From positions 1-53,546 of IMG/VR virus record IMGVR_UViG_3300032164_000019: 53,546 nt of DNA; one strand, written 5' to 3'. The position numbers were made by a program, and so were the translations under genes. Of the stretch, positions 1-53,546 are shown piece by piece (positions within the stretch are counted from its first letter, which is position 1; each line of letters opens with the position of its first letter). Under the pieces are notes generated by a model. The model did no database searches and had not been told where the DNA came from. It saw only the letters and a program-made list of their open reading frames with translations. This DNA is from a virus (Duplodnaviria > Caudoviricetes).

Positions 1-1056
<1,056 letters not shown>

Positions 1057-1057
1057 T

Positions 1058-1231
1058 TTATGGATTTTTAAAATCTGGTGCTGGACCTAAACCTACAGCT
1101 TTCCAAAATGGTTCCCAAAATTTATACCAACGTTCCCAAGATTTAACACGTTCGGTTGGAGGTTGATCTTCGATGATTAACCTAATTAATTTACAAACTT
1201 CAGATATAGCTAAGAATGCGGCATCTGTCAT
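1058..1231 (-). CDS. small hypothetical protein (57 aa)
   Basis: [57 protein letters not shown]; GGGA upstream; fills the gap between flanking genes. Confidence 0.65.
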
Positions 1232-1237
1232 AATTCC

Positions 1238-1549
1238 CTATTCTAGAAATCCCCAAATTTGAGCACTAACACCACTAGTATCACTTTGAACAAAAACGTA
1301 CATTAAAGATCCTAAAACAATACCCAATCGTTGAAGAGTATCTTTAGGTAAAATCGTAACATCATATTCTACCCATTCACTAGAAGCGGGTGTACCGGTT
1401 ATACTAAAAGCTAATCGTACTTTAACATTACCAATAGTCCTATTACAAAAATTTATAGAAAAACTTGCAGTTTTGCCTGTAGGAACTTGGTATAGTTCAA
1501 TACTTGTTCCAGTACTTGTGATATTTGTTGAGTTATAAAAAGCAGCCAT
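1238..1549 (-). CDS. small beta-rich virion/tail-fibre-associated protein
   Basis: 103-aa ORF (LYQVP..SINFCNR..EYDVTI) coupled to its neighbours in the structural operon. Confidence 0.6.
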   Translation of the reverse strand: MAAFYNSTNITSTGTSIELYQVPTGKTASFSINFCNRTIGNVKVRLAFSITGTPASSEWVEYDVTILPKDTLQRLGIVLGSLMYVFVQSDTSGVSAQIWGFLE

Positions 1550-1830
1550 TAGAATATATTCCTTAAACTTGCAAAATAATACGGTTTTAACTGTGATGCT
1601 TGGAGATCATATTGTCTAAAAACTTCCGCAATGAAAGCGGCAGAAGCCACATTAGTAAACTTATTGGTTGTTTCATCCCATACCATTAAATCACCATCAT
1701 TTACCGGATCTTCAAGAGCAAATAAATCACTTGCGATAGATATATTATTGGCTCTATCAGCAATAAGATTTGTTTTTTGACGCCAAACATCAAAAGTATC
1801 TGTAACTAAAACTGGTAATAGTACGGCCAT
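1549..1830 (-). CDS. short structural protein with fibre-type N-terminal motif
   Basis: Likely start is ATG 1830 (MAVLLPVLVTDTFDVWRQKTN); TDTFxxWRxKTN resembles N-termini of T4-like fibre proteins. Confidence 0.6.
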   Translation of the reverse strand: MAVLLPVLVTDTFDVWRQKTNLIADRANNISIASDLFALEDPVNDGDLMVWDETTNKFTNVASAAFIAEVFRQYDLQASQLKPYYFASLRNIF

Positions 1831-1831
1831 A

Positions 1832-2059
1832 TTAATATTTAGCTCCCCCAAATACCATAGTTTTATTTTCAATTAAACCTAATTTAGATTTAATTAATTC
1901 TAATTCTTGTTCCAGAGTATCTACCCTTTGTTTTAAACTTTTTGCCCGCTCACTATGTATTTTAGCTTGTTGAAAAGAACTAGAATCGGTATTAATTATC
2001 CCATGTGAACGCATATCACGGTGTAAATTACTCGATCCTTCAATTGGTATGGTCGTCAT
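1832..2059 (-). CDS. small coiled-coil hypothetical protein
   Basis: 75-aa ORF with ATGA overlap to the upstream gene. Confidence 0.65.
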   Translation of the reverse strand: MTTIPIEGSSNLHRDMRSHGIINTDSSSFQQAKIHSERAKSLKQRVDTLEQELELIKSKLGLIENKTMVFGGAKY

Positions 2060-2295
2060 GTTGGTGTATTCTGCCTATCATATGCGGTTAACTCATCATC
2101 CTTAGTATTATCATTACCCATCCGTTTTACAAGATCTTTTTGTCTTTTATTCTTATCCACCACTATTCGTTTATCTCTTATGATAAACTTAGGAGAATTC
2201 TGCCGGAATGACGATGTATTATCATCGTTCCCATATTCTGCCATGGTGTCCGGAGCCGCCAGTTCTTCTAACACAAATTCTTTAAATCCTATCAT
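2056..2295 (-). CDS. hypothetical protein, possible internal head protein
   Basis: Likely start is ATG 2295 (MIGFKEFVLEE), resembling the T4 capsid-targeting sequence. Confidence 0.55.
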   Translation of the reverse strand: MIGFKEFVLEELAAPDTMAEYGNDDNTSSFRQNSPKFIIRDKRIVVDKNKRQKDLVKRMGNDNTKDDELTAYDRQNTPT

Positions 2296-2296
2296 A

Positions 2297-5200
2297 TTAT
2301 GTCCCCAATGCAATACCAACGAAGTCTGTTAATAAAGGTACTTGAGTAGGATCGGTTGATTTTAACACTATCTTAATGGAGAATGTAGTAAAATCTCCAA
2401 TTTGTTCTGCTGTATAATTATATTCCTTAAAATCATAAGGTGTTTGGGCCGATGCACTTTCACTTGTATCATCCAACGTCATTAAGGTATATCTTAATGT
2501 ATCGAATACCTCACTACTATCCGGTCTTAATACTCTATAATATACGTCAATGTCGGCAACAGACGGTTTCATAGCGGTAACATTAATTCTTAATGTATTT
2601 GCAGGATCTTTTAAAGTCAACCGTCTTGTAATGTATTTTGTTGCTGTATATCCACCGGTTGCGGCGGTTTCGGCTTTATAATGTGTTAATGGACTTAACG
2701 TAACTACTTTAGCACCCGTTTCGGCTAAACTAGTTTGGTTTGGATCAGTATGCTCTATGGCAACTTCTGTTCCAACAGGACCAGTAGCTCCCATAGTTAT
2801 AGAAGAATTCAAAACTTTAAAATAATATGGTCCGGTTGTAGCATTGGCACCTGCTCCAGTTCCAGCAACAGAAATATAGGTATCCGCTTCGAACACAGTT
2901 AAATCTGTACCAGTTTCACCAGCCAGAATCATATTCCAATTATTAGGACCAGTTGGTCCCACAAACGTAACGGCCACATCTACCAATTTATTTTCTAAAA
3001 AGTCATCAAATCCTTCAATATTTCTTGCTTGTGTAGGACTATCCACTCTATTACCAATCACCGTCGCCGCAATTCGTTGAGTATCTATTACAGGCGAAAT
3101 ATTATCCAAAGTTGTGGTTAATAATGCCTTTAAGATAAAAGATTTTTCATCAAAAGCATCTGTTCCAGATAACATATTTTCTTCATTAACAGGACTAGCA
3201 ATCAATCTAGGCTTTAAAAATGGTATATTTTCATTTACAACTATAGCCGAAAAATCATCATCTTTGTCATATATTGTTGCCGAACCATCAACTCCAACAC
3301 TTGATGTTGTTTTTATTCCCCAATCAATTTGTGTATTACTAAAAATCATATCCTGAACTAACAAATATAATAAATCCATTTGATGATTGTAAGACGCTAT
3401 AACACCATTAGGACCAACATCTCCACTAGATGAGGCGGCCGACGCGGTACTAACATCTATAATATATGAATCTAATTCCGCACTTTGGATCACATATTCA
3501 CCGTAAGCATATCCATCACTTAATATCACACCATCGGTAATTTTATTAGCATTAATTCCATTATATGTATTTCCAGAACCGCCATTAGCTATACATTCGG
3601 CTTCAGATAATCCGATTTTTACATAAGAACCAGTAGGCATCCCATGATCCGGATGTTTAACTCTAATCAACTTAGTACCTTTACTTGTAGTGAATGGCAA
3701 AGATCTTAATGTTTCTGTACCTAATACCGGATTAGTAAAATAAACGGTTGCACCAGTAGGATTTGTATCAAATACACATCTGTATATGGTAAATTTAATA
3801 TCTTCAAATTGTTCTGCTGTCCACGTACTAGCATTTTGTGATTTGAACATTGACCCGGCATATGGTTGTTGACTAATAATCCTATCGCTATTAATCATCT
3901 TTTCACCAAGACGACTAACAAATATTTCGTACATATTTGAATTGGATAAAACTACAAAAGCGTATTCGGCATTATTTTGTAAATATACCGGACTCGAAAA
4001 TTCAAATGTTGTAGCTGATGCCGCATCATCCGAAATATTAACAGCATCCGGTGTTAATGTTACTTCAGAGAAAGGAACAATCTTTTGTGAAGGGTATCCA
4101 TTTATTACTTCCCGTATTTGTACTGTGACGGGTATTGTTGGATCTTTTGTGTTGAAATAAAGATACATCTTACTTAAGAATACACCACCTGGTTTATCGG
4201 CAATTAAAAATGTTTGAGCAAGAGGATCTACCCACCGTATGATATCTACTGATTCAGAAATAGTTTCTAAATTTACGAATGACGTTCTTTCGTTTTGGCT
4301 AGTAATGATCCTAGAATCGGAAACAGAAACTCTTTCAAAACTAGGTTCTATTACTGAGGTGATAGTATTTTGTTTGCTCTCTAATACCCCAGATGCCACA
4401 TACATGGTATCAGCAAAACTTGTGGCATTCGGACTATTAAATTCATCGTCCGTTAATCTAAACAATTTGCGCCCAGTTTTAAATGCTATAGAACCGGATG
4501 ATTGAGGAATTAAAAACCAACCAGATAAACTACCAATACCGTCAGTTATTAATACTCGATTAGCCGATTGTAAATCTACTTCTGGGCCGGGTAATGCTGA
4601 ATTATTCGGAACCACAACATCAACCGGTTTACAATGATCTTTTACCGAAATTCCATCAAAATATGGATAAAATTTCGTATTAGGTTTTAATCTTTTTGCT
4701 TTAAATTTTATATAACGGCTACGGATATAAGGAACTATGCTCAAATTTACAATACGATTATCTACCACAGTTCTAACGACCTGAGGAACTGCGGTTGTTC
4801 TGATACCCAGTCTAGATTGTCTGGTAGATGTTGTAGCTACCGTCCTAGTAGCTTCCGTTACTGTGGTTCTAGTAGTATTTGTAATTTCGTCCAAACCTCT
4901 AACGGAAACCGTAACACTTCTAGGATCACTTCTACTTACTGTGGAACTTTCGGATACTCCACTCCAATCCGTTCGCCATTCATCCCATATAGTTCCGATA
5001 ACTCTATTTGCGCGATCTAAAAATACCACATTATCATAAGCTGAAGAATCGTTAATTAAAATATCAGGACGAACTTCGGTATCTTTCCATGTATCTGTAG
5101 CAGGATCTAATGTTACCGAACCCACCCAAGAATAAATAGCATATGGATTAACATTTTCTATACGTGAAGCGTATGGTTGTACTATAAATTCACCTTCAGT

Positions 5201-8200
5201 GTATTTACAAGTCAATAAAGTATTTTCAGGTTTAATGGTTTTATATTCGAAATTTGCACTGTTTAAAGTGTTAAATTCTAAACTTACCGAATCCGAAAAA
5301 TATGTTGGTCTAGCATATCCTTGAGCCGCATCGATAGCAACTTTATAATCGGAATTAAAAACATCTCCAATATTATGTCCGGTAAATGGATCTACAACAA
5401 ATCCATTTTTAAATCTATCTAACCCAGTTGAAGAATCTATAATTTTTAAATCCTTTGTTTCTTTTTCTAATAGATTTAAATTGGTATAATACTCAACATT
5501 TTCAATCCGTTTCTCTAATTTACCAATATCTCTCATTGTATAACGTTTATTTTCAACAAACTTAACCTTTAAATCTTTATCAGAAAATGTATAAGGATTT
5601 AATGTGATTACGTATAATAACATTCCATCTTTTGGATCTGCCGGTGCAGATGGTGAATTAGAACTCGTACCTTTAATTACTTTAAAATAGCCCTTGTAAT
5701 CAAGATAAATTTTATCTATTCTTGATAGGTAATAACTAAAATCGAACATTATATCCGCATTAGCTTTTAATGGATCACCAGATGAAGAATATGAAGTTCC
5801 GGCATCAACCATTCTAGGACGAAAATCAAAACAATCTCTTAGGTTATAAACTTGATTATTTGCTAAGGATGTATAATTTGGAATATTAGCATACCAAGTT
5901 GTAGTACTACCATTAAAATTAGTATATGAATTTACGGAGAAATAATCACCATTTGAGCTATGTGTAAAATATTCAAAAGTAATAGTAAATCCTGTCGCAT
6001 CTGTAGAATTAGGTTCGTCATCTTTTAAGGAAATACTTCCCAATCCATAATGAGTATCTCTTTGTCCATCATCTAATTTATAACGAGAGGTGATGTTGGC
6101 TACGTTAGACGTTTCAATAACACTTACCAATCTATAAATATCAGCTTTACCTAAGGAAACATATGTTGGATTCGGATCACCGCTATTTGTAACAACAACG
6201 CTCCCAGTTACTAATGTTTTTGATTTTTCTTCGGCTATCTGTTTTTGAACGGTAGCCGATAAACGTACTGCTCCAGCTTGTGTTGGAGTAAATGAAAATG
6301 TGGCATTTGCATTTGTAAATGCTGGAGAACATGAAGCTAAATCTTCAATAACATTAGATCCTGTTCCACCCGCAAAATTAGTTGCCATATAATCCGCATT
6401 ATTAAACGATGTAAAAACTTCATCCGCGTTCGCATTAAAAGCAATAGGACCAGTACCACCAGCGGTTGTTGTAAAATAACGTCTTATCGGATATGTTGTA
6501 GCCACCTCATCAGCAGATGTTCTAATACTTTTTACTATACTCTGAGGTAAAGGATAAATTAAAATATTACTCGCCGTTTCAAATAATTTTGTACGCTTAA
6601 CTATAATACCGGTATTAACTGTAGATACATTTACAGGTATATTTACAGGATTATTTACTTTTCCGGTAATTGGACGAGTTAACATCTTACTTGAACCGGA
6701 ACTCCAACTAACTACTTTTTCTTGACTTGTAGCATCAGTTAAAGTACCTTCTACTGCAAATGTACCAATTGGATTTCTTATTTGTAATTCGGATAAAATA
6801 TTTCCGGTACATCCTGGAGTTCCCGCAAAATAATATGAATGAGCATTATCTATAGTTTTTCCGGAATTAAACTGAACATCAAAAACATACATCTTATATA
6901 TTGGATATGTGGGTGTTGTTGCGCCATTTGTTATTGTTCCAGTATAATATTCCGTTTCTCTAAGTCTAGCCGAACCTATTAATGAACCCGCGCTATTACC
7001 ATTTGAAGTTATCGCACCATCATATAATAAAAGTTTTGGTAAATCATCAAATGGAGGAAGAGTAAATACTCTATCTACCAAAATATAATTACCCATCGAA
7101 CCTCTAGTAATGGCGTTTACTTCTTGGTGTGAATCTCTTGCTTTATCCACCGCAACATATTTTGTTACCAATGTCTCAATTTCATAGCCTTTTACGTAAG
7201 CTTTACTCGGCATTAAACCAAATGCAATTTTTGACTCATCTCCACCTTCTGCTTCAGTATAAACCCCATTATTAGATCCCGAATTAAAATGTTCTCTAAC
7301 ATTTAACCCAAATGGTCTAATGCTATAATCACCAGATTCATCGCTCGTCCGTCTAGCTAATGTATCTTCAATTATTGAATAATCGGTTTTATCTACAAAT
7401 AATTCTTTAATTCCGTCACGTAACCTCAATAATTCAACAAAAGTTGAATCATCTTCCGAATCAACATCCCGCATAGCTAATACTAATTCTATTTTATACC
7501 GATGAGCGCCAGGTGCAGCATAATTTGGTGATCCTGCGGCGTTATCATTTAATGTAGCATCATCTTCTGGTGTTACAAGGGTCTCAACAATTTCTAATCC
7601 AACTTTAACTGTAGGTGTATTATTATACTTTTCTAAAACTATAGATTGGCTATCTACACGAACCAAATAACCATTAATGTAATATACTCCCTGTTGGATA
7701 TTTGCGGCTGAAGCTTTTCCAGTAGCATCAGTCGCTACGGTTGTTGCTACGGTTATTCCATCTAAAATAATCCCCTCACCATTAGAAAAAGTTTTTGTAG
7801 TGTAATTTGTACCAGAACTCAAATACTTTACATATAATGTGGTAGGATCTGTTCCTATGGTCTCTATGACACGTAAAACTTGAGCTTCAACACCGCTTGT
7901 TGCTCCTATTATAATAATTTTTTCGCCAAGATTAATAATTGATTCTGGATTTAAAGCTTCTAAATATCCGTCACTTATACTACCGTATAACTTAACATAT
8001 TCATAACCAGGATCAAAAGTAATTTGTCCAGGAATAACCATAGCACCATTTTTGAATAAATGGTCGCTAACTCTCGATACTTGATTCTGTAATATTGCCG
8101 AAAGATTATTCAACTCTCTGGCTTGAACGGCAACACCCGGACGAAATAAAGGTTTATAAAATTTATTTACTTCGGAGAAATCATCAAAATACGGACTTAC

Positions 8201-8218
8201 ATTAAAATTAATTGGCAT
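2297..8218 (-). CDS. large virion structural protein, VrlC/DUF4815-like
   Basis: 1973 aa; N-terminal NVSPYFDDF...LFRPGVAVQARELN, APGAHRYKI, DPLAQTF and SMFKSQNASTW motifs, typical of this family in T4-like phages. Confidence 0.85.
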   Translation of the reverse strand: MPINFNVSPYFDDFSEVNKFYKPLFRPGVAVQARELNNLSAILQNQVSRVSDHLFKNGAMVIPGQITFDPGYEYVKLYGSISDGYLEALNPESIINLGEKIIIIGATSGVEAQVLRVIETIGTDPTTLYVKYLSSGTNYTTKTFSNGEGIILDGITVATTVATDATGKASAANIQQGVYYINGYLVRVDSQSIVLEKYNNTPTVKVGLEIVETLVTPEDDATLNDNAAGSPNYAAPGAHRYKIELVLAMRDVDSEDDSTFVELLRLRDGIKELFVDKTDYSIIEDTLARRTSDESGDYSIRPFGLNVREHFNSGSNNGVYTEAEGGDESKIAFGLMPSKAYVKGYEIETLVTKYVAVDKARDSHQEVNAITRGSMGNYILVDRVFTLPPFDDLPKLLLYDGAITSNGNSAGSLIGSARLRETEYYTGTITNGATTPTYPIYKMYVFDVQFNSGKTIDNAHSYYFAGTPGCTGNILSELQIRNPIGTFAVEGTLTDATSQEKVVSWSSGSSKMLTRPITGKVNNPVNIPVNVSTVNTGIIVKRTKLFETASNILIYPLPQSIVKSIRTSADEVATTYPIRRYFTTTAGGTGPIAFNANADEVFTSFNNADYMATNFAGGTGSNVIEDLASCSPAFTNANATFSFTPTQAGAVRLSATVQKQIAEEKSKTLVTGSVVVTNSGDPNPTYVSLGKADIYRLVSVIETSNVANITSRYKLDDGQRDTHYGLGSISLKDDEPNSTDATGFTITFEYFTHSSNGDYFSVNSYTNFNGSTTTWYANIPNYTSLANNQVYNLRDCFDFRPRMVDAGTSYSSSGDPLKANADIMFDFSYYLSRIDKIYLDYKGYFKVIKGTSSNSPSAPADPKDGMLLYVITLNPYTFSDKDLKVKFVENKRYTMRDIGKLEKRIENVEYYTNLNLLEKETKDLKIIDSSTGLDRFKNGFVVDPFTGHNIGDVFNSDYKVAIDAAQGYARPTYFSDSVSLEFNTLNSANFEYKTIKPENTLLTCKYTEGEFIVQPYASRIENVNPYAIYSWVGSVTLDPATDTWKDTEVRPDILINDSSAYDNVVFLDRANRVIGTIWDEWRTDWSGVSESSTVSRSDPRSVTVSVRGLDEITNTTRTTVTEATRTVATTSTRQSRLGIRTTAVPQVVRTVVDNRIVNLSIVPYIRSRYIKFKAKRLKPNTKFYPYFDGISVKDHCKPVDVVVPNNSALPGPEVDLQSANRVLITDGIGSLSGWFLIPQSSGSIAFKTGRKLFRLTDDEFNSPNATSFADTMYVASGVLESKQNTITSVIEPSFERVSVSDSRIITSQNERTSFVNLETISESVDIIRWVDPLAQTFLIADKPGGVFLSKMYLYFNTKDPTIPVTVQIREVINGYPSQKIVPFSEVTLTPDAVNISDDAASATTFEFSSPVYLQNNAEYAFVVLSNSNMYEIFVSRLGEKMINSDRIISQQPYAGSMFKSQNASTWTAEQFEDIKFTIYRCVFDTNPTGATVYFTNPVLGTETLRSLPFTTSKGTKLIRVKHPDHGMPTGSYVKIGLSEAECIANGGSGNTYNGINANKITDGVILSDGYAYGEYVIQSAELDSYIIDVSTASAASSSGDVGPNGVIASYNHQMDLLYLLVQDMIFSNTQIDWGIKTTSSVGVDGSATIYDKDDDFSAIVVNENIPFLKPRLIASPVNEENMLSGTDAFDEKSFILKALLTTTLDNISPVIDTQRIAATVIGNRVDSPTQARNIEGFDDFLENKLVDVAVTFVGPTGPNNWNMILAGETGTDLTVFEADTYISVAGTGAGANATTGPYYFKVLNSSITMGATGPVGTEVAIEHTDPNQTSLAETGAKVVTLSPLTHYKAETAATGGYTATKYITRRLTLKDPANTLRINVTAMKPSVADIDVYYRVLRPDSSEVFDTLRYTLMTLDDTSESASAQTPYDFKEYNYTAEQIGDFTTFSIKIVLKSTDPTQVPLLTDFVGIALGT

Positions 8219-8239
8219 TATTTGTATACCTACAGATGA

Positions 8240-8247
8240 TATTTATA
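8240..8247 (-). promoter_or_regulatory. T4-type late promoter TATAAATA
   Basis: Exact consensus 21 nt upstream of ATG 8218. Confidence 0.75.
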
Positions 8248-8264
8248 AAGGATAATATTAAAAT

Positions 8265-9068
8265 TCAACAACCAACCGCAACACATGTATTCCCATTTAA
8301 AATACTGCAAATAAAGCCTTTATGATGCGGTAGTCTTCCTTTAGCTACCGACGACATATTACCATTACTGAGAACATGAATACGACAAAACTTAGCCATG
8401 TTGGTAATATTTTCAGTATGGCCGTCTGGGAATGTTACCGAATAATTTTTTGTCCAGGATATTTTACCAATTCTATCCTCTGACATTCTTCGTTTTGTTT
8501 CTTCTTTCATTGGTTTACCTTTTAAAGCATTGATAAACCCATTAGCATATCGGTTAATAACCATATTTTGTAATTTTTTCTTGGTATCTTCGGAATGGAT
8601 TTTTCCTACTCTATATGTGTTACCTTTGTTGGCTACCGATATCTTCGTTTTCGTTTCATTCGTATGATGGCGACCAAACATGGGATTCAATTCACCAGAC
8701 CTTAGTTTACCTCGCCACCGATTATTTTGAGACATTTTCTGCCTCGTTTCGTGGGAACATTTCCACCCGCCCTTTGATCCTCCTGGTTTTGTATTGTAGC
8801 CGTTTTCTTGTGTGTTATATTCTTTGATAAATTGTGGTTCCAAAACATTTAACGCATAATTACCATCATAGGAAGTTGCTATCGCAACACACTTAAACCG
8901 TTCTACTCCATATTTACGAATAGCCGCATGTAGGCGATAATGAGAATTTCGTTTAGTTGCCGCGTATACATGCGTTGCCCAGCGATGCTCAAGAGTTTTT
9001 GAAGTAAAACCAATATAGTTTTTACCATTAACCAAATTAGTAATCTTGTAAATTATGAATTCGGCCAT
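8265..9068 (-). CDS. free-standing GIY-YIG homing endonuclease with NUMOD3-like repeats
   Basis: IIYKITNLVNGKNYIG...R...E...GYN catalytic domain; repeated HSxETKxK(I/M)S and NPMFG motifs. Confidence 0.9.
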   Translation of the reverse strand: MAEFIIYKITNLVNGKNYIGFTSKTLEHRWATHVYAATKRNSHYRLHAAIRKYGVERFKCVAIATSYDGNYALNVLEPQFIKEYNTQENGYNTKPGGSKGGWKCSHETRQKMSQNNRWRGKLRSGELNPMFGRHHTNETKTKISVANKGNTYRVGKIHSEDTKKKLQNMVINRYANGFINALKGKPMKEETKRRMSEDRIGKISWTKNYSVTFPDGHTENITNMAKFCRIHVLSNGNMSSVAKGRLPHHKGFICSILNGNTCVAVGC

Positions 9069-9080
9069 ATAATTAAATAC

Positions 9081-10832
9081 TCACATTTCTATTATACATT
9101 TTATGTCCTCTAGTTGATCCGACGCTCTGGTTATTGCACGTCTATTCTCAACATATAGGATATAACCACTATTTGGTTGTAAATCTGGAAAAACTATATT
9201 TCCTACAGAATATACGCTAGTATTATCCGGAATTATATCCCAATCAGGATGCACAATAGCTACTTTATCACCAGAAACTACCGAATTTGATACTATCCTT
9301 CGTTGTTGACCTTCTCCCGTTCCATCAACAATACGAATAGAATAACCAGCATATTCATTTACTCCAGCGGGATCCGAAAGACTTAAGATGATTTGATCGG
9401 AATTTCCACCTAAAGCCGTTCCATTAAAAATCTCAACTTTTCCCGTTTTTGAATCGCTTTCATTTTCAATAATTTCATCTGGCATAAATGTGCCGATAAC
9501 ATTAACTAATCGTAAAATATTAGTATCATTATCAAAATCTAAAACATCACCAATAGCCGAACTAGATGCTCCTATAATTACTTCATCCGTCTCGAAAGGA
9601 TCCCCACTATGTTCCGTTAAACATAAAGAATGGGTTTGTATATGTGTGGTGGCTGAAGCTATAACACTCGATCCATATAATTTAGGATTTAAAACAATTC
9701 CTATTTTTCTAAAATCATTCGTAACGTTAAATCCTCCTTCATTATAAGCAAATTGAACATCCATCAATACAAAATATCCACCTAATTCAGACACAGCATC
9801 GGAACCATGTCCATTTGGAGGAGGTATAACCGCTCTTAATTCCGATCCACCAGAAATAACACAAGTAGCTGTAGCGGTTCCGAAATCAAAAGATACTGTT
9901 GGTATATCAACATATTCACTTCCACCATCAGTTACAGTAACTAAAGTAACTACACCATTTAAAATAGTAGCGGTGGCTTTCGCGCCGGAGCCAGATCCAC
10001 CAGAAAAAATAACACCAGGAGCACTATTATATCCCGAACCACCATTTGTAATAATAACCGATGTAACTTCACCTTCCTGTGCCGTTACTACTGCATTAGT
10101 ATATGAAGCCCCTCTATCCGTAATCTGTAATGAAGTTATTACACCGTTTTTAATAGTTGCTTCTACTGTAGCATTTGAACCATTACCTGTAATTGTTATA
10201 TCTGGTGGAGTATTATATCCGTATCCACCATTTTCAATTAGAATGACATCTATAGAACCATCAACAGCAGATTGTTGAACATCAAATTGTTTGCTACCAT
10301 CCGAAACAATTAACGCTTTTACAGGAATCCAAAAATCGGTTAAAAATTTTTGTGCATCAGCAGAACCTACGGTAAACATAAATTTCCATTGATATTTGTC
10401 TACTGTAGTAATAATATTTGTTGAGGTTCCGGTCGGTTGCACAAATGATGGACCCCCATAGTTATTAGACAAACATTTATAAACACCCAAATCACTTGTG
10501 AAAACGTAAAATGGTTTTAATCCTAAAGTTGGATCAAATAAATCTATAGAATCATCATATGGTTGATAAACAACTCCCATTTTCCAATCATATCTAGGTA
10601 TTACCAAACTGCAATTCGATATGCTTAATCTTTTTAGGTGAAAAATTTCCGACCAATCATTAATGTGACTTAATACTGTATCTTTTGGAAAATCGGGAGC
10701 ATCTTCGTCATCCCAAGGTGAAGTTTTTCCAATGAAAAAATACACATTGTTATCGGTTAAGTTATCACCAATACCGGCTATAAATTTTTGAGCCGCGTAA
10801 ATTCGAAATTTGTTGGTTACTATAGCAGCCAT
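9081..10832 (-). CDS. baseplate wedge subunit, T4 gp8-like
   Basis: MAAIVTNKFR, VYKCLSN, YQWKFMF, PPNGHG, YVENRRAITRASDQLEDIK motifs; gene order 6-7-8. Confidence 0.85.
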   Translation of the reverse strand: MAAIVTNKFRIYAAQKFIAGIGDNLTDNNVYFFIGKTSPWDDEDAPDFPKDTVLSHINDWSEIFHLKRLSISNCSLVIPRYDWKMGVVYQPYDDSIDLFDPTLGLKPFYVFTSDLGVYKCLSNNYGGPSFVQPTGTSTNIITTVDKYQWKFMFTVGSADAQKFLTDFWIPVKALIVSDGSKQFDVQQSAVDGSIDVILIENGGYGYNTPPDITITGNGSNATVEATIKNGVITSLQITDRGASYTNAVVTAQEGEVTSVIITNGGSGYNSAPGVIFSGGSGSGAKATATILNGVVTLVTVTDGGSEYVDIPTVSFDFGTATATCVISGGSELRAVIPPPNGHGSDAVSELGGYFVLMDVQFAYNEGGFNVTNDFRKIGIVLNPKLYGSSVIASATTHIQTHSLCLTEHSGDPFETDEVIIGASSSAIGDVLDFDNDTNILRLVNVIGTFMPDEIIENESDSKTGKVEIFNGTALGGNSDQIILSLSDPAGVNEYAGYSIRIVDGTGEGQQRRIVSNSVVSGDKVAIVHPDWDIIPDNTSVYSVGNIVFPDLQPNSGYILYVENRRAITRASDQLEDIKCIIEM

Positions 10833-10838
10833 ATAATG

Positions 10839-10846
10839 TATTTATG
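10839..10846 (-). promoter_or_regulatory. late promoter CATAAATA, leaderless spacing
   Basis: 6 nt between motif and ATG 10832. Confidence 0.65.
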
Positions 10847-13640
10847 GTAGAGATATACCCCTAGCAATCATAACCACTTTTAAATATAAATACGCTTGGG
10901 TGTATTCGATATCGGATAAATCTCGATTGTAAACTAACACATATGCTACATTTCCATCTAAAAAATTTCCGACATCTAAAACATTACTGTTAATATATTC
11001 GATAACATTTATACCACCGTAATAACCTGTACCAAAAGCCCTTTCTCCAAAATAATTTGTGTCAGTATTAACTATTTGACTAGAAAAATATCTAAATCCC
11101 CAAAGTGTTTTTCCAAAAATAGAACGATTAAAATAACTATTATTTGTATACGGCGGAACAAATCCTTTATTTCCTATAATCCATCCGCTTGAATTATTTA
11201 CTATAGGAGTTCCATCAACATCAACACCATATTGCCCAGTAACTTTTAATGTCCTATTTACATCACCAGTAAGAGTATTCGCATTATATCGCAAACATGC
11301 CGTAAACCATGTTTGAGGAATGATAGTTCCATTTGGGGTACTTACCAATAAATCATTTCTTATTCCGTTATTTTTTTGAGATCGAAATATTAATGCTCCA
11401 TTTGTATCAACACTTATACTATAACCAGAAACGGTAGTATTACCAGTAACATCTATACATCCAATAAAATCATTTATGGAATTTAAATTATTTACCTTTG
11501 CGATTATCACTACCGTTTGTTTTAATGGATTAACAGGAACAGTTAAACATGTAGCCATTTGGTCTACTCCATTAAATAATAATCCGGTAGATGAAAATGA
11601 TGGATCGGAGGTTTCAATATTTGAAGTTCTACCTATTACACCGTGGTGCTTATCATTAACCGATTGTATATCCCACAATCTTTGTCTATCCGATAAATTT
11701 AAAATACAATCATATTCAGTAAGGAGTTCAAGTGTTGGAACATTATTGGGTATCTTAATTATCTTTACATACGGATCAGCAACATGATTTCTTTTGGTTT
11801 CAGGTTCTAATGTTACGGTTTCAATTGTTGTGGTACCATACAAATCCATAGATGTGTTAGCTGGTTGGTATGGTTCGTAATAATAATCATCATTAGGAGA
11901 AACGTAATCAAGGTCACGCCCGGCAAATATTGTTTTAAGATTTGAAAATGTAGTAGGATCTTGAAATTCCTCGATATCTCCAGCATTTACATGATATCTT
12001 TGACGGAAATGTTCATATGGAGCATAATAAAATTTATTCCGTTCAAGATTTTTGTATGTTGGATCTATCATGAAGTGAGATTCTATATCAACTTCACCGA
12101 ATACAATAGTACCGGCGGGATGTAATAATTTCTTTACAATATCCCTATATGTATTAATAGAATTTCCTGTTTTTAAAACATACGAAAAATCTTGCCAATA
12201 ATAACTATCCTGTAATCTTTTATCGTTTGATAGGAAACTATCAGTACCAACCCATCTACCAGGAAAAGTACCTAAAGCTCCTATACCTAATGTTATTTCG
12301 GCATTACCATTTCCTATATTTGTTACATCCGCTGTTGCAGACGTATAATCTAAACCAAAATCTTTGATGGCGATTTTCTTTATTTGACCTAAAGCAATAC
12401 TATAATGCGAATCGATTGTAGGTAATATAGACCAATCCTCATTAACCGTAAATTTATTGGTCTCCATATCAAATGATATGATACGTTTGGTTTCACCAAT
12501 TCCAGGACCATCAATGATAGAAATATTCATACCAACATAATAATTTTCATCTTTAGGAGGATCTATCGTAATTGTGGGTGGACCGGTATATGAAGAACCT
12601 GGATTTGTAACGATAATTCTTTCGACTTTACCTAACAAATTGAGAACTGCTACTGCTGTTCCATTTCCAGTAACAGTAACATCCGGTGTAGAAGTATAAC
12701 TATACCCCTGCGATAAAACTCTAATTTTGTCTATCGAATCTGATTCAGCAAGAGCCGTATGTAAAATAGCCACAGCCGTAGCGGTAAATGAAGTTACGGT
12801 TATAGTTGGAGATGTATATGTTATAGGCGGACCTATATCATCTACAGCACTATTCTCGGAAGAAATTACTCTACCAATTATTGTACCACCAACAGATTCG
12901 ATTGATATTAAAGCATTAGAACCATCACCATCAACGATAATTAAATCATTTGCGGAATATCCGGTACCCGGATTAACTATAGTAGCCTCGGATACTATTC
13001 CATATATGCTTTCTTGTATAATATTGTTATTATCCAAATAAACATTAATTAATTCACCAGGAATAAATGTACCCAATACACTAGATAACGTTAATTCGGA
13101 TACTAAGTTTGCTCCAATATTAAATCGTATAACACTTTCAATGTGGGCATGTGCCCCAGACTCTACGCCTCTTAATTCTCTTGATACAAAAGCCGAAGTA
13201 TCATGAATAGTTGTTACTCGTATAACCTTTTGAGTATCCCATTTACCATCCGATGGTCGTAAAAGATCTTTTTTAGGATAATAAAACTCCACATTTTCAT
13301 TATATAATATTCGGAAAAGAAATTTATAACTTTTTTCAGAACCTCTAGCCCGGTAGAAATCTTTAATATGTTTGACCAACAATCTTTTATCAGCTAAAAC
13401 GGATATTGGTATATTAACTAAAAATTCTTTTCGGAAATGGTCAACAAATTCATCTAATGTTAAATCCACATCACGGTAGGTAATAAGATTTTTTATACCA
13501 GTATACGCATTTCCGGTTAATTCCAACCATTCATAATAAGCTTCGAGAAAAGCTATAAATGTAGGATAATTTTCTTTTATAAAATCAGGTAATTGTTGAT
13601 TTATAAAAGGCGAAATAGATCGTTCTGGGATTCTTAGCAT
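10842..13640 (-). CDS. baseplate wedge initiator, gp7-like, with C-terminal LamG/ConA-like domain
   Basis: QLPDFI..YPTFIAFLEAYYEWLE, FYRARGSEKSYKFLFRILY, LQDSYYWQDFSYVLK...LLHPAG; C-terminus ending VLVYNRDLS. Confidence 0.8.
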   Translation of the reverse strand: MLRIPERSISPFINQQLPDFIKENYPTFIAFLEAYYEWLELTGNAYTGIKNLITYRDVDLTLDEFVDHFRKEFLVNIPISVLADKRLLVKHIKDFYRARGSEKSYKFLFRILYNENVEFYYPKKDLLRPSDGKWDTQKVIRVTTIHDTSAFVSRELRGVESGAHAHIESVIRFNIGANLVSELTLSSVLGTFIPGELINVYLDNNNIIQESIYGIVSEATIVNPGTGYSANDLIIVDGDGSNALISIESVGGTIIGRVISSENSAVDDIGPPITYTSPTITVTSFTATAVAILHTALAESDSIDKIRVLSQGYSYTSTPDVTVTGNGTAVAVLNLLGKVERIIVTNPGSSYTGPPTITIDPPKDENYYVGMNISIIDGPGIGETKRIISFDMETNKFTVNEDWSILPTIDSHYSIALGQIKKIAIKDFGLDYTSATADVTNIGNGNAEITLGIGALGTFPGRWVGTDSFLSNDKRLQDSYYWQDFSYVLKTGNSINTYRDIVKKLLHPAGTIVFGEVDIESHFMIDPTYKNLERNKFYYAPYEHFRQRYHVNAGDIEEFQDPTTFSNLKTIFAGRDLDYVSPNDDYYYEPYQPANTSMDLYGTTTIETVTLEPETKRNHVADPYVKIIKIPNNVPTLELLTEYDCILNLSDRQRLWDIQSVNDKHHGVIGRTSNIETSDPSFSSTGLLFNGVDQMATCLTVPVNPLKQTVVIIAKVNNLNSINDFIGCIDVTGNTTVSGYSISVDTNGALIFRSQKNNGIRNDLLVSTPNGTIIPQTWFTACLRYNANTLTGDVNRTLKVTGQYGVDVDGTPIVNNSSGWIIGNKGFVPPYTNNSYFNRSIFGKTLWGFRYFSSQIVNTDTNYFGERAFGTGYYGGINVIEYINSNVLDVGNFLDGNVAYVLVYNRDLSDIEYTQAYLYLKVVMIARGISLP

Positions 13641-13645
13641 TTACA

Positions 13646-15454
13646 TTATACCGAATTTGTTTGCATATTTACGGTTACATCATTTGTTTCTAAAGTTATG
13701 ATATCATTTCTAAGAGGAATAATATCATTTACCGTTGGTGTAGCAGATACTTTAATTTCTAAAGATCCATCATAAATGCTATCTGGTATAAATTCTACCA
13801 AAGTAACTTCACCAGTATCATAATTTACAGTTCCGGCATTAGATTTTACTATGACTATGCTTGTCCCAACTCGTTTATATACACGTAAAGTACCTAAACC
13901 ATCATCATCAATTTGGAATAAATCTCCGCTTTCATATGCTTGTGTATACGTCGGATCGCTGGTAACAACAAACTTAGAACTGGATATCGTACTAGGTTTT
14001 ATAGCGTTATTATAATTTATAGCAACGTCTTGAAATATTCCTAAAATAGGAGTAAACCGTTTTTGTATTTTAAGATTTGTTAAATTATTTAGGATACTAT
14101 TTTCGCATTCATCAATTTCTCTGGATAATCGACTATACCTAAAAGTATTTTCAAATTTGTTTATTTCAGTTAAAGCAAAATCGTTTATTACGGTAATTAC
14201 CAAATTCTTCAATTGGTTAGATGTAAGCGTAGTTAATTGTGGATTATATTTTATTAAAGATGTTATTTCAAGGAAAATATAAGAAGGATCTATTATCTCA
14301 GGTATAACCGTTACAACATTTTTTGATTTTAAGATATCAGAAATAATGGCAGCCTTTGTAACTTCTGTTATAACATAACCACTTGCTGGTTTTAATGATA
14401 TAAACACTTTGCCATAAATTGGTGGATCATTATTTTCTCCACCCCATACCGATAACGAATCTATATTAGGATAATCTCTCTGAAGGATTGTTTTATAATC
14501 GGATGCGGTAACAGCCCGATTTTGTGCCTCATAATTTTTAGGAGCAGAAAATCTAACACTTTCAATATCTTCTCTGTCCGAACCACCATACGCCGCTGTT
14601 ACAGTCGTTACCGTAACATCCGAATATCCGCCAGCAGCGGTAACACACTCAAATGTTGATGCTTTATTTGGTGTATCTTTATTACCGGTTATGTATTCTA
14701 TAATTATTATATTATTGTCAACCAGAGATTTACCTATAAAACCATCACCAAAATAAACCTCATATTTACTATCTTCGGTTTCCTGTAAAAAGAAGACCAA
14801 AGAACCTCCACTCAATTCATTTACATCATCAGCCAATTCATAAACTTCTGTAAATGAATTGGCTGAACTCGCTTGAACTCTTACGGTAATAGTTGAAGTA
14901 TCTACATTAGCATTAGGTATAACATATTTCAAATCGGTATTGGATAAATCTACCACATATCTGTGTGTATACCCAATTCCTTCTTTCAAAATAACATCGG
15001 TTGCGTTGTATTTAGTATTAATTATATCCAAATCTAAAGTATAGGTTCGATCGGTAACAAACGTATATGTAGTTCCATCTAAGATACTTGAAAATTTGGT
15101 AAATTTCTCAATAGTGATTTTTGCAGGTGGATTACTAGTTGGAATAATTTCTAAATCAACAACAGCCGTAGCAGATACACAACTTCTAGGAACATAATTT
15201 AGTTGTTTTGCTATTGACACAATGGAATTTCTTAGATCCGCGCTGTCTAAAAATTGTTCATTGGCCACCATATTGAGATAATATGCTAGATATTGGGTAT
15301 TATACGATAAAATATCTAATAATATAGATAATCCTGATCCTTCAAAATCGTAATCGGTAAAAGTGCTTTGTGATTTTAGGAATTCTTTAAGACTAGCTTT
15401 TATTCCATCAAAATCTAAATCGGTAATTTGGAACTTTTTATTTGGATTTGCCAT
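13646..15454 (-). CDS. baseplate wedge subunit gp6
   Basis: LDFDGIK...FTDYDFEGSGLSILLDILSYNT, AQNRAVTASDY, PPIYGKVFIS motifs. Confidence 0.92.
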   Translation of the reverse strand: MANPNKKFQITDLDFDGIKASLKEFLKSQSTFTDYDFEGSGLSILLDILSYNTQYLAYYLNMVANEQFLDSADLRNSIVSIAKQLNYVPRSCVSATAVVDLEIIPTSNPPAKITIEKFTKFSSILDGTTYTFVTDRTYTLDLDIINTKYNATDVILKEGIGYTHRYVVDLSNTDLKYVIPNANVDTSTITVRVQASSANSFTEVYELADDVNELSGGSLVFFLQETEDSKYEVYFGDGFIGKSLVDNNIIIIEYITGNKDTPNKASTFECVTAAGGYSDVTVTTVTAAYGGSDREDIESVRFSAPKNYEAQNRAVTASDYKTILQRDYPNIDSLSVWGGENNDPPIYGKVFISLKPASGYVITEVTKAAIISDILKSKNVVTVIPEIIDPSYIFLEITSLIKYNPQLTTLTSNQLKNLVITVINDFALTEINKFENTFRYSRLSREIDECENSILNNLTNLKIQKRFTPILGIFQDVAINYNNAIKPSTISSSKFVVTSDPTYTQAYESGDLFQIDDDGLGTLRVYKRVGTSIVIVKSNAGTVNYDTGEVTLVEFIPDSIYDGSLEIKVSATPTVNDIIPLRNDIITLETNDVTVNMQTNSV

Positions 15455-15843
15455 TATCTTAACCGTTCTAATATTAGTGGTAATGATATAGGTTCGGGTC
15501 TATTGTTTATAGAAAAAACTATCAACGCATTATAAGCATTTTGGTCTGAATTAGCTGATACTGTTACACCTATAACACTAACTCTAGGTTCGAAATTATT
15601 TAGTACCTCTTCAATAGATTTTTTAATCCTAATAGCCGTTAACTGTTCGATGTTTTCAAATAACATTGCCGTTACATCACAACCAATCTCCGGATGCATT
15701 GGTCGTTCATAGTGTTTAGTAAACACTAAAGCTTTAACGGATTCTATGATAGATCTGGTATCTAGGTGTCTAGCTACATCTCCAGTAATTGGATGCCGAG
15801 TGAAAGCTAAATTTAGATCTTTAAATTGGCGTGTTATTGGCAT
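15454..15843 (-). CDS. baseplate wedge subunit gp25
   Basis: FKDLNLAF..HPITGD, ERPMHPEIG, NFEPRV motifs. Confidence 0.9.
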   Translation of the reverse strand: MPITRQFKDLNLAFTRHPITGDVARHLDTRSIIESVKALVFTKHYERPMHPEIGCDVTAMLFENIEQLTAIRIKKSIEEVLNNFEPRVSVIGVTVSANSDQNAYNALIVFSINNRPEPISLPLILERLR

Positions 15844-15849
15844 TATTAA

Positions 15850-15857
15850 TATTTATA
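15850..15857 (-). promoter_or_regulatory. late promoter TATAAATA, leaderless spacing
   Basis: 6 nt upstream of ATG 15843. Confidence 0.75.
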
Positions 15858-15873
15858 TGTTAAAAAAGGATAT

Positions 15874-18418
<2,545 letters not shown>

Positions 18419-18425
18419 ATACAAT

Positions 18426-18433
18426 TATTTATC
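18426..18433 (-). promoter_or_regulatory. late promoter GATAAATA
   Basis: 7 nt upstream of ATG 18418. Confidence 0.6.
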
Positions 18434-18487
18434 TAGGACTTATACACTCTCTAGAGTACCTGGTCCCCTCTAAATGAATACATTTAT

Positions 18488-18516
18488 ATTATAGCAGTTT
18501 AAAGAGTGTTTGTCAA
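18488..18516 (-). promoter_or_regulatory. consensus sigma70 promoter
   Basis: TTGACA-17 nt-TATAAT with TG at the extended -10 position. Confidence 0.7.
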
Positions 18517-18544
18517 GCATTTGCCAAAATATATTTTCATATCT

Positions 18545-19849
18545 TTATGGGAACGGAGAAAAAACTGAATCTTTAAACAATTCCATATGATTCGTATAAT
18601 CCGTGCTTTTTACGTGATGCCTTAGACTAGCGATTATATATTTACCAGAAAAATACTTCTCTTCACGTGGTTTGATTTCACCTTCGTATATCGGTTCTGG
18701 AGATGGTAAATATATTCGGACTATTTCACCAACAGTCCTATTACTATCACCCGGGGTTATCATTTTTAATTTTAAATTATGTATTTGCTCCAATTGTGAA
18801 GCGCGTTGTAATAACCATTGGTCCGCATGATTTTCAAATTGTTGTCCGACCCTAGAAGGATACATTTTTATTTTAGCGTTTGGATTTATTAAAGATCCTT
18901 CTTGATCTGAAATAAAGGTAAATCCGCTTTTTTTTCTTTCTATATCTTGTTTCGTAGCCGGTTCAACGTGTTTAAATTTCTCCCAAGTTTTCTTGTAGTC
19001 AAACTCAGTGGTGAACGCTTTTTTACGATCTATGCTATGAATTAATAGTCTGCTCCCATACTCCCCACGCTCTAAATTCTTCAATATATCAATGGGGTCC
19101 GCGAACTCATAAGATTGAATCCCTCGGAAATCTTGGGGTAAATCTCGCAACATGTGCGAAGCGTCACTATCGTATGGTAAACGCACGTTTGCCACTTGAT
19201 ATACATAAGTCATTATTGGTCCGGATACATCCATCAATTTCGATAGAGAACAAAAATTGAATCCATTCCTATTTTCAAAATAAATATAATTCGATCCTTC
19301 ATACGCTACAGAATTAGCTCTTGCTGCTAACCAATTTATAGCTCTAATTGGGTTCCAATTAGGAATAACTATATGGTGTAAATACTTTGTTGGTTCGACG
19401 ATTTGCACATATGGATTTTCTAAATAATTATAGTGTATATCCTCAAATATAGATGATATTAATTTTCCTTTATAACTTTTGCTTACTCGGGTATTAAAAT
19501 CCTTAAAATGTATTTCTGAGGTAAAATGTATAACGTAAGTCTGAGATCTTTCGGCGGATAATTTTGCATCCGAAACTTTATATACCCTAAACTCTTTTAA
19601 GTATGGATTTTTTCTATTTGGAGATTGGAATTCTATTAATATCTTTTCGAATCCGAAAATAGGAATATTTCGAATTAGGTTTGAAGAATCGCCCACAACA
19701 ATATTACCATAAACCGTATTATTGAATAGGTCTTCGTGGATATTAATTTCAGCCGTTACATGACGTAACTCCACAACCGCACCGGTTTTGGATGTTATCT
19801 GGACACGGTGAATCAATACATCTCTTGCATATGTATTATTGATTTCCAT
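18545..19849 (-). CDS. baseplate hub/tail protein, probable gp27-like
   Basis: INIHEDLF...G.I...DS, IPNWNP..AINWL, YFENRNGFNF, PGDS..TVG, SGKYII..LRH; lies between gp53 and gp5. Confidence 0.65.
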   Translation of the reverse strand: MEINNTYARDVLIHRVQITSKTGAVVELRHVTAEINIHEDLFNNTVYGNIVVGDSSNLIRNIPIFGFEKILIEFQSPNRKNPYLKEFRVYKVSDAKLSAERSQTYVIHFTSEIHFKDFNTRVSKSYKGKLISSIFEDIHYNYLENPYVQIVEPTKYLHHIVIPNWNPIRAINWLAARANSVAYEGSNYIYFENRNGFNFCSLSKLMDVSGPIMTYVYQVANVRLPYDSDASHMLRDLPQDFRGIQSYEFADPIDILKNLERGEYGSRLLIHSIDRKKAFTTEFDYKKTWEKFKHVEPATKQDIERKKSGFTFISDQEGSLINPNAKIKMYPSRVGQQFENHADQWLLQRASQLEQIHNLKLKMITPGDSNRTVGEIVRIYLPSPEPIYEGEIKPREEKYFSGKYIIASLRHHVKSTDYTNHMELFKDSVFSPFP

Positions 19850-20382
19850 TATTCACTTAATCCACTTAAAAGTTTATCTATTTCTTCCTCTATTTGACCT
19901 AGGTAAACTTTTTCCAACAATTTGATTGTTCTTTTAGATTCATTAACACCATTATAATAATCGTAGCAATTTACGGCTAATCTTTCATTATCGGCTAAAT
20001 CATCATATGTGGTAAAATCGATATAATTACCATACAAATCTTCATAGTGATGGATAAGTTGAGTCGAAGCTTCTACCGAACCATATATACTTTTAATAAA
20101 GGCTATAAAATTATTATATGACATCAACCAATCAAAATATGGATCAGTAACATCATTACACATCATTACAATCCAATAATATTTGGTAGATCCGTAATAC
20201 TTATGAGCAATAGTTTCAGGAGAATCTCCATCTTCTAATATCCATTGATCGTAGACATATAAGTTATTTTTAACGAGATTCCGAATCTTTACGCGATGTA
20301 CTATATTGGTTAAAAGATAAAATATTCCAGATCCATCTACATCAAATTCTTTTAATGGAAATTTTGAAAAATAGCCAGTCAT
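19849..20382 (-). CDS. baseplate wedge component gp53
   Basis: YFSKFP, LysM-like DGDSPETIAHKYYG..YYWIVMM.N..DPYFDW, NESKRTIKLL. Confidence 0.88.
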   Translation of the reverse strand: MTGYFSKFPLKEFDVDGSGIFYLLTNIVHRVKIRNLVKNNLYVYDQWILEDGDSPETIAHKYYGSTKYYWIVMMCNDVTDPYFDWLMSYNNFIAFIKSIYGSVEASTQLIHHYEDLYGNYIDFTTYDDLADNERLAVNCYDYYNGVNESKRTIKLLEKVYLGQIEEEIDKLLSGLSE

Positions 20383-21536
20383 TAGTAACCTTCTTCGATC
20401 CGTTTACGAGTCATTATTTCAACTTCTGTAAACTTTAATCCTAAAGTTAGAATAGTTGGAGCACCTCTAAGGTCACCATTAGCAGCATACGTTGTTCTAA
20501 AAGGAACATATGCTCTATTAGGTGTGTAATTTACCGAAATATTGGTAAGTACGCATGTGGATATTTTATTCACATAGTTATTTTCTTCTCCAGCAACGTA
20601 AAACACGATATCAAATTCAGCCGGATAAATCCAAAATCTTCCTATACCTGAAGTATTTAATTCTGGAGTGGCATAATATTTGAAGGTTTTTATAATTTCT
20701 CTAACTTCATTAGATTCTTCTGGAGAATCGGGCATAAATTTCCACTCGAAGGAAAATGATCTAAAATCCGGAGCTTCAAATATTACTTCACGGTGAGGAT
20801 TAAATGCGATCCGACCCTGTAAAAAAGCGGCTTCGGCTGCCTTATTTGCTCCATGATAACCTAAAATATTACTAATACCAGTTAATGTGTCATTTATGAG
20901 AGAATGTGCGGCCGTTCCTACTATTTCCCTTAGGTCTAAACCAGGTGCACTACCTTCCTTCGCAGTTGTTAGCTGCATCAAATCTCCGATTAATTTTAAT
21001 TGTTCGGATTTCCAGTTTTGACTATATAATGCTTGTATAGAAGGAGGCATGTACAGAGCTATCATTTTATTGATTCGTGTGGTTTGCCTGGAGGTATTAC
21101 CTCTTTGGGCGAGCGTATTATTAGCTCTAGCAATATTAGAATTAACTCTCGATAAATCCGATCCTACCAAACCAGCCGCATTATTAAATTTTCTAAAATT
21201 GGTTAATGATTGACCCTCTTTAGGGGAAAACATTTGCGCCATTTCCATATATTCGGTAATTAACGAATTCGTTTCATTAACGAAAAAACATACATAATGA
21301 TTTACTTCAGGAGATCCCAAATTCGAAGGATACCGTAAATTTTCATATTCAGAACTACTCAAAGGATTAGTGGGTATAACACTATTAAGAGCATCTCTAT
21401 TACTAGTTCCATAAGAACTATTGGCCGTTGGTTTTAAGGCACCTACGGCATTGGCCATATTTTCTTTTAGATCAAAACTCGAAACTTTTTTAAAAGCTGC
21501 CTGACCCGCGTTTTTAATGTTATCTAATAATCCCAT
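20382..21536 (-). CDS. baseplate tail-tube cap gp48
   Basis: LRYP, IALYMP, NPH.EVIFE.PDFRSFSFEWKF.P.S..ES, CVLTNISVNYTP, L.FTE motifs. Confidence 0.85.
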   Translation of the reverse strand: MGLLDNIKNAGQAAFKKVSSFDLKENMANAVGALKPTANSSYGTSNRDALNSVIPTNPLSSSEYENLRYPSNLGSPEVNHYVCFFVNETNSLITEYMEMAQMFSPKEGQSLTNFRKFNNAAGLVGSDLSRVNSNIARANNTLAQRGNTSRQTTRINKMIALYMPPSIQALYSQNWKSEQLKLIGDLMQLTTAKEGSAPGLDLREIVGTAAHSLINDTLTGISNILGYHGANKAAEAAFLQGRIAFNPHREVIFEAPDFRSFSFEWKFMPDSPEESNEVREIIKTFKYYATPELNTSGIGRFWIYPAEFDIVFYVAGEENNYVNKISTCVLTNISVNYTPNRAYVPFRTTYAANGDLRGAPTILTLGLKFTEVEIMTRKRIEEGY

Positions 21537-21543
21537 ATAACTA

Positions 21544-21551
21544 TATTTATA
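21544..21551 (-). promoter_or_regulatory. late promoter TATAAATA, leaderless spacing
   Basis: 7 nt upstream of ATG 21536; overlaps the start of divergent gp4. Confidence 0.75.
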
Positions 21552-21994
21552 TGGCTTATTCAGGAAGATTCAAACCAAAAGATTCTCAAAAATATAGAGG
21601 AGATCCAACTAATATCATATTTCGTTCTCTTTGGGAAAGAAACGTAATGATGAAATTTGACGCCGATCCAAATGTATTAATTTGGAGTTCAGAAGAATTT
21701 GTTGTATGGTATAATTCCCCTCTAGATGGTAGAAACCATAGATATTTCCCAGATTTTTGGTTAAAATATAAAAAGAAAAATGGGGAAATAGTAACGTATC
21801 TTGTTGAGGTTAAACCAATTAATCAGATAAATCCTCCTAAAATACCCAAAAGAAAAACAAAAAATTTCTATGAGAGTTGTCGGAGATATGCAGTAAATAA
21901 AGCTAAATGGAAAGCCACAGAAATCCTTTGCGAAAAACAAGGTTGGGAATTTAAACTCTTAACGGAGAAAGATATTCTTCCAGGTCGACGCTAA
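21551..21994 (+). CDS. head completion nuclease gp4
   Basis: MAYSGRFKP...KYRGDPTNIIFRSLWE, HRYFPDF, LVEVKP, NKAKW. Confidence 0.92.
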   Translation: MAYSGRFKPKDSQKYRGDPTNIIFRSLWERNVMMKFDADPNVLIWSSEEFVVWYNSPLDGRNHRYFPDFWLKYKKKNGEIVTYLVEVKPINQINPPKIPKRKTKNFYESCRRYAVNKAKWKATEILCEKQGWEFKLLTEKDILPGRR

Positions 21995-22002
21995 ATATTA
22001 GT

Positions 22003-22941
22003 GTGCAAGTATATCGAGATAAAACAGGTAAATTCGTTTCAAAAACTGCTGCTGGCGCTATTGAATCCGCCATTCGGGTAGTAAGAGATATTTTAGGTAA
22101 ATACCGAAAAGTTCCGACTGTAGTTGAAGAATTAATTCCAAAACCTAAAGTTCCAGGTAAGTCTGAAGTTCCTCTTCAACCTAAATTACCTAAATTACCG
22201 GCAGTTAAATTACCACCAATTCCGAAACCAACAACAAGATTTTATGAATCTGGTCGAAAAGTTTATCCTGTTATTCCTAAAATATTCACGGCAGCCAGAT
22301 TAGCTGAATGGGAATTAAAAGATCCTAGAAAACCTAGAGAAGCTATGAATTGGTTAAGACGTATTATTAGGGAATTAGCAGCAAAACCATATGAAAGAGA
22401 ATTGCTAAAAGAAGCGAGTTTACGGAACGAAAATATAACCGAAAGACAAGGTCCTAAGTTAACACCTAAAGACCTAATGCACCGAACAACGAAAACTAGC
22501 GTTGTTCAAATAGGTAGTCTTTATTTATTTGATTACGATCCAAAATGGAAAAAGAAATTACCTTATTATGATATATTCCCCCTAGTATTTCCTATTGAGT
22601 ATTATCCGGATGGGTTCTTAGGGTTAAATCTTCATTATTTGAATCTTGTAGAACGTATATTCTTATTTAGGAATTTATTAGATTTCGCTAATAATACAAA
22701 ATATGATTATTCTACAAGATTACTCCTAGCTTATAGATTATTAAAAGGAGTAGCTAAATATAAGGAACATACTCCTTGTATTAAACGGTATCTAGCAGAC
22801 CATGTGAGGTCGAATTTCCTTAAGGTTAGACCGCAAGATTGGGAAACAGCCGTATTCTTACCTGTTGAGCGATTTATAAAGAAATCGAAAAGCTTTGTGT
22901 GGGCCGAATCAACAAAAAAGCATGGAGGAAGGACTAGATGA
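22003..22941 (+). CDS. DNA end protector gp2 with basic, Pro-rich N-terminal extension
   Basis: YDPKWKKKLPYYDIFPL, GFLGLNLHYL, PCIKRYL..HVRS, AVFLP; GCTAAATA lies 5 nt before the GTG. Confidence 0.88.
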   Translation: MQVYRDKTGKFVSKTAAGAIESAIRVVRDILGKYRKVPTVVEELIPKPKVPGKSEVPLQPKLPKLPAVKLPPIPKPTTRFYESGRKVYPVIPKIFTAARLAEWELKDPRKPREAMNWLRRIIRELAAKPYERELLKEASLRNENITERQGPKLTPKDLMHRTTKTSVVQIGSLYLFDYDPKWKKKLPYYDIFPLVFPIEYYPDGFLGLNLHYLNLVERIFLFRNLLDFANNTKYDYSTRLLLAYRLLKGVAKYKEHTPCIKRYLADHVRSNFLKVRPQDWETAVFLPVERFIKKSKSFVWAESTKKHGGRTR

Positions 22942-23798
22942 GTAGCATCTTACAATTTCAGGGGCAAGTAACTAAAGCTCTAGGTTTTGCAAAACCCAAC
23001 CGATATCGCGTCATTGTTGATTTGTTTAAAATCATAAACGGTAGCAATACTGGATTCCCATTTCGCGCCTTAAAAGTTAATGATATGAGAAATTCGGAGA
23101 GATTAGCATTTTTCTGTGAAGCGGCTACATTTCCTCAAAAAATGTTTGAAGTAGATGCTGTACAGCATCTTGGGCCTCCTAGAATTGGTGTTGGGGGAAG
23201 TGCAAGGTTTGATCGTTTTTCATTGAGATTTTATGTTGGACGCGATATGATGGAAAAGAAAATATTCGATGCTTGGTTATATGCTATAGAACATCCGGTT
23301 ACCAACGAACAGAATTTTTTAAAAGAATATTCCACATCAATAACTATTGAACAATATGATGACTTATCTTTATCTCCAGGTATGATACCTGGTGCTGGAA
23401 AAATAAATGATGTAATTTCAAAAACAACCAATACTGTTAATAGAGTATTGGGATATGCGTCTGATATAGTTAATTGGATACCAGGTAGAGTGGGATCAAC
23501 ATTATCGGGCATGACAAATACTGATACGTGGTTTTATGTAAAACCTACATATACTATTGAGTTATATGATGCTTTTCCAACATTTATTAATCCGATGGAT
23601 TTAAGTTACGGAATTCAAGATAGATTCCATCGCGTACAAGTTAATTTCGCTTTCAGAAAATGGGTTACAAAAGGATTAAAATACGGTGTGGTATCATCAG
23701 ATGTTAATTTCAATATGGTAGATGGTGATAGGATGGAAGAAACTTTAGATGAAATGATGACGAATTATGCTAATATGCCTGGTTTTTTGGGAGTATAA
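22938..23798 (+). CDS. tail-tube/baseplate initiator protein (gp54/gp19-like fold)
   Basis: AKPNRYRV, FFCEAATFP, FDAW, ITIEQYD, LYDAFP..I..MDLSY, VNFAFRKW. Confidence 0.75.
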   Translation: MSSILQFQGQVTKALGFAKPNRYRVIVDLFKIINGSNTGFPFRALKVNDMRNSERLAFFCEAATFPQKMFEVDAVQHLGPPRIGVGGSARFDRFSLRFYVGRDMMEKKIFDAWLYAIEHPVTNEQNFLKEYSTSITIEQYDDLSLSPGMIPGAGKINDVISKTTNTVNRVLGYASDIVNWIPGRVGSTLSGMTNTDTWFYVKPTYTIELYDAFPTFINPMDLSYGIQDRFHRVQVNFAFRKWVTKGLKYGVVSSDVNFNMVDGDRMEETLDEMMTNYANMPGFLGV

Positions 23799-23812
23799 AA
23801 GGAAAATAAAAT

Positions 23813-24535
23813 ATGTCTTTGCCAAAAATAGTGGTACCAACTTATGAGTTGATTTTACCATCGAAAAAAGAAAAAATACAATTTAGACCGTTCTTAGTGA
23901 AAGAAGAAAAGATCCTTCTTATGGCTGCGGAAAGTAAAGATTCATCCGAAATGATAAGAGCCATGAGACAAATTATAAAGAACTGTTTGTTAAATGAAAA
24001 ATTGGATATAGATAAATTACCGCTTTTTGATTTGGAATACATTTTCTTACAATTAAGATCCAAGTCCGTTGGAGAAGTTTTAGAAACGAGATTTGTTTGT
24101 AAAAATATTGTGGATGCTAAAGAGTGTGGTAATAGCGAAAAGGTTCTTATACCTTTAGATAAAGTTCAAGTAGAATTTCCAAAACAGGATTATTCTCTTA
24201 TTAAATTATCTGCTACAATGGCACTTAAGTTAAAATATCCAACATTTGAAATTTTAGAATTATTGGCCAAATCAACCGGTAATAAATACGATGATATATT
24301 TGCATCTATAGGTCAATGTATTGATTGTGTTGTGGATGGAGAAGAAGTTTACACCACATTTACTGATGAAGAATTAAATGAATTCCTCGAAAGTATGCCG
24401 AAAAATAAATTTGAATTGATTGAAAAATTCTTAGATAATCTTCCTAAAATAAAGATAGAAATTCCATTTCTTTGCAGAAAATGTGGATATAAAGAAACTT
24501 TGGTATTAGAGGACCTTCAAAGTTTTTTCGACTAG
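23813..24535 (+). CDS. baseplate hub subunit gp26
   Basis: MSLPKI..PTYEL.LPS..FRPFLVKEEKILLMA, DLEYIFLQLRSKSVGE. Confidence 0.9.
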   Translation: MSLPKIVVPTYELILPSKKEKIQFRPFLVKEEKILLMAAESKDSSEMIRAMRQIIKNCLLNEKLDIDKLPLFDLEYIFLQLRSKSVGEVLETRFVCKNIVDAKECGNSEKVLIPLDKVQVEFPKQDYSLIKLSATMALKLKYPTFEILELLAKSTGNKYDDIFASIGQCIDCVVDGEEVYTTFTDEELNEFLESMPKNKFELIEKFLDNLPKIKIEIPFLCRKCGYKETLVLEDLQSFFD

Positions 24536-24723
24536 TGTTTGGTCATGATACGTTGAGTAATTTTTATTTGACAAATTTTGCCATGGTACAACACCATAAG
24601 TATAGTTTGCATGAATTAGAGGATATGATGCCTTGGGAAAGAGTGATTTATATTGAATTATTGAATCAGTACCTAAAAGATAAAGAAGAACGAGAAAAGA
24701 AAAGGCAGGAGAGGGGTTTCTAA
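24535..24723 (+). CDS. baseplate hub assembly catalyst gp51
   Basis: NFAMVQHHKYSL.ELE.MMPWER.IY motif. Confidence 0.88.
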   Translation: MFGHDTLSNFYLTNFAMVQHHKYSLHELEDMMPWERVIYIELLNQYLKDKEEREKKRQERGF

Positions 24724-27700
24724 ATGAAATTTACTAAGTATGGACCTAATGGAGAAATCTTAGAAAAAGGCCCAGACGGTAGATATTTACCGAGTACTCC
24801 AAAACCACCTACAAAACCTGAAGAAAAAATGTCATTAGAAGATCAAATGCTCGCGATGAGTTATACACCTACTCCAACAGGAAGCGATGGTCGTCCAACA
24901 AAAGAAGGAATTATAGCTCACGCTAAAAAGGTGGACGATTTACAAAGGAGAATTGTAGAGAGAGATAAAATATCCGCGGCTGAAAAAAAAGCGGCTGAAA
25001 AAAAAGCTGAAATAGATAAGGCCCGTGTTAAATCGGAACTTCCTAAACCAGCGGAACCTTTAAAACCTTCTGTGGTGAAACCGGCGGAATCAGTAAAAGA
25101 AAAAACGGATAGTTTTGCGGCTAAGTTGAAAAAAGAAGGAAAAGAAAGAACCGAACGAATAAAAGCGGATTTTTCAGAAAAAAAAGGAGAAGGTTTATTT
25201 TCTCTTTCCAGATTAGATTTTGTACCTAAAAAGGATAAAGAACCTAAAGCGGCTCCGAAATCCGAAGAACCTGAAGCGGCTCCAAAATCCGAAGAACCTA
25301 AAGTAGCACCAAAACCAGAAGAACCTAAAGCGGCTCCGAAACCAGAAAAACCGAAGAAAACTCCAAAACCAAAAGAACCTAAAGAAGCTCCAAAAAGAGT
25401 TAAAAAAGTTAAAGAACCTATAAGTGAACCAGCAATTATAGAAAAACCGAAGAAAACTCGAAAACCTAAAGAACCAAAATTAGCCGGGTTTGATGCCAAA
25501 TCATCTATAGGTAATGATCCAATACCTGAAACAAAAGAAGCACCTAAAGAAGAAAAAGCAGCAAAAGAAAATATAGCCAACAGAATATTTGGTAGATTAA
25601 AAAGTAAAGCAAAGGGATTTTTTGAAGGTGGTAAAAAAGTTGTAGAAAATACCGAAGAATCTCCAGAATTACAAGATACACAAACAGATGTTCCGAAACC
25701 CGATTTAGATGTTGAAAAACAACCTTTAGGTATGTTTGGTCAAACAACAATATATCATGCAAATAAGCCTGAAGAGGAAGAACCACCTAAAAAGAAACGT
25801 AGAAAGAAAAAAGGCGAAGTTGACGAAGAACCTACAGTAAAATCACAATCTACTGATCCTAAGTCTGGATGGGATTCGGAAGAAAATACTAGTATTTTTG
25901 GAGGATCTTCAAAACGGTTCTATAGAAAAGTAAAATTATCCAGAAAAGAAAAAAAAGATATAAATTCTGGAACAAATGAAATCGAAGATAGCGGAAAAAC
26001 ATCAAAATCGGATCCAGCACCTAAAAGTCTCGCAGGTATATTAAACAAGCATACTAAACTTTTGACGGTAATAGCTGCGGGCGTTAAGAAAATGTCTGGG
26101 ATAAAATCCAAAGATATAGATTATGAAGGCAAACTTACTGATAAATTAAAAGGTAAAACGGAAAGAGTTGTTGGTGAAAAAAGGAAAAAAGATAAAAATG
26201 GAATCTTTGATGATGATTTTCTTAAAAAATTAACAAGTAATAATCCGTTTGTTAATTTACCAATTGAGATGGCTAAATGGGGGTTAAGTTTTATTAGTTC
26301 ATTAGGAGCTATGATGGCTCTTAAACTTACGGCATTTGCAGTGGCCCTTGCGGCAGCATACGATTTATATAAAGGATTTAAAGAAGGTTATGATGATATT
26401 GATACTCAAAAACAAACTTTAAATCCATCTTTTGATACAGAAACCCAAAAAACGATGGGTGGTTTCGTTGGTATGGCCAAGACTACTGGACGTTGGCTAG
26501 ATAAAGTTAATGATAAAATTTTTGGTAAAAAGCGCCAAGGCGAACTTACATTTGAAGATATAGGTGCTTCATCTTCAACTAATGTCTTAAATCGGTTCGG
26601 TGAGGCAATGCATGATGTTGCTAATAATCCAATTGTACCAATGGTAGAAAATAATCCTGAAAATCAAGCTATAATTAAAGCAATATCCGAACAACAAAAA
26701 CTAGCGAGAGAAACGGGAATACCAACAAAACCTGAGGATGTAATTAAACCACCAACTCCTCCCCCTTCTAATGAAGCAATAAGATACCAACGTCAGGAAG
26801 CTTTAGAAAAATGGAAAAAAATTAGACAACCTATTATAGCACCAATACCACCATCTGATAGTAAAACAACATCTAATGTAGAAAGAGAAAAAGGACAACG
26901 GGGAGATCCTGTAGGAAAAGATCTTCTAACCATGGCTAGAATTTCGGAAACTGGTCCCAAGACAGGTAGTGCCGCAGATATTAAAGCTTATGGTAAGAAT
27001 AATAAAGATGGAGAAGGATATTCATATGGAGCATATCAATTTCATTCATTATATGGATTAAAAGAATTCTTACCTTTTCTCAAACAAAAATATCCAAAAT
27101 TTGCAAAAATTCTTTACGATGCTGGTGGTATCCCTGCCGCACAAAAAAATTCGCCTAAATTTGTTGCAGCATGGGAAGCATTAGCAAATAATAAGGAATT
27201 TCATAAAGCGCAGGATGAAGGAATATTAGAATTATATGGCAAACCAGTTTTCTCTTTAGTAAAGAGCCAAACCGGTTTAGATTTTTCAAAAAAATCATTG
27301 AAAATTCAATCCGGAATTGCATCAATGGCTATTAATAAGGGCAATCAAGGCGCAGCCAATATAATTAAAAGCACATTTTCAGGCGCAAATCAACAAGTGG
27401 TTGATAGTATGTCTGATAAAGAATTAGCAAATAGAATAGCTTCTTCTAGGGCATTGGATCTTGAAGGCAGTAAAAATAGAGGTGACCAAGGATTATGGAA
27501 TAGAATAGAAAATGAAAAAATAAGTATGGGAGGTGACCCCGGACAAAGAATTTTTAAAAACGACGAAGGTATAACTGTGCCTAGTCCTAAACCTACAGTT
27601 GAACTAGCAAAAATTGAATCTCCTCAAACAGGTAAACAACTCTACACCGCTTCAGTTAATGTTGAAGAACAAAGAAATGCACCACAACCTCAACAACCGG

Positions 27701-27828
27701 TTGTGGTGCAAACTAGCCAACAAAACACTAGTGTACAAAATAATACTATGATTACTCCGGCTAATCCTAGAGGAACCGAATCAACTCATGAGCAAATTAT
27801 GCGTAAGGCCTTCGGCGGTGGTTTTTAA
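24724..27828 (+). CDS. gp29-like tape-measure/hub protein with VgrG3-like muramidase domain
   Basis: Follows gp26-gp51; K/E/P low-complexity N-half, a hydrophobic segment, and SE..G...SYGAYQF...F..AW..LA...F..AQ motif. Confidence 0.65.
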   Translation: MKFTKYGPNGEILEKGPDGRYLPSTPKPPTKPEEKMSLEDQMLAMSYTPTPTGSDGRPTKEGIIAHAKKVDDLQRRIVERDKISAAEKKAAEKKAEIDKARVKSELPKPAEPLKPSVVKPAESVKEKTDSFAAKLKKEGKERTERIKADFSEKKGEGLFSLSRLDFVPKKDKEPKAAPKSEEPEAAPKSEEPKVAPKPEEPKAAPKPEKPKKTPKPKEPKEAPKRVKKVKEPISEPAIIEKPKKTRKPKEPKLAGFDAKSSIGNDPIPETKEAPKEEKAAKENIANRIFGRLKSKAKGFFEGGKKVVENTEESPELQDTQTDVPKPDLDVEKQPLGMFGQTTIYHANKPEEEEPPKKKRRKKKGEVDEEPTVKSQSTDPKSGWDSEENTSIFGGSSKRFYRKVKLSRKEKKDINSGTNEIEDSGKTSKSDPAPKSLAGILNKHTKLLTVIAAGVKKMSGIKSKDIDYEGKLTDKLKGKTERVVGEKRKKDKNGIFDDDFLKKLTSNNPFVNLPIEMAKWGLSFISSLGAMMALKLTAFAVALAAAYDLYKGFKEGYDDIDTQKQTLNPSFDTETQKTMGGFVGMAKTTGRWLDKVNDKIFGKKRQGELTFEDIGASSSTNVLNRFGEAMHDVANNPIVPMVENNPENQAIIKAISEQQKLARETGIPTKPEDVIKPPTPPPSNEAIRYQRQEALEKWKKIRQPIIAPIPPSDSKTTSNVEREKGQRGDPVGKDLLTMARISETGPKTGSAADIKAYGKNNKDGEGYSYGAYQFHSLYGLKEFLPFLKQKYPKFAKILYDAGGIPAAQKNSPKFVAAWEALANNKEFHKAQDEGILELYGKPVFSLVKSQTGLDFSKKSLKIQSGIASMAINKGNQGAANIIKSTFSGANQQVVDSMSDKELANRIASSRALDLEGSKNRGDQGLWNRIENEKISMGGDPGQRIFKNDEGITVPSPKPTVELAKIESPQTGKQLYTASVNVEEQRNAPQPQQPVVVQTSQQNTSVQNNTMITPANPRGTESTHEQIMRKAFGGGF
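25240..25347 (+). repeat. four 27-bp tandem repeats (EPKAAPK(S/P)E)
   Basis: GAACCTAAAGCGGCTCCGAAATCCGAA-like units. Confidence 0.85.
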
Positions 27829-28479
27829 GCTTTAGCCAAATTCTCGAAATAAGATAGATCATCACCTTCCCCTGTAGCCCAAGGTAGTTCATCACTATCC
27901 TTTTCAGACTCAGGTTCTGACTCTTTTTCTAATTTCTTTGGGGCCTTAACTTTTTTCGGCTTAGATTCAGCCACTTCCAATTCATCTTCAACAGTTTCAC
28001 TCTTAGCAGAACCATTAACATTACCAACAACCTTTAAGAATCTGGCCTTTAATTCATCATAAGTCTTAAAGTTCTTTTCATCGGTGAACTCACTTAAAGG
28101 ATATTCTTTCTCCCAAATCTTTTTGATTTCCGCATCCTTACCTTCACACAAAGCGGAAGGATTATCAAACATAGATTTATCATAATTGACATATCCTAAT
28201 ACTTTACCAGCACGAAGCTTAAAGTTTGCGCCATCCCAGAAAGAGAATGGATTAATAGGTTGATCTGTACTATCTTCAGCAGGATTCAAAAGATCATTAA
28301 TCTTCTCAAAGATTTTTTGTCCAAACTTAAATAGAAAAACTTTACCATTATTTGCAGGTTCTTTAGGATCACTAACTACCAAAATATTACTAACATAGAT
28401 GAGTTTTCTTTTACGGCCTCTAACAATATCTTGGTTTGCTTTTACTTCAGTATTCCAAAGAACTGTATTTGCTTCACAA
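27825..28479 (-). CDS. ssDNA-binding protein gp32, exon 2
   Basis: Open frame from (T)TGT GAA: CEANTVLW...RKRKLIYVSNILVVSDP...GKVFLFKFG.KIF, GANFKL, NYDKS, acidic tail. Confidence 0.93.
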
Positions 28480-28555
28480 CTCTTATGTTGCGGTTAAATC
28501 GTTTCCATTTAACCTCTTATATTTTCATATAAGGACAGACTATATCACCACCCCT

Positions 28556-29536
28556 TTAAAGGGTGCTCTGCATTTCGAGAGTACTACTCTCTACTGGTAT
28601 ACCCATAGTCGTTGAACCTTCTCCATAGTTTTTAACTTTAGGAGCTTGGCTGCTGATTATCCAATTTAAAGACTTTTTAAACCTTTCAAGTTCTTCCTTT
28701 CGAAACTTAACACCTTGTTTTGTTTTTCTGATTCTATTAAAAACAGCAAATAAAAATATATATCCTTCTTTTTCTACTGCCATCTTTTTCTCAATACAGT
28801 TTTGATAATGTTTTTCCAAAGTATATTGGCTTTTTACTTCAATAATCAAATGTAAATGAGGCAAATAAATATCAGGATAATAAGTAGAATTACCGTAAAT
28901 AAAACTAGGAACATTAGAAATCCCAACTTTAATATCATTGTTATTAAAGTTGAAATCGTTAATAAGAATATCCAATACAAACCATTCATATCCTTGTACC
29001 TTTATTTCTTTTCCAAAGAAATTATATGATTTATACCAACTACTTTTTTCCTTAGTTTTCATAATCTTTTCCGAAATCGCTTTTCTTTCAAATTCATCCT
29101 TTTTTGACCATTGTAATTTGGTTTTTTCCGAATGAAAATTATTCCCATAACGATTAAGTATTGTTTTTTCTCTTTTTTCTAATAAAGAGACCCAATAAGT
29201 TTGTGTTTTTTGGTTTAAGGTTTTTCGTATGTTTAATTTAAAAGATTCTAATTTTTGAGGATCATTAACAAATCTATCCCTAACAGATTTTCTATGTTCT
29301 TCCGATTTACAAGCATGAATATCCGAACAATACTTTCCATATCCATCAGAAATACCTTTGAAAGAAACAACTTTATTACATCCATCAAAACGGCAAACAT
29401 CCTCATTTTCTTCTTTTAAGAACATATCATAATATTCTTTTGATTTTATACCCAATTTTCTCAACCTATTACACAAACCCCTTAACGTAGTAAATTCACT
29501 ATTATCAACAAGGCATTTAAATATTTTGTTATCCAT
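28556..29536 (-). CDS. intron-encoded PD-(D/E)XK-type putative homing endonuclease
   Basis: Cys-rich N-terminus; VQGYE...YYPDIYL...IIEVKS core; C-terminal residues are read through the intron core. Confidence 0.8.
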   Translation of the reverse strand: MDNKIFKCLVDNSEFTTLRGLCNRLRKLGIKSKEYYDMFLKEENEDVCRFDGCNKVVSFKGISDGYGKYCSDIHACKSEEHRKSVRDRFVNDPQKLESFKLNIRKTLNQKTQTYWVSLLEKREKTILNRYGNNFHSEKTKLQWSKKDEFERKAISEKIMKTKEKSSWYKSYNFFGKEIKVQGYEWFVLDILINDFNFNNNDIKVGISNVPSFIYGNSTYYPDIYLPHLHLIIEVKSQYTLEKHYQNCIEKKMAVEKEGYIFLFAVFNRIRKTKQGVKFRKEELERFKKSLNWIISSQAPKVKNYGEGSTTMGIPVESSTLEMQSTL

Positions 29537-29541
29537 AAAAC

Positions 29542-29549
29542 TATTTATA
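29542..29549 (-). promoter_or_regulatory. late promoter TATAAATA inside the intron
   Basis: 5 nt upstream of endonuclease ATG 29536. Confidence 0.75.
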
Positions 29550-29665
29550 CCAATACATTTCAGGTTAACTCTATATTATGACTTGTGTGGTGCCTTAACT
29601 TAAGGACTTTCCAGCAATTAACAGAGTTTTCATTAAAAATTACTTTTTAATGCCGCTATTAGCTA

Positions 29666-29943
29666 ACGGGGCAAGCTCTACCGCTGAGAGAAGTTAAACA
29701 ATTCTCAAATAACCATCCAGCGGTACCTTTAAATTGGTGTGTGAAATAACGAATAAATGGAAAATCTTCTCCTTCAGGAGCCATTAAAAAACGAATAACG
29801 GCACTACCATTATCGGCTTTATCTCGTTTTAGGGACCAGAAACGGTCATCAGCGAAGTTTGCTTTGGAATTTAAGCCCTCAATACGTTCTTGGAGCTTTT
29901 TACGGACATCATCTTTATTTTTCTTTAATTGTGCGAAATCCAT
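29666..29943 (-). CDS. ssDNA-binding protein gp32, exon 1
   Basis: DDRFW...DKADNGSAVIRFL, H.FKG..GW.FENC.TS...CP; 278+655 nt joins to a 310-aa protein. Confidence 0.93.
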
Positions 29944-30000
29944 ATGTACCTTTTATTTTTTTGTATTTTAATTATTCACTAGGTACTCATAATATAATCT

Positions 30001-30029
30001 ATTATACTACATTATAAGCAGGTTGTCAA
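30001..30029 (-). promoter_or_regulatory. sigma70 promoter for gene 32
   Basis: TTGACA-17 nt-TATAAT. Confidence 0.8.
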
Positions 30030-30641
30030 CTTCTTTTTTAATTCCTGCTTAATATTATTTATATCGCATTTTATAAAGGGTCGGTATTTTTGTATCGAAT
30101 TATACCTTTCTACCCAAATAATATTACCTTTAAAATGTTCGTTATAATGTTTCAAAAATCCAAAAATCTCATCCAATATAATCAACGTTTCTAAAGAAAT
30201 AACCTTTTGAAAACAATATGTTATAATTAACGGAAACATTTGAAAATCTTTTCCTGAATACTCAAAAAGGCTTTTGAAGGATTTTGCATTGAATCTAATC
30301 GATGATAGTAGAATATCAATATCGCGCATAAAATAGTAAGAAATAGCGTCTGCCCGCTTTTTCCAAGCAAGGTAAAGTGCTTCAGAATCAGTATTTAAGA
30401 GCAAATCCCCAACCCAAGAAGGTTGATTCTGTGAAATGAAATTAGCTACGAAGAAATCTATTAGCTCAGTCCTAGTAAATTTCTTCGCTAGTTTCTCAAA
30501 GAAATACCGGTCTTTACGCTTTTCGAACGAAACTCTGGTAACATTCGTTTTACCGGAGTATTTGAAAAAGTCGTAAGAGGAGTTATCTGAGAAGTGGGCT
30601 TTTAACGCAATATAAACTTGAAAGGCTTCAAATGAGGACAT
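30012..30641 (-). CDS. helicase loader gp59
   Basis: YIALKAHF...YDFFKY.GK...FEKRKDRYFFEKL, ISLETLIILD, KYRPF. Confidence 0.9.
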   Translation of the reverse strand: MSSFEAFQVYIALKAHFSDNSSYDFFKYSGKTNVTRVSFEKRKDRYFFEKLAKKFTRTELIDFFVANFISQNQPSWVGDLLLNTDSEALYLAWKKRADAISYYFMRDIDILLSSIRFNAKSFKSLFEYSGKDFQMFPLIITYCFQKVISLETLIILDEIFGFLKHYNEHFKGNIIWVERYNSIQKYRPFIKCDINNIKQELKKKLTTCL

Positions 30642-30686
30642 TAGGCATCATCTCTCCGAAAAACGATGATAATAAAATTCGTTTAG

Positions 30687-30911
30687 TCATATAGGTAACT
30701 TTGAAGTGGCTTTAATTAAGTTTAATCTTTCCGCATCTAAACGAATTTTATATTTAATTACGGAATTGATAAAAGGAGTAATATCAAGCACGTCTAATCC
30801 TCTACATGAGCAAAAGAAAGTAACGGCATCGATATAGTTTAATCTCCTATGTCGGACGATAGTTTCAATTTCAACCGCAAATTTATCAGGAGTCAATTTT
30901 ATGAACTCCAT
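30687..30911 (-). CDS. late-transcription coactivator gp33
   Basis: F..EIE.IV....LNYIDAV..FC...LK.KI..DAE.LNL pattern; gene order 33-59-32. Confidence 0.85.
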   Translation of the reverse strand: MEFIKLTPDKFAVEIETIVRHRRLNYIDAVTFFCSCRGLDVLDITPFINSVIKYKIRLDAERLNLIKATSKLPI

Positions 30912-30991
30912 TGAATTACCTGTAAAAGTAAATAGAAAACTCCATAAGTAACGAGACTAGTAATTCCGATTACAATTAATTTGTCTTTCAT
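30899..30991 (-). CDS. 30-aa single-transmembrane microprotein
   Basis: MKDKLIVIGITSLVTYGVFYLLLQVIQWSS*, with AGGA upstream. Confidence 0.4.
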   Translation of the reverse strand: MKDKLIVIGITSLVTYGVFYLLLQVIQWSS

Positions 30992-30996
30992 ATTTT

Positions 30997-31158
30997 TTAT
31001 CCTAATAAATTACAACATTCTTCACAATAATATCCCCATTTTCCATCGGGATAAATTTCTTTCAATTTATCATCGATATTGAAATCGTAACCCTCTTTAA
31101 CTGCACGTATAAATCCGCATCTATCACAATAATCATGTCCATCACATAGAGTCCACAT
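30997..31158 (-). CDS. 53-aa putative zinc-binding protein
   Basis: MWTLCDGHDYCDRCG...YYCEECCNLLG*, two CxxC pairs. Confidence 0.5.
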   Translation of the reverse strand: MWTLCDGHDYCDRCGFIRAVKEGYDFNIDDKLKEIYPDGKWGYYCEECCNLLG

Positions 31159-31214
31159 TATATGTACATCGCCTTATTAATTCCTCTGAGATTAAGAAAA
31201 GAATCCATAATATT

Positions 31215-31387
31215 AAATGCTGGGATTTGATTAGAAGGTTCCCAGCCGACCTCCCTCATTTAGGCGCTTGCGGCCATAACAAGTGGCTTAGTATTAATAG
31301 CCTTTATTGTTTACGTTTTTCTCGTGGACGTCCCACTAGTCAGTCTTTCTCCGCCCCATTCGATCTTGTCGAATGCCTTACGCCCCC
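31215..31387 (-). ncRNA. ssrA: two-piece tmRNA, coding piece
   Basis: Starts GGGGGCG-UAAGGCAUUCGAC; resume context AAUAAAG|GCU; tag AINTKPLVMAASA* at 31301-31260; 3' hairpin GCUGGGA/UCCCAGC. The 3' end is approximate. Confidence 0.88.
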
Positions 31388-31552
31388 ACCAGGGCCCTCA
31401 ATTATTTTATGTATTAAAAGAAGCTGGCATTACTCTCAAGATAGTTGAAATGGCTGGTAATTAACCGGTATAACCTCCATTCAACATTCCACTCTCTTAG
31501 CCACTCGCTCTAAGAACATGAAAAGACTAGTACAATTCCTAATTGAGGACCC
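31388..31552 (-). other. 165-nt intervening sequence of the permuted tmRNA precursor
   Basis: Ends pair: (ACCA)GGGUCCUCAAUUA with UAAUUGAGGGCCC(UGGU). Confidence 0.8.
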
Positions 31553-31634
31553 TGGTGGAAGCGGCGGGATTCGAACCCGCGTCCAAAATCGCTTCAAACT
31601 TCGATTCAGAGTTAAACATCACTCAACGACTAAC
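31553..31634 (-). ncRNA. ssrA: two-piece tmRNA, acceptor piece
   Basis: GAC-GCGGG-UUCGAAU-CCCGC-CGCUUCC-A-CCA; pairs with GGGGGCG to give G3.U70; 5' end inferred from the promoter. Confidence 0.88.
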
Positions 31635-31640
31635 AATACT

Positions 31641-31669
31641 ATTATATATCATTCCAAACTATTTGTCAA
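31641..31669 (-). promoter_or_regulatory. sigma70 promoter for tmRNA
   Basis: TTGACA-17 nt-TATAAT with TG at the extended -10 position. Confidence 0.85.
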
Positions 31670-31869
31670 GTACTATTTTTATTAGATTTCCAACTTATAA
31701 CTTCATCCGAATATAAAGCATATTCTAATAAATGTTGTTCTTCCGGTTCATCCGGATCACAATATGATTGGCACATGCAACAATATAAATCTCCATTACG
31801 GACTTTATGTAGACACTCATTCTTACATTTGGTGCATCTATATTTAGGGGGAATAGTTGTTCTTAACAT
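31666..31869 (-). CDS. small zinc-ribbon hypothetical protein
   Basis: CTKC...CCMC motifs, 67 aa. Confidence 0.55.
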   Translation of the reverse strand: MLRTTIPPKYRCTKCKNECLHKVRNGDLYCCMCQSYCDPDEPEEQHLLEYALYSDEVISWKSNKNST

Positions 31870-31981
31870 ATTCTTCGATTTTTCCTATTATTAAATGTTT
31901 TGGACAACAATATTTCCGTTTTTAAGTTTATATGCGGAAGGTAATCCACAGCACGTTAGACTTTGAACTACCTTCCAAATG

Positions 31982-32054
31982 TCGGGGTAGCAGGTCACGA
32001 TCCTGCGGCCTCCTGATCCCAAATCAGGCGCTCTTCCAACTGAGCTACACCCCG
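31982..32054 (-). tRNA. tRNA-Pro(UGG), CCA not encoded
   Basis: CGGGGUG/UACCCCG acceptor; CCUGA-UU UGG GA-UCAGG; T-arm GCAGG-AUCGUGA-CCUGC. Confidence 0.9.
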
Positions 32055-32081
32055 AAACTTATAAACTCTTTACTAAATTCT

Positions 32082-32110
32082 ATTATAGCATAAACCTATT
32101 TAGTTGTCAA
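32082..32110 (-). promoter_or_regulatory. sigma70 promoter upstream of tRNA-Pro
   Basis: TTGACA-17 nt-TATAAT with TG at the extended -10 position. Confidence 0.8.
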
Positions 32111-32139
32111 GTATCATTTTCAAACCTCATGGAATTATT

Positions 32140-32214
32140 TGGTGGACCGACGGAGATTTAAACTCCGATTTTCCGGGTGCAAGCCGGTGTTCCTATCAGT
32201 TAGAAGATCAGCCC
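32140..32214 (-). tRNA. tRNA-Ala(UGC), CCA encoded
   Basis: GGGCUGA/UCGGUCC acceptor with G3.U70; CCGG-CU UGC AC-CCGG; T-arm CGGAG-UUUAAAU-CUCCG; ACCA end. Confidence 0.85.
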
Positions 32215-32215
32215 A

Positions 32216-32476
32216 TTAAGTCTTTTGAAGATAATCTTTCAACTCACCGATTCCATCAGGATTTAATTTACCAACTTTTTTAGCCACTCCATCTTTCATA
32301 TGATGCCATTCTTTACCATCATAATCAATCAGGAATTGATTTTTTTTACTATCCTTATGGTCAAAGGTTACATGTTTATCTTCACCAGTTCGTTTATTAC
32401 CAAAACCTTGTGTTTTCAGTAAGGAATCTATTTCGGATTCATTACATTCTAATATTATTTGTTGTAAACGTTTCAT
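32216..32476 (-). CDS. late small protein, possible internal head protein; in-frame extension to ATG 32569 from the GC-rich cassette
   Basis: TATAAATA (32482-32489) lies 5 nt before ATG 32476 (MKRLQQIILE). Confidence 0.65.
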   Translation of the reverse strand: MKRLQQIILECNESEIDSLLKTQGFGNKRTGEDKHVTFDHKDSKKNQFLIDYDGKEWHHMKDGVAKKVGKLNPDGIGELKDYLQKT

Positions 32477-32554
32477 AAAGGTATTTATACTGCTGAAGTG
32501 GTAATCCATCGCCTCGGCGAGTTGCTTCTCCAGAGTTTCGATGCGCTCCACGAA

Positions 32555-32854
32555 ACTCGGTGTGCTCATTTTCCCTCCGCTTCCTCTCTCAGTGTTGCCG
32601 TTATGAGTTCACAGACCACCACCGATCCGGCAGGATGCGATCCGTAGGCTTATTCGCGCGTCGTCCGCACTGGTCGCGTGTAGCAAGGCGCGCTGTATCG
32701 GGGTCAGGCGCGCGAACAGTTCATCGAATAGTTCCCGCTCCGCGGCGAGTTGCTGCTTCAGGAGGATAATAGTTCTGCTACTCGGTGTGCTCATTTTCCC
32801 TCCGCTTCCTCTCTCAGTGTTGCCGTTATGAGTTCACAGACCACCACCGATCCG
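32555..32854. repeat. 75-bp identical direct repeat (32555-32629 and 32780-32854)
   Basis: ACTCGGTGTGCTCATTTTCCCTCCGC...ACCACCACCGATCCG twice, offset 225 bp, in a GC-rich patch. Confidence 0.95.
32609..32794 (-). CDS. GC-rich small hypothetical protein
   Basis: MSTPSSRTIILLKQQLAAERE..., preceded by a GGAGG RBS within the repeat. Confidence 0.5.
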   Translation of the reverse strand: MSTPSSRTIILLKQQLAAERELFDELFARLTPIQRALLHATSADDARISLRIASCRIGGGL

Positions 32855-32961
32855 TGTAGGTACGATCCGTGTAGATGTGCCAGGCGCGCCAACTCCTCAT
32901 TCGTCGGAGGAACAACGCTTTTACTCATTCTTCCCTCTGCATTACATTCTGGACAATTCAT
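32791..32961 (-). CDS. 56-aa hypothetical protein spanning the AT/GC junction
   Basis: MNCPECNAEGRMSKSVVPPTNEELARL...LREEAEGK*, ATGA-coupled to the next ORF. Confidence 0.45.
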   Translation of the reverse strand: MNCPECNAEGRMSKSVVPPTNEELARLAHLHGSYLHGSVVVCELITATLREEAEGK

Positions 32962-32980
32962 TTTCTTCTCTCATACTATG

Positions 32981-33008
32981 ATTATAACACGTTTAATGAA
33001 TATGTCAA
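32981..33008 (-). promoter_or_regulatory. sigma70 promoter
   Basis: TTGACA-16 nt-TATAAT. Confidence 0.7.
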
Positions 33009-33298
33009 TAAAATTTTTGTAAGGATATCCCATTAGCTATTTGGGCTAAAACATCTCCATGACAAGGTTTTGGATGACACCAACAACCTAAAACTTTACC
33101 TTTAAGATGAAATTTAACTAGTTTGATATAATCAGGATCCGAATTTACCATATATCTAAACGCCTTTATAGCATCTAATCTGGTTTCAACTTTATATGGA
33201 GTTTTAGAATTTATTAAATGACTATATGGATTTCCCCAAAATGAAGGACGTCCAATATAAACATCATATGGCTGCTTTTGACAATGTACGACCCACAT
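33005..33298 (-). CDS. DUF4326-like protein
   Basis: VVH...YDVYIGRPS.WGNP...LKGKVLGCWCHPKPCHGDVL; likely start ATG 33298. Confidence 0.8.
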   Translation of the reverse strand: MWVVHCQKQPYDVYIGRPSFWGNPYSHLINSKTPYKVETRLDAIKAFRYMVNSDPDYIKLVKFHLKGKVLGCWCHPKPCHGDVLAQIANGISLQKFY

Positions 33299-33755
33299 TT
33301 TTCTTTTTTCTCCTGGTATAAATGATCCAATCATCACCTATAGTATCTTCTAATTTCAGATGAACAGATTCGAATTTTTCTTTCCAATCTTTAAAAGTTT
33401 TATTATGATCGGCAATACCAAATTCCACCCATTGATAATTGTGAACCATTTCGTGGGCTAATACCGTTATAAAAATAATAAATGATGGAAAAATTTGCAT
33501 AATAGTAAGATTACAAAACCTAATACCGGTTTTGGATGTATTACCCAAACAAGATCCCCAATGGTGTTTAGTGGTTTCTATATAATTTATTTTCTGGAAT
33601 GGTTTTACTTTTCCATCAAATATTAAATCGTTCAATATACTAAAAGCTCCCCTAGTGGAACTTCTAGAGGGAGAATATGGAGCATCTTTTAATAATAAAC
33701 TAAAATCTAATACTTTTGATGTAGTCGCCAAATGTATTGAACTCCCAGTAACCAA
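33264..33755 (-). CDS. SprT-like zinc metalloprotease domain protein
   Basis: VLAHEMVH.YQW...H...F motif; start uncertain. Confidence 0.7.
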   Translation of the reverse strand: MVTGSSIHLATTSKVLDFSLLLKDAPYSPSRSSTRGAFSILNDLIFDGKVKPFQKINYIETTKHHWGSCLGNTSKTGIRFCNLTIMQIFPSFIIFITVLAHEMVHNYQWVEFGIADHNKTFKDWKEKFESVHLKLEDTIGDDWIIYTRRKKKNVGRTLSKAAI

Positions 33756-33761
33756 AAATAT

Positions 33762-34136
33762 CTATGTCTTTTCCCAATCAACATAATCATCCATTTCTGA
33801 TATTGTTATAGGTACAGCAAACTTATCCACCCAATAATCTATAATTTCCAGTCGTAAATCACAAATAAGATTCTTGTTTACATATAAATTTTCAGCAAAG
33901 GAATAAATCCAATTATTATACTCGAACCAATTTAGTACTAAATTTTCATTTAACGGGATGAAATTCACATAATCATCCACACGTATTTTACCATAAAATA
34001 TGGTAAATCCTCTTTTTACGTGTGGATGATTTGAATTCCAAGTTACCAAACACCTTTTAGTATTATAACGATATTTGCGTTTCGGCTGGCTCTGATTTTT
34101 CCAAATCCAATTCCAAAGGCGCTTCAATAGATTCAT
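33762..34136 (-). CDS. hypothetical protein
   Basis: 124-aa ORF with an AAGGA RBS. Confidence 0.55.
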   Translation of the reverse strand: MNLLKRLWNWIWKNQSQPKRKYRYNTKRCLVTWNSNHPHVKRGFTIFYGKIRVDDYVNFIPLNENLVLNWFEYNNWIYSFAENLYVNKNLICDLRLEIIDYWVDKFAVPITISEMDDYVDWEKT

Positions 34137-34782
34137 TTTTTAATTCCTTAGATTGTTTTTTTGCTAATCTTTCCTTTGCTTTCTTTCTAGCTAATCTTTC
34201 TTTTGCTCTTTTAGGAAGATTTTTAGGTTTTGGTTTTATCTCTTCAATAACCTTTTCTTTAATGATTGGTTCATCTTCTGGTTCTGGTGAAATAATCAAA
34301 TGCGGATATTTAGTTTCTTCTACTTTATCTACATTAGAAACCACTTCACGATCTGGTTGTCCCGCAAAATAGTGAGCAATATCAGGAAAAACACGCTTAA
34401 CATTATAAATTTGTATATTTGGGTATTTTGTTCTGAAACGTCCTTCTATAATATCTACAAGTAATTTCGACTCCTTCATGTATAAACTTTCCAACATGAA
34501 AAGTAAAATTTCCTTTTTCTTCTGAATAGGAATTTTTGTATTCTTTACAAAAATATACATTTTCCTGCATTCAGTATAGAGCGACATTTCTCCATATCCT
34601 TCAGGTACATCATTCATTCTAAATTCCGGAACAAGAACATCAAATTCAAATTTATCACATAATCCATACACCAAAATATTAGTTAATGCGACACTTTTAT
34701 TTTGCCATAATGTGAGTTCCAATTCGGATTCAGTTTTGCAGCCGTTTACTCTCTCTAAAATATCAGGTATTGATAATTTCAT
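34063..34782 (-). CDS. T4-like conserved hypothetical protein adjacent to RNase H, with basic tail
   Basis: L..E.RK.YIF...K.E.L...LESL...E..LL pattern; GGAG RBS. Confidence 0.6.
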   Translation of the reverse strand: MKLSIPDILERVNGCKTESELELTLWQNKSVALTNILVYGLCDKFEFDVLVPEFRMNDVPEGYGEMSLYTECRKMYIFVKNTKIPIQKKKEILLFMLESLYMKESKLLVDIIEGRFRTKYPNIQIYNVKRVFPDIAHYFAGQPDREVVSNVDKVEETKYPHLIISPEPEDEPIIKEKVIEEIKPKPKNLPKRAKERLARKKAKERLAKKQSKELKNESIEAPLELDLEKSEPAETQISL

Positions 34783-34789
34783 AATTCTC

Positions 34790-35650
34790 CTAAAATTCGT
34801 TAATATGTTCCATTAAATTTTTCATTCTATATTTAACCAAATATCCGAATATATTTCCTCTATTTGAATTAAATGGTCCATTAAACGCATCTATAATGTT
34901 CTTTTGTATTTCCTTTGGTATTTTATCTAAATCGATCAAAGTTTCATTTCTTTTAAATCCTACAAGCATTTGTGTAGTACAAAAAGCTTCTGGTTCCATG
35001 TCCACCCATACATCCAACTTATCATTTCTTAATGATGTTTGTCTTTTACCAGAAACCAAACAATCATCCGGACTTAAGAAATTTGGTATACCATCACCAA
35101 TATCACCACGCATAATATGAATTTTCTTTGTCTTTATAGGATCATCAATTGTTAAAAATGTACGATCCCTAGGTGAATATTGTTGAGTATTCGGATACTT
35201 CAATAATTGAAGAAAATCCTTATCCACCGATAATATGATATTCTTCTCAACTAAATGTTGATTTTTCGCAAGAGTTCCTATAATATCGTCTGCTTCCGCA
35301 CCAGGGACATCCAATACTTGATATGGAAGGTTATCTTCTAATTCGGTAGTAATCTTATTTAACGTATTTAGGATAAATTTCCAATCTAATCCCGAATCTT
35401 CTCTCGTCTTTTTCCTATTAGCTTTATAATAAGGAAATATCGTTTTTCTCCAGTACGTTCTATTATCCGCACAAAGTATTAATCTGCCGTATTTATAAGA
35501 AAATTTAACATTATAACCACGTAAGGAATTTAACGTCATATGACGTAAAAAATCCTCACTTATAAGATCCTTTTTCTTTTGTTTTATACTTTGGCCAAGC
35601 TGTGCAAATAAATTGGATAATAATACCGCACTCAAATCAACAAAAACCAT
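34790..35650 (-). CDS. rnh: T4-type RNase H (5'-3' exonuclease)
   Basis: YWRK..FPYYKANRK, AEADDIIG, SVDKDFLQL, GD.GDGIPN, RNE.LIDL..IP. Confidence 0.93.
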   Translation of the reverse strand: MVFVDLSAVLLSNLFAQLGQSIKQKKKDLISEDFLRHMTLNSLRGYNVKFSYKYGRLILCADNRTYWRKTIFPYYKANRKKTREDSGLDWKFILNTLNKITTELEDNLPYQVLDVPGAEADDIIGTLAKNQHLVEKNIILSVDKDFLQLLKYPNTQQYSPRDRTFLTIDDPIKTKKIHIMRGDIGDGIPNFLSPDDCLVSGKRQTSLRNDKLDVWVDMEPEAFCTTQMLVGFKRNETLIDLDKIPKEIQKNIIDAFNGPFNSNRGNIFGYLVKYRMKNLMEHINEF

Positions 35651-35823
35651 TTTTATCTCATTTCTACTACTATTTAGTGTTCTAGACGCTATTTAAACAC
35701 TCAATCCTTTGCGCGGGACACGCTCTAAAATCGTTCGTTTTGATTCGTTCGCATCTAACTAGCTTTCATCAAAAAATCGAAATAATCCTTTAAATATATA
35801 AGATCTACCTTTTGGACCCATTT

Positions 35824-35955
35824 TCATACAATTTTCCACCTACGTTTACATTTATCACAATACCAATATGATTTATCCATTGAAGGCGTAATATGTAACC
35901 AAGCGTACCAGGAATGTATAGTCCAACACCACCATTTAGCAATATGAATTCTCAT
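35824..35955 (-). CDS. 43-aa Trp/Cys-rich hypothetical protein
   Basis: MRIHIAKWWCWTIH...YCDKCKRRWKIV*, with AAGGA upstream. Confidence 0.45.
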   Translation of the reverse strand: MRIHIAKWWCWTIHSWYAWLHITPSMDKSYWYCDKCKRRWKIV

Positions 35956-35970
35956 TTAGTTATCCTTTTA

Positions 35971-36429
35971 TCAATCTGATAGGAAAATCGGAGTTTGAAT
36001 CTCTGTCGGTCCATATTGAAAACACCCCTCTTTATAATAAGTATCCAAATGTTTTTGTATGGCTTCAGAAATTGAAATTCCGGATTCTATTGAAGTTGTT
36101 CCATAACACGGTTCTCCGATAGACCTTCTATGTAACAACCTAATTAAATCCTGTGATCGGACGAGTCTGTTGACTCCAGAATCAATGGTTATATTATGAA
36201 GATTATTTGATATAGTTATCATTTTTCCTTTTGAGAATTGTTTCATTTTTTGATCGAACTCCGAAACTACCACTATATCCATAAGATATCCATAATCCGA
36301 AAAAGACCTTACCAAATAAAATTGTTTCGGTTCTTTTACTTCGATTTGTTTAAAATCCGGTTCTTTCCTTTTAAAAATTGGAAAAAATGGAGTGAATATA
36401 CTACCGAAAAACAACCTTCTATCCATCAT
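35971..36429 (-). CDS. hypothetical protein with Tat-like MDRRLFF N-terminus
   Basis: 152-aa ORF, ATGA-coupled to the upstream gene. Confidence 0.55.
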   Translation of the reverse strand: MMDRRLFFGSIFTPFFPIFKRKEPDFKQIEVKEPKQFYLVRSFSDYGYLMDIVVVSEFDQKMKQFSKGKMITISNNLHNITIDSGVNRLVRSQDLIRLLHRRSIGEPCYGTTSIESGISISEAIQKHLDTYYKEGCFQYGPTEIQTPIFLSD

Positions 36430-37574
36430 TTTGTTATCCTTAATAATATTGTATCCTTATTAATTCTAGGAGAAATATTCTGTTCCTTTTGATTAATCTT
36501 ATCCATAACATGCCTTAATGCCACTTTACCGAGTCTCATAAATTCAGGAAGAGTGATATTCGGTTTTCTAACTCGCTTACATTTCGAGGTTAAAACATCA
36601 TAATCTAAAATCTTAGTTCCTCGAACACCAAATCCCTTACTATTCTTTGCATTAAAAACTCCAAGTTTTCTGTACTTAGTGTTAAATATCCAAAGTTGAC
36701 TTGCTCCCAAAATATTCACAGGATCAATACTTCTAACAGCAAGATTTGTACCTGGAATCTTATACTCGAATAACGGCTTCAATTTCTTGGTAACAATCTC
36801 AGGTTTAATCTTTCGCTTTTTCCTAACTATTTTCGGTTCTTCCCTAACAATAGCATCAATTCCGGAAAAAAGATTATCGAAAAATGATTTAAGGTGGATT
36901 ATTTGATATTTGGATAGAGTACTCATTGTTTCTATACTCTCTTCATCCCGTTCTTCAAATGCCGCATCAATATCATCCCGTTGTCGTTCATAGCGTCGAA
37001 GAATGTTGGTTGCCATTTCCTTAGTAATATCAAATTTATTACACAAATCGGCAAAACGTAAAGAAAATGGTGTATTATTTTCTACAAATGTATCCAGCTT
37101 TTCATCAATTAACGCCATAATTTTTCTGGCATTATCATTGTAATATGTCCGAACAATTTTAACACCAGGTTTTCTTCCACGTCGAGAAACTTTTTCTTGT
37201 GTTTCTGGAACTACCAACAAAAGTTCTTCCGCTCTTTTATAAACTTTATCAATATAAGATTGGTCTAAAAGTGCTCCACGTAGTAACATCCTACATAGAG
37301 CGCCATACGTTCTAAAATTTGAATCTGAAATTTTTTCCAATAAATCTAATTTATTTTGCGGATATTCTTGAGTACGCAAATACTCTAACATCCACTTCTT
37401 TTTATGTTTATCATCAGAACAAGCATTATACCAACTTAATGCTTGCCCGACTTTATTATCCGTATCCGCGGGATCTATTTCAAAAGACCATATTGGTTCT
37501 TGACCATAGCCCCGATGCATTATTCGAGTTCTTTTATGCTTGATTTCCGATTCAGTAAGTTTTCTTCTTGCCAT
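36426..37574 (-). CDS. T4-like conserved hypothetical protein
   Basis: ALSWYN near the N-terminus; C-terminal SIDP..ILGASQLWIFNTKYRKLG...G..V.GT.I...RKP...RIN..TILLR. Confidence 0.75.
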   Translation of the reverse strand: MARRKLTESEIKHKRTRIMHRGYGQEPIWSFEIDPADTDNKVGQALSWYNACSDDKHKKKWMLEYLRTQEYPQNKLDLLEKISDSNFRTYGALCRMLLRGALLDQSYIDKVYKRAEELLLVVPETQEKVSRRGRKPGVKIVRTYYNDNARKIMALIDEKLDTFVENNTPFSLRFADLCNKFDITKEMATNILRRYERQRDDIDAAFEERDEESIETMSTLSKYQIIHLKSFFDNLFSGIDAIVREEPKIVRKKRKIKPEIVTKKLKPLFEYKIPGTNLAVRSIDPVNILGASQLWIFNTKYRKLGVFNAKNSKGFGVRGTKILDYDVLTSKCKRVRKPNITLPEFMRLGKVALRHVMDKINQKEQNISPRINKDTILLRITK

Positions 37575-37679
37575 AGGTTTTCAAGTTCTCTATCTCACAA
37601 TTATAGTATAGCATATTTTAGCATCAAAAACAATTGATAAATATTGGTGATGTTAAAAATATGATTTGAGGATAATATT

Positions 37680-37952
37680 GTGCCAATTTATGACTATAGT
37701 TGTAAAGAATGTAAGAATACCTTTGAAGAACGTCATACGATGTCCGAACGAGAAGTACCATTTAATATACCCTGCCCGAACTGTGGTAAAATGGCTGTTG
37801 AACAAATAATGTGTAGTCCCGCTATCTGCGATCCCGTGTTGATTGGAGTTAAAAAAGCACCTGCTGACTTCCAAAAATACGTTCTGGGACGAATAGCCGC
37901 ATCCGTCCCAGGTAATAAGATCAAAGATAAAATTTTTGCTAGGGATATTTAA
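37680..37952 (+). CDS. FmdB-family zinc-ribbon protein
   Basis: MPIYDYSCKEC..TFE...CPNCG; GAGG RBS; GATAAATA at 37636-37643. Confidence 0.85.
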   Translation: MPIYDYSCKECKNTFEERHTMSEREVPFNIPCPNCGKMAVEQIMCSPAICDPVLIGVKKAPADFQKYVLGRIAASVPGNKIKDKIFARDI

Positions 37953-38188
37953 GAAGCTTTAACTGCGTCCTTACGCTTTAAAGCCAATTTAAATTTATAA
38001 TCCACTTTCTTTTTTGGTCCCTTGAATTGGGGAGATTGTGATTCTGTAAATTGGTGCTTCTTTGGTACTGTAAGTTGTGGTCCTTCCAGTCCTTCCTGTG
38101 CTTGTGGTACTACATCCTCAATTTTACAATAGGGGCATCTTTTATAACCAGTAACTTTATTACAATTACTACATACTCGCATTGGCAT
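37949..38188 (-). CDS. small zinc-finger hypothetical protein
   Basis: CSNC...CPYC; GAGGA RBS. Confidence 0.6.
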   Translation of the reverse strand: MPMRVCSNCNKVTGYKRCPYCKIEDVVPQAQEGLEGPQLTVPKKHQFTESQSPQFKGPKKKVDYKFKLALKRKDAVKAS

Positions 38189-38447
38189 TTTCTTTATCCT
38201 CTATAATCACATTTTCTTCTTTAACCTCCTGCTTAAGAGGAGTGTCTTTAGGTTTCTCCTCTTTAGCAGGAGAAAATGCAAAATCGTACTTAATGAAAAA
38301 TGGTCCGGTAGTACTACTCAAAAATTCTGGAGGAACCGATACAACCTCAGTTTCTCCGTGACAAAATACCGTCCACGTCATAGTAGACCGATCAATAGTC
38401 ATCTTATCAACCGGTTTTTTGCATTTAAAACAAACTGGTAAATTCAT
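38169..38447 (-). CDS. hypothetical protein
   Basis: CFKC...CHG motifs, 92 aa. Confidence 0.6.
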   Translation of the reverse strand: MNLPVCFKCKKPVDKMTIDRSTMTWTVFCHGETEVVSVPPEFLSSTTGPFFIKYDFAFSPAKEEKPKDTPLKQEVKEENVIIEDKENANASM

Positions 38448-38449
38448 AC

Positions 38450-38752
38450 TTAATGTCCTACACTTATTCCCGTTACCTCCAACGGTAAAGTTGGTTGTTC
38501 GTTACTAGTATGCAACACCAATGAAGCCGAAATAACATTATATTCGTAGAATGAACGCCATCCACCCTTATCAATATCATAAGCTGAGATAAGTCCTTCT
38601 GGTCTAGGAGTTCCATTACCATTAGGTTTATCTTCTTCCGGAATTAAATCTTCATTAAGAGTACAAACCATAACTCTTTCTTCACCATCCAACTTTGTAA
38701 ATCGAATGGTTACCTGACCAGCATGTAAAGCGTCCAACAGTTCACTTTTCAT
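38450..38752 (-). CDS. WYL_2/Sm-like SH3-fold protein
   Basis: V.IRFTK.DGEERVM.CTL...YDIDKGGWRSF; start ATG 38752 with AGGAG RBS. Confidence 0.75.
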   Translation of the reverse strand: MKSELLDALHAGQVTIRFTKLDGEERVMVCTLNEDLIPEEDKPNGNGTPRPEGLISAYDIDKGGWRSFYEYNVISASLVLHTSNEQPTLPLEVTGISVGH

Positions 38753-39657
38753 TAGAATTCTTCTCCTGTTCCGCATCGAAACAAATTAACACCCAAAACT
38801 TCCCAACATTCTCTAATAACTTGAGGCCTATCATCAAACACCGCAAAAACGTTATATTTACCTAAAATGTGATTATCATAAAGCTCACGTTTAACAACCG
38901 AATCTCGCCGTTGATCCCCATTCTCTCTCATAAACAATTCATACATATTCGGTACTATACAACACTTATTCTGTAACCATCCCACCGTAGATTCTCTAGC
39001 ACTTTCTTTTCTACCCGAAAAGAAAAATAACTTCATATCCGGAGAAAAGGTGCCCATTAAAGTGGCTACAGTGGTTAATACATATTGACAAACATCATCA
39101 TTTTCCACATTATCCGAATACATGCTACGATCTTTAGCTATAGCTAAAGTACCATCCAAATCACAAATAATACAATAAGGTAATGTTGAATCTATAACAG
39201 GTTTTACATCATCCTTCTTCAAAAATTGCTTATACATCCCTAAGATAACCTTCGCACCTACAGGTTTTGTTCTATCTTTATCTCGATCTAAACACGTTCT
39301 TAAAGGTACGTCAGTAAAAGATTTAACCTCAAATTCATATTCACAGAAATCGGGACGATAATCTCTCGCCTCATTAAACAATTTAACCAATTCTTTAAAA
39401 CGATCTCCGTGTTTAGGATGTAAATTGGTATCATCGACGATGATATTATAACCTAATTCCATTAACCTAGCGATCATAGAATCTCGCATTTCTACGATAC
39501 ATTTCTCATTATCTTTAGACCACTTACCATAGTCAACCATCTTCCGCAATTCATCCTTATTAACACGTTTATAAGTAGGATCTTTTGCTATCATTTCTTT
39601 AGCCCACGTAGATTTTCCACTTGCAGGCAAACCGTAAGTCATTATAAGTTTCTTCAT
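38752..39657 (-). CDS. pseT: polynucleotide 5'-kinase/3'-phosphatase
   Basis: GLPASGKST P-loop; HAD DLDGTLA; SGR; FDDRPQV. Confidence 0.93.
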   Translation of the reverse strand: MKKLIMTYGLPASGKSTWAKEMIAKDPTYKRVNKDELRKMVDYGKWSKDNEKCIVEMRDSMIARLMELGYNIIVDDTNLHPKHGDRFKELVKLFNEARDYRPDFCEYEFEVKSFTDVPLRTCLDRDKDRTKPVGAKVILGMYKQFLKKDDVKPVIDSTLPYCIICDLDGTLAIAKDRSMYSDNVENDDVCQYVLTTVATLMGTFSPDMKLFFFSGRKESARESTVGWLQNKCCIVPNMYELFMRENGDQRRDSVVKRELYDNHILGKYNVFAVFDDRPQVIRECWEVLGVNLFRCGTGEEF

Positions 39658-39665
39658 ATGCTCTC

Positions 39666-39695
39666 ATTATAGCATCTTTTTATAGAACTTGTCAA
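39666..39695 (-). promoter_or_regulatory. sigma70 promoter for pseT
   Basis: TTGACA-18 nt-TATAAT; 8 nt to the ATG. Confidence 0.7.
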
Positions 39696-40335
39696 CTTCC
39701 TTTTTAAAATCTCTTATGTGGTTTCCGGGGTTATCTACAAAAACTTGAGTTGATAAATCCTGTTCGCCCGCGATTAATATAACAATTTGTTTTGGTAATA
39801 ACTCAGTCATTTCATGGTACATAAATGCATATGCGGATGTTTGCATAAAATAGCTTTTTATCCATTCCAATTTCTTAGATCTCTTTGAAGTTTTGAAATC
39901 TATAATGGATAATTTACCATCATATTCACCAATTACATCTACGCGGCCAGCTACTTTTAATGTATTAGAAAATAACGTGGTTTCCATCAAATGTATGTTA
40001 TCGATAAGTTCTAATTTAGGTCGCAAATTTTGAAACATTATCTTGACCATAGGAGGATATTCTTCGATATTATCCAATTTATCCGTTAACAAGTAACTTT
40101 CTATAAGGTTATGAAACTTAGTTCCTCTGTCTAAGGCATAATCTCCTTCTTTTTTAGCAGCAACTTCACCTACACGTTTAATCCACTTATCAATACCTTC
40201 TTTATTATAATCTTTTAGGACTGTGGTAACACTTGGAAATTTTTTACCATCCGGAGTTTCGTAAAAACGTCCGCATTCATTATAAATTTCTTTTAAAGTT
40301 GGTGTTTGTTGGGTACGTATAAAGGATTTAAGCAT
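39667..40335 (-). CDS. PD-(D/E)XK exonuclease
   Basis: RFYETPDG..FPSVTTVL, RGT.FH, AGRVD...IIDFKTS, Q..AY. Confidence 0.85.
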   Translation of the reverse strand: MLKSFIRTQQTPTLKEIYNECGRFYETPDGKKFPSVTTVLKDYNKEGIDKWIKRVGEVAAKKEGDYALDRGTKFHNLIESYLLTDKLDNIEEYPPMVKIMFQNLRPKLELIDNIHLMETTLFSNTLKVAGRVDVIGEYDGKLSIIDFKTSKRSKKLEWIKSYFMQTSAYAFMYHEMTELLPKQIVILIAGEQDLSTQVFVDNPGNHIRDFKKEVDKFYKKML

Positions 40336-40490
40336 GAAAATAATTCGGCAGCTATATTATCAATAGTATCTCGTTTAAAATCTATTCCACAGGAACATGA
40401 CATTTCACCATTTTCACCAAAAAGCTCATGCGAATCACTATGAAAAAGCCATATTAATTTTCTTAATTCTAAATTTTCTGATATGTCCAT
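40293..40490 (-). CDS. hypothetical protein
   Basis: 65-aa ORF filling the operon gap. Confidence 0.5.
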   Translation of the reverse strand: MDISENLELRKLIWLFHSDSHELFGENGEMSCSCGIDFKRDTIDNIAAELFSCLNPLYVPNKHQL

Positions 40491-40492
40491 AC

Positions 40493-40810
40493 TTATGGCC
40501 TCTGATCAAACTCAACATGTATATGGGTTTCTTCCAACAACACGTCCCATTGATAACCTAATGAGGATCTTAATCCCGGTACAAACGTCTTGGATAACCA
40601 ATCCTTAGATACTCCGATAGGTGTGATAGGCAGCCTACAATCAAATGCCAAACCACTATAATGAAATGAATTTGGCATGTGGGTGCCATCTTTCACTGAA
40701 GTAACAGTTAGCTCATTGCTAGTCGATTTATAATATCCATCAACTATGAGCATCCCGATTACAGTTTCAGGACGCACATCATGTATATCTACTCCTAGTT
40801 TAATTTTCAT
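40493..40810 (-). CDS. zinc peptidase (M15/LAS fold), putative endolysin
   Basis: TS..DG.H...S.HY.GLAFD.R...HIHVE motif. Confidence 0.75.
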   Translation of the reverse strand: MKIKLGVDIHDVRPETVIGMLIVDGYYKSTSNELTVTSVKDGTHMPNSFHYSGLAFDCRLPITPIGVSKDWLSKTFVPGLRSSLGYQWDVLLEETHIHVEFDQRP

Positions 40811-40823
40811 CTTTATCCTTTAA

Positions 40824-40847
40824 AGGCGGGACTATAAAGTCCCGCCT
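40824..40847 (-). terminator. GC-rich hairpin, probable weak intrinsic terminator
   Basis: AGGCGGGACT-TTAT-AGTCCCGCCT, followed by only a short T run. Confidence 0.6.
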
Positions 40848-40880
40848 ATCCCTATCACAAATCTTCAATATAACTCCAGT

Positions 40881-41204
40881 TTACGGTGTTGGTGGTACTA
40901 CCGGTTGTACTACTGAATTATCTAAAACTGTTAATGATGCTAAACTATTTCCAAGTTTAACGGTTAAAGCATCAAGTTTTGACTGCAATGTCGGATCAAT
41001 TTGCCCAGTTAATGCCGCAATTTCTGCCTTTAATGTCGCATAGTCGGCAGCAAGTTCCGGAACAATAACAGCAATAGCATCCACTTTTGCTTGTAAGTCT
41101 GCTAAATTAACCCCCATGTCGTTGATCTCCTTTTTTAAAATATTAATAATATCGGGTAAGCTCAACCAAAAATTCAATCCTGTTGGTATTGCAGGTTTAC
41201 TCAT
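40881..41204 (-). CDS. late coiled-coil protein; second in-frame start at 41117
   Basis: CATAAATA at 41222-41229; AGGTAGGT before ATG 41204 and AAGGAG before ATG 41117. Confidence 0.6.
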   Translation of the reverse strand: MSKPAIPTGLNFWLSLPDIINILKKEINDMGVNLADLQAKVDAIAVIVPELAADYATLKAEIAALTGQIDPTLQSKLDALTVKLGNSLASLTVLDNSVVQPVVPPTP

Positions 41205-41224
41205 AAACACCTACCTATAAGTAT

Positions 41225-42322
41225 TTATGTTAAAACGTCTTCCAATTTTTCTGTAGCTATTCTATAGAATCCTTCACGAATAGATTTAACTAGACCTTTT
41301 CTCATTGAAAATAGAACACCGGAAAATCTTACATGCTTAACCTTAAAAGCAAAATCCTTTTGCAATTCAATAGAAGAATATTGGTTATAAAACTCCTCAT
41401 ACTCAGCAACTAAAATATCAATATTCCGTTCTAATTCTCTCATTTCCTCCAAATACTCCGGAAAATAAGATAATAACTCAGATTTTTCACCAAGCTTAAT
41501 CAAATCAATCATACGTCTGGTAGAAAAACCATCTTTCATATGATGAATCAAAACATATTTAGGACACTTAACCTTTATACGATTAAACTTATCATCCACT
41601 ATTACAAATCCCTCTTGCTGTAGAGGATTTAATTTGGAGGCCGCTAAAATAACATTAGATAAATTTCTAACAGAATAAGACCTAACAAAAAGGAATTCAT
41701 CAAAAATACATTTATCTAAATTTAATTCCTGAAAATTATTATTATTTCTTACTCCTATTAATACCAGAGAATTATCTTTTTGTTCCACGACCACACGGTT
41801 AAATGGAGACATAAGCTCAAACATATAGGTACAACATGGGATTAATTTACCGGAACTATATGTTAAATCCATAAAAGTTTTCCAAAATAATTCGGCAAAT
41901 GTAAAATCGTAATTACCAACATTCCCGCAAGCATTAGGAGAATTACGAGTAGCAACTTGCCACTTATCAGCATAAAAATAAACGATCATTAAAGATCCAT
42001 CAAACTTTTCTTGAATCCTAGCTGTACTCCAATCAATTTCATAATTGAAATTTTCACCAGCATTACAAAATCTATTAAATGGATATGCAACTACTTCCCA
42101 ATTTTTGTTGGAATTAAGGATAATACCACGACACTCCATAACTATAGGATGGTTTTTATGGTTTGAAGATTCAATCATATCATAATTAAATTGATATAAT
42201 TCAGGATAATCCGGATGTTTCTTAGCATATACACCAAGTTCTTCTAAATCTTTTAGAGCATCTTCTATAGGTTTACTCCGAAGAAAATATTGTATATTTA
42301 GGTTATTCATAATATTATCCAA
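41225..42322 (-). CDS. rnlA: T4 RNA ligase 1
   Basis: ECRGII, YPFNRF.N, EKFDGS, FELMSP.NRVV, EGFV...RIKVK..YV..H. Confidence 0.9.
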   Translation of the reverse strand: MDNIMNNLNIQYFLRSKPIEDALKDLEELGVYAKKHPDYPELYQFNYDMIESSNHKNHPIVMECRGIILNSNKNWEVVAYPFNRFCNAGENFNYEIDWSTARIQEKFDGSLMIVYFYADKWQVATRNSPNACGNVGNYDFTFAELFWKTFMDLTYSSGKLIPCCTYMFELMSPFNRVVVEQKDNSLVLIGVRNNNNFQELNLDKCIFDEFLFVRSYSVRNLSNVILAASKLNPLQQEGFVIVDDKFNRIKVKCPKYVLIHHMKDGFSTRRMIDLIKLGEKSELLSYFPEYLEEMRELERNIDILVAEYEEFYNQYSSIELQKDFAFKVKHVRFSGVLFSMRKGLVKSIREGFYRIATEKLEDVLT

Positions 42323-42704
42323 ATTTTGCTTTCAGGCGAATATATTCTTCTTTATCGTGTTCTTCTCTTCGCCTAATATGTTCAAGGCTTTCTTGATTCT
42401 CTCGTTTTTGTTTTTCAATTTCCTTTTTAAGCCTGTCACGTTCGACTTTTTCAATAGTAAAACGCCGCAAATCACCATCTTCTGTATTTAATTGTTCCAA
42501 CGTAACAATAACTTGTTTATATTCGATTTCTTGGTACAAACAACAAGTACCGTTAACCATCGAATCACCATTGTTACTTATGTCTACTTCATCGATATCC
42601 CAACTATAACTACTATAAATCACATCCATTATAATTTTCCCTTTAAATTTAATGGTATCTAGGATATCTCTAGTTTTCAATACATCTTCGAGTGTTATGT
42701 TCAT
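42315..42704 (-). CDS. hypothetical protein
   Basis: 129 aa with a coiled-coil C-terminus; leaderless promoter upstream. Confidence 0.65.
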   Translation of the reverse strand: MNITLEDVLKTRDILDTIKFKGKIIMDVIYSSYSWDIDEVDISNNGDSMVNGTCCLYQEIEYKQVIVTLEQLNTEDGDLRRFTIEKVERDRLKKEIEKQKRENQESLEHIRRREEHDKEEYIRLKAKFG

Positions 42705-42710
42705 AATTCT

Positions 42711-42739
42711 ATTATATCATTTTCCCGAAAGATATTCAA
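42711..42739 (-). promoter_or_regulatory. sigma70 promoter, leaderless spacing
   Basis: TTGAAT-17 nt-TATAAT-6 nt-ATG. Confidence 0.7.
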
Positions 42740-42890
42740 GTATTTTTATTCTTGTTATTAAGTCCAATTTCTTTAAAGTATCATTAGCTTCTTCGGAAGA
42801 TAAATGTGGTAAATTTCCTCTATCTCTAACATGATTCCATCTAGATACTTCATCTTCATTTAATTCTCTGGGTAATATTTCCGTAACCAT
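42717..42890 (-). CDS. 57-aa hypothetical protein
   Basis: MVTEILPRELNEDEVSRW...LEYLSGK* fills the gap. Confidence 0.45.
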   Translation of the reverse strand: MVTEILPRELNEDEVSRWNHVRDRGNLPHLSSEEANDTLKKLDLITRIKILEYLSGK

Positions 42891-44059
42891 TCTAAATTTG
42901 TCCTATTGGGATTTATGTTATACCATCCTTTGTCCCAAAGGCCGTACAACATTTCAAAATATTCCTGATACATTAATTTAACCCGATCAATACTATAATT
43001 ATTAACAGCCCATTCTCGAATTTTTGTTGTATCCAATTTGTGGACATTTTTAGCTGCCCACACATATTGCTCCAAAGTTCTACAACGATATCCAGTTACA
43101 CCATGAATTACTGTTTCAGGAAATACTCCATGATCGGTGCTAATAACAGGAGTTCCACACATTTGAGCTTCCACATTAACACCACCAAAAGGTTCTAGAT
43201 AATCTGTAGGAACCAATACCGCCCGAGCTTCGCCCATCATTTTAGCTCTAGCAGGAACATCCAAAAGTCCAACATGATAAATATTTTTTCCTGTGAATGT
43301 TAATCCTTCTTCGGATTTAATATAACCATCACCTTGTTCTTTACATCCCTGGCCAGCTAGAAATAATTTCATCCCACTATAATTGGAAATATCAACTGCG
43401 GCCTGAATCCCCTTACGTTTAATTAATCTACCAATATAAAGCAAATAATTCTTTTTATTCTCTTTAGGTGTCATCGGAAAATCTAATGGATCAAAATAAT
43501 TAGGAATCACGGCATCATAATATCTACCGTCAATGATCTTAGCCATACCGTAAACATTATGCATCCAAGCGTATGATTCGAATACACAAAACCTTGAAAA
43601 TATTCCCGGATATCCTACTCCATATTCAACAACATGGACATCATGCTTCATATTGTTCTTTGAAGTAAATTCCTGTACTTGATCTGCTATTGGTTTATGA
43701 CATGTTCCACCTATCAAACATAAGAAATCTTTTGCCTGTTTACGTTTATTGATAGCGGCCGCTGCACTATTATTACTAGCAACCCAATAAGGTAAATTTG
43801 GATCCCAGTCAATTTTAAATCCTTTTGTTCTCCAATCAGTATCATTAATTAATTCGATTTGTTCATCCCGGCTAATAACGGTAATATGTTCATCACAATC
43901 CACAATACTACCATTTGTTCCGTAATGAAAAACAGTATGACCCAAACTCTTCATCATCTTACAGAAATTTAAAACTTTCTGGGTGTAAGCACAAGCGCAA
44001 AATTCTTTTGAAGTTACGGTGTGTGGTAAAGCTACTACATGAAATCTAAAGTTTTGCAT
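42860..44059 (-). CDS. GT-B glycosyltransferase (GT4-like)
   Basis: YLLYIGRL..RKG, EPFGGVNVEAQMCGTPVI..D.G...E.V.HG.TG. Confidence 0.88.
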   Translation of the reverse strand: MQNFRFHVVALPHTVTSKEFCACAYTQKVLNFCKMMKSLGHTVFHYGTNGSIVDCDEHITVISRDEQIELINDTDWRTKGFKIDWDPNLPYWVASNNSAAAAINKRKQAKDFLCLIGGTCHKPIADQVQEFTSKNNMKHDVHVVEYGVGYPGIFSRFCVFESYAWMHNVYGMAKIIDGRYYDAVIPNYFDPLDFPMTPKENKKNYLLYIGRLIKRKGIQAAVDISNYSGMKLFLAGQGCKEQGDGYIKSEEGLTFTGKNIYHVGLLDVPARAKMMGEARAVLVPTDYLEPFGGVNVEAQMCGTPVISTDHGVFPETVIHGVTGYRCRTLEQYVWAAKNVHKLDTTKIREWAVNNYSIDRVKLMYQEYFEMLYGLWDKGWYNINPNRTNLEWLRKYYPEN

Positions 44060-44375
44060 AATTACTATTTTGGAATCTTTCTTCTATTATTAAATTTTCT
44101 TCAGGATTCAAATACTCAACTTCCCAATTTCTTTGTTGTACTAATAGGTGGCCAGAATGAATAAGAGGAAAAATAAGATCTTTACTAAATGTTTCACCAG
44201 AAGAACAAAAATTATCTCGGACAATTATTAATCTTTCGTCTATTATGTGGATCGGTGTGGACGGAACTACAACATATCTAACGTACTTAGCATAATATTC
44301 AAAATCGGTCTTGGTATCTCGCACTTTGAACCATCGGTTTGGTTCTAATTCAGATCTATAAATATGAATAGACAT
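44046..44375 (-). CDS. hypothetical protein
   Basis: 109 aa; TTGACT-17 nt-TATAAT-6 nt-ATG promoter at 44382-44410. Confidence 0.65.
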   Translation of the reverse strand: MSIHIYRSELEPNRWFKVRDTKTDFEYYAKYVRYVVVPSTPIHIIDERLIIVRDNFCSSGETFSKDLIFPLIHSGHLLVQQRNWEVEYLNPEENLIIEERFQNSNYAKL

Positions 44376-44392
44376 ACTTATATTATACTACG

Positions 44393-45118
44393 ATGCTTAA
44401 ACTAAGTCAATATATCCTCTTTTTATTTTTTCTACTACCTGCATTCGGTCAACCCATCATAAAAATTAATACTGGTGGGGCACCTATAATAGACCAATAT
44501 ACTTGGACGAACGACAAGTATTATAGTGGTGGGACATTCTTTAAATCAACAAATATATTACCTCTTAATACATCCGCAATTTATCAAGATGTTCGATATG
44601 GTACATTATTTAATTATAGGATACCACTCCCTAATGGTAAGTATAACGTTATTTTAAAATTTATTGAAGTTGTAGAATCCGCTACAGACAGAAAATTCGA
44701 CGTATCTATTAATGGAATAAAATATATGACCGATTATAACATTTTATCTGATGTTGGTTTTAATATTCCTATAGATAAATCCTTTATTGTAACCACAGAA
44801 AATATGAACGGATTAAATATAGAATTTAAATCTTCGGTTCGATCTGCTATTATTGCTGGAATAGAAATAGATCAAGTTCCAATAGATCTACTATGTAATG
44901 TAAGAATTAAATCCTTAATATATAATTTAACAACCGTACAAATGTCCTTCGATATTAGCGATTCGACGGTTAATGTAGCATCCGTACTAGTGTTTCGTAA
45001 TGGATTATTGATGGCAAATACTATCGATTATTATTGGGAAACACCACTAAAAATAACATTTTATGCTATCCAACAATTAGAAATCGAAGATATCATAACC
45101 ATAGTTTATTTGTATTGA
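44393..45118 (+). CDS. secreted malectin-domain protein
   Basis: Signal peptide; INTGG...W..D.YYSGG...YQ.VRYG..FNY.IPLPNGKY.V.LKF.E...RKFDVSING; TATAAATA at 44357-44364. Confidence 0.8.
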   Translation: MLKLSQYILFLFFLLPAFGQPIIKINTGGAPIIDQYTWTNDKYYSGGTFFKSTNILPLNTSAIYQDVRYGTLFNYRIPLPNGKYNVILKFIEVVESATDRKFDVSINGIKYMTDYNILSDVGFNIPIDKSFIVTTENMNGLNIEFKSSVRSAIIAGIEIDQVPIDLLCNVRIKSLIYNLTTVQMSFDISDSTVNVASVLVFRNGLLMANTIDYYWETPLKITFYAIQQLEIEDIITIVYLY

Positions 45119-45648
45119 TCCATTATCCATTTACAAATAAAATAAGCATCAACTATATCGGTTGTTGGACTACCTAATTTCCGTTTTGGTTGAATTATTT
45201 CTTTTATATCTAATTCAGTATCCTGCAACCACGCTTCATACATTTTTTCCTTTGTTGCTGTTCCTTTTCCTGTTGCAAATTTTTTAATAGTTTGCGGAGG
45301 AACCAACCTAATAGGTATGTGTTTTACCCACAATTTATGTTTTAATAATCCTCCATTTTCACCTATGTTGAAAACAGCACGACCGGTAGATCCAAATGAG
45401 TAACCTTCTATTGCAACCATGCAATCATTAACACATTCTAATGCCCAATTAGAGATTTTATCATATCTTTCCTCATTACAATACCAAGATCCGTGTGTTA
45501 AAAAATTAAATTGACCATTTGATTCGAATGGTGCGATAATACGTTCGGATAAACTATAAAATTTGCATTTATCAAAACTGAATGTTTTACCAGAACATGT
45601 ACATATGGCAGGACTTGTTATCGAATAATCTATAGCCGCGTAGTTCAT
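45106..45648 (-). CDS. RuvC-like Holliday junction resolvase
   Basis: AIDYSITSP, IEGYSFGS..AVFNIGENGGLLK, P..IKKFATGKG.A.K, DIVDAY. Confidence 0.8.
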   Translation of the reverse strand: MNYAAIDYSITSPAICTCSGKTFSFDKCKFYSLSERIIAPFESNGQFNFLTHGSWYCNEERYDKISNWALECVNDCMVAIEGYSFGSTGRAVFNIGENGGLLKHKLWVKHIPIRLVPPQTIKKFATGKGTATKEKMYEAWLQDTELDIKEIIQPKRKLGSPTTDIVDAYFICKWIMDQYK

Positions 45649-45654
45649 AAAAAT

Positions 45655-45700
45655 CCTCTGGGTCCCTATTCAATATTTGTTGGACCCAGAGGTATTTAGG
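45655..45700 (-). promoter_or_regulatory. 11-bp RBS-sequestering hairpin with abutting late-promoter-like CCTAAATA
   Basis: CCTAAATA-CCTCTGGGTCC-16 nt-GGACCCAGAGG-ATTTTT-ATG. Confidence 0.65.
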
Positions 45701-45774
45701 CCTCGCTTTATTTCTCTTATTTTATAGGCATTTACACCAATTAATTATATGTTCTAATATTTGAGACCTACTAC

Positions 45775-45782
45775 TATTTATA
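45775..45782 (-). promoter_or_regulatory. late promoter TATAAATA
   Basis: Exact consensus just after the nrdJ stop. Confidence 0.6.
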
Positions 45783-45785
45783 ACA

Positions 45786-47714
45786 TCAATGCAGTTCACA
45801 ACTACTGGAGGTACAACTTAATTCCTTATTAAGTTTAGTCCTATCATCCTTTTCATATTTTACAATCTGAGACCAATCGACTTCCTTCGGCATTTCAGAT
45901 AAGAGTTTATTATATTCCTCTTCATTTACTTCTTGATAAGGAGCTTGTTTATATGATCCACCATCATAAGGTAAAAAAGATAGACCTCCTATAATTTCAA
46001 AATTTTCATATACCCACGACGCAACTTTAAGCCATTCATTTTCTTTCACATAGATGGTATTACTAATGTTATGTTCTGCCCAACCCGTTTTAAATTTCTT
46101 CCATAAATCCAATTGCATAATACAATCAAAATCATCACGAAAAATAGCATTCGGTGGAGATTTTATAGGGAAAGAAAATATTAAAGTATTTTGGGGTTTT
46201 AATACACAATCTTCGTGTGGAAACCCTTGATCTATCATTAATTGGGATAATGGATCTTTTTTATCCATCCTAACCGTTCTCTTATAATAAAGAGAATAAC
46301 GCGGATGAATGCCACTAGAAGAATTGGATAATTGTGAAACATTCCCCGATGGTTTTATGGTAGTTACAGCCGCGGCAGGAGAAATACCTAAAATTTCAGC
46401 CCACTCTTCATTAGCTTTTATAGCAACATCCTTTAAATCTAATAAAGTTTCTACTGGACAACCAACTAGAAAAGGATTATCCATAATACCGGTTAACGAA
46501 ACCCCCAATAGTCTCTCCTCTTCACAATTTTTCTGCCATATTTTCCTAAGATATTTAAATTTGGTTAATGTGGATTGTAATGTTCCTAAAAAAGAAGCTA
46601 TTTGGATCTTTTCGGATAAACTATTATAATCATCTTCTTCTCGGACAATAACTTCAGACAAATTACAGAATGAATTAGATCGAAGCAAAATTTCGGAACA
46701 CGGATTTACACCAGCCACTTTACTCCAATCGCGTCTATCATTATTAAACTTCAATCCGGAAAAATTAATTATACCCCTTTCACCACTATTACTCCTATAA
46801 ATTGACATCCATTCCTCAATAAATTTACCAACTTCAGGTTTTTTATAATAAACGGCAGAATTATTTGCATAAGCTCTTTGAGGATTTTGTTCCCACCAAT
46901 TACCGGATTTAGCATAACGCATTATATTATCTTCTAAATCCGATAAAGATATTAGCGCGGCTCTACGAGTCCCACCAGACTCCGCGATTAATCCAATCTT
47001 ACAAACAATATCATGACACTCTAATGAAGTTAATTTTCTTCCTACGGCTTTTTTGAATGTACTAACCACAAAATTAAACATATCAACTAATGGTTCTGGT
47101 CCGGAGGCTCTTCCACCAAAAGTCTTTAATATTGCTCCATATGGACGAACTTTTTCTACATTCCATTGTGGTATTTTACCGGCATATAATAAAGTAATTA
47201 ATTCCCTTAATGCGGATGCCCATCCAATTTTTGAATCACCAACTCCAATAACAGTATCAGTAGGATATAATTCGGATTGTATCTCTGGTAATTTAGAAAT
47301 ATGTTTTTCTTCAACAGAAAACCCCACGCCTGTCCCACAACACGATAAATAAAGTATTTCATCAAAAGCATGAGGATGGTCTATAGCTAGGAACGAGCAA
47401 TTGTACCCAGCAACCTGGTGCTTCCTTAAAGCTTCTCCAGCACTTTTTAATGCTCTCATGGAAGGTACAACTTTTAACTTTAATATAGCGTCCCTAGATT
47501 TATCTATCCAAATATTAAACTTTTTCTCATTACTATCCAACTCATAACCACTTAAAATGTGTTCTTTAAAAAATCCTATATACCTATCTACAGTCTCCTC
47601 CCAAGTTTCTCTACGTCCTAATTCTTCTCTCCAACGAGAGTATTTACTTAAATGTATAAAATTGGAATAATCCGTTGGCAAATAACCTTGTACATCTGTT
47701 GGTAAACCTACCAT
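45786..47714 (-). CDS. nrdJ: class II (B12-dependent) ribonucleotide reductase
   Basis: RRETWEETVDRY, PSMRAL, YNCSF, GGRASGP, NPCSEI, CNLSE, TTIKPSG, C-terminal CxxxxC. Confidence 0.93.
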   Translation of the reverse strand: MVGLPTDVQGYLPTDYSNFIHLSKYSRWREELGRRETWEETVDRYIGFFKEHILSGYELDSNEKKFNIWIDKSRDAILKLKVVPSMRALKSAGEALRKHQVAGYNCSFLAIDHPHAFDEILYLSCCGTGVGFSVEEKHISKLPEIQSELYPTDTVIGVGDSKIGWASALRELITLLYAGKIPQWNVEKVRPYGAILKTFGGRASGPEPLVDMFNFVVSTFKKAVGRKLTSLECHDIVCKIGLIAESGGTRRAALISLSDLEDNIMRYAKSGNWWEQNPQRAYANNSAVYYKKPEVGKFIEEWMSIYRSNSGERGIINFSGLKFNNDRRDWSKVAGVNPCSEILLRSNSFCNLSEVIVREEDDYNSLSEKIQIASFLGTLQSTLTKFKYLRKIWQKNCEEERLLGVSLTGIMDNPFLVGCPVETLLDLKDVAIKANEEWAEILGISPAAAVTTIKPSGNVSQLSNSSSGIHPRYSLYYKRTVRMDKKDPLSQLMIDQGFPHEDCVLKPQNTLIFSFPIKSPPNAIFRDDFDCIMQLDLWKKFKTGWAEHNISNTIYVKENEWLKVASWVYENFEIIGGLSFLPYDGGSYKQAPYQEVNEEEYNKLLSEMPKEVDWSQIVKYEKDDRTKLNKELSCTSSSCELH

Positions 47715-48623
47715 CTATTCTCCTGATATTTTTGTGATATATTCTGGTACAGATCGCTGTCTTAAATTACGTATAAACTCCTTCATTTCTTCATATTCTC
47801 GTTTTGACATCTCATAATCTTCCGCTTCTCCTATAATGCCAAACGTATCATTATCGGATAACATTTGTATATCCATACGAGATAAGGTCCTACTAAGAAG
47901 TACATAATCCTGAAATGCTTCTGAGCTTAATGGGAAATAAGCTTTCACAAAATCATACATTGCCTCAGCATAATCCCGAATTTCCACTTGCGCGTGGAGA
48001 TCTAAACGAAGCTTTAAAAGATGGAATAAATTATGGAGATCCATTTTCCAATAACATTCGGTATAATTAGCTACAGGTAAAACCACCCTAGCCAACTCTT
48101 TAGTAAGGCCTTCTGTAAATTTAGAATTAGGATATCCTAAAAGGTCGGTGTACATGGTATATGAAGTCATACATGAGGTATCAATACGATTACGCATACT
48201 CTCTTTATACTTATCATGCCATTTTGCATCAGAACGACCTTGCTTATTCGTATCACTCTGAGGTTGTATATACTCCAATTCCGGTAAATAAAACTCATCA
48301 GACATTACCGAAAACCGGCCACTCATTTCATTTACCGAGGCCATCCTATGCCTAATTAATTGACGCATAACGAATATAGGAAGTTTAATATGGAATTTCA
48401 AAACCGCCATTTCGAAAACTGATGTATGGCGGTGTCTCATCATATAACGAATTAAATTCCTATCTTTTTCCTTCGAATATATTTTTTCATTATTTCCATA
48501 TGATACCCGGGCTGATTCGCATATTGTTTTATCAGACCCCATATATTCAATAAGTCCTACAAATCCAGCATTATGTACTAGTGTATAAAGTGGATTATCT
48601 TTAACTTGCTCTTGTGTTGTCAT
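47715..48623 (-). CDS. thyX: flavin-dependent thymidylate synthase
   Basis: ARVSY, H.SVFE, RQLIRHR.AS.NE.SGR, ELARVVLP, LRLD.HAQ.EIR. Confidence 0.95.
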   Translation of the reverse strand: MTTQEQVKDNPLYTLVHNAGFVGLIEYMGSDKTICESARVSYGNNEKIYSKEKDRNLIRYMMRHRHTSVFEMAVLKFHIKLPIFVMRQLIRHRMASVNEMSGRFSVMSDEFYLPELEYIQPQSDTNKQGRSDAKWHDKYKESMRNRIDTSCMTSYTMYTDLLGYPNSKFTEGLTKELARVVLPVANYTECYWKMDLHNLFHLLKLRLDLHAQVEIRDYAEAMYDFVKAYFPLSSEAFQDYVLLSRTLSRMDIQMLSDNDTFGIIGEAEDYEMSKREYEEMKEFIRNLRQRSVPEYITKISGE

Positions 48624-48634
48624 TTCGTAAATCC

Positions 48635-49207
48635 TTATCTTCCTGTAGCTGAAGGATCATAATGTAATATCCTATATAAAATTCCTTTCGAATCTACAAC
48701 ATATCCATCTGGTACATTTTCGATATTAGTAGAATCTAAAGTGGATTTATCTCCATCCACATTTGTCTCTGTAATAGCTCGAATAGTATATATTGGTACA
48801 TTCCAAGCCGGAAGATCATTTAATTCCGGAAGATGATCTTGAAAATGCGCTACGGCCATTAAATTCCAAATAGCCTGAACAATATGATCCTCTTCCTTTT
48901 TACCCAACATATATTTACTAATATGGCGTAATGTACTGTTTAAAAGGCGGCTAAATTTCATTCCTTTTTCCCAATTTCTTTCCCCATAAGCTTTGGCACC
49001 TCTTTCATATACCAAAGCCAATCTTGCAATTGGTCCAGGAGGAATTAAATCAAATCTGCCACGACCTTCTTGACTATCTCTTTGCGCACCAGTCGGCATT
49101 TGTTCCGTTTTTCCACTCACTTCTACAGTATAAGGATATGATCCTGTAGTATCTATAGGATCGCTTGCATAACTATCAAAAGGTATATTATTCACACTTT
49201 TCTCCAA
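48635..49207 (-). CDS. dATP/dGTP diphosphohydrolase-domain (DUF5664-like) protein
   Basis: TGA.RD..GRGRFDLIP...GA.AYGERNWEKG...S..RH...EDH...A.WN. Confidence 0.8.
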   Translation of the reverse strand: MEKSVNNIPFDSYASDPIDTTGSYPYTVEVSGKTEQMPTGAQRDSQEGRGRFDLIPPGPIARLALVYERGAKAYGERNWEKGMKFSRLLNSTLRHISKYMLGKKEEDHIVQAIWNLMAVAHFQDHLPELNDLPAWNVPIYTIRAITETNVDGDKSTLDSTNIENVPDGYVVDSKGILYRILHYDPSATGR

Positions 49208-50214
49208 TTTTCTAATTTCAACTTCGCTTTCAAACCATCAAACGTGTTAGAATTTATAATACGCAATATTTCCTTAGGTGGAAACCCACAAATGACCATA
49301 TCGTTTATATCCTTTAAAGCCAGATACGTGGGCCAAATACACACTTTAAATCCTAAACCAATAAACTTTTCCATCCTATGAATTATTTCGATATTTCTAG
49401 GTTCGTTATCATATATAATAGTCATCCTATCTTTCAATTGTATGATCTTAGGTAAATCGGATCCTCCGGCCGCTATACAATTGGATATGAAAAGCGAATC
49501 AAAAACTCCTTCAACCACATAGATATGCCTTTTTACATCTAACCTATCTAATCCGAATATTTTCGGAGCACCTCTATCAACCTTAATCGTAATGTACCGG
49601 AGTTCGTTATTTGATAATGTTCTTCCCTGAACAGCTATCAAATTACCTTTGGACCCAATAAATGGTATAACTAAACGCATATCCAACGCCTTCAATTGAT
49701 ATTCGTTATTAGGAACCAATAAATCTATAAACCCTTTAAAATCATTGGTATAATATAACGAGGAGTAAAATTTTTCTGGTATTTTTCGATAGACCACGTA
49801 CTCATATGCAAAATGTTGAGGACTTAATTCGGAAATAGATTCTAAACCTTCTACAATATCAATTGGAGAATATACGTCAAAATTTCTGACAGGTTGTTTA
49901 ATTTGCTCAGGTTTTTCATAATTGGAATGCTTATTTTCTCCACCTTTAAATCTCTCCGTAATATATTCTCTATGGAGAGAAACGTCTAATTCTTTTATAA
50001 AATTAGATAATGTAAGCCCTTTTCCACAATTATGACAAATAAAAAACATATCGACATTTTTCTTATAGAAAAATCCCCGGCATTTGTTTTTATTTTTCTT
50101 ACTGTCACCACAGATAGGACAACGGAAATTATACAGATAGTCTCGTTTTTTCTGAAATTTTTCCAACCGAGAAGAAATAAGACCGATGTATTTAGAATCT
50201 ATGTGTAAACTCAT
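49192..50214 (-). CDS. DNA primase gp61
   Basis: NFRCPICGDS...CHNCG zinc finger; QGR; VVEG.FDS; DNEPRN; KDINDM. Likely start ATG 50214. Confidence 0.93.
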   Translation of the reverse strand: MSLHIDSKYIGLISSRLEKFQKKRDYLYNFRCPICGDSKKNKNKCRGFFYKKNVDMFFICHNCGKGLTLSNFIKELDVSLHREYITERFKGGENKHSNYEKPEQIKQPVRNFDVYSPIDIVEGLESISELSPQHFAYEYVVYRKIPEKFYSSLYYTNDFKGFIDLLVPNNEYQLKALDMRLVIPFIGSKGNLIAVQGRTLSNNELRYITIKVDRGAPKIFGLDRLDVKRHIYVVEGVFDSLFISNCIAAGGSDLPKIIQLKDRMTIIYDNEPRNIEIIHRMEKFIGLGFKVCIWPTYLALKDINDMVICGFPPKEILRIINSNTFDGLKAKLKLENWRKV

Positions 50215-50304
50215 AATAAATGTACTACCATTATAACACAAACGAATATTAAATGCAACTATCCAGTACGAGATTTTTTATTCCAAATACCGGGTCATTA
50301 ATGT

Positions 50305-50772
50305 TTATTTCACTACCTTCGATATAAAATCTAAAATTACTGCCACCAGTCCACTTATAGCACCAATTGCAGCAAGAACGAATGTGATATTAAGCGATGC
50401 CTGTGATGCTTTACCTTTTAATTCAGCCCTGCTTTCACGTAATATACGCAAATCCGAATCAACAACTTTTTGATATGCACTGTGTTCCGCTTTAGTAAAA
50501 AACCCAGATGCTTGATCCTGCAATGCAGCACCGAATTCGTTCATTCCTTCTAGACGTTTTTCTATGCTTAATACAGTGGCAACTGTAGATTTTTCTAATG
50601 CCAATGCAGCGGCAGCGGTAGATCTTTCTAATGCCAATGCAGCGGCAGAGGTAGATTTTTCTAATGCCAATTCAGTGGCAAATATTCGGTCTTTAACTCC
50701 ATTTAGTTTGGAATCAAATAGCTTTTCTAATGCGTCGAGATCTTTTTGTTCTATTATATTGGTTTCTGACAT
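50305..50772 (-). CDS. coiled-coil protein with C-terminal transmembrane helix
   Basis: Internal 11-aa repeats, hydrophobic C-terminus, AAGGA RBS. Confidence 0.65.
   Translation of the reverse strand: MSETNIIEQKDLDALEKLFDSKLNGVKDRIFATELALEKSTSAAALALERSTAAAALALEKSTVATVLSIEKRLEGMNEFGAALQDQASGFFTKAEHSAYQKVVDSDLRILRESRAELKGKASQASLNITFVLAAIGAISGLVAVILDFISKVVK
50585..50680. repeat. three 33-bp tandem repeats (LALE(K/R)ST(S/A)AAA)
   Basis: GTAGAT(T/C)TTTCTAATGCCAAT units at 50585, 50618 and 50651. Confidence 0.85.
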
Positions 50773-50819
50773 AACGATCCTTTTACAGCCACTATATCAT
50801 AAACAAATATTAGATGTAA

Positions 50820-51155
50820 CTAGGATGTTCGCATTTTCTTAAATACGAAAGGATTAAACATTTGTAATATCTGTATTATACCCATTATTGCACCAAAACC
50901 CATGCCCATACCTCGTATAACAGATAATTCATTGGTTACTTTTTCCAATTTTTCTAACACCTTTTCATGAACAACCTTATTTTCAAGCAAAGCACTTTGT
51001 ATATAAGATACATCCAATTGTGTTTTAAATATGTCCGATTGTGTGGAGCGACTAGGAATATCTTGAGCAACCGTTATTCCTAACATTGATCCAAAAAAGA
51101 TTAAGTTGAGTGATAATAATATAATTCTAAAAAAATTCATACCTGGAATATGCAT
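50820..51155 (-). CDS. membrane protein with two hydrophobic segments
   Basis: N- and C-terminal hydrophobic helices around a coiled coil. Confidence 0.6.
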   Translation of the reverse strand: MHIPGMNFFRIILLSLNLIFFGSMLGITVAQDIPSRSTQSDIFKTQLDVSYIQSALLENKVVHEKVLEKLEKVTNELSVIRGMGMGFGAIMGIIQILQMFNPFVFKKMRTS

Positions 51156-51664
51156 TAGTTTTTACCTGGTAACTTTCTTCGTTGTATTTTATCGATCACC
51201 AATATTTTCTTTTTTCTCTTTTTATTAACACCAGGTTCACCTTGTAAACCTATACCTACTCCAGCTATATTACCTCCACCTACAGCATTAGCCGGCGCTT
51301 CTTCTTTTAAAGGCATAAATGTTTTTACAGCACTATGGAAATGTAATGTACCCCGCCCGGCGGCAACTCTACTACCACTTTTACTATTTAAGAAATAGTC
51401 ATCATTATTACCAAAAAATTCCGCCTGCCACCCAGATGGATGCACTACAGTATGTTTTTCTGTTTCGTGAGGTTTAAACCCAAGAAAATGTGCAACCGCT
51501 TTCATATTTTTATGTGGATCATTTTTAAATATTTTTGGTCGTTTTTTATCTACCAATTCTTTTAATTTAGTTCTAGCAACGTTTCCTTCCTCAGGTGTAC
51601 CTGGCCTGGAAGCTAAATTGGCGAGTTTTTCTTCTCTGGATCTATCATCAACTTCAATTATCAT
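51155..51664 (-). CDS. hypothetical protein with EEAPANAVGGGNIAG...GEPG motif
   Basis: Motif familiar from T4-like genes upstream of primase. Confidence 0.65.
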   Translation of the reverse strand: MIIEVDDRSREEKLANLASRPGTPEEGNVARTKLKELVDKKRPKIFKNDPHKNMKAVAHFLGFKPHETEKHTVVHPSGWQAEFFGNNDDYFLNSKSGSRVAAGRGTLHFHSAVKTFMPLKEEAPANAVGGGNIAGVGIGLQGEPGVNKKRKKKILVIDKIQRRKLPGKN

Positions 51665-52062
51665 ATTTTCCCCAATTCATCTAAGATACACACATCTATA
51701 GTTATACTCGCTTCGGATATATCTTTTCCATCAATGCCTCTAACTATATCTGGTAAATAATTTAAAAACACCAAAAACGTTTTTAATATAAACCACAACT
51801 CAGGTTCTATTTTTAAAAATAATATCCTAGTAGCCGCTTCAACCCCAAATACATTATATAAAACAATTAGGTGATTTAATACCAACCTAATTTTTAAAAT
51901 ATCAACATCCTTATTCGTATTGTATCGCTTAAATAACCTCTTTAAATACTTAATATGGTTTAAATCTTGTAAAAATTCATCAACACAAACGCATTGCGGA
52001 TTATCATAATATTTTAAGGCATACATCAAATAATTGGAATTATTTAAATCATCAAATGACAT
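51661..52062 (-). CDS. T4-like conserved hypothetical protein
   Basis: YA.K.YDNPQC...EF..DL..IKYLKRLF.RY...LNHLIVLYNVFG. Confidence 0.8.
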   Translation of the reverse strand: MSFDDLNNSNYLMYALKYYDNPQCVCVDEFLQDLNHIKYLKRLFKRYNTNKDVDILKIRLVLNHLIVLYNVFGVEAATRILFLKIEPELWFILKTFLVFLNYLPDIVRGIDGKDISEASITIDVCILDELGKI

Positions 52063-52787
52063 TATTTTTTATGGATTCTTCTTAACAACTTATGTAAATT
52101 ATGCGACCCATTAGCTTTCATTAATTGCTTACCAGACGGATCTAAAGCTGTAAATGATAAACCTCTTTGCGCGTGCTGGTGAATATGAATTTTATGTCCC
52201 TGTGAATGTGTGTAAACTTGTGTTCCATCTGGTAAAGTATGTTTTAGCGCATACCCATGTCCGGATAATGTCCTATGATGACCTATAGTTTTCTTACTAT
52301 TCCAAGTTTCATCTAAAATACGCGATCCGGAGATATCGCTTTTATCTTCTCCGGATCGCTCATTAAAATTTACTTCGGGTACCACAGACCCGAGAATCTG
52401 AACATTTAAAGTGTACCATCCCTTTGTAAGAACCCAATGCACATCTAAATTAAAACTCGTAGGATGCCCAAACTGTTTTAAGGGTTTCAGATCATTACCA
52501 TACGCTCCAGTAAATACAGGAGCGTCAAAATCGACACTAGCGGTAGCAAGCTTTTGTTTAATAATCCCCATTACAGTATGGGGATTCATATAAGGTCTTG
52601 TTACAACGGATGATAACCAAGCGTTTACTCTTTCCAACATTTCATTATCTTTAGTTAACTGGAAAGGAGCTTTAATATCATCGTCGGCGGCGGGGATCCC
52701 ATCCAAGGGTCCAACTTTTGCAATGATGGACCCTTGTGCTGGGTAATCCGAATCTTCAACAAATTGTTTGAATGCTTTATCAATCAT
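52062..52787 (-). CDS. hypothetical protein, possible internal head protein
   Basis: MIDKAFKQFVE N-terminus; His-rich C-terminal domain; GAGG RBS. Confidence 0.65.
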   Translation of the reverse strand: MIDKAFKQFVEDSDYPAQGSIIAKVGPLDGIPAADDDIKAPFQLTKDNEMLERVNAWLSSVVTRPYMNPHTVMGIIKQKLATASVDFDAPVFTGAYGNDLKPLKQFGHPTSFNLDVHWVLTKGWYTLNVQILGSVVPEVNFNERSGEDKSDISGSRILDETWNSKKTIGHHRTLSGHGYALKHTLPDGTQVYTHSQGHKIHIHQHAQRGLSFTALDPSGKQLMKANGSHNLHKLLRRIHKK

Positions 52788-52797
52788 ACATAACCTC

Positions 52798-53546
52798 TTA
52801 GTTTACTGCCCATCCACTAACATCTGTTGGAGTAAACGATAACGGACTAAAGTTTACTGTTCCGGAATCTTTAATAGTATCAGCACCTGTAGGTAATATA
52901 ACAGGAGTATCAATATGGAACTGTCCGGCGGTAGCAACATCACCAACAACAACAGTATATAAGAACTTCATACTGGTAGATGTTGACACTCCGGCATTAT
53001 ATGTGGCAGTTTTTATACTACTATTAAAATTCAACTCTAATGTTGGATTTCCGACAACTACAACAGGTTTGGTTGTGGCTACACTGATGGTTAATACATC
53101 ATCAGTTACCGGTTGCGTAGCATGAGCACTTGAGGCAATTGTTACAGCACCAAATGCACCAACATCATTTACGGCCCATGCTGTAGTAGTAGGCGGAGTA
53201 AATGTTAACGGACTAAAGTTTACTGTTCCGGAATCTTTAATAGTACCTCCGGCAAGATCAACAGGACTACCAACAACGAATTGGGTAGCTGTTGCTACAT
53301 CACCAGCAACAACAGTATATAAGAACTTCATACTGGTAGATGTTGACAATCCGGCATTATATGTGGCAGTTCTTCCGGTTACGTTGAAGGTTAACGGTAA
53401 TGTTGGATTTCCGGTAACAACAACAGGTTTGGTTGTGGCTACACTGATGGTTAATACATCATCAGTTACCGGTTGCGTAGCATGAGCACTTGAGGCAATT
53501 GTTACAGCACCAAATGCACCAACATCATTTACGGCCCATGCTGTAG
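52798..53546 (-). CDS. Thr/Val-rich tandem beta-domain (Ig-like) virion surface protein, partial
   Basis: Frame is open to the window end; about 120-aa repeats with V.G.PTL.L...A.Y..G...F.YTV..GD. Confidence 0.75.
   Translation of the reverse strand, partial: TAWAVNDVGAFGAVTIASSAHATQPVTDDVLTISVATTKPVVVTGNPTLPLTFNVTGRTATYNAGLSTSTSMKFLYTVVAGDVATATQFVVGSPVDLAGGTIKDSGTVNFSPLTFTPPTTTAWAVNDVGAFGAVTIASSAHATQPVTDDVLTISVATTKPVVVVGNPTLELNFNSSIKTATYNAGVSTSTSMKFLYTVVVGDVATAGQFHIDTPVILPTGADTIKDSGTVNFSPLSFTPTDVSGWAVN
52841..53546. repeat. about 360-bp near-identical tandem repeat
   Basis: 53101-53186 is identical to 53461-53546; blocks near 52841/53207 and 52947/53307 also match. Confidence 0.9.

What the first reader, a model, noticed from the sequence alone, without database searches (positions are those of the whole stretch)
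31215..31669. Phage-encoded circularly permuted (two-piece) tmRNA
Seen on the minus strand, in this order: a consensus sigma70 promoter; the tmRNA 3' half (T-arm, CGCUUCC-ACCA, ending 31553); and, 165 nt later, the 5' half (GGGGGCG...UUCGAC, starting 31387). The halves pair in the acceptor stem with the Ala determinant G3.U70, in CAAGAUCG/CGAUUUUG, and in GACUGAC/GUUAGUC. A resume signal UAAAG|GCU opens the tag AINTKPLVMAASA*. Established: permuted tmRNAs are known from alphaproteobacteria, some marine cyanobacteria and some betaproteobacteria; the phage tmRNAs I know are one-piece. Inference: this is an independent permutation or an unrecognised lineage, and standard annotation would likely miss it. 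No smpB is in the window, so host SmpB would be needed.
Basis: partly seen in the sequence, partly recalled or inferred. Interest (0 to 1): 0.93.

Follow-up and report, generated by a model that had tools for sequence, protein, structure and literature searches.

The report
Two-piece tmRNA gene in a phage
A T4-like phage from sediment metagenomes carries a real, complete "two-piece" ribosome-rescue RNA (tmRNA) gene, but such phage genes are already published, so this is a divergent new example, not a new kind of thing.

Summary
ARAGORN calls a permuted tmRNA at 31169-31645(-) with the tag AINTKPLVMAASA*. Rfam's general permuted-tmRNA model RF04321 scores 57.6 bits against a cut-off of 47. The window is a T4-like myovirus fragment.

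The novelty claim does not hold. Buchholz et al. 2022 describe a two-piece tmRNA in phage Melnitz and count 53 two-piece tmRNAs in phage genomes. Here, Melnitz, Mosig and HTVC008M all carry one, as do many IMG/VR phage contigs. The gene sits in the same slot as in Melnitz and HTVC008M, upstream of gp33-gp59-gp32. ARAGORN and Rfam 15 both find it, so standard annotation would not miss it.

What is unusual:
- It fails all three clade-specific models: beta 44.7/84, cyano 24.3/70, alpha 19.6/50.
- It has a 165-nt intervening sequence.
- Its tag ends ...MAASA.
- Its only recognisable relative, L343, lies in an unrelated phage.

Trees cannot place it. An independent permutation is neither shown nor excluded.

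The parts
31641..31669 (-). Sigma-70-type promoter: TTGACA (31669-31664), 17-nt spacer, TATAAT (31646-31641). The inferred transcript start is near G31634.
   Evidence: 12/12 consensus match. It is one of six perfect matches in the window, all on the minus strand, against 0.13 expected by chance. The start site is inferred from spacing, not measured.
31553..31634 (-). Acceptor piece, about 82 nt. It holds the 3' strands of the P2 helices, the T arm (stem 31580-76/31568-64, loop UUCGAAU), the acceptor 3' strand CGCUUCC (31563-31557) and an encoded ACCA (31556-31553).
   Evidence: ARAGORN 3' tRNA domain; Rfam RF04321 alignment; pairs checked.
31388..31552 (-). Intervening sequence, 165 nt, presumed to be removed from the precursor. 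Its two ends pair (16 of 16) and so extend the 7-bp acceptor stem into a 23-bp helix.
   Evidence: Fold of 31380-31560: -62.7 kcal/mol, z = -4.4 against 200 shuffles. 16 of 16 pairs. No Rfam family above noise, no tRNA, and no similarity to any other fetched locus at E < 0.2.
31215..31387 (-). Coding piece, about 170 nt. It holds the acceptor 5' strand GGGGGCG, the D-loop analogue ..UUCGAC, the 5' strands of P2a/b/c, PK1, the tag frame and the post-tag pseudoknot. Its 3' end is not defined.
   Evidence: ARAGORN 5' tRNA domain and tag; Rfam alignments. No terminator-like site follows; the only one found in 30600-32600 is at 31051-31034.
31313..31336 (-). PK1: stem 1 GUGG/CCAC (31336-33/31327-24). 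Stem 2 pairs loop ACGU (31331-28) with ACGU (31316-13).
   Evidence: 4 of 4 and 4 of 4 pairs. Stem 1 shows one both-sided change relative to L343.
31260..31301 (-). Tag reading frame GCU...GCC plus stop UAA, encoding AINTKPLVMAASA*. It is preceded by U(-5)A(-4)AAG.
   Evidence: ARAGORN ('Tag not identified' among its known tags). The frame-setting U85/A86 rule of E. coli comes from passages of PMC2481249. The Rfam beta-model alignment shows a 6-nt insertion before the stop, relative to the consensus ...AUGGCCGCcUAA.
31219..31254 (-). Post-tag H-type pseudoknot: GGAGGU (31254-49)/ACCUUC (31239-34) and GCUGGGA (31246-40)/UCCCAGC (31225-19).
   Evidence: 6 of 6 and 7 of 7 pairs. The loop motif CCUUCUAAUCAAAU recurs in cyano-type, beta-type and one-piece phage tmRNAs.
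30687..30911 (-). Downstream gene for the late-transcription coactivator (gp33), followed by gp59 (30012-30641) and an intron-split gp32. This is the conserved neighbourhood of the tmRNA gene.
   Evidence: Pfam PF16805, 64.4 bits; PHROG helicase loader and SSB. The same order is seen in Melnitz and HTVC008M and in contigs L141, L100 and L103.

Best explanation
This is a genuine, probably functional, circularly permuted tmRNA (ssrA) gene of an uncultured T4-like myovirus.

Shown:
- A consensus sigma-70 promoter lies directly upstream.
- The gene order is acceptor piece (~82 nt), then a 165-nt intervening sequence, then the coding piece (~170 nt).
- A complete tRNA-like domain is present: acceptor stem with G3.U70, canonical T arm and encoded CCA.
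- Three P2 helices would hold the two pieces together.
- PK1, a resume codon with U-5/A-4, a 13-codon tag and a post-tag pseudoknot are all present.
- The gene sits where related phages keep their two-piece tmRNA.

Inferred, by analogy with cellular two-piece tmRNAs:
- Host RNA polymerase transcribes the gene early in infection as one precursor.
- In that precursor the acceptor stem is extended to a 23-bp helix.
- Host RNase P cuts 5' of G31387.
- Host 3' nucleases trim back to CCA at 31553, and RNase III may first cut the long helix.
- The two pieces stay base-paired and host AlaRS charges them with alanine.
- Host SmpB and EF-Tu deliver them to stalled ribosomes, which resume on GCU and add AINTKPLVMAASA.

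The likely benefit is to keep ribosomes free while the phage degrades host mRNA.

By origin it is best read as a strongly diverged member of the phage-borne two-piece tmRNAs. The beta type is the nearest covariance model. L343 is its only recognisable relative.
For: Detection:
- ARAGORN calls a permuted tmRNA with a tag.
- RF04321 scores 57.6 bits against GA 47, E = 1.2e-8.

Structure:
- All helices pair fully.
- The precursor helix folds with z = -4.4.
- U-5/A-4 precede the resume codon, matching the frame-setting positions in E. coli.

Promoter: 12/12 match. Six such sites occur on the minus strand against 0.13 expected.

Phage context:
- The record is an IMG/VR virus.
- It encodes T4-like baseplate, gp59, gp32, pnk, RNA ligase, NrdA, Td and primase genes.
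- The nearest cultured phages are Melnitz, Mosig and HTVC008M, at about 40% amino-acid identity on gp6.
- No integrase is present.

Precedent: 3 of 3 of those relatives have a permuted tmRNA above cut-off. [quoted passage not shown]

Synteny: the order tmRNA, then gp33, gp59, gp32 is seen in the window, Melnitz, HTVC008M and the beta-type T4-like contigs L141, L100 and L103.

Maintenance:
- An identical copy lies on a second IMG/VR contig.
- Identical sequence occurs in contigs of four further sediment runs.
- Against L343, 7 base pairs changed on both sides and none broke: acceptor 2, T stem 2, P2a 2, PK1 1.
Against: - No RNA evidence exists. No RNA run holds the stretch, so transcription, processing at 31553/31387 and charging are all inferred.
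- No SmpB is in the record, though the record is only 31% complete.
- The tag ends ...ASA rather than the usual ...AA.
- G4.U69 sits next to G3.U70.
- The acceptor-piece side of P2 has large asymmetric internal loops.
- Rfam's own P2 register has two mismatches, and my 7-bp GUUAGUC/GACUGAC register is supported by no covariation.
- All three clade-specific models score below their cut-offs.
- The 44.7-bit beta score is no higher than what ordinary one-piece Burkholderiales tmRNAs reach against that model (25-50 bits). Assignment to the beta lineage is therefore weak.
- The copies in other samples are identical, so they say nothing about selection.
Confidence: 0.8

Rival explanations
1. A re-purposed tmRNA. 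It frees stalled ribosomes but adds a tag that is not the host's degradation signal, or it competes with host tmRNA for SmpB. Either way the phage changes the fate of tagged proteins instead of simply adding rescue capacity. This refines the best explanation and does not exclude it.
For: - The tag ends ...MAASA and lacks the acidic ANDE-type start seen in the 5 distinct beta-type phage tags and the 3 bacterial beta-type tags.
- The only relative, L343, ends ...AAAAGR.
- Both carry two extra codons where the consensus has its stop.
- ARAGORN reports 'Tag not identified'.
- The Melnitz authors speculate about selective tagging.
Against: - Odd tag endings are common among the phage tmRNAs seen here (VAV and ATA in cyano-type contigs), and some bacterial tags end ALA or ATA.
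- ...ASA may therefore still be a degron in the unknown host.
- Nothing was tested. My statement that ClpX needs a C-terminal ..AA is recalled, not from any call.
Confidence: 0.25
2. A fourth, independent permutation event, or a sample from an unrecognised bacterial two-piece lineage. On this reading the window RNA, with L343, does not descend from the alpha, beta or cyano two-piece lineages.
For: - It is below cut-off for all three clade models, and L343 is also below (beta 64.2/84).
- In the careful tree it does not join any permuted group. By path its nearest rows are one-piece phage tmRNAs.
- With the T-arm and acceptor columns removed, window and L343 pair at 86/70.
- Its T loop is canonical, unlike the alpha-type phage T loops.
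Against: - AU tests do not reject placing it with the beta (p 0.34), cyano+L343 (0.41) or alpha (0.30) groups.
- That same tree fails to recover the known beta and alpha groups, so it carries little signal.
- The beta model aligns end to end, including P2, PK1, the resume region and the post-tag pseudoknot.
- Phage beta-type scores form a gradient: 139.6, 138.3, 127.9, 102.5, 85.5, 80.5, then 64.2 and 44.7.
- T4-like contigs with beta-type tmRNAs keep the gene in the same neighbourhood.
- Closeness to the one-piece phage tmRNAs is partly an artefact, because those loci were fished with the window's own T-arm/acceptor pattern.
Confidence: 0.17
3. A decaying, non-functional copy captured from a host or another phage.
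For: The covariance-model scores are low, the tag ending is unusual, the intervening sequence is long, and there is no RNA evidence.
Against: - Every helix is intact.
- A perfect promoter precedes it.
- The frame-setting U-5/A-4 are present.
- Only compensatory or wobble changes separate it from L343 in 22 compared pairs.
- The gene position is conserved in related phages.
Confidence: 0.06

Closest known systems
Two-piece tmRNA (ssrA) of Methylophilales phage Melnitz and Pelagibacter phages HTVC008M and Mosig (Buchholz et al. 2022, PMC9004378)
   Same: - All are T4-like aquatic myoviruses; gp6 is about 40% identical.
- The gene is permuted and passes RF04321.
- It lies upstream of gp33 in both Melnitz and HTVC008M; the annotated gp59 and gp32 that follow are seen in Melnitz.
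- It lies downstream of an early-type promoter.
- The intervening sequence of Melnitz is also long: its RF04321 match spans 333 nt.
   Different: - Those RNAs are alpha-type (RF01849 at 67.6-106.7 bits) with altered T loops. The window scores 19.6 on that model and has a canonical T loop.
- Melnitz has a glutamine riboswitch just after the gene (52.8 bits). None is found in the window.
- Their tags are ANDNYVPVDYALAA, GEDNFALAA and ANFNEYALAA.
Betaproteobacterial two-piece tmRNA (Rfam RF01850) and its phage-borne copies (IMG/VR loci L100/L139, L102, L103, L115/L141, L124)
   Same: - It is the best-scoring clade model and aligns over its full length: promoter, P2, T arm, acceptor, PK1 stem, resume region and post-tag pseudoknot.
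- The T loop is canonical and CCA is encoded.
- The phage copies share the G4.U69 acceptor, though they were selected for it.
- Three of those records are T4-like. The loci L141, L100 and L103 (L100 lies on a separate 8.7-kb contig carrying the same tmRNA as the T4-like record behind L139) hold the gene upstream of gp59 and gp32, with gp33 also seen in L141 and L100.
   Different: - The score is 44.7 bits against GA 84. Bacterial members score 169-296 and phage copies 80.5-139.6.
- The intervening sequence is 165 nt, against about 24 in the model.
- There is a 6-nt insertion before the stop.
- The terminal hairpin does not align.
- The tag lacks the ANDE start.
Permuted tmRNA of IMG/VR contig L343 (62-kb phage with PolA and primase-helicase)
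   Same: - Both have the D-loop analogue AAGGCAUUCGACA.
- PK1 has the same design, with 11 nt from PK1 to the resume codon.
- The tag contains TKPL, and two extra codons follow ..AA.
- Both are below cut-off on all clade models.
- They pair in the trimmed tree at 86/70.
   Different: - The phage is unrelated: no gp6 match, and it has family-A polymerase, HNH and an integrase-like ORF.
- The intervening sequence is 27 nt and CCA is not fully encoded.
- G+C of the RF04321 match is 52%, against 45% for the window's match.
- With T-arm columns included it groups with the cyano type at 95/87.
Caulobacter-type cellular two-piece tmRNA (Keiler, Shapiro and Williams 2000; recalled, the paper was not held)
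   Same: The logic is the same: one precursor, an acceptor piece and a coding piece held together by base pairing, fewer pseudoknots than one-piece tmRNA, and dependence on RNase P, AlaRS and SmpB. The general statements come from passages of PMC3968760 and PMC11915505.
   Different: That RNA is cellular and alpha-type. Nothing about processing has been measured for the phage RNA.

Membership tests
tmRNA (functional class) | tRNA-like domain: 7-bp acceptor stem with G3.U70, T arm, 3' CCA | tested here: met
   Acceptor stem 7 of 7 pairs with G3.U70. T stem 5 of 5 pairs with loop UUCGAAU. ACCA is encoded at 31556-31553. ARAGORN finds both the 5' and 3' tRNA domains.
tmRNA (functional class) | mRNA-like domain: resume codon set by upstream U/A, short tag frame, in-frame stop | tested here: met
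   UAAAG|GCU with U at -5 and A at -4. These match E. coli U85/A86 (passages of PMC2481249). There are 13 codons followed by UAA.
tmRNA (functional class) | Tag ends in a hydrophobic ..AA-type degron | tested here: inconclusive
   The tag ends MAASA. ARAGORN reports 'Tag not identified'. Non-AA endings also occur in other phage and bacterial tags seen here.
tmRNA (functional class) | Alanylation by AlaRS, binding of SmpB, tagging activity | not testable with these tools
   No SmpB in the record. No RNA run holds the stretch.
Permuted (two-piece) tmRNA, Rfam RF04321 | Gene order of 3' tRNA half, then intervening sequence, then 5' tRNA half plus tag; score at or above the gathering cut-off | tested here: met
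   57.6 bits against 47, model positions 1-213. ARAGORN reports 'Permuted'.
Betaproteobacteria-type two-piece tmRNA, Rfam RF01850 | Score at or above 84 bits | tested here: not met
   44.7 bits over the full-length alignment. One-piece Burkholderiales tmRNAs reach 25-50 bits on this model, so the score does not show membership.
Alphaproteobacteria-type two-piece tmRNA, Rfam RF01849 | Score at or above 50 bits | tested here: not met
   19.6 bits over model positions 84-170 only. The T loop differs from those of the alpha-type phage tmRNAs.
Cyanobacteria-type two-piece tmRNA, Rfam RF01851 | Score at or above 70 bits | tested here: not met
   24.3 bits over model positions 49-128 only. Cyano-type phage copies score 112-134 bits.
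Standard one-piece tmRNA, Rfam RF00023 | Score at or above 47 bits on the native sequence | tested here: not met
   28.6-40.8 bits, on the 3' half only.
tmRNA locus of Melnitz-like and pelagimyophage-like T4-type phages | tmRNA gene upstream of gp33 (late-transcription coactivator), gp59 and gp32, on the same strand | tested here: met
   Seen in the window, Melnitz, HTVC008M and contigs L141, L100 and L103.
tmRNA locus of Melnitz-like and pelagimyophage-like T4-type phages | Glutamine riboswitch at the 3' end of ssrA (Melnitz) | tested here: not met
   RF01739 hits Melnitz at 52.8 bits. It is not listed for the window at gathering threshold or at E <= 10 over 31000-32400.

The most novel reading that the evidence does not exclude
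The window RNA and L343 represent a separate lineage of two-piece tmRNA that circulates among unrelated phages. It would have arisen either by its own permutation event or from a bacterial two-piece lineage not yet recognised. Its tag has been extended past the canonical ..AA end (MAA-SA, AAAA-GR). Rescued proteins would then no longer carry the host's degradation signal, so ribosome rescue would be uncoupled from proteolysis to the phage's benefit.
Probability: 0.15. Interest if true: 0.6.

Novelty: new member of a known kind. Interest (0 to 1): 0.3.

Why it matters
Phage-borne tmRNAs show that large lytic phages invest in ribosome rescue. This example adds three points.

- In T4-like aquatic and sediment phages the tmRNA gene occupies a conserved slot upstream of gp33-gp59-gp32. 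The RNA type in that slot differs between phages: alpha-type, beta-type, or this divergent form.
- Clade-specific covariance models miss divergent phage copies that the merged RF04321 model and ARAGORN still find.
- A small sub-group has tags that run two codons past the usual ..AA end. This gives a simple test of whether phages uncouple rescue from proteolysis.

None of this overturns current understanding.

Tried and rejected
Searches for close relatives, to obtain covariation:
- The exact 32-mer in IMG/VR found only an identical copy, L002.
- blastn of the locus against 50,697 phage records found no match.
- The gapped pattern in JGI metagenomes gave 3 loci, none a relative.
- The T-arm/acceptor pattern in GTDB genomes gave 66 loci. 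All the tmRNAs called there were one-piece, and the two extra 'permuted' calls in L149 and L195 overlap standard tmRNAs and were dropped.
- gp59 neighbours: 0 of the 60 loci given to ARAGORN (of 80 fetched) had any tRNA or tmRNA in the flanks.
- gp6 relatives: the nearest is 54% identical, and 0 of 5 larger records passed RF04321.

Expression and population variation:
- No RNA holder was listed.
- Contigs of runs X3-X6 carry identical sequence and no variants. Parts of the stretch had no cover.

Phylogeny:
- FastTree placed the window inside the beta-type permuted clade (support 0.85). It had earlier paired it with L124 (0.79).
- I reject these as evidence. IQ-TREE did not reproduce them.
- The pattern-selected loci share the window's T arm and acceptor by construction.
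- After those columns were removed, nothing was rejected.
- Rows left out: 66 of 115 cores, mostly near-duplicates and further one-piece tmRNAs.

Other steps that led nowhere:
- The free cofold of the two pieces recovered the acceptor stem and GUUAGUC/GACUGAC but mis-folded the T arm. It is not used as evidence.
- An attP or integration-remnant reading is rejected for the window. Both halves and the tag are present, there is no integrase, and the gene set is T4-like and lytic.
- The intervening sequence showed no family, no tRNA and no similarity elsewhere. Its 12-codon ORF was not pursued.

Papers and tools that were unavailable:
- Sharkady and Williams 2004 and Keiler et al. 2000 were not held. 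What I say of them is recalled or comes from reviews.
- Supplements are closed. Table S1 of PMC9004378 (the 53 two-piece phage tmRNAs) and Table S2 of PMC11915505 might already list this RNA type or tag.
Full report
**What is there.** On the minus strand of 31215-31669 the sequence reads, in this order:
- a TTGACA-17-TATAAT promoter;
- an 82-nt stretch ending in a canonical T arm and CGCUUCC-ACCA;
- 165 nt of other sequence;
- GGGGGCG...UUCGAC followed by a short reading frame.

ARAGORN calls this a permuted tmRNA at 31169-31645 with the tag AINTKPLVMAASA*. Rfam 15's merged permuted-tmRNA model RF04321 matches 31260-31623 over all 213 model positions at 57.6 bits (cut-off 47, E = 1.2e-8 for the window).

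I checked every helix base by base:
- acceptor stem, 7 of 7 pairs, with G3.U70 and also G4.U69;
- T stem, 5 of 5;
- P2a CGAUUUUG/CAAGAUCG, 8 of 8;
- P2b CUCUG/CGGAG, 5 of 5;
- P2c GUUAGUC/GACUGAC, 7 of 7;
- PK1, 4+4;
- an H-type pseudoknot after the tag, 6+7.

The resume codon GCU follows UAAAG. That places U at -5 and A at -4, the positions shown in E. coli (U85, A86) to set the frame (passages of PMC2481249).

**The promoter.** It is a 12/12 match. The window holds six such perfect sites, all on the minus strand, against 0.13 expected; 0 of 100 shuffles reached six. One of the others precedes the tRNA-Pro gene just upstream. No terminator-like site follows the coding piece. The 3' end of that piece is therefore undefined, and the transcript may run on into the next genes.

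**The precursor.** The two ends of the 165-nt intervening sequence pair 16 of 16. This extends the acceptor stem to 23 uninterrupted pairs. The fold of 31380-31560 has z = -4.4. The interior of the intervening sequence matches no RNA family, no tRNA and nothing else I fetched.

**The genome.**
- The window is a whole IMG/VR virus record that CheckV rates 31% complete.
- It encodes T4-type baseplate wedge proteins, gp59, gp32, polynucleotide kinase, RNA ligase, NrdA, thymidylate synthase and primase.
- Its gp6 is closest, at about 40% identity, to Methylophilales phage Melnitz and Pelagibacter phages Mosig and HTVC008M. Cyanomyoviruses come next.
- In IMG/VR the nearest gp6 is 54% identical and the rest are 44% or less, so the phage is an isolated lineage.
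- It has neither SmpB nor an integrase in the part we hold.
- Seven DNA runs labelled sediment metagenome hold the stretch and none is RNA. Contigs of four of them carry it without a single difference.

**Is a permuted tmRNA in a phage new? No.**
- Passages of Buchholz et al. 2022 (PMC9004378) describe a two-piece ssrA in Melnitz.
- The same paper reports that ARAGORN flags 53 two-piece tmRNAs among 18,146 phage genomes, 50 of them marine or aquatic.
- It also passes in 4 of 5 large gp59-related IMG/VR contigs. These carry cyano-type RNAs of 112-134 bits.
- Seven further IMG/VR loci (five distinct sequences) carry beta-type RNAs.

**Conserved position.**
- Pfam identifies ORF 30687-30911 as the late-transcription coactivator gp33.
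- The window therefore reads tmRNA, two tiny ORFs, gp33, gp59, gp32.
- Melnitz reads tmRNA, gp33, gp59, thyX, gp32. HTVC008M has the tmRNA about 0.6 kb upstream of gp33.
- The T4-like contigs with beta-type tmRNAs have the gene 1.1 kb (L141), 2.6 kb (L100) or about 9 kb (L103) upstream of the gp59-gp32 block, on the same strand. gp33 was detected in L141 and L100 but not in L103. L141 and L103 lie on records shown to be T4-like; L100 is a separate contig carrying the same tmRNA as the T4-like record behind L139.
- The cyano-type contigs do not share this arrangement. ARAGORN found no tmRNA within 4 kb of their gp59, and the one record whose coordinates I compared (G001) has the tmRNA about 60 kb from gp59.
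- This group of phages thus has a tmRNA 'slot', and the RNA type in it varies.

**Which lineage?** The clade-specific models all fail:
- beta RF01850, 44.7 bits against 84;
- cyano RF01851, 24.3 against 70;
- alpha RF01849, 19.6 against 50.

The last two align only the tRNA-like part.

The beta alignment is end to end. It matches the promoter, P2, T arm, PK1 stem, resume region and post-tag pseudoknot, with a 6-nt insertion just before the stop. But a control warns against reading much into it. Among 151 Burkholderiales genomes only 3 pass the beta cut-off (169-296 bits), while many ordinary one-piece tmRNAs reach 25-50 bits. The post-tag loop motif is also shared by cyano-type, beta-type and one-piece phage tmRNAs, so it does not discriminate.

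Trees of de-permuted cores give no firm answer:
- FastTree put the window inside the beta-type clade (0.85).
- IQ-TREE left it in an unresolved comb next to one-piece phage tmRNAs. Those neighbours had been fished with the window's own T-arm/acceptor pattern.
- With those columns removed, the window pairs with L343 at 86/70.
- AU tests reject none of the five placements tried (p 0.30-0.41).
- That tree does not even recover the known beta and alpha groups.

The honest statement is this. It is a two-piece tmRNA that fits no clade model. The beta type is the nearest by covariance model. Its descent is unresolved.

**One relative.** A pattern built on the unusual D-loop analogue (AGGCAUUCGAC) found L343, a 62-kb IMG/VR contig.
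- Its permuted tmRNA scores 71.4 bits on RF04321 and 64.2 on the beta model, again below cut-off.
- Its tag is ATKPLTFAAAAGR*.
- It shares with the window the first 21 nt of the coding piece and the PK1 design (GUGG/CCAC against GUGC/GCAC, plus ACGU/ACGU).
- It also shares the 11-nt spacing from PK1 to the resume codon, the TKPL in the tag, and two extra codons after ..AA.
- Across the acceptor stem, T stem, P2a and PK1 stem 1 (22 pairs), 7 pairs changed on both sides, 4 on one side, and none is broken.
- The carrier is an unrelated phage. It has no gp6 match, and it has a family-A polymerase, primase-helicase, HNH and an integrase-like ORF.
- This RNA type has therefore moved between phages, or was taken twice from related hosts.

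**How it most likely works.**

Shown: the gene's anatomy, its promoter, its conserved position, and structural conservation against L343.

Inferred, from what is established for cellular two-piece tmRNAs (general statements in passages of PMC3968760, and PMC11915505; Caulobacter details recalled):
- early transcription by host polymerase;
- RNase P cleavage 5' of G31387;
- 3' trimming to CCA at 31553, perhaps after RNase III cuts the 23-bp helix;
- the two pieces held together by P2a-c;
- alanylation through G3.U70;
- delivery by host SmpB and EF-Tu;
- resumption on GCU.

The unusual tag end (MAASA; AAAAGR in L343) raises the possibility that tagged proteins are not degraded in the usual way. 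That is speculation and easy to test.

**Verdict.** This is a real and well-formed gene of a kind already in print, found by standard tools. It is a divergent new member with one relative and an unresolved origin. Interest is modest.

Noticed in passing
window 27825-29952 (-): The gp32 (ssDNA-binding protein) gene appears to be split by a group I intron of about 1.2 kb. Exon 1 lies at about 29659-29952 and ends ...GRACPV, inside the zinc-finger motif. Exon 2 runs from about 28493 down to 27825 and begins ...CEANTVLW. Between them lie an ORF with DUF7487 (28556-29536, Pfam 72.6 bits) and the Rfam group I core (28516-28749, 55.3 bits). The resemblance to T4 gp32 is my own reading of the translations. 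I did not check whether an intron in gene 32 is already known.
   Followed up: partly
window 32143-32214 (-): Rfam calls a tRNA here at 43.4 bits, but ARAGORN does not. Reading the alignment, the anticodon loop is CUUGCAC (UGC, Ala) and the acceptor stem has G3.U70. The D arm is odd and the first anticodon-stem pair is a mismatch. The phage would then carry both a tRNA-Ala-like gene and a tmRNA, and both are AlaRS substrates.
   Followed up: no
window 18488-39695 (-), six sites: Six perfect TTGACA-N16-18-TATAAT promoters lie on the minus strand, against 0.13 expected. They are at 18488, 30001 (just before gp32 exon 1), 31641 (tmRNA), 32082 (tRNA-Pro), 32981 and 39666. They look like the phage's early promoter class.
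   Followed up: partly
L086 1461-1865 (IMG/VR record G005): A cyano-type permuted tmRNA has a tRNA-Tyr gene (1553-1635) lying inside its intervening sequence, so a tRNA is nested in the part that is cut out of the tmRNA precursor.
   Followed up: no
IMG/VR loci L095, L097, L101, L106, L111-L113, L116, L118, L121, L127, L130, L132, L144, L146: A family of one-piece phage tmRNAs has very long tags of 21-31 residues, such as ANNIVDMAPSLDEADAILAKFGWAEEAAVAA. The core ...(S/E)ADxILAxFG(W/Y/F)... is conserved across the tags, which looks more like a small folded peptide than a simple degron.
   Followed up: no
window 30997-31158 (-) and 31666-31869 (-): The tmRNA gene is flanked by two small cysteine-rich ORFs of 53 and 67 aa, with CxxC-type spacing. 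Neither has a Pfam match.
   Followed up: no
window 8265-9068 (-): A GIY-YIG/HNH-type homing endonuclease ORF (PHROG 314, E = 1e-30) is inserted among the baseplate wedge genes.
   Followed up: no

Follow-up and report, generated by a model that had tools for sequence, protein, structure and literature searches.

The window analysed here, a 53.5-kb virus record from IMG/VR with an estimated completeness of 31% and a G+C content of approximately 34%, carries a permuted tmRNA gene that was called by ARAGORN on the minus strand at 31169-31645. In this call the 3' tRNA domain precedes the 5' tRNA domain, and the tag frame occupies positions 345-386 of the gene. The general permuted-tmRNA model of Rfam (RF04321) matches 31260-31623 across model positions 1-213. 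Its score of 57.6 bits lies above the cut-off of 47 and is low compared with the 90-145 bits reached by other phage genes. The segment 31388-31552 is the intervening sequence (IVS, or spacer) of this phage-encoded, circularly permuted gene. An earlier sequence-only reading had marked a structured insert here, and the borders it gave are exactly those of the minus-strand spacer according to ARAGORN and RF04321. The features of the locus and its surroundings are collected in Table 1.

The 7-bp acceptor stem (GGGGGCG/CGCUUCC) includes the G3.U70 pair of alanine identity together with G4.U69, and the ACCA end is encoded. The T-loop, UUCGAAU, is canonical and not of the alpha type. The alpha, beta and cyanobacterial subtype models (RF01849, RF01850 and RF01851) gave no match in the window at the gathering score; weak subtype similarity is still possible, since the E-value Rfam scan suppressed lower-scoring members of the clan. 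The tag AINTKPLVMAASA is atypical, and ARAGORN prints 'Tag not identified' for it, while nearly all tags of the other permuted genes among the matches listed start with AND, ANN or ANE and end in xAA (LAA, VAA, MAA). From a by-eye reading, the region that follows the tag frame appears pseudoknot-like. Just upstream of the gene, all 12 hexamer positions of a sigma-70-type promoter agree with the consensus, and on the strength of that agreement the element is a putative promoter, with transcription probably starting near 31634.

Table 1. Features of the permuted tmRNA gene and its neighbourhood (window positions; ranges for individual RNA strands run in the direction of the RNA).
Feature	Position	Strand	Basis
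tmRNA gene, permuted	31169-31645	minus	ARAGORN
Putative sigma-70-type promoter TTGACA-17-TATAAT, just upstream of tmRNA	31641..31669	minus	12/12 hexamer matches
Acceptor piece: P2 strands, T-arm, acceptor 3' strand, ACCA	31553..31623	minus	RF04321 alignment, ARAGORN 3' tRNA domain, sequence
T-arm GCGGG-UUCGAAU-CCCGC	31580-31564	minus	sequence
Acceptor 3' strand CGCUUCC	31563-31557	minus	sequence
ACCA	31556-31553	minus	sequence
IVS, 165 nt, predicted to be absent from mature tmRNA	31388..31552	minus	between ARAGORN 3' and 5' tRNA domains; Rfam insert in acceptor-strand loop
Closing helix, 5' strand: ACCA + GGGUCCUCAAUUA	31540..31556	minus	sequence, folding
Spacer interior, 135 nt, holding both hairpins of the sequence-only reading	31405..31539	minus	
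Closing helix, 3' strand: UAAUUGAGGGCCC + UGGU, ending at U(-1) directly before G1	31388..31404	minus	sequence, folding
Coding piece: acceptor 5' strand, tag frame, putative pseudoknot-like region, 3' tail	31169..31387	minus	ARAGORN, Rfam
Acceptor 5' strand GGGGGCG (G1 = 31387; G3.U70 pairs with U31559)	31387-31381	minus	sequence
Tag reading frame AINTKPLVMAASA, stop UAA	31301-31260	minus	ARAGORN
ORF with weak gp32 N-terminal match	29659-29943	minus	21.6 bits, under cut-off
ORF, DUF7487 protein	28556-29536	minus	72.6 bits
Group I intron	28516-28749	minus	Rfam, 55.3 bits
ORF matching C-terminal part of gp32	27825-28382	minus	89.3 bits
tRNA-Pro	31981-32054	minus	ARAGORN/Rfam
Second tRNA, adjoining tRNA-Pro	32143-32214	minus	Rfam, 43.4 bits; no ARAGORN call

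T4-type baseplate, tail and replication genes were identified on the window through PHROGs. For the gp6-like baseplate protein, the closest isolates are OM43 phage Melnitz and the pelagimyophages Mosig and HTVC008M, at approximately 40% amino-acid identity. The T4-type gene set and this level of gp6-like identity place the record in a distant lineage of aquatic T4-like myophages. The DNA runs that contain the tmRNA locus are labelled as sediment metagenomes; an RNA run containing it was looked for, and none was listed. On the minus strand at 27825-29943, the gene for the ssDNA-binding protein gp32 seems interrupted, with the DUF7487 ORF and the group I intron lying between its two partial matches. 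Closer to the tmRNA gene, perfect TTGACA-17-TATAAT promoter sequences were observed at 32082-32110 before tRNA-Pro and at 31641-31669 before the tmRNA gene, both on the minus strand, and each of these two small RNA genes seems to have an early-type promoter of its own. Small cysteine-rich ORFs with CxxC pairs lie on both sides of the tmRNA gene on the same strand (30997-31158, 53 aa, and 31666-31869, 67 aa); no Pfam match was obtained for either.

The two ends of the spacer form a long helix that continues the acceptor stem. ACCAGGGUCCUCAAUUA (31556-31540) pairs with UAAUUGAGGGCCCUGGU (31404-31388) at 17 of 17 positions with one G.U pair (U31549.G31395), and the helix consists of 13 pairs within the IVS and four pairs with the ACCA tail, with U31388 at position -1. 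It stands flush with the 7-bp acceptor stem, which yields 24 uninterrupted base pairs. Pair probabilities in the closing helix range from 0.95 to 1.0, and the stem alone reaches -41.6 kcal/mol. When the IVS was shuffled 200,000 times, helices in the same register grew to 12 pairs at most and never to 13. The closing helix is real and far beyond chance, and the 17-bp extension of the acceptor stem burying the CCA, as proposed in the sequence-only reading, was recovered. The folding of the whole IVS gave z = -2.25, a value that is due to the closing helix. The base at -2 is a G (UGGU before G1), which leaves C74 paired and the CCA wholly buried. Substrates of RNase III are uninterrupted duplexes of about 20 bp or more, and the 24-bp duplex, with the acceptor stem included, has that length.

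For the 135-nt interior (31539-31405), the folding energy is -24.8 kcal/mol, compared with an average of -27.3 over its shuffles (z = +0.67), and 143 of the 200 shuffled sequences are as stable or more so. Two hairpins had been named within it. The first, UCUUAG (31515-31510) with CUAAGA (31500-31495), is present in the sequence, and MFE folds give a similar, slightly different hairpin; the second, GUUGAAUGG (31485-31477) with CCAUUUCAAC (31453-31444) and one bulged U, appears in the MFE folds as named. Both can thus be found as described, but they are at chance level, since the interior folds no better than shuffles, and that part of the earlier description is left without statistical support.

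The interior was also searched for contents of its own. Its longest ORF has 14 aa, and a 38-aa frame starting with TTG (31481-31597) was dismissed as a gene because it passes through the acceptor piece. An Rfam scan to E 10 returned no credible family, the sole match being a meaningless one to a miRNA model (22 bits, where the cut-off is 230); with this result and no tRNA call from ARAGORN, a ribozyme, a riboswitch, a tRNA-like element or another known RNA was rejected. An internal promoter candidate, ATGCCA-18-AATAAT (31430-31401, 9/12 matches), was set aside, with eight sites of equal quality found and 7.2 expected in shuffles. A repeat element was likewise rejected, as the 13-mer of the closing helix occurs at the two helix strands and nowhere else in the window. 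Comparisons of the interior by blastn and nhmmer yielded no similar sequence, either in the remainder of the window or in 4.5 Mb of retrieved loci. Judged by its letters, the interior is best read as lineage-specific filler, perhaps the remnant of a former cargo, with no detectable function of its own, although a missing signal does not amount to a missing function.

Close relatives of the locus were sought in several collections. A blastn search of 31100-31700 against isolate phages gave no match. In IMG/VR, the pattern GGGTTCGAATCCCGCCNNTTCCACCA retrieved five loci, of which L004 alone is kin: a 9.7-kb contig, 100% identical over 531 nt, and the sole relative found. The pattern GGGGNNNTAAGGCATTCGAC also led to L004 only in IMG/VR, and in metagenome contigs it retrieved 35 loci with no permuted and four standard tmRNAs. 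Among 80 loci with a gp59-like neighbour, L007 is the identical contig, and the other 79, at no more than 40% identity, have no tmRNA. Contigs from four DNA runs showed no natural variants of the spacer; they supplied identical low-depth fragments that leave most of the spacer uncovered, together with unrelated T-arm matches.

To place the spacer among others, permuted tmRNA genes were gathered in five ways, and spacer borders were taken from the ARAGORN domain coordinates. Acceptor strand, ACCA, spacer and acceptor strand were folded with the acceptor stem forced (constrained MFE), and a closing helix was counted when its strands lay no more than 4 nt from the acceptor stem. The helix counts depend on the constrained MFE and on the ARAGORN borders, a few of which are visibly wrong (e.g. 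L650), and the survey samples are the matches listed, not random draws.

A length-biased IMG/VR scan, taken together with Melnitz, Mosig, HTVC008M and a cyanophage-like record, provided at least 50 distinct genes, and among the matches listed, 44 of the 46 genes whose IVS measures 44 nt or more have the helix. A scan for spacers of 150-180 nt ending in UGAU returned at least 119 loci, among them 11 real genes (150-177 nt), all 11 with the helix. Two further viral samples were length-blind. The search with alpha-type T-loops on viral contigs gave at least 118 loci and 76 permuted calls, corresponding to 67 distinct genes; among the matches listed, their spacers measure 7-210 nt (median 56), and 44/67 have the helix. 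With canonical T-loops, at least 115 new loci gave 57 permuted and 28 standard calls; the 56 distinct permuted genes have spacers of 4-211 nt (median 77.5) and show the helix in 41 cases, again among the matches listed. When these two length-blind sets were pooled, the closing helix was present in 85 of 123 distinct genes among the matches listed, with a median of 13 bp over the 76 helices that have no more than six unpaired bases. The pooled spacers range from 4 to 211 nt, reaching at least 100 nt in 23/123 and at least 165 nt in 4/123 of the listed genes.

In alphaproteobacterial genomes, at least 120 loci were retrieved; 97 of the calls were permuted, and they correspond to 95 distinct genes. 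Among the matches listed, the IVS is 5-139 nt long with a median of 28, a length of 100 nt or more is reached in one gene of 95, and roughly half of the genes, counted from the list, form a helix of eight or more pairs. The SAR11 spacers among these matches are 7-12 nt long and have no closing helix. The contrast with short bacterial spacers that the sequence-only reading had drawn is a fair one. A two-piece tmRNA can be made without the helix, since among the matches listed it is lacking in 38 of the 123 viral genes and in roughly half of the alpha-type genes from bacteria. The closing helix is common and conserved in the spacers of phage permuted tmRNAs and not special to this phage. Taken as a helix built from about 10-13 bases at either end of the spacer, standing flush with ACCA and having U at -1, it is present in this window in that form. 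The sequence-only reading had singled out a long, structured, CCA-pairing spacer as something special, a view that the 85/123 helices and the 23/123 spacers of at least 100 nt among the listed viral genes do not bear out.

The strands of the helix were also compared across phages. The set consisted of 77 distinct helices from the two length-blind viral samples, with spacers of at least 40 nt, and 17 positions were scored from A73. With its own partner strand, a gene pairs on average at 13.25 of the 17 positions; this average falls to 9.72 when the partner strand is taken from other genes and to 5.75-8.65 when the register is shifted by 1-3 (77 helices among the matches listed). At positions 4-14, between 68 and 96% of the same listed helices are paired, and each position shows three to six pair types. 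An earlier, mixed gene set showed the same trend. These figures overstate the number of independent events, because the sequences share ancestry, which the own-versus-cross test ignores. Such covariation of the two strands is the pattern expected from selection on RNA pairing. The sequence-only reading had named covariation across related phages as a check on the pairing, and by the own-versus-cross test it is found for the closing helix in other phages among the matches listed.

Two bases next to G1 vary little. Among the viral matches listed, U(-1) is nearly fixed and pairs with A73, and A(-2) is nearly fixed and forms a mismatch opposite C74; in 69 of the 77 distinct helices among the matches listed, A(-2) faces C74 and the helix is interrupted exactly there. 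The four bases before G1 are UGAU in 66/123 and UGGU in 2/123 of the listed viral genes. Bacterial RNase P prefers U(-1), and the conserved U(-1) fits this preference. The RNA of bacterial RNase P contacts the RCCA end, which the conserved unpaired C74 would suit. All four Rfam models (RF04321, RF01849, RF01850 and RF01851) draw the spacer as an unpaired loop.

What is unusual in the present gene is that the C74·A mismatch is absent and the CCA is fully buried in a perfect duplex. Pairing is uninterrupted from A73 in two of the 77 comparison helices among the matches listed (L594 and L620, both UGGU, with 13 and 15 pairs), and none of the 77 is paired at 17/17 positions, as this window is. Because C74 faces A(-2) in 69/77 and the helix is uninterrupted in 2/77, the fully paired form is a rare, derived state. 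The length of 165 nt lies at approximately the top 3% of the length-blind samples among the matches listed. The second unusual property is a long spacer without an ORF (longest 14 aa), whereas an ORF of 36 aa or longer is present in 12 of the 17 listed viral spacers that measure 130 nt or more. Many long phage spacers (L096, L108, L098, L125, L270, L306, L703, L714 and others) carry AGGAG...ATG right after the CCA, with ORFs of 36-74 aa. In such ORF-bearing spacers, the Shine-Dalgarno-like bases fall within the closing helix.

Taken as a whole, the locus is best explained as a phage permuted-tmRNA spacer in which the closing helix would serve as a folding clamp and a cutting stalk and the interior as filler, a reading to which we assign a probability of roughly 0.65. 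It starts from the identity of the gene, the helix with its conservation and covariation in other phages, and an interior free of signals; from these we infer the processing steps and the enzymes. The whole gene would be transcribed as a single precursor from its own early-type promoter. During folding of this precursor, the closing helix would stack on the acceptor stem and keep both halves of the tRNA-like domain in register, and it would then provide the stalk where the spacer is cut away. A first cut could be made by a double-strand-specific endonuclease or by a nearby single-strand endonuclease, after which RNase P would act at G1 and the 3' end would be trimmed back to the CCA, and the two tmRNA pieces would remain joined through base pairing. 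In most phages, acceptor stem and helix together give approximately 21 pairs with one mismatch, while here they form 24 perfect pairs. As a C-G pair replaces the usual C74.A mismatch, the entire ACCA lies inside the perfect 24-bp duplex; with no free CCA, the need for an RNase III-like first cut within the duplex is more probable here than in most relatives.

Precedents for such a stalk exist in ribosomal RNA. In the IVSs of fragmented 23S rRNA and in rRNA processing stalks, an end-to-end duplex is cut by RNase III, and the functional RNA is left in base-paired pieces. The spacer described here resembles them in the long duplex built from both ends of the removed segment, which spans about two helical turns and fits an RNase III substrate. 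Unlike the rRNA stalks, no action of RNase III on a permuted pre-tmRNA was found documented in the literature searched. A stronger proposal is tentative and on balance unlikely: the locked CCA and RNase P site would permit maturation only after a double-strand-specific cut, by host RNase III or a phage enzyme, gating tmRNA activity and releasing a hairpin-capped RNA of approximately 140 nt, and the covarying helix with its U(-1) and A(-2) would constitute a processing signal of two-piece tmRNAs in phages that has gone undescribed and that none of the four Rfam models contains.

Other explanations give the pairing or the spacer a different role; two of them, control of maturation timing and a released small RNA, had been suggested in the sequence-only reading alongside RNase III-type cleavage. 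The ACCA:UGGU pairing might be a timing device that hides the CCA and the RNase P site, so that maturation or charging is delayed until a particular nuclease or helicase becomes available. The rarity and derived state of the fully paired form among the matches listed would suit such a device, as would the contact between bacterial RNase P RNA and the RCCA end; however, a single A-to-G change suffices to create the pairing, which makes neutral drift possible, and two other phages, L620 and L594, combine UGGU with spacers of ordinary length (79 and 110 nt, respectively). We regard a timing role as unlikely. Similarly improbable is that the spacer is itself a cargo, namely a stable small RNA of approximately 135-165 nt that processing releases and that has its own function during infection. 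Other phage spacers do carry cargo, as the ORFs in the listed spacers of at least 130 nt illustrate, and a tRNA-Ala gene and a repeat element have been reported inside spacers, as mentioned in the parts of the tmRNA database paper that were available (PMC11915505). The 13-bp terminal stem would, moreover, shield an excised RNA from exonucleases. Against this stand an interior that folds no better than shuffles and has no Rfam or tRNA match, and the failure to find anything similar in either the remaining window or the related loci, which total 4.5 Mb.

Far less probable still is a role of the inverted repeat in the DNA itself, marking the ends of a small mobile insertion or serving as a recombination site, with no selection for an RNA helix; this is the weakest of the three rivals. 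A 13-bp imperfect inverted repeat around 139 bp would have the right shape, and phage spacers behave as exchangeable slots of variable content. Yet the repeat has no direct-repeat target duplication, its pairing continues into the functional ACCA, and the 13-mer is found nowhere else in the window. Above all, the strands covary across phages while their sequence changes, as selection on RNA pairing produces.

The reading as a processing stalk can be set against what has been published. The processing of permuted pre-tmRNA is described as 'probably RNase P and tRNase Z' in the accessible part of PMC3985003. No paper on the spacer helix or on RNase III for permuted tmRNA was found in the literature searched, which comprised sources accessible in part; Keiler 2000, Gaudin 2002, Sharkady and Williams 2004 and Mao 2009 lay outside this search and may describe the helix. 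The tmRNA database paper (Nawrocki, Petrov and Williams 2025, PMC11915505) defines the IVS and is also the source for the spacers with a tRNA-Ala gene or a repeat element inside; the closing helix is not mentioned in the sections of that paper available to us. As in the bacterial permuted genes covered by RF04321, RF01849, RF01850 and RF01851, the present gene has an acceptor piece, an IVS and a coding piece with the same tRNA-like domain, and its spacer would be removed at maturation, as in those genes according to the same partial source (PMC11915505). It differs in its 165 nt from the short bacterial alpha-type spacers, with their median of 28 nt among the matches listed. The more general point, which may be useful, is that phage genes share a covarying closing helix with nearly fixed U(-1) and A(-2) that the Rfam models leave unpaired. 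For the question of how such a precursor is divided into its two pieces, the fully paired variant found here would be a natural substrate to examine.

Two-piece tmRNAs of phages are already on record, with Melnitz and 53 two-piece genes among isolate phages, according to the portion consulted of Buchholz et al. 2022 (PMC9004378), and the spacer studied here is a further instance, towards the upper limit of the length range and empty of cargo. Like Melnitz, Mosig and HTVC008M, as far as they are described in that portion (PMC9004378), the present record belongs to a T4-like aquatic myophage with a complete permuted tmRNA behind an early promoter. Their spacers also close with a helix starting right after the CCA, of which no mention was found for their ssrA genes in the same portion of PMC9004378, and the Melnitz spacer is likewise long, at 142 nt. 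The three tmRNAs differ from this one in being alpha-type, with matches to RF01849 and the T-loops GGCAGUA, UGCAACU and UGCAAUA, whereas the present gene has UUCGAAU and matches no subtype model at the gathering score. Its odd tag also sets it apart from all three. Finally, a glutamine riboswitch follows the gene in Melnitz and is absent here; in the Melnitz ssrA locus (L090), this riboswitch lies at 1886-1934, downstream of the coding piece and outside the 142-nt spacer.
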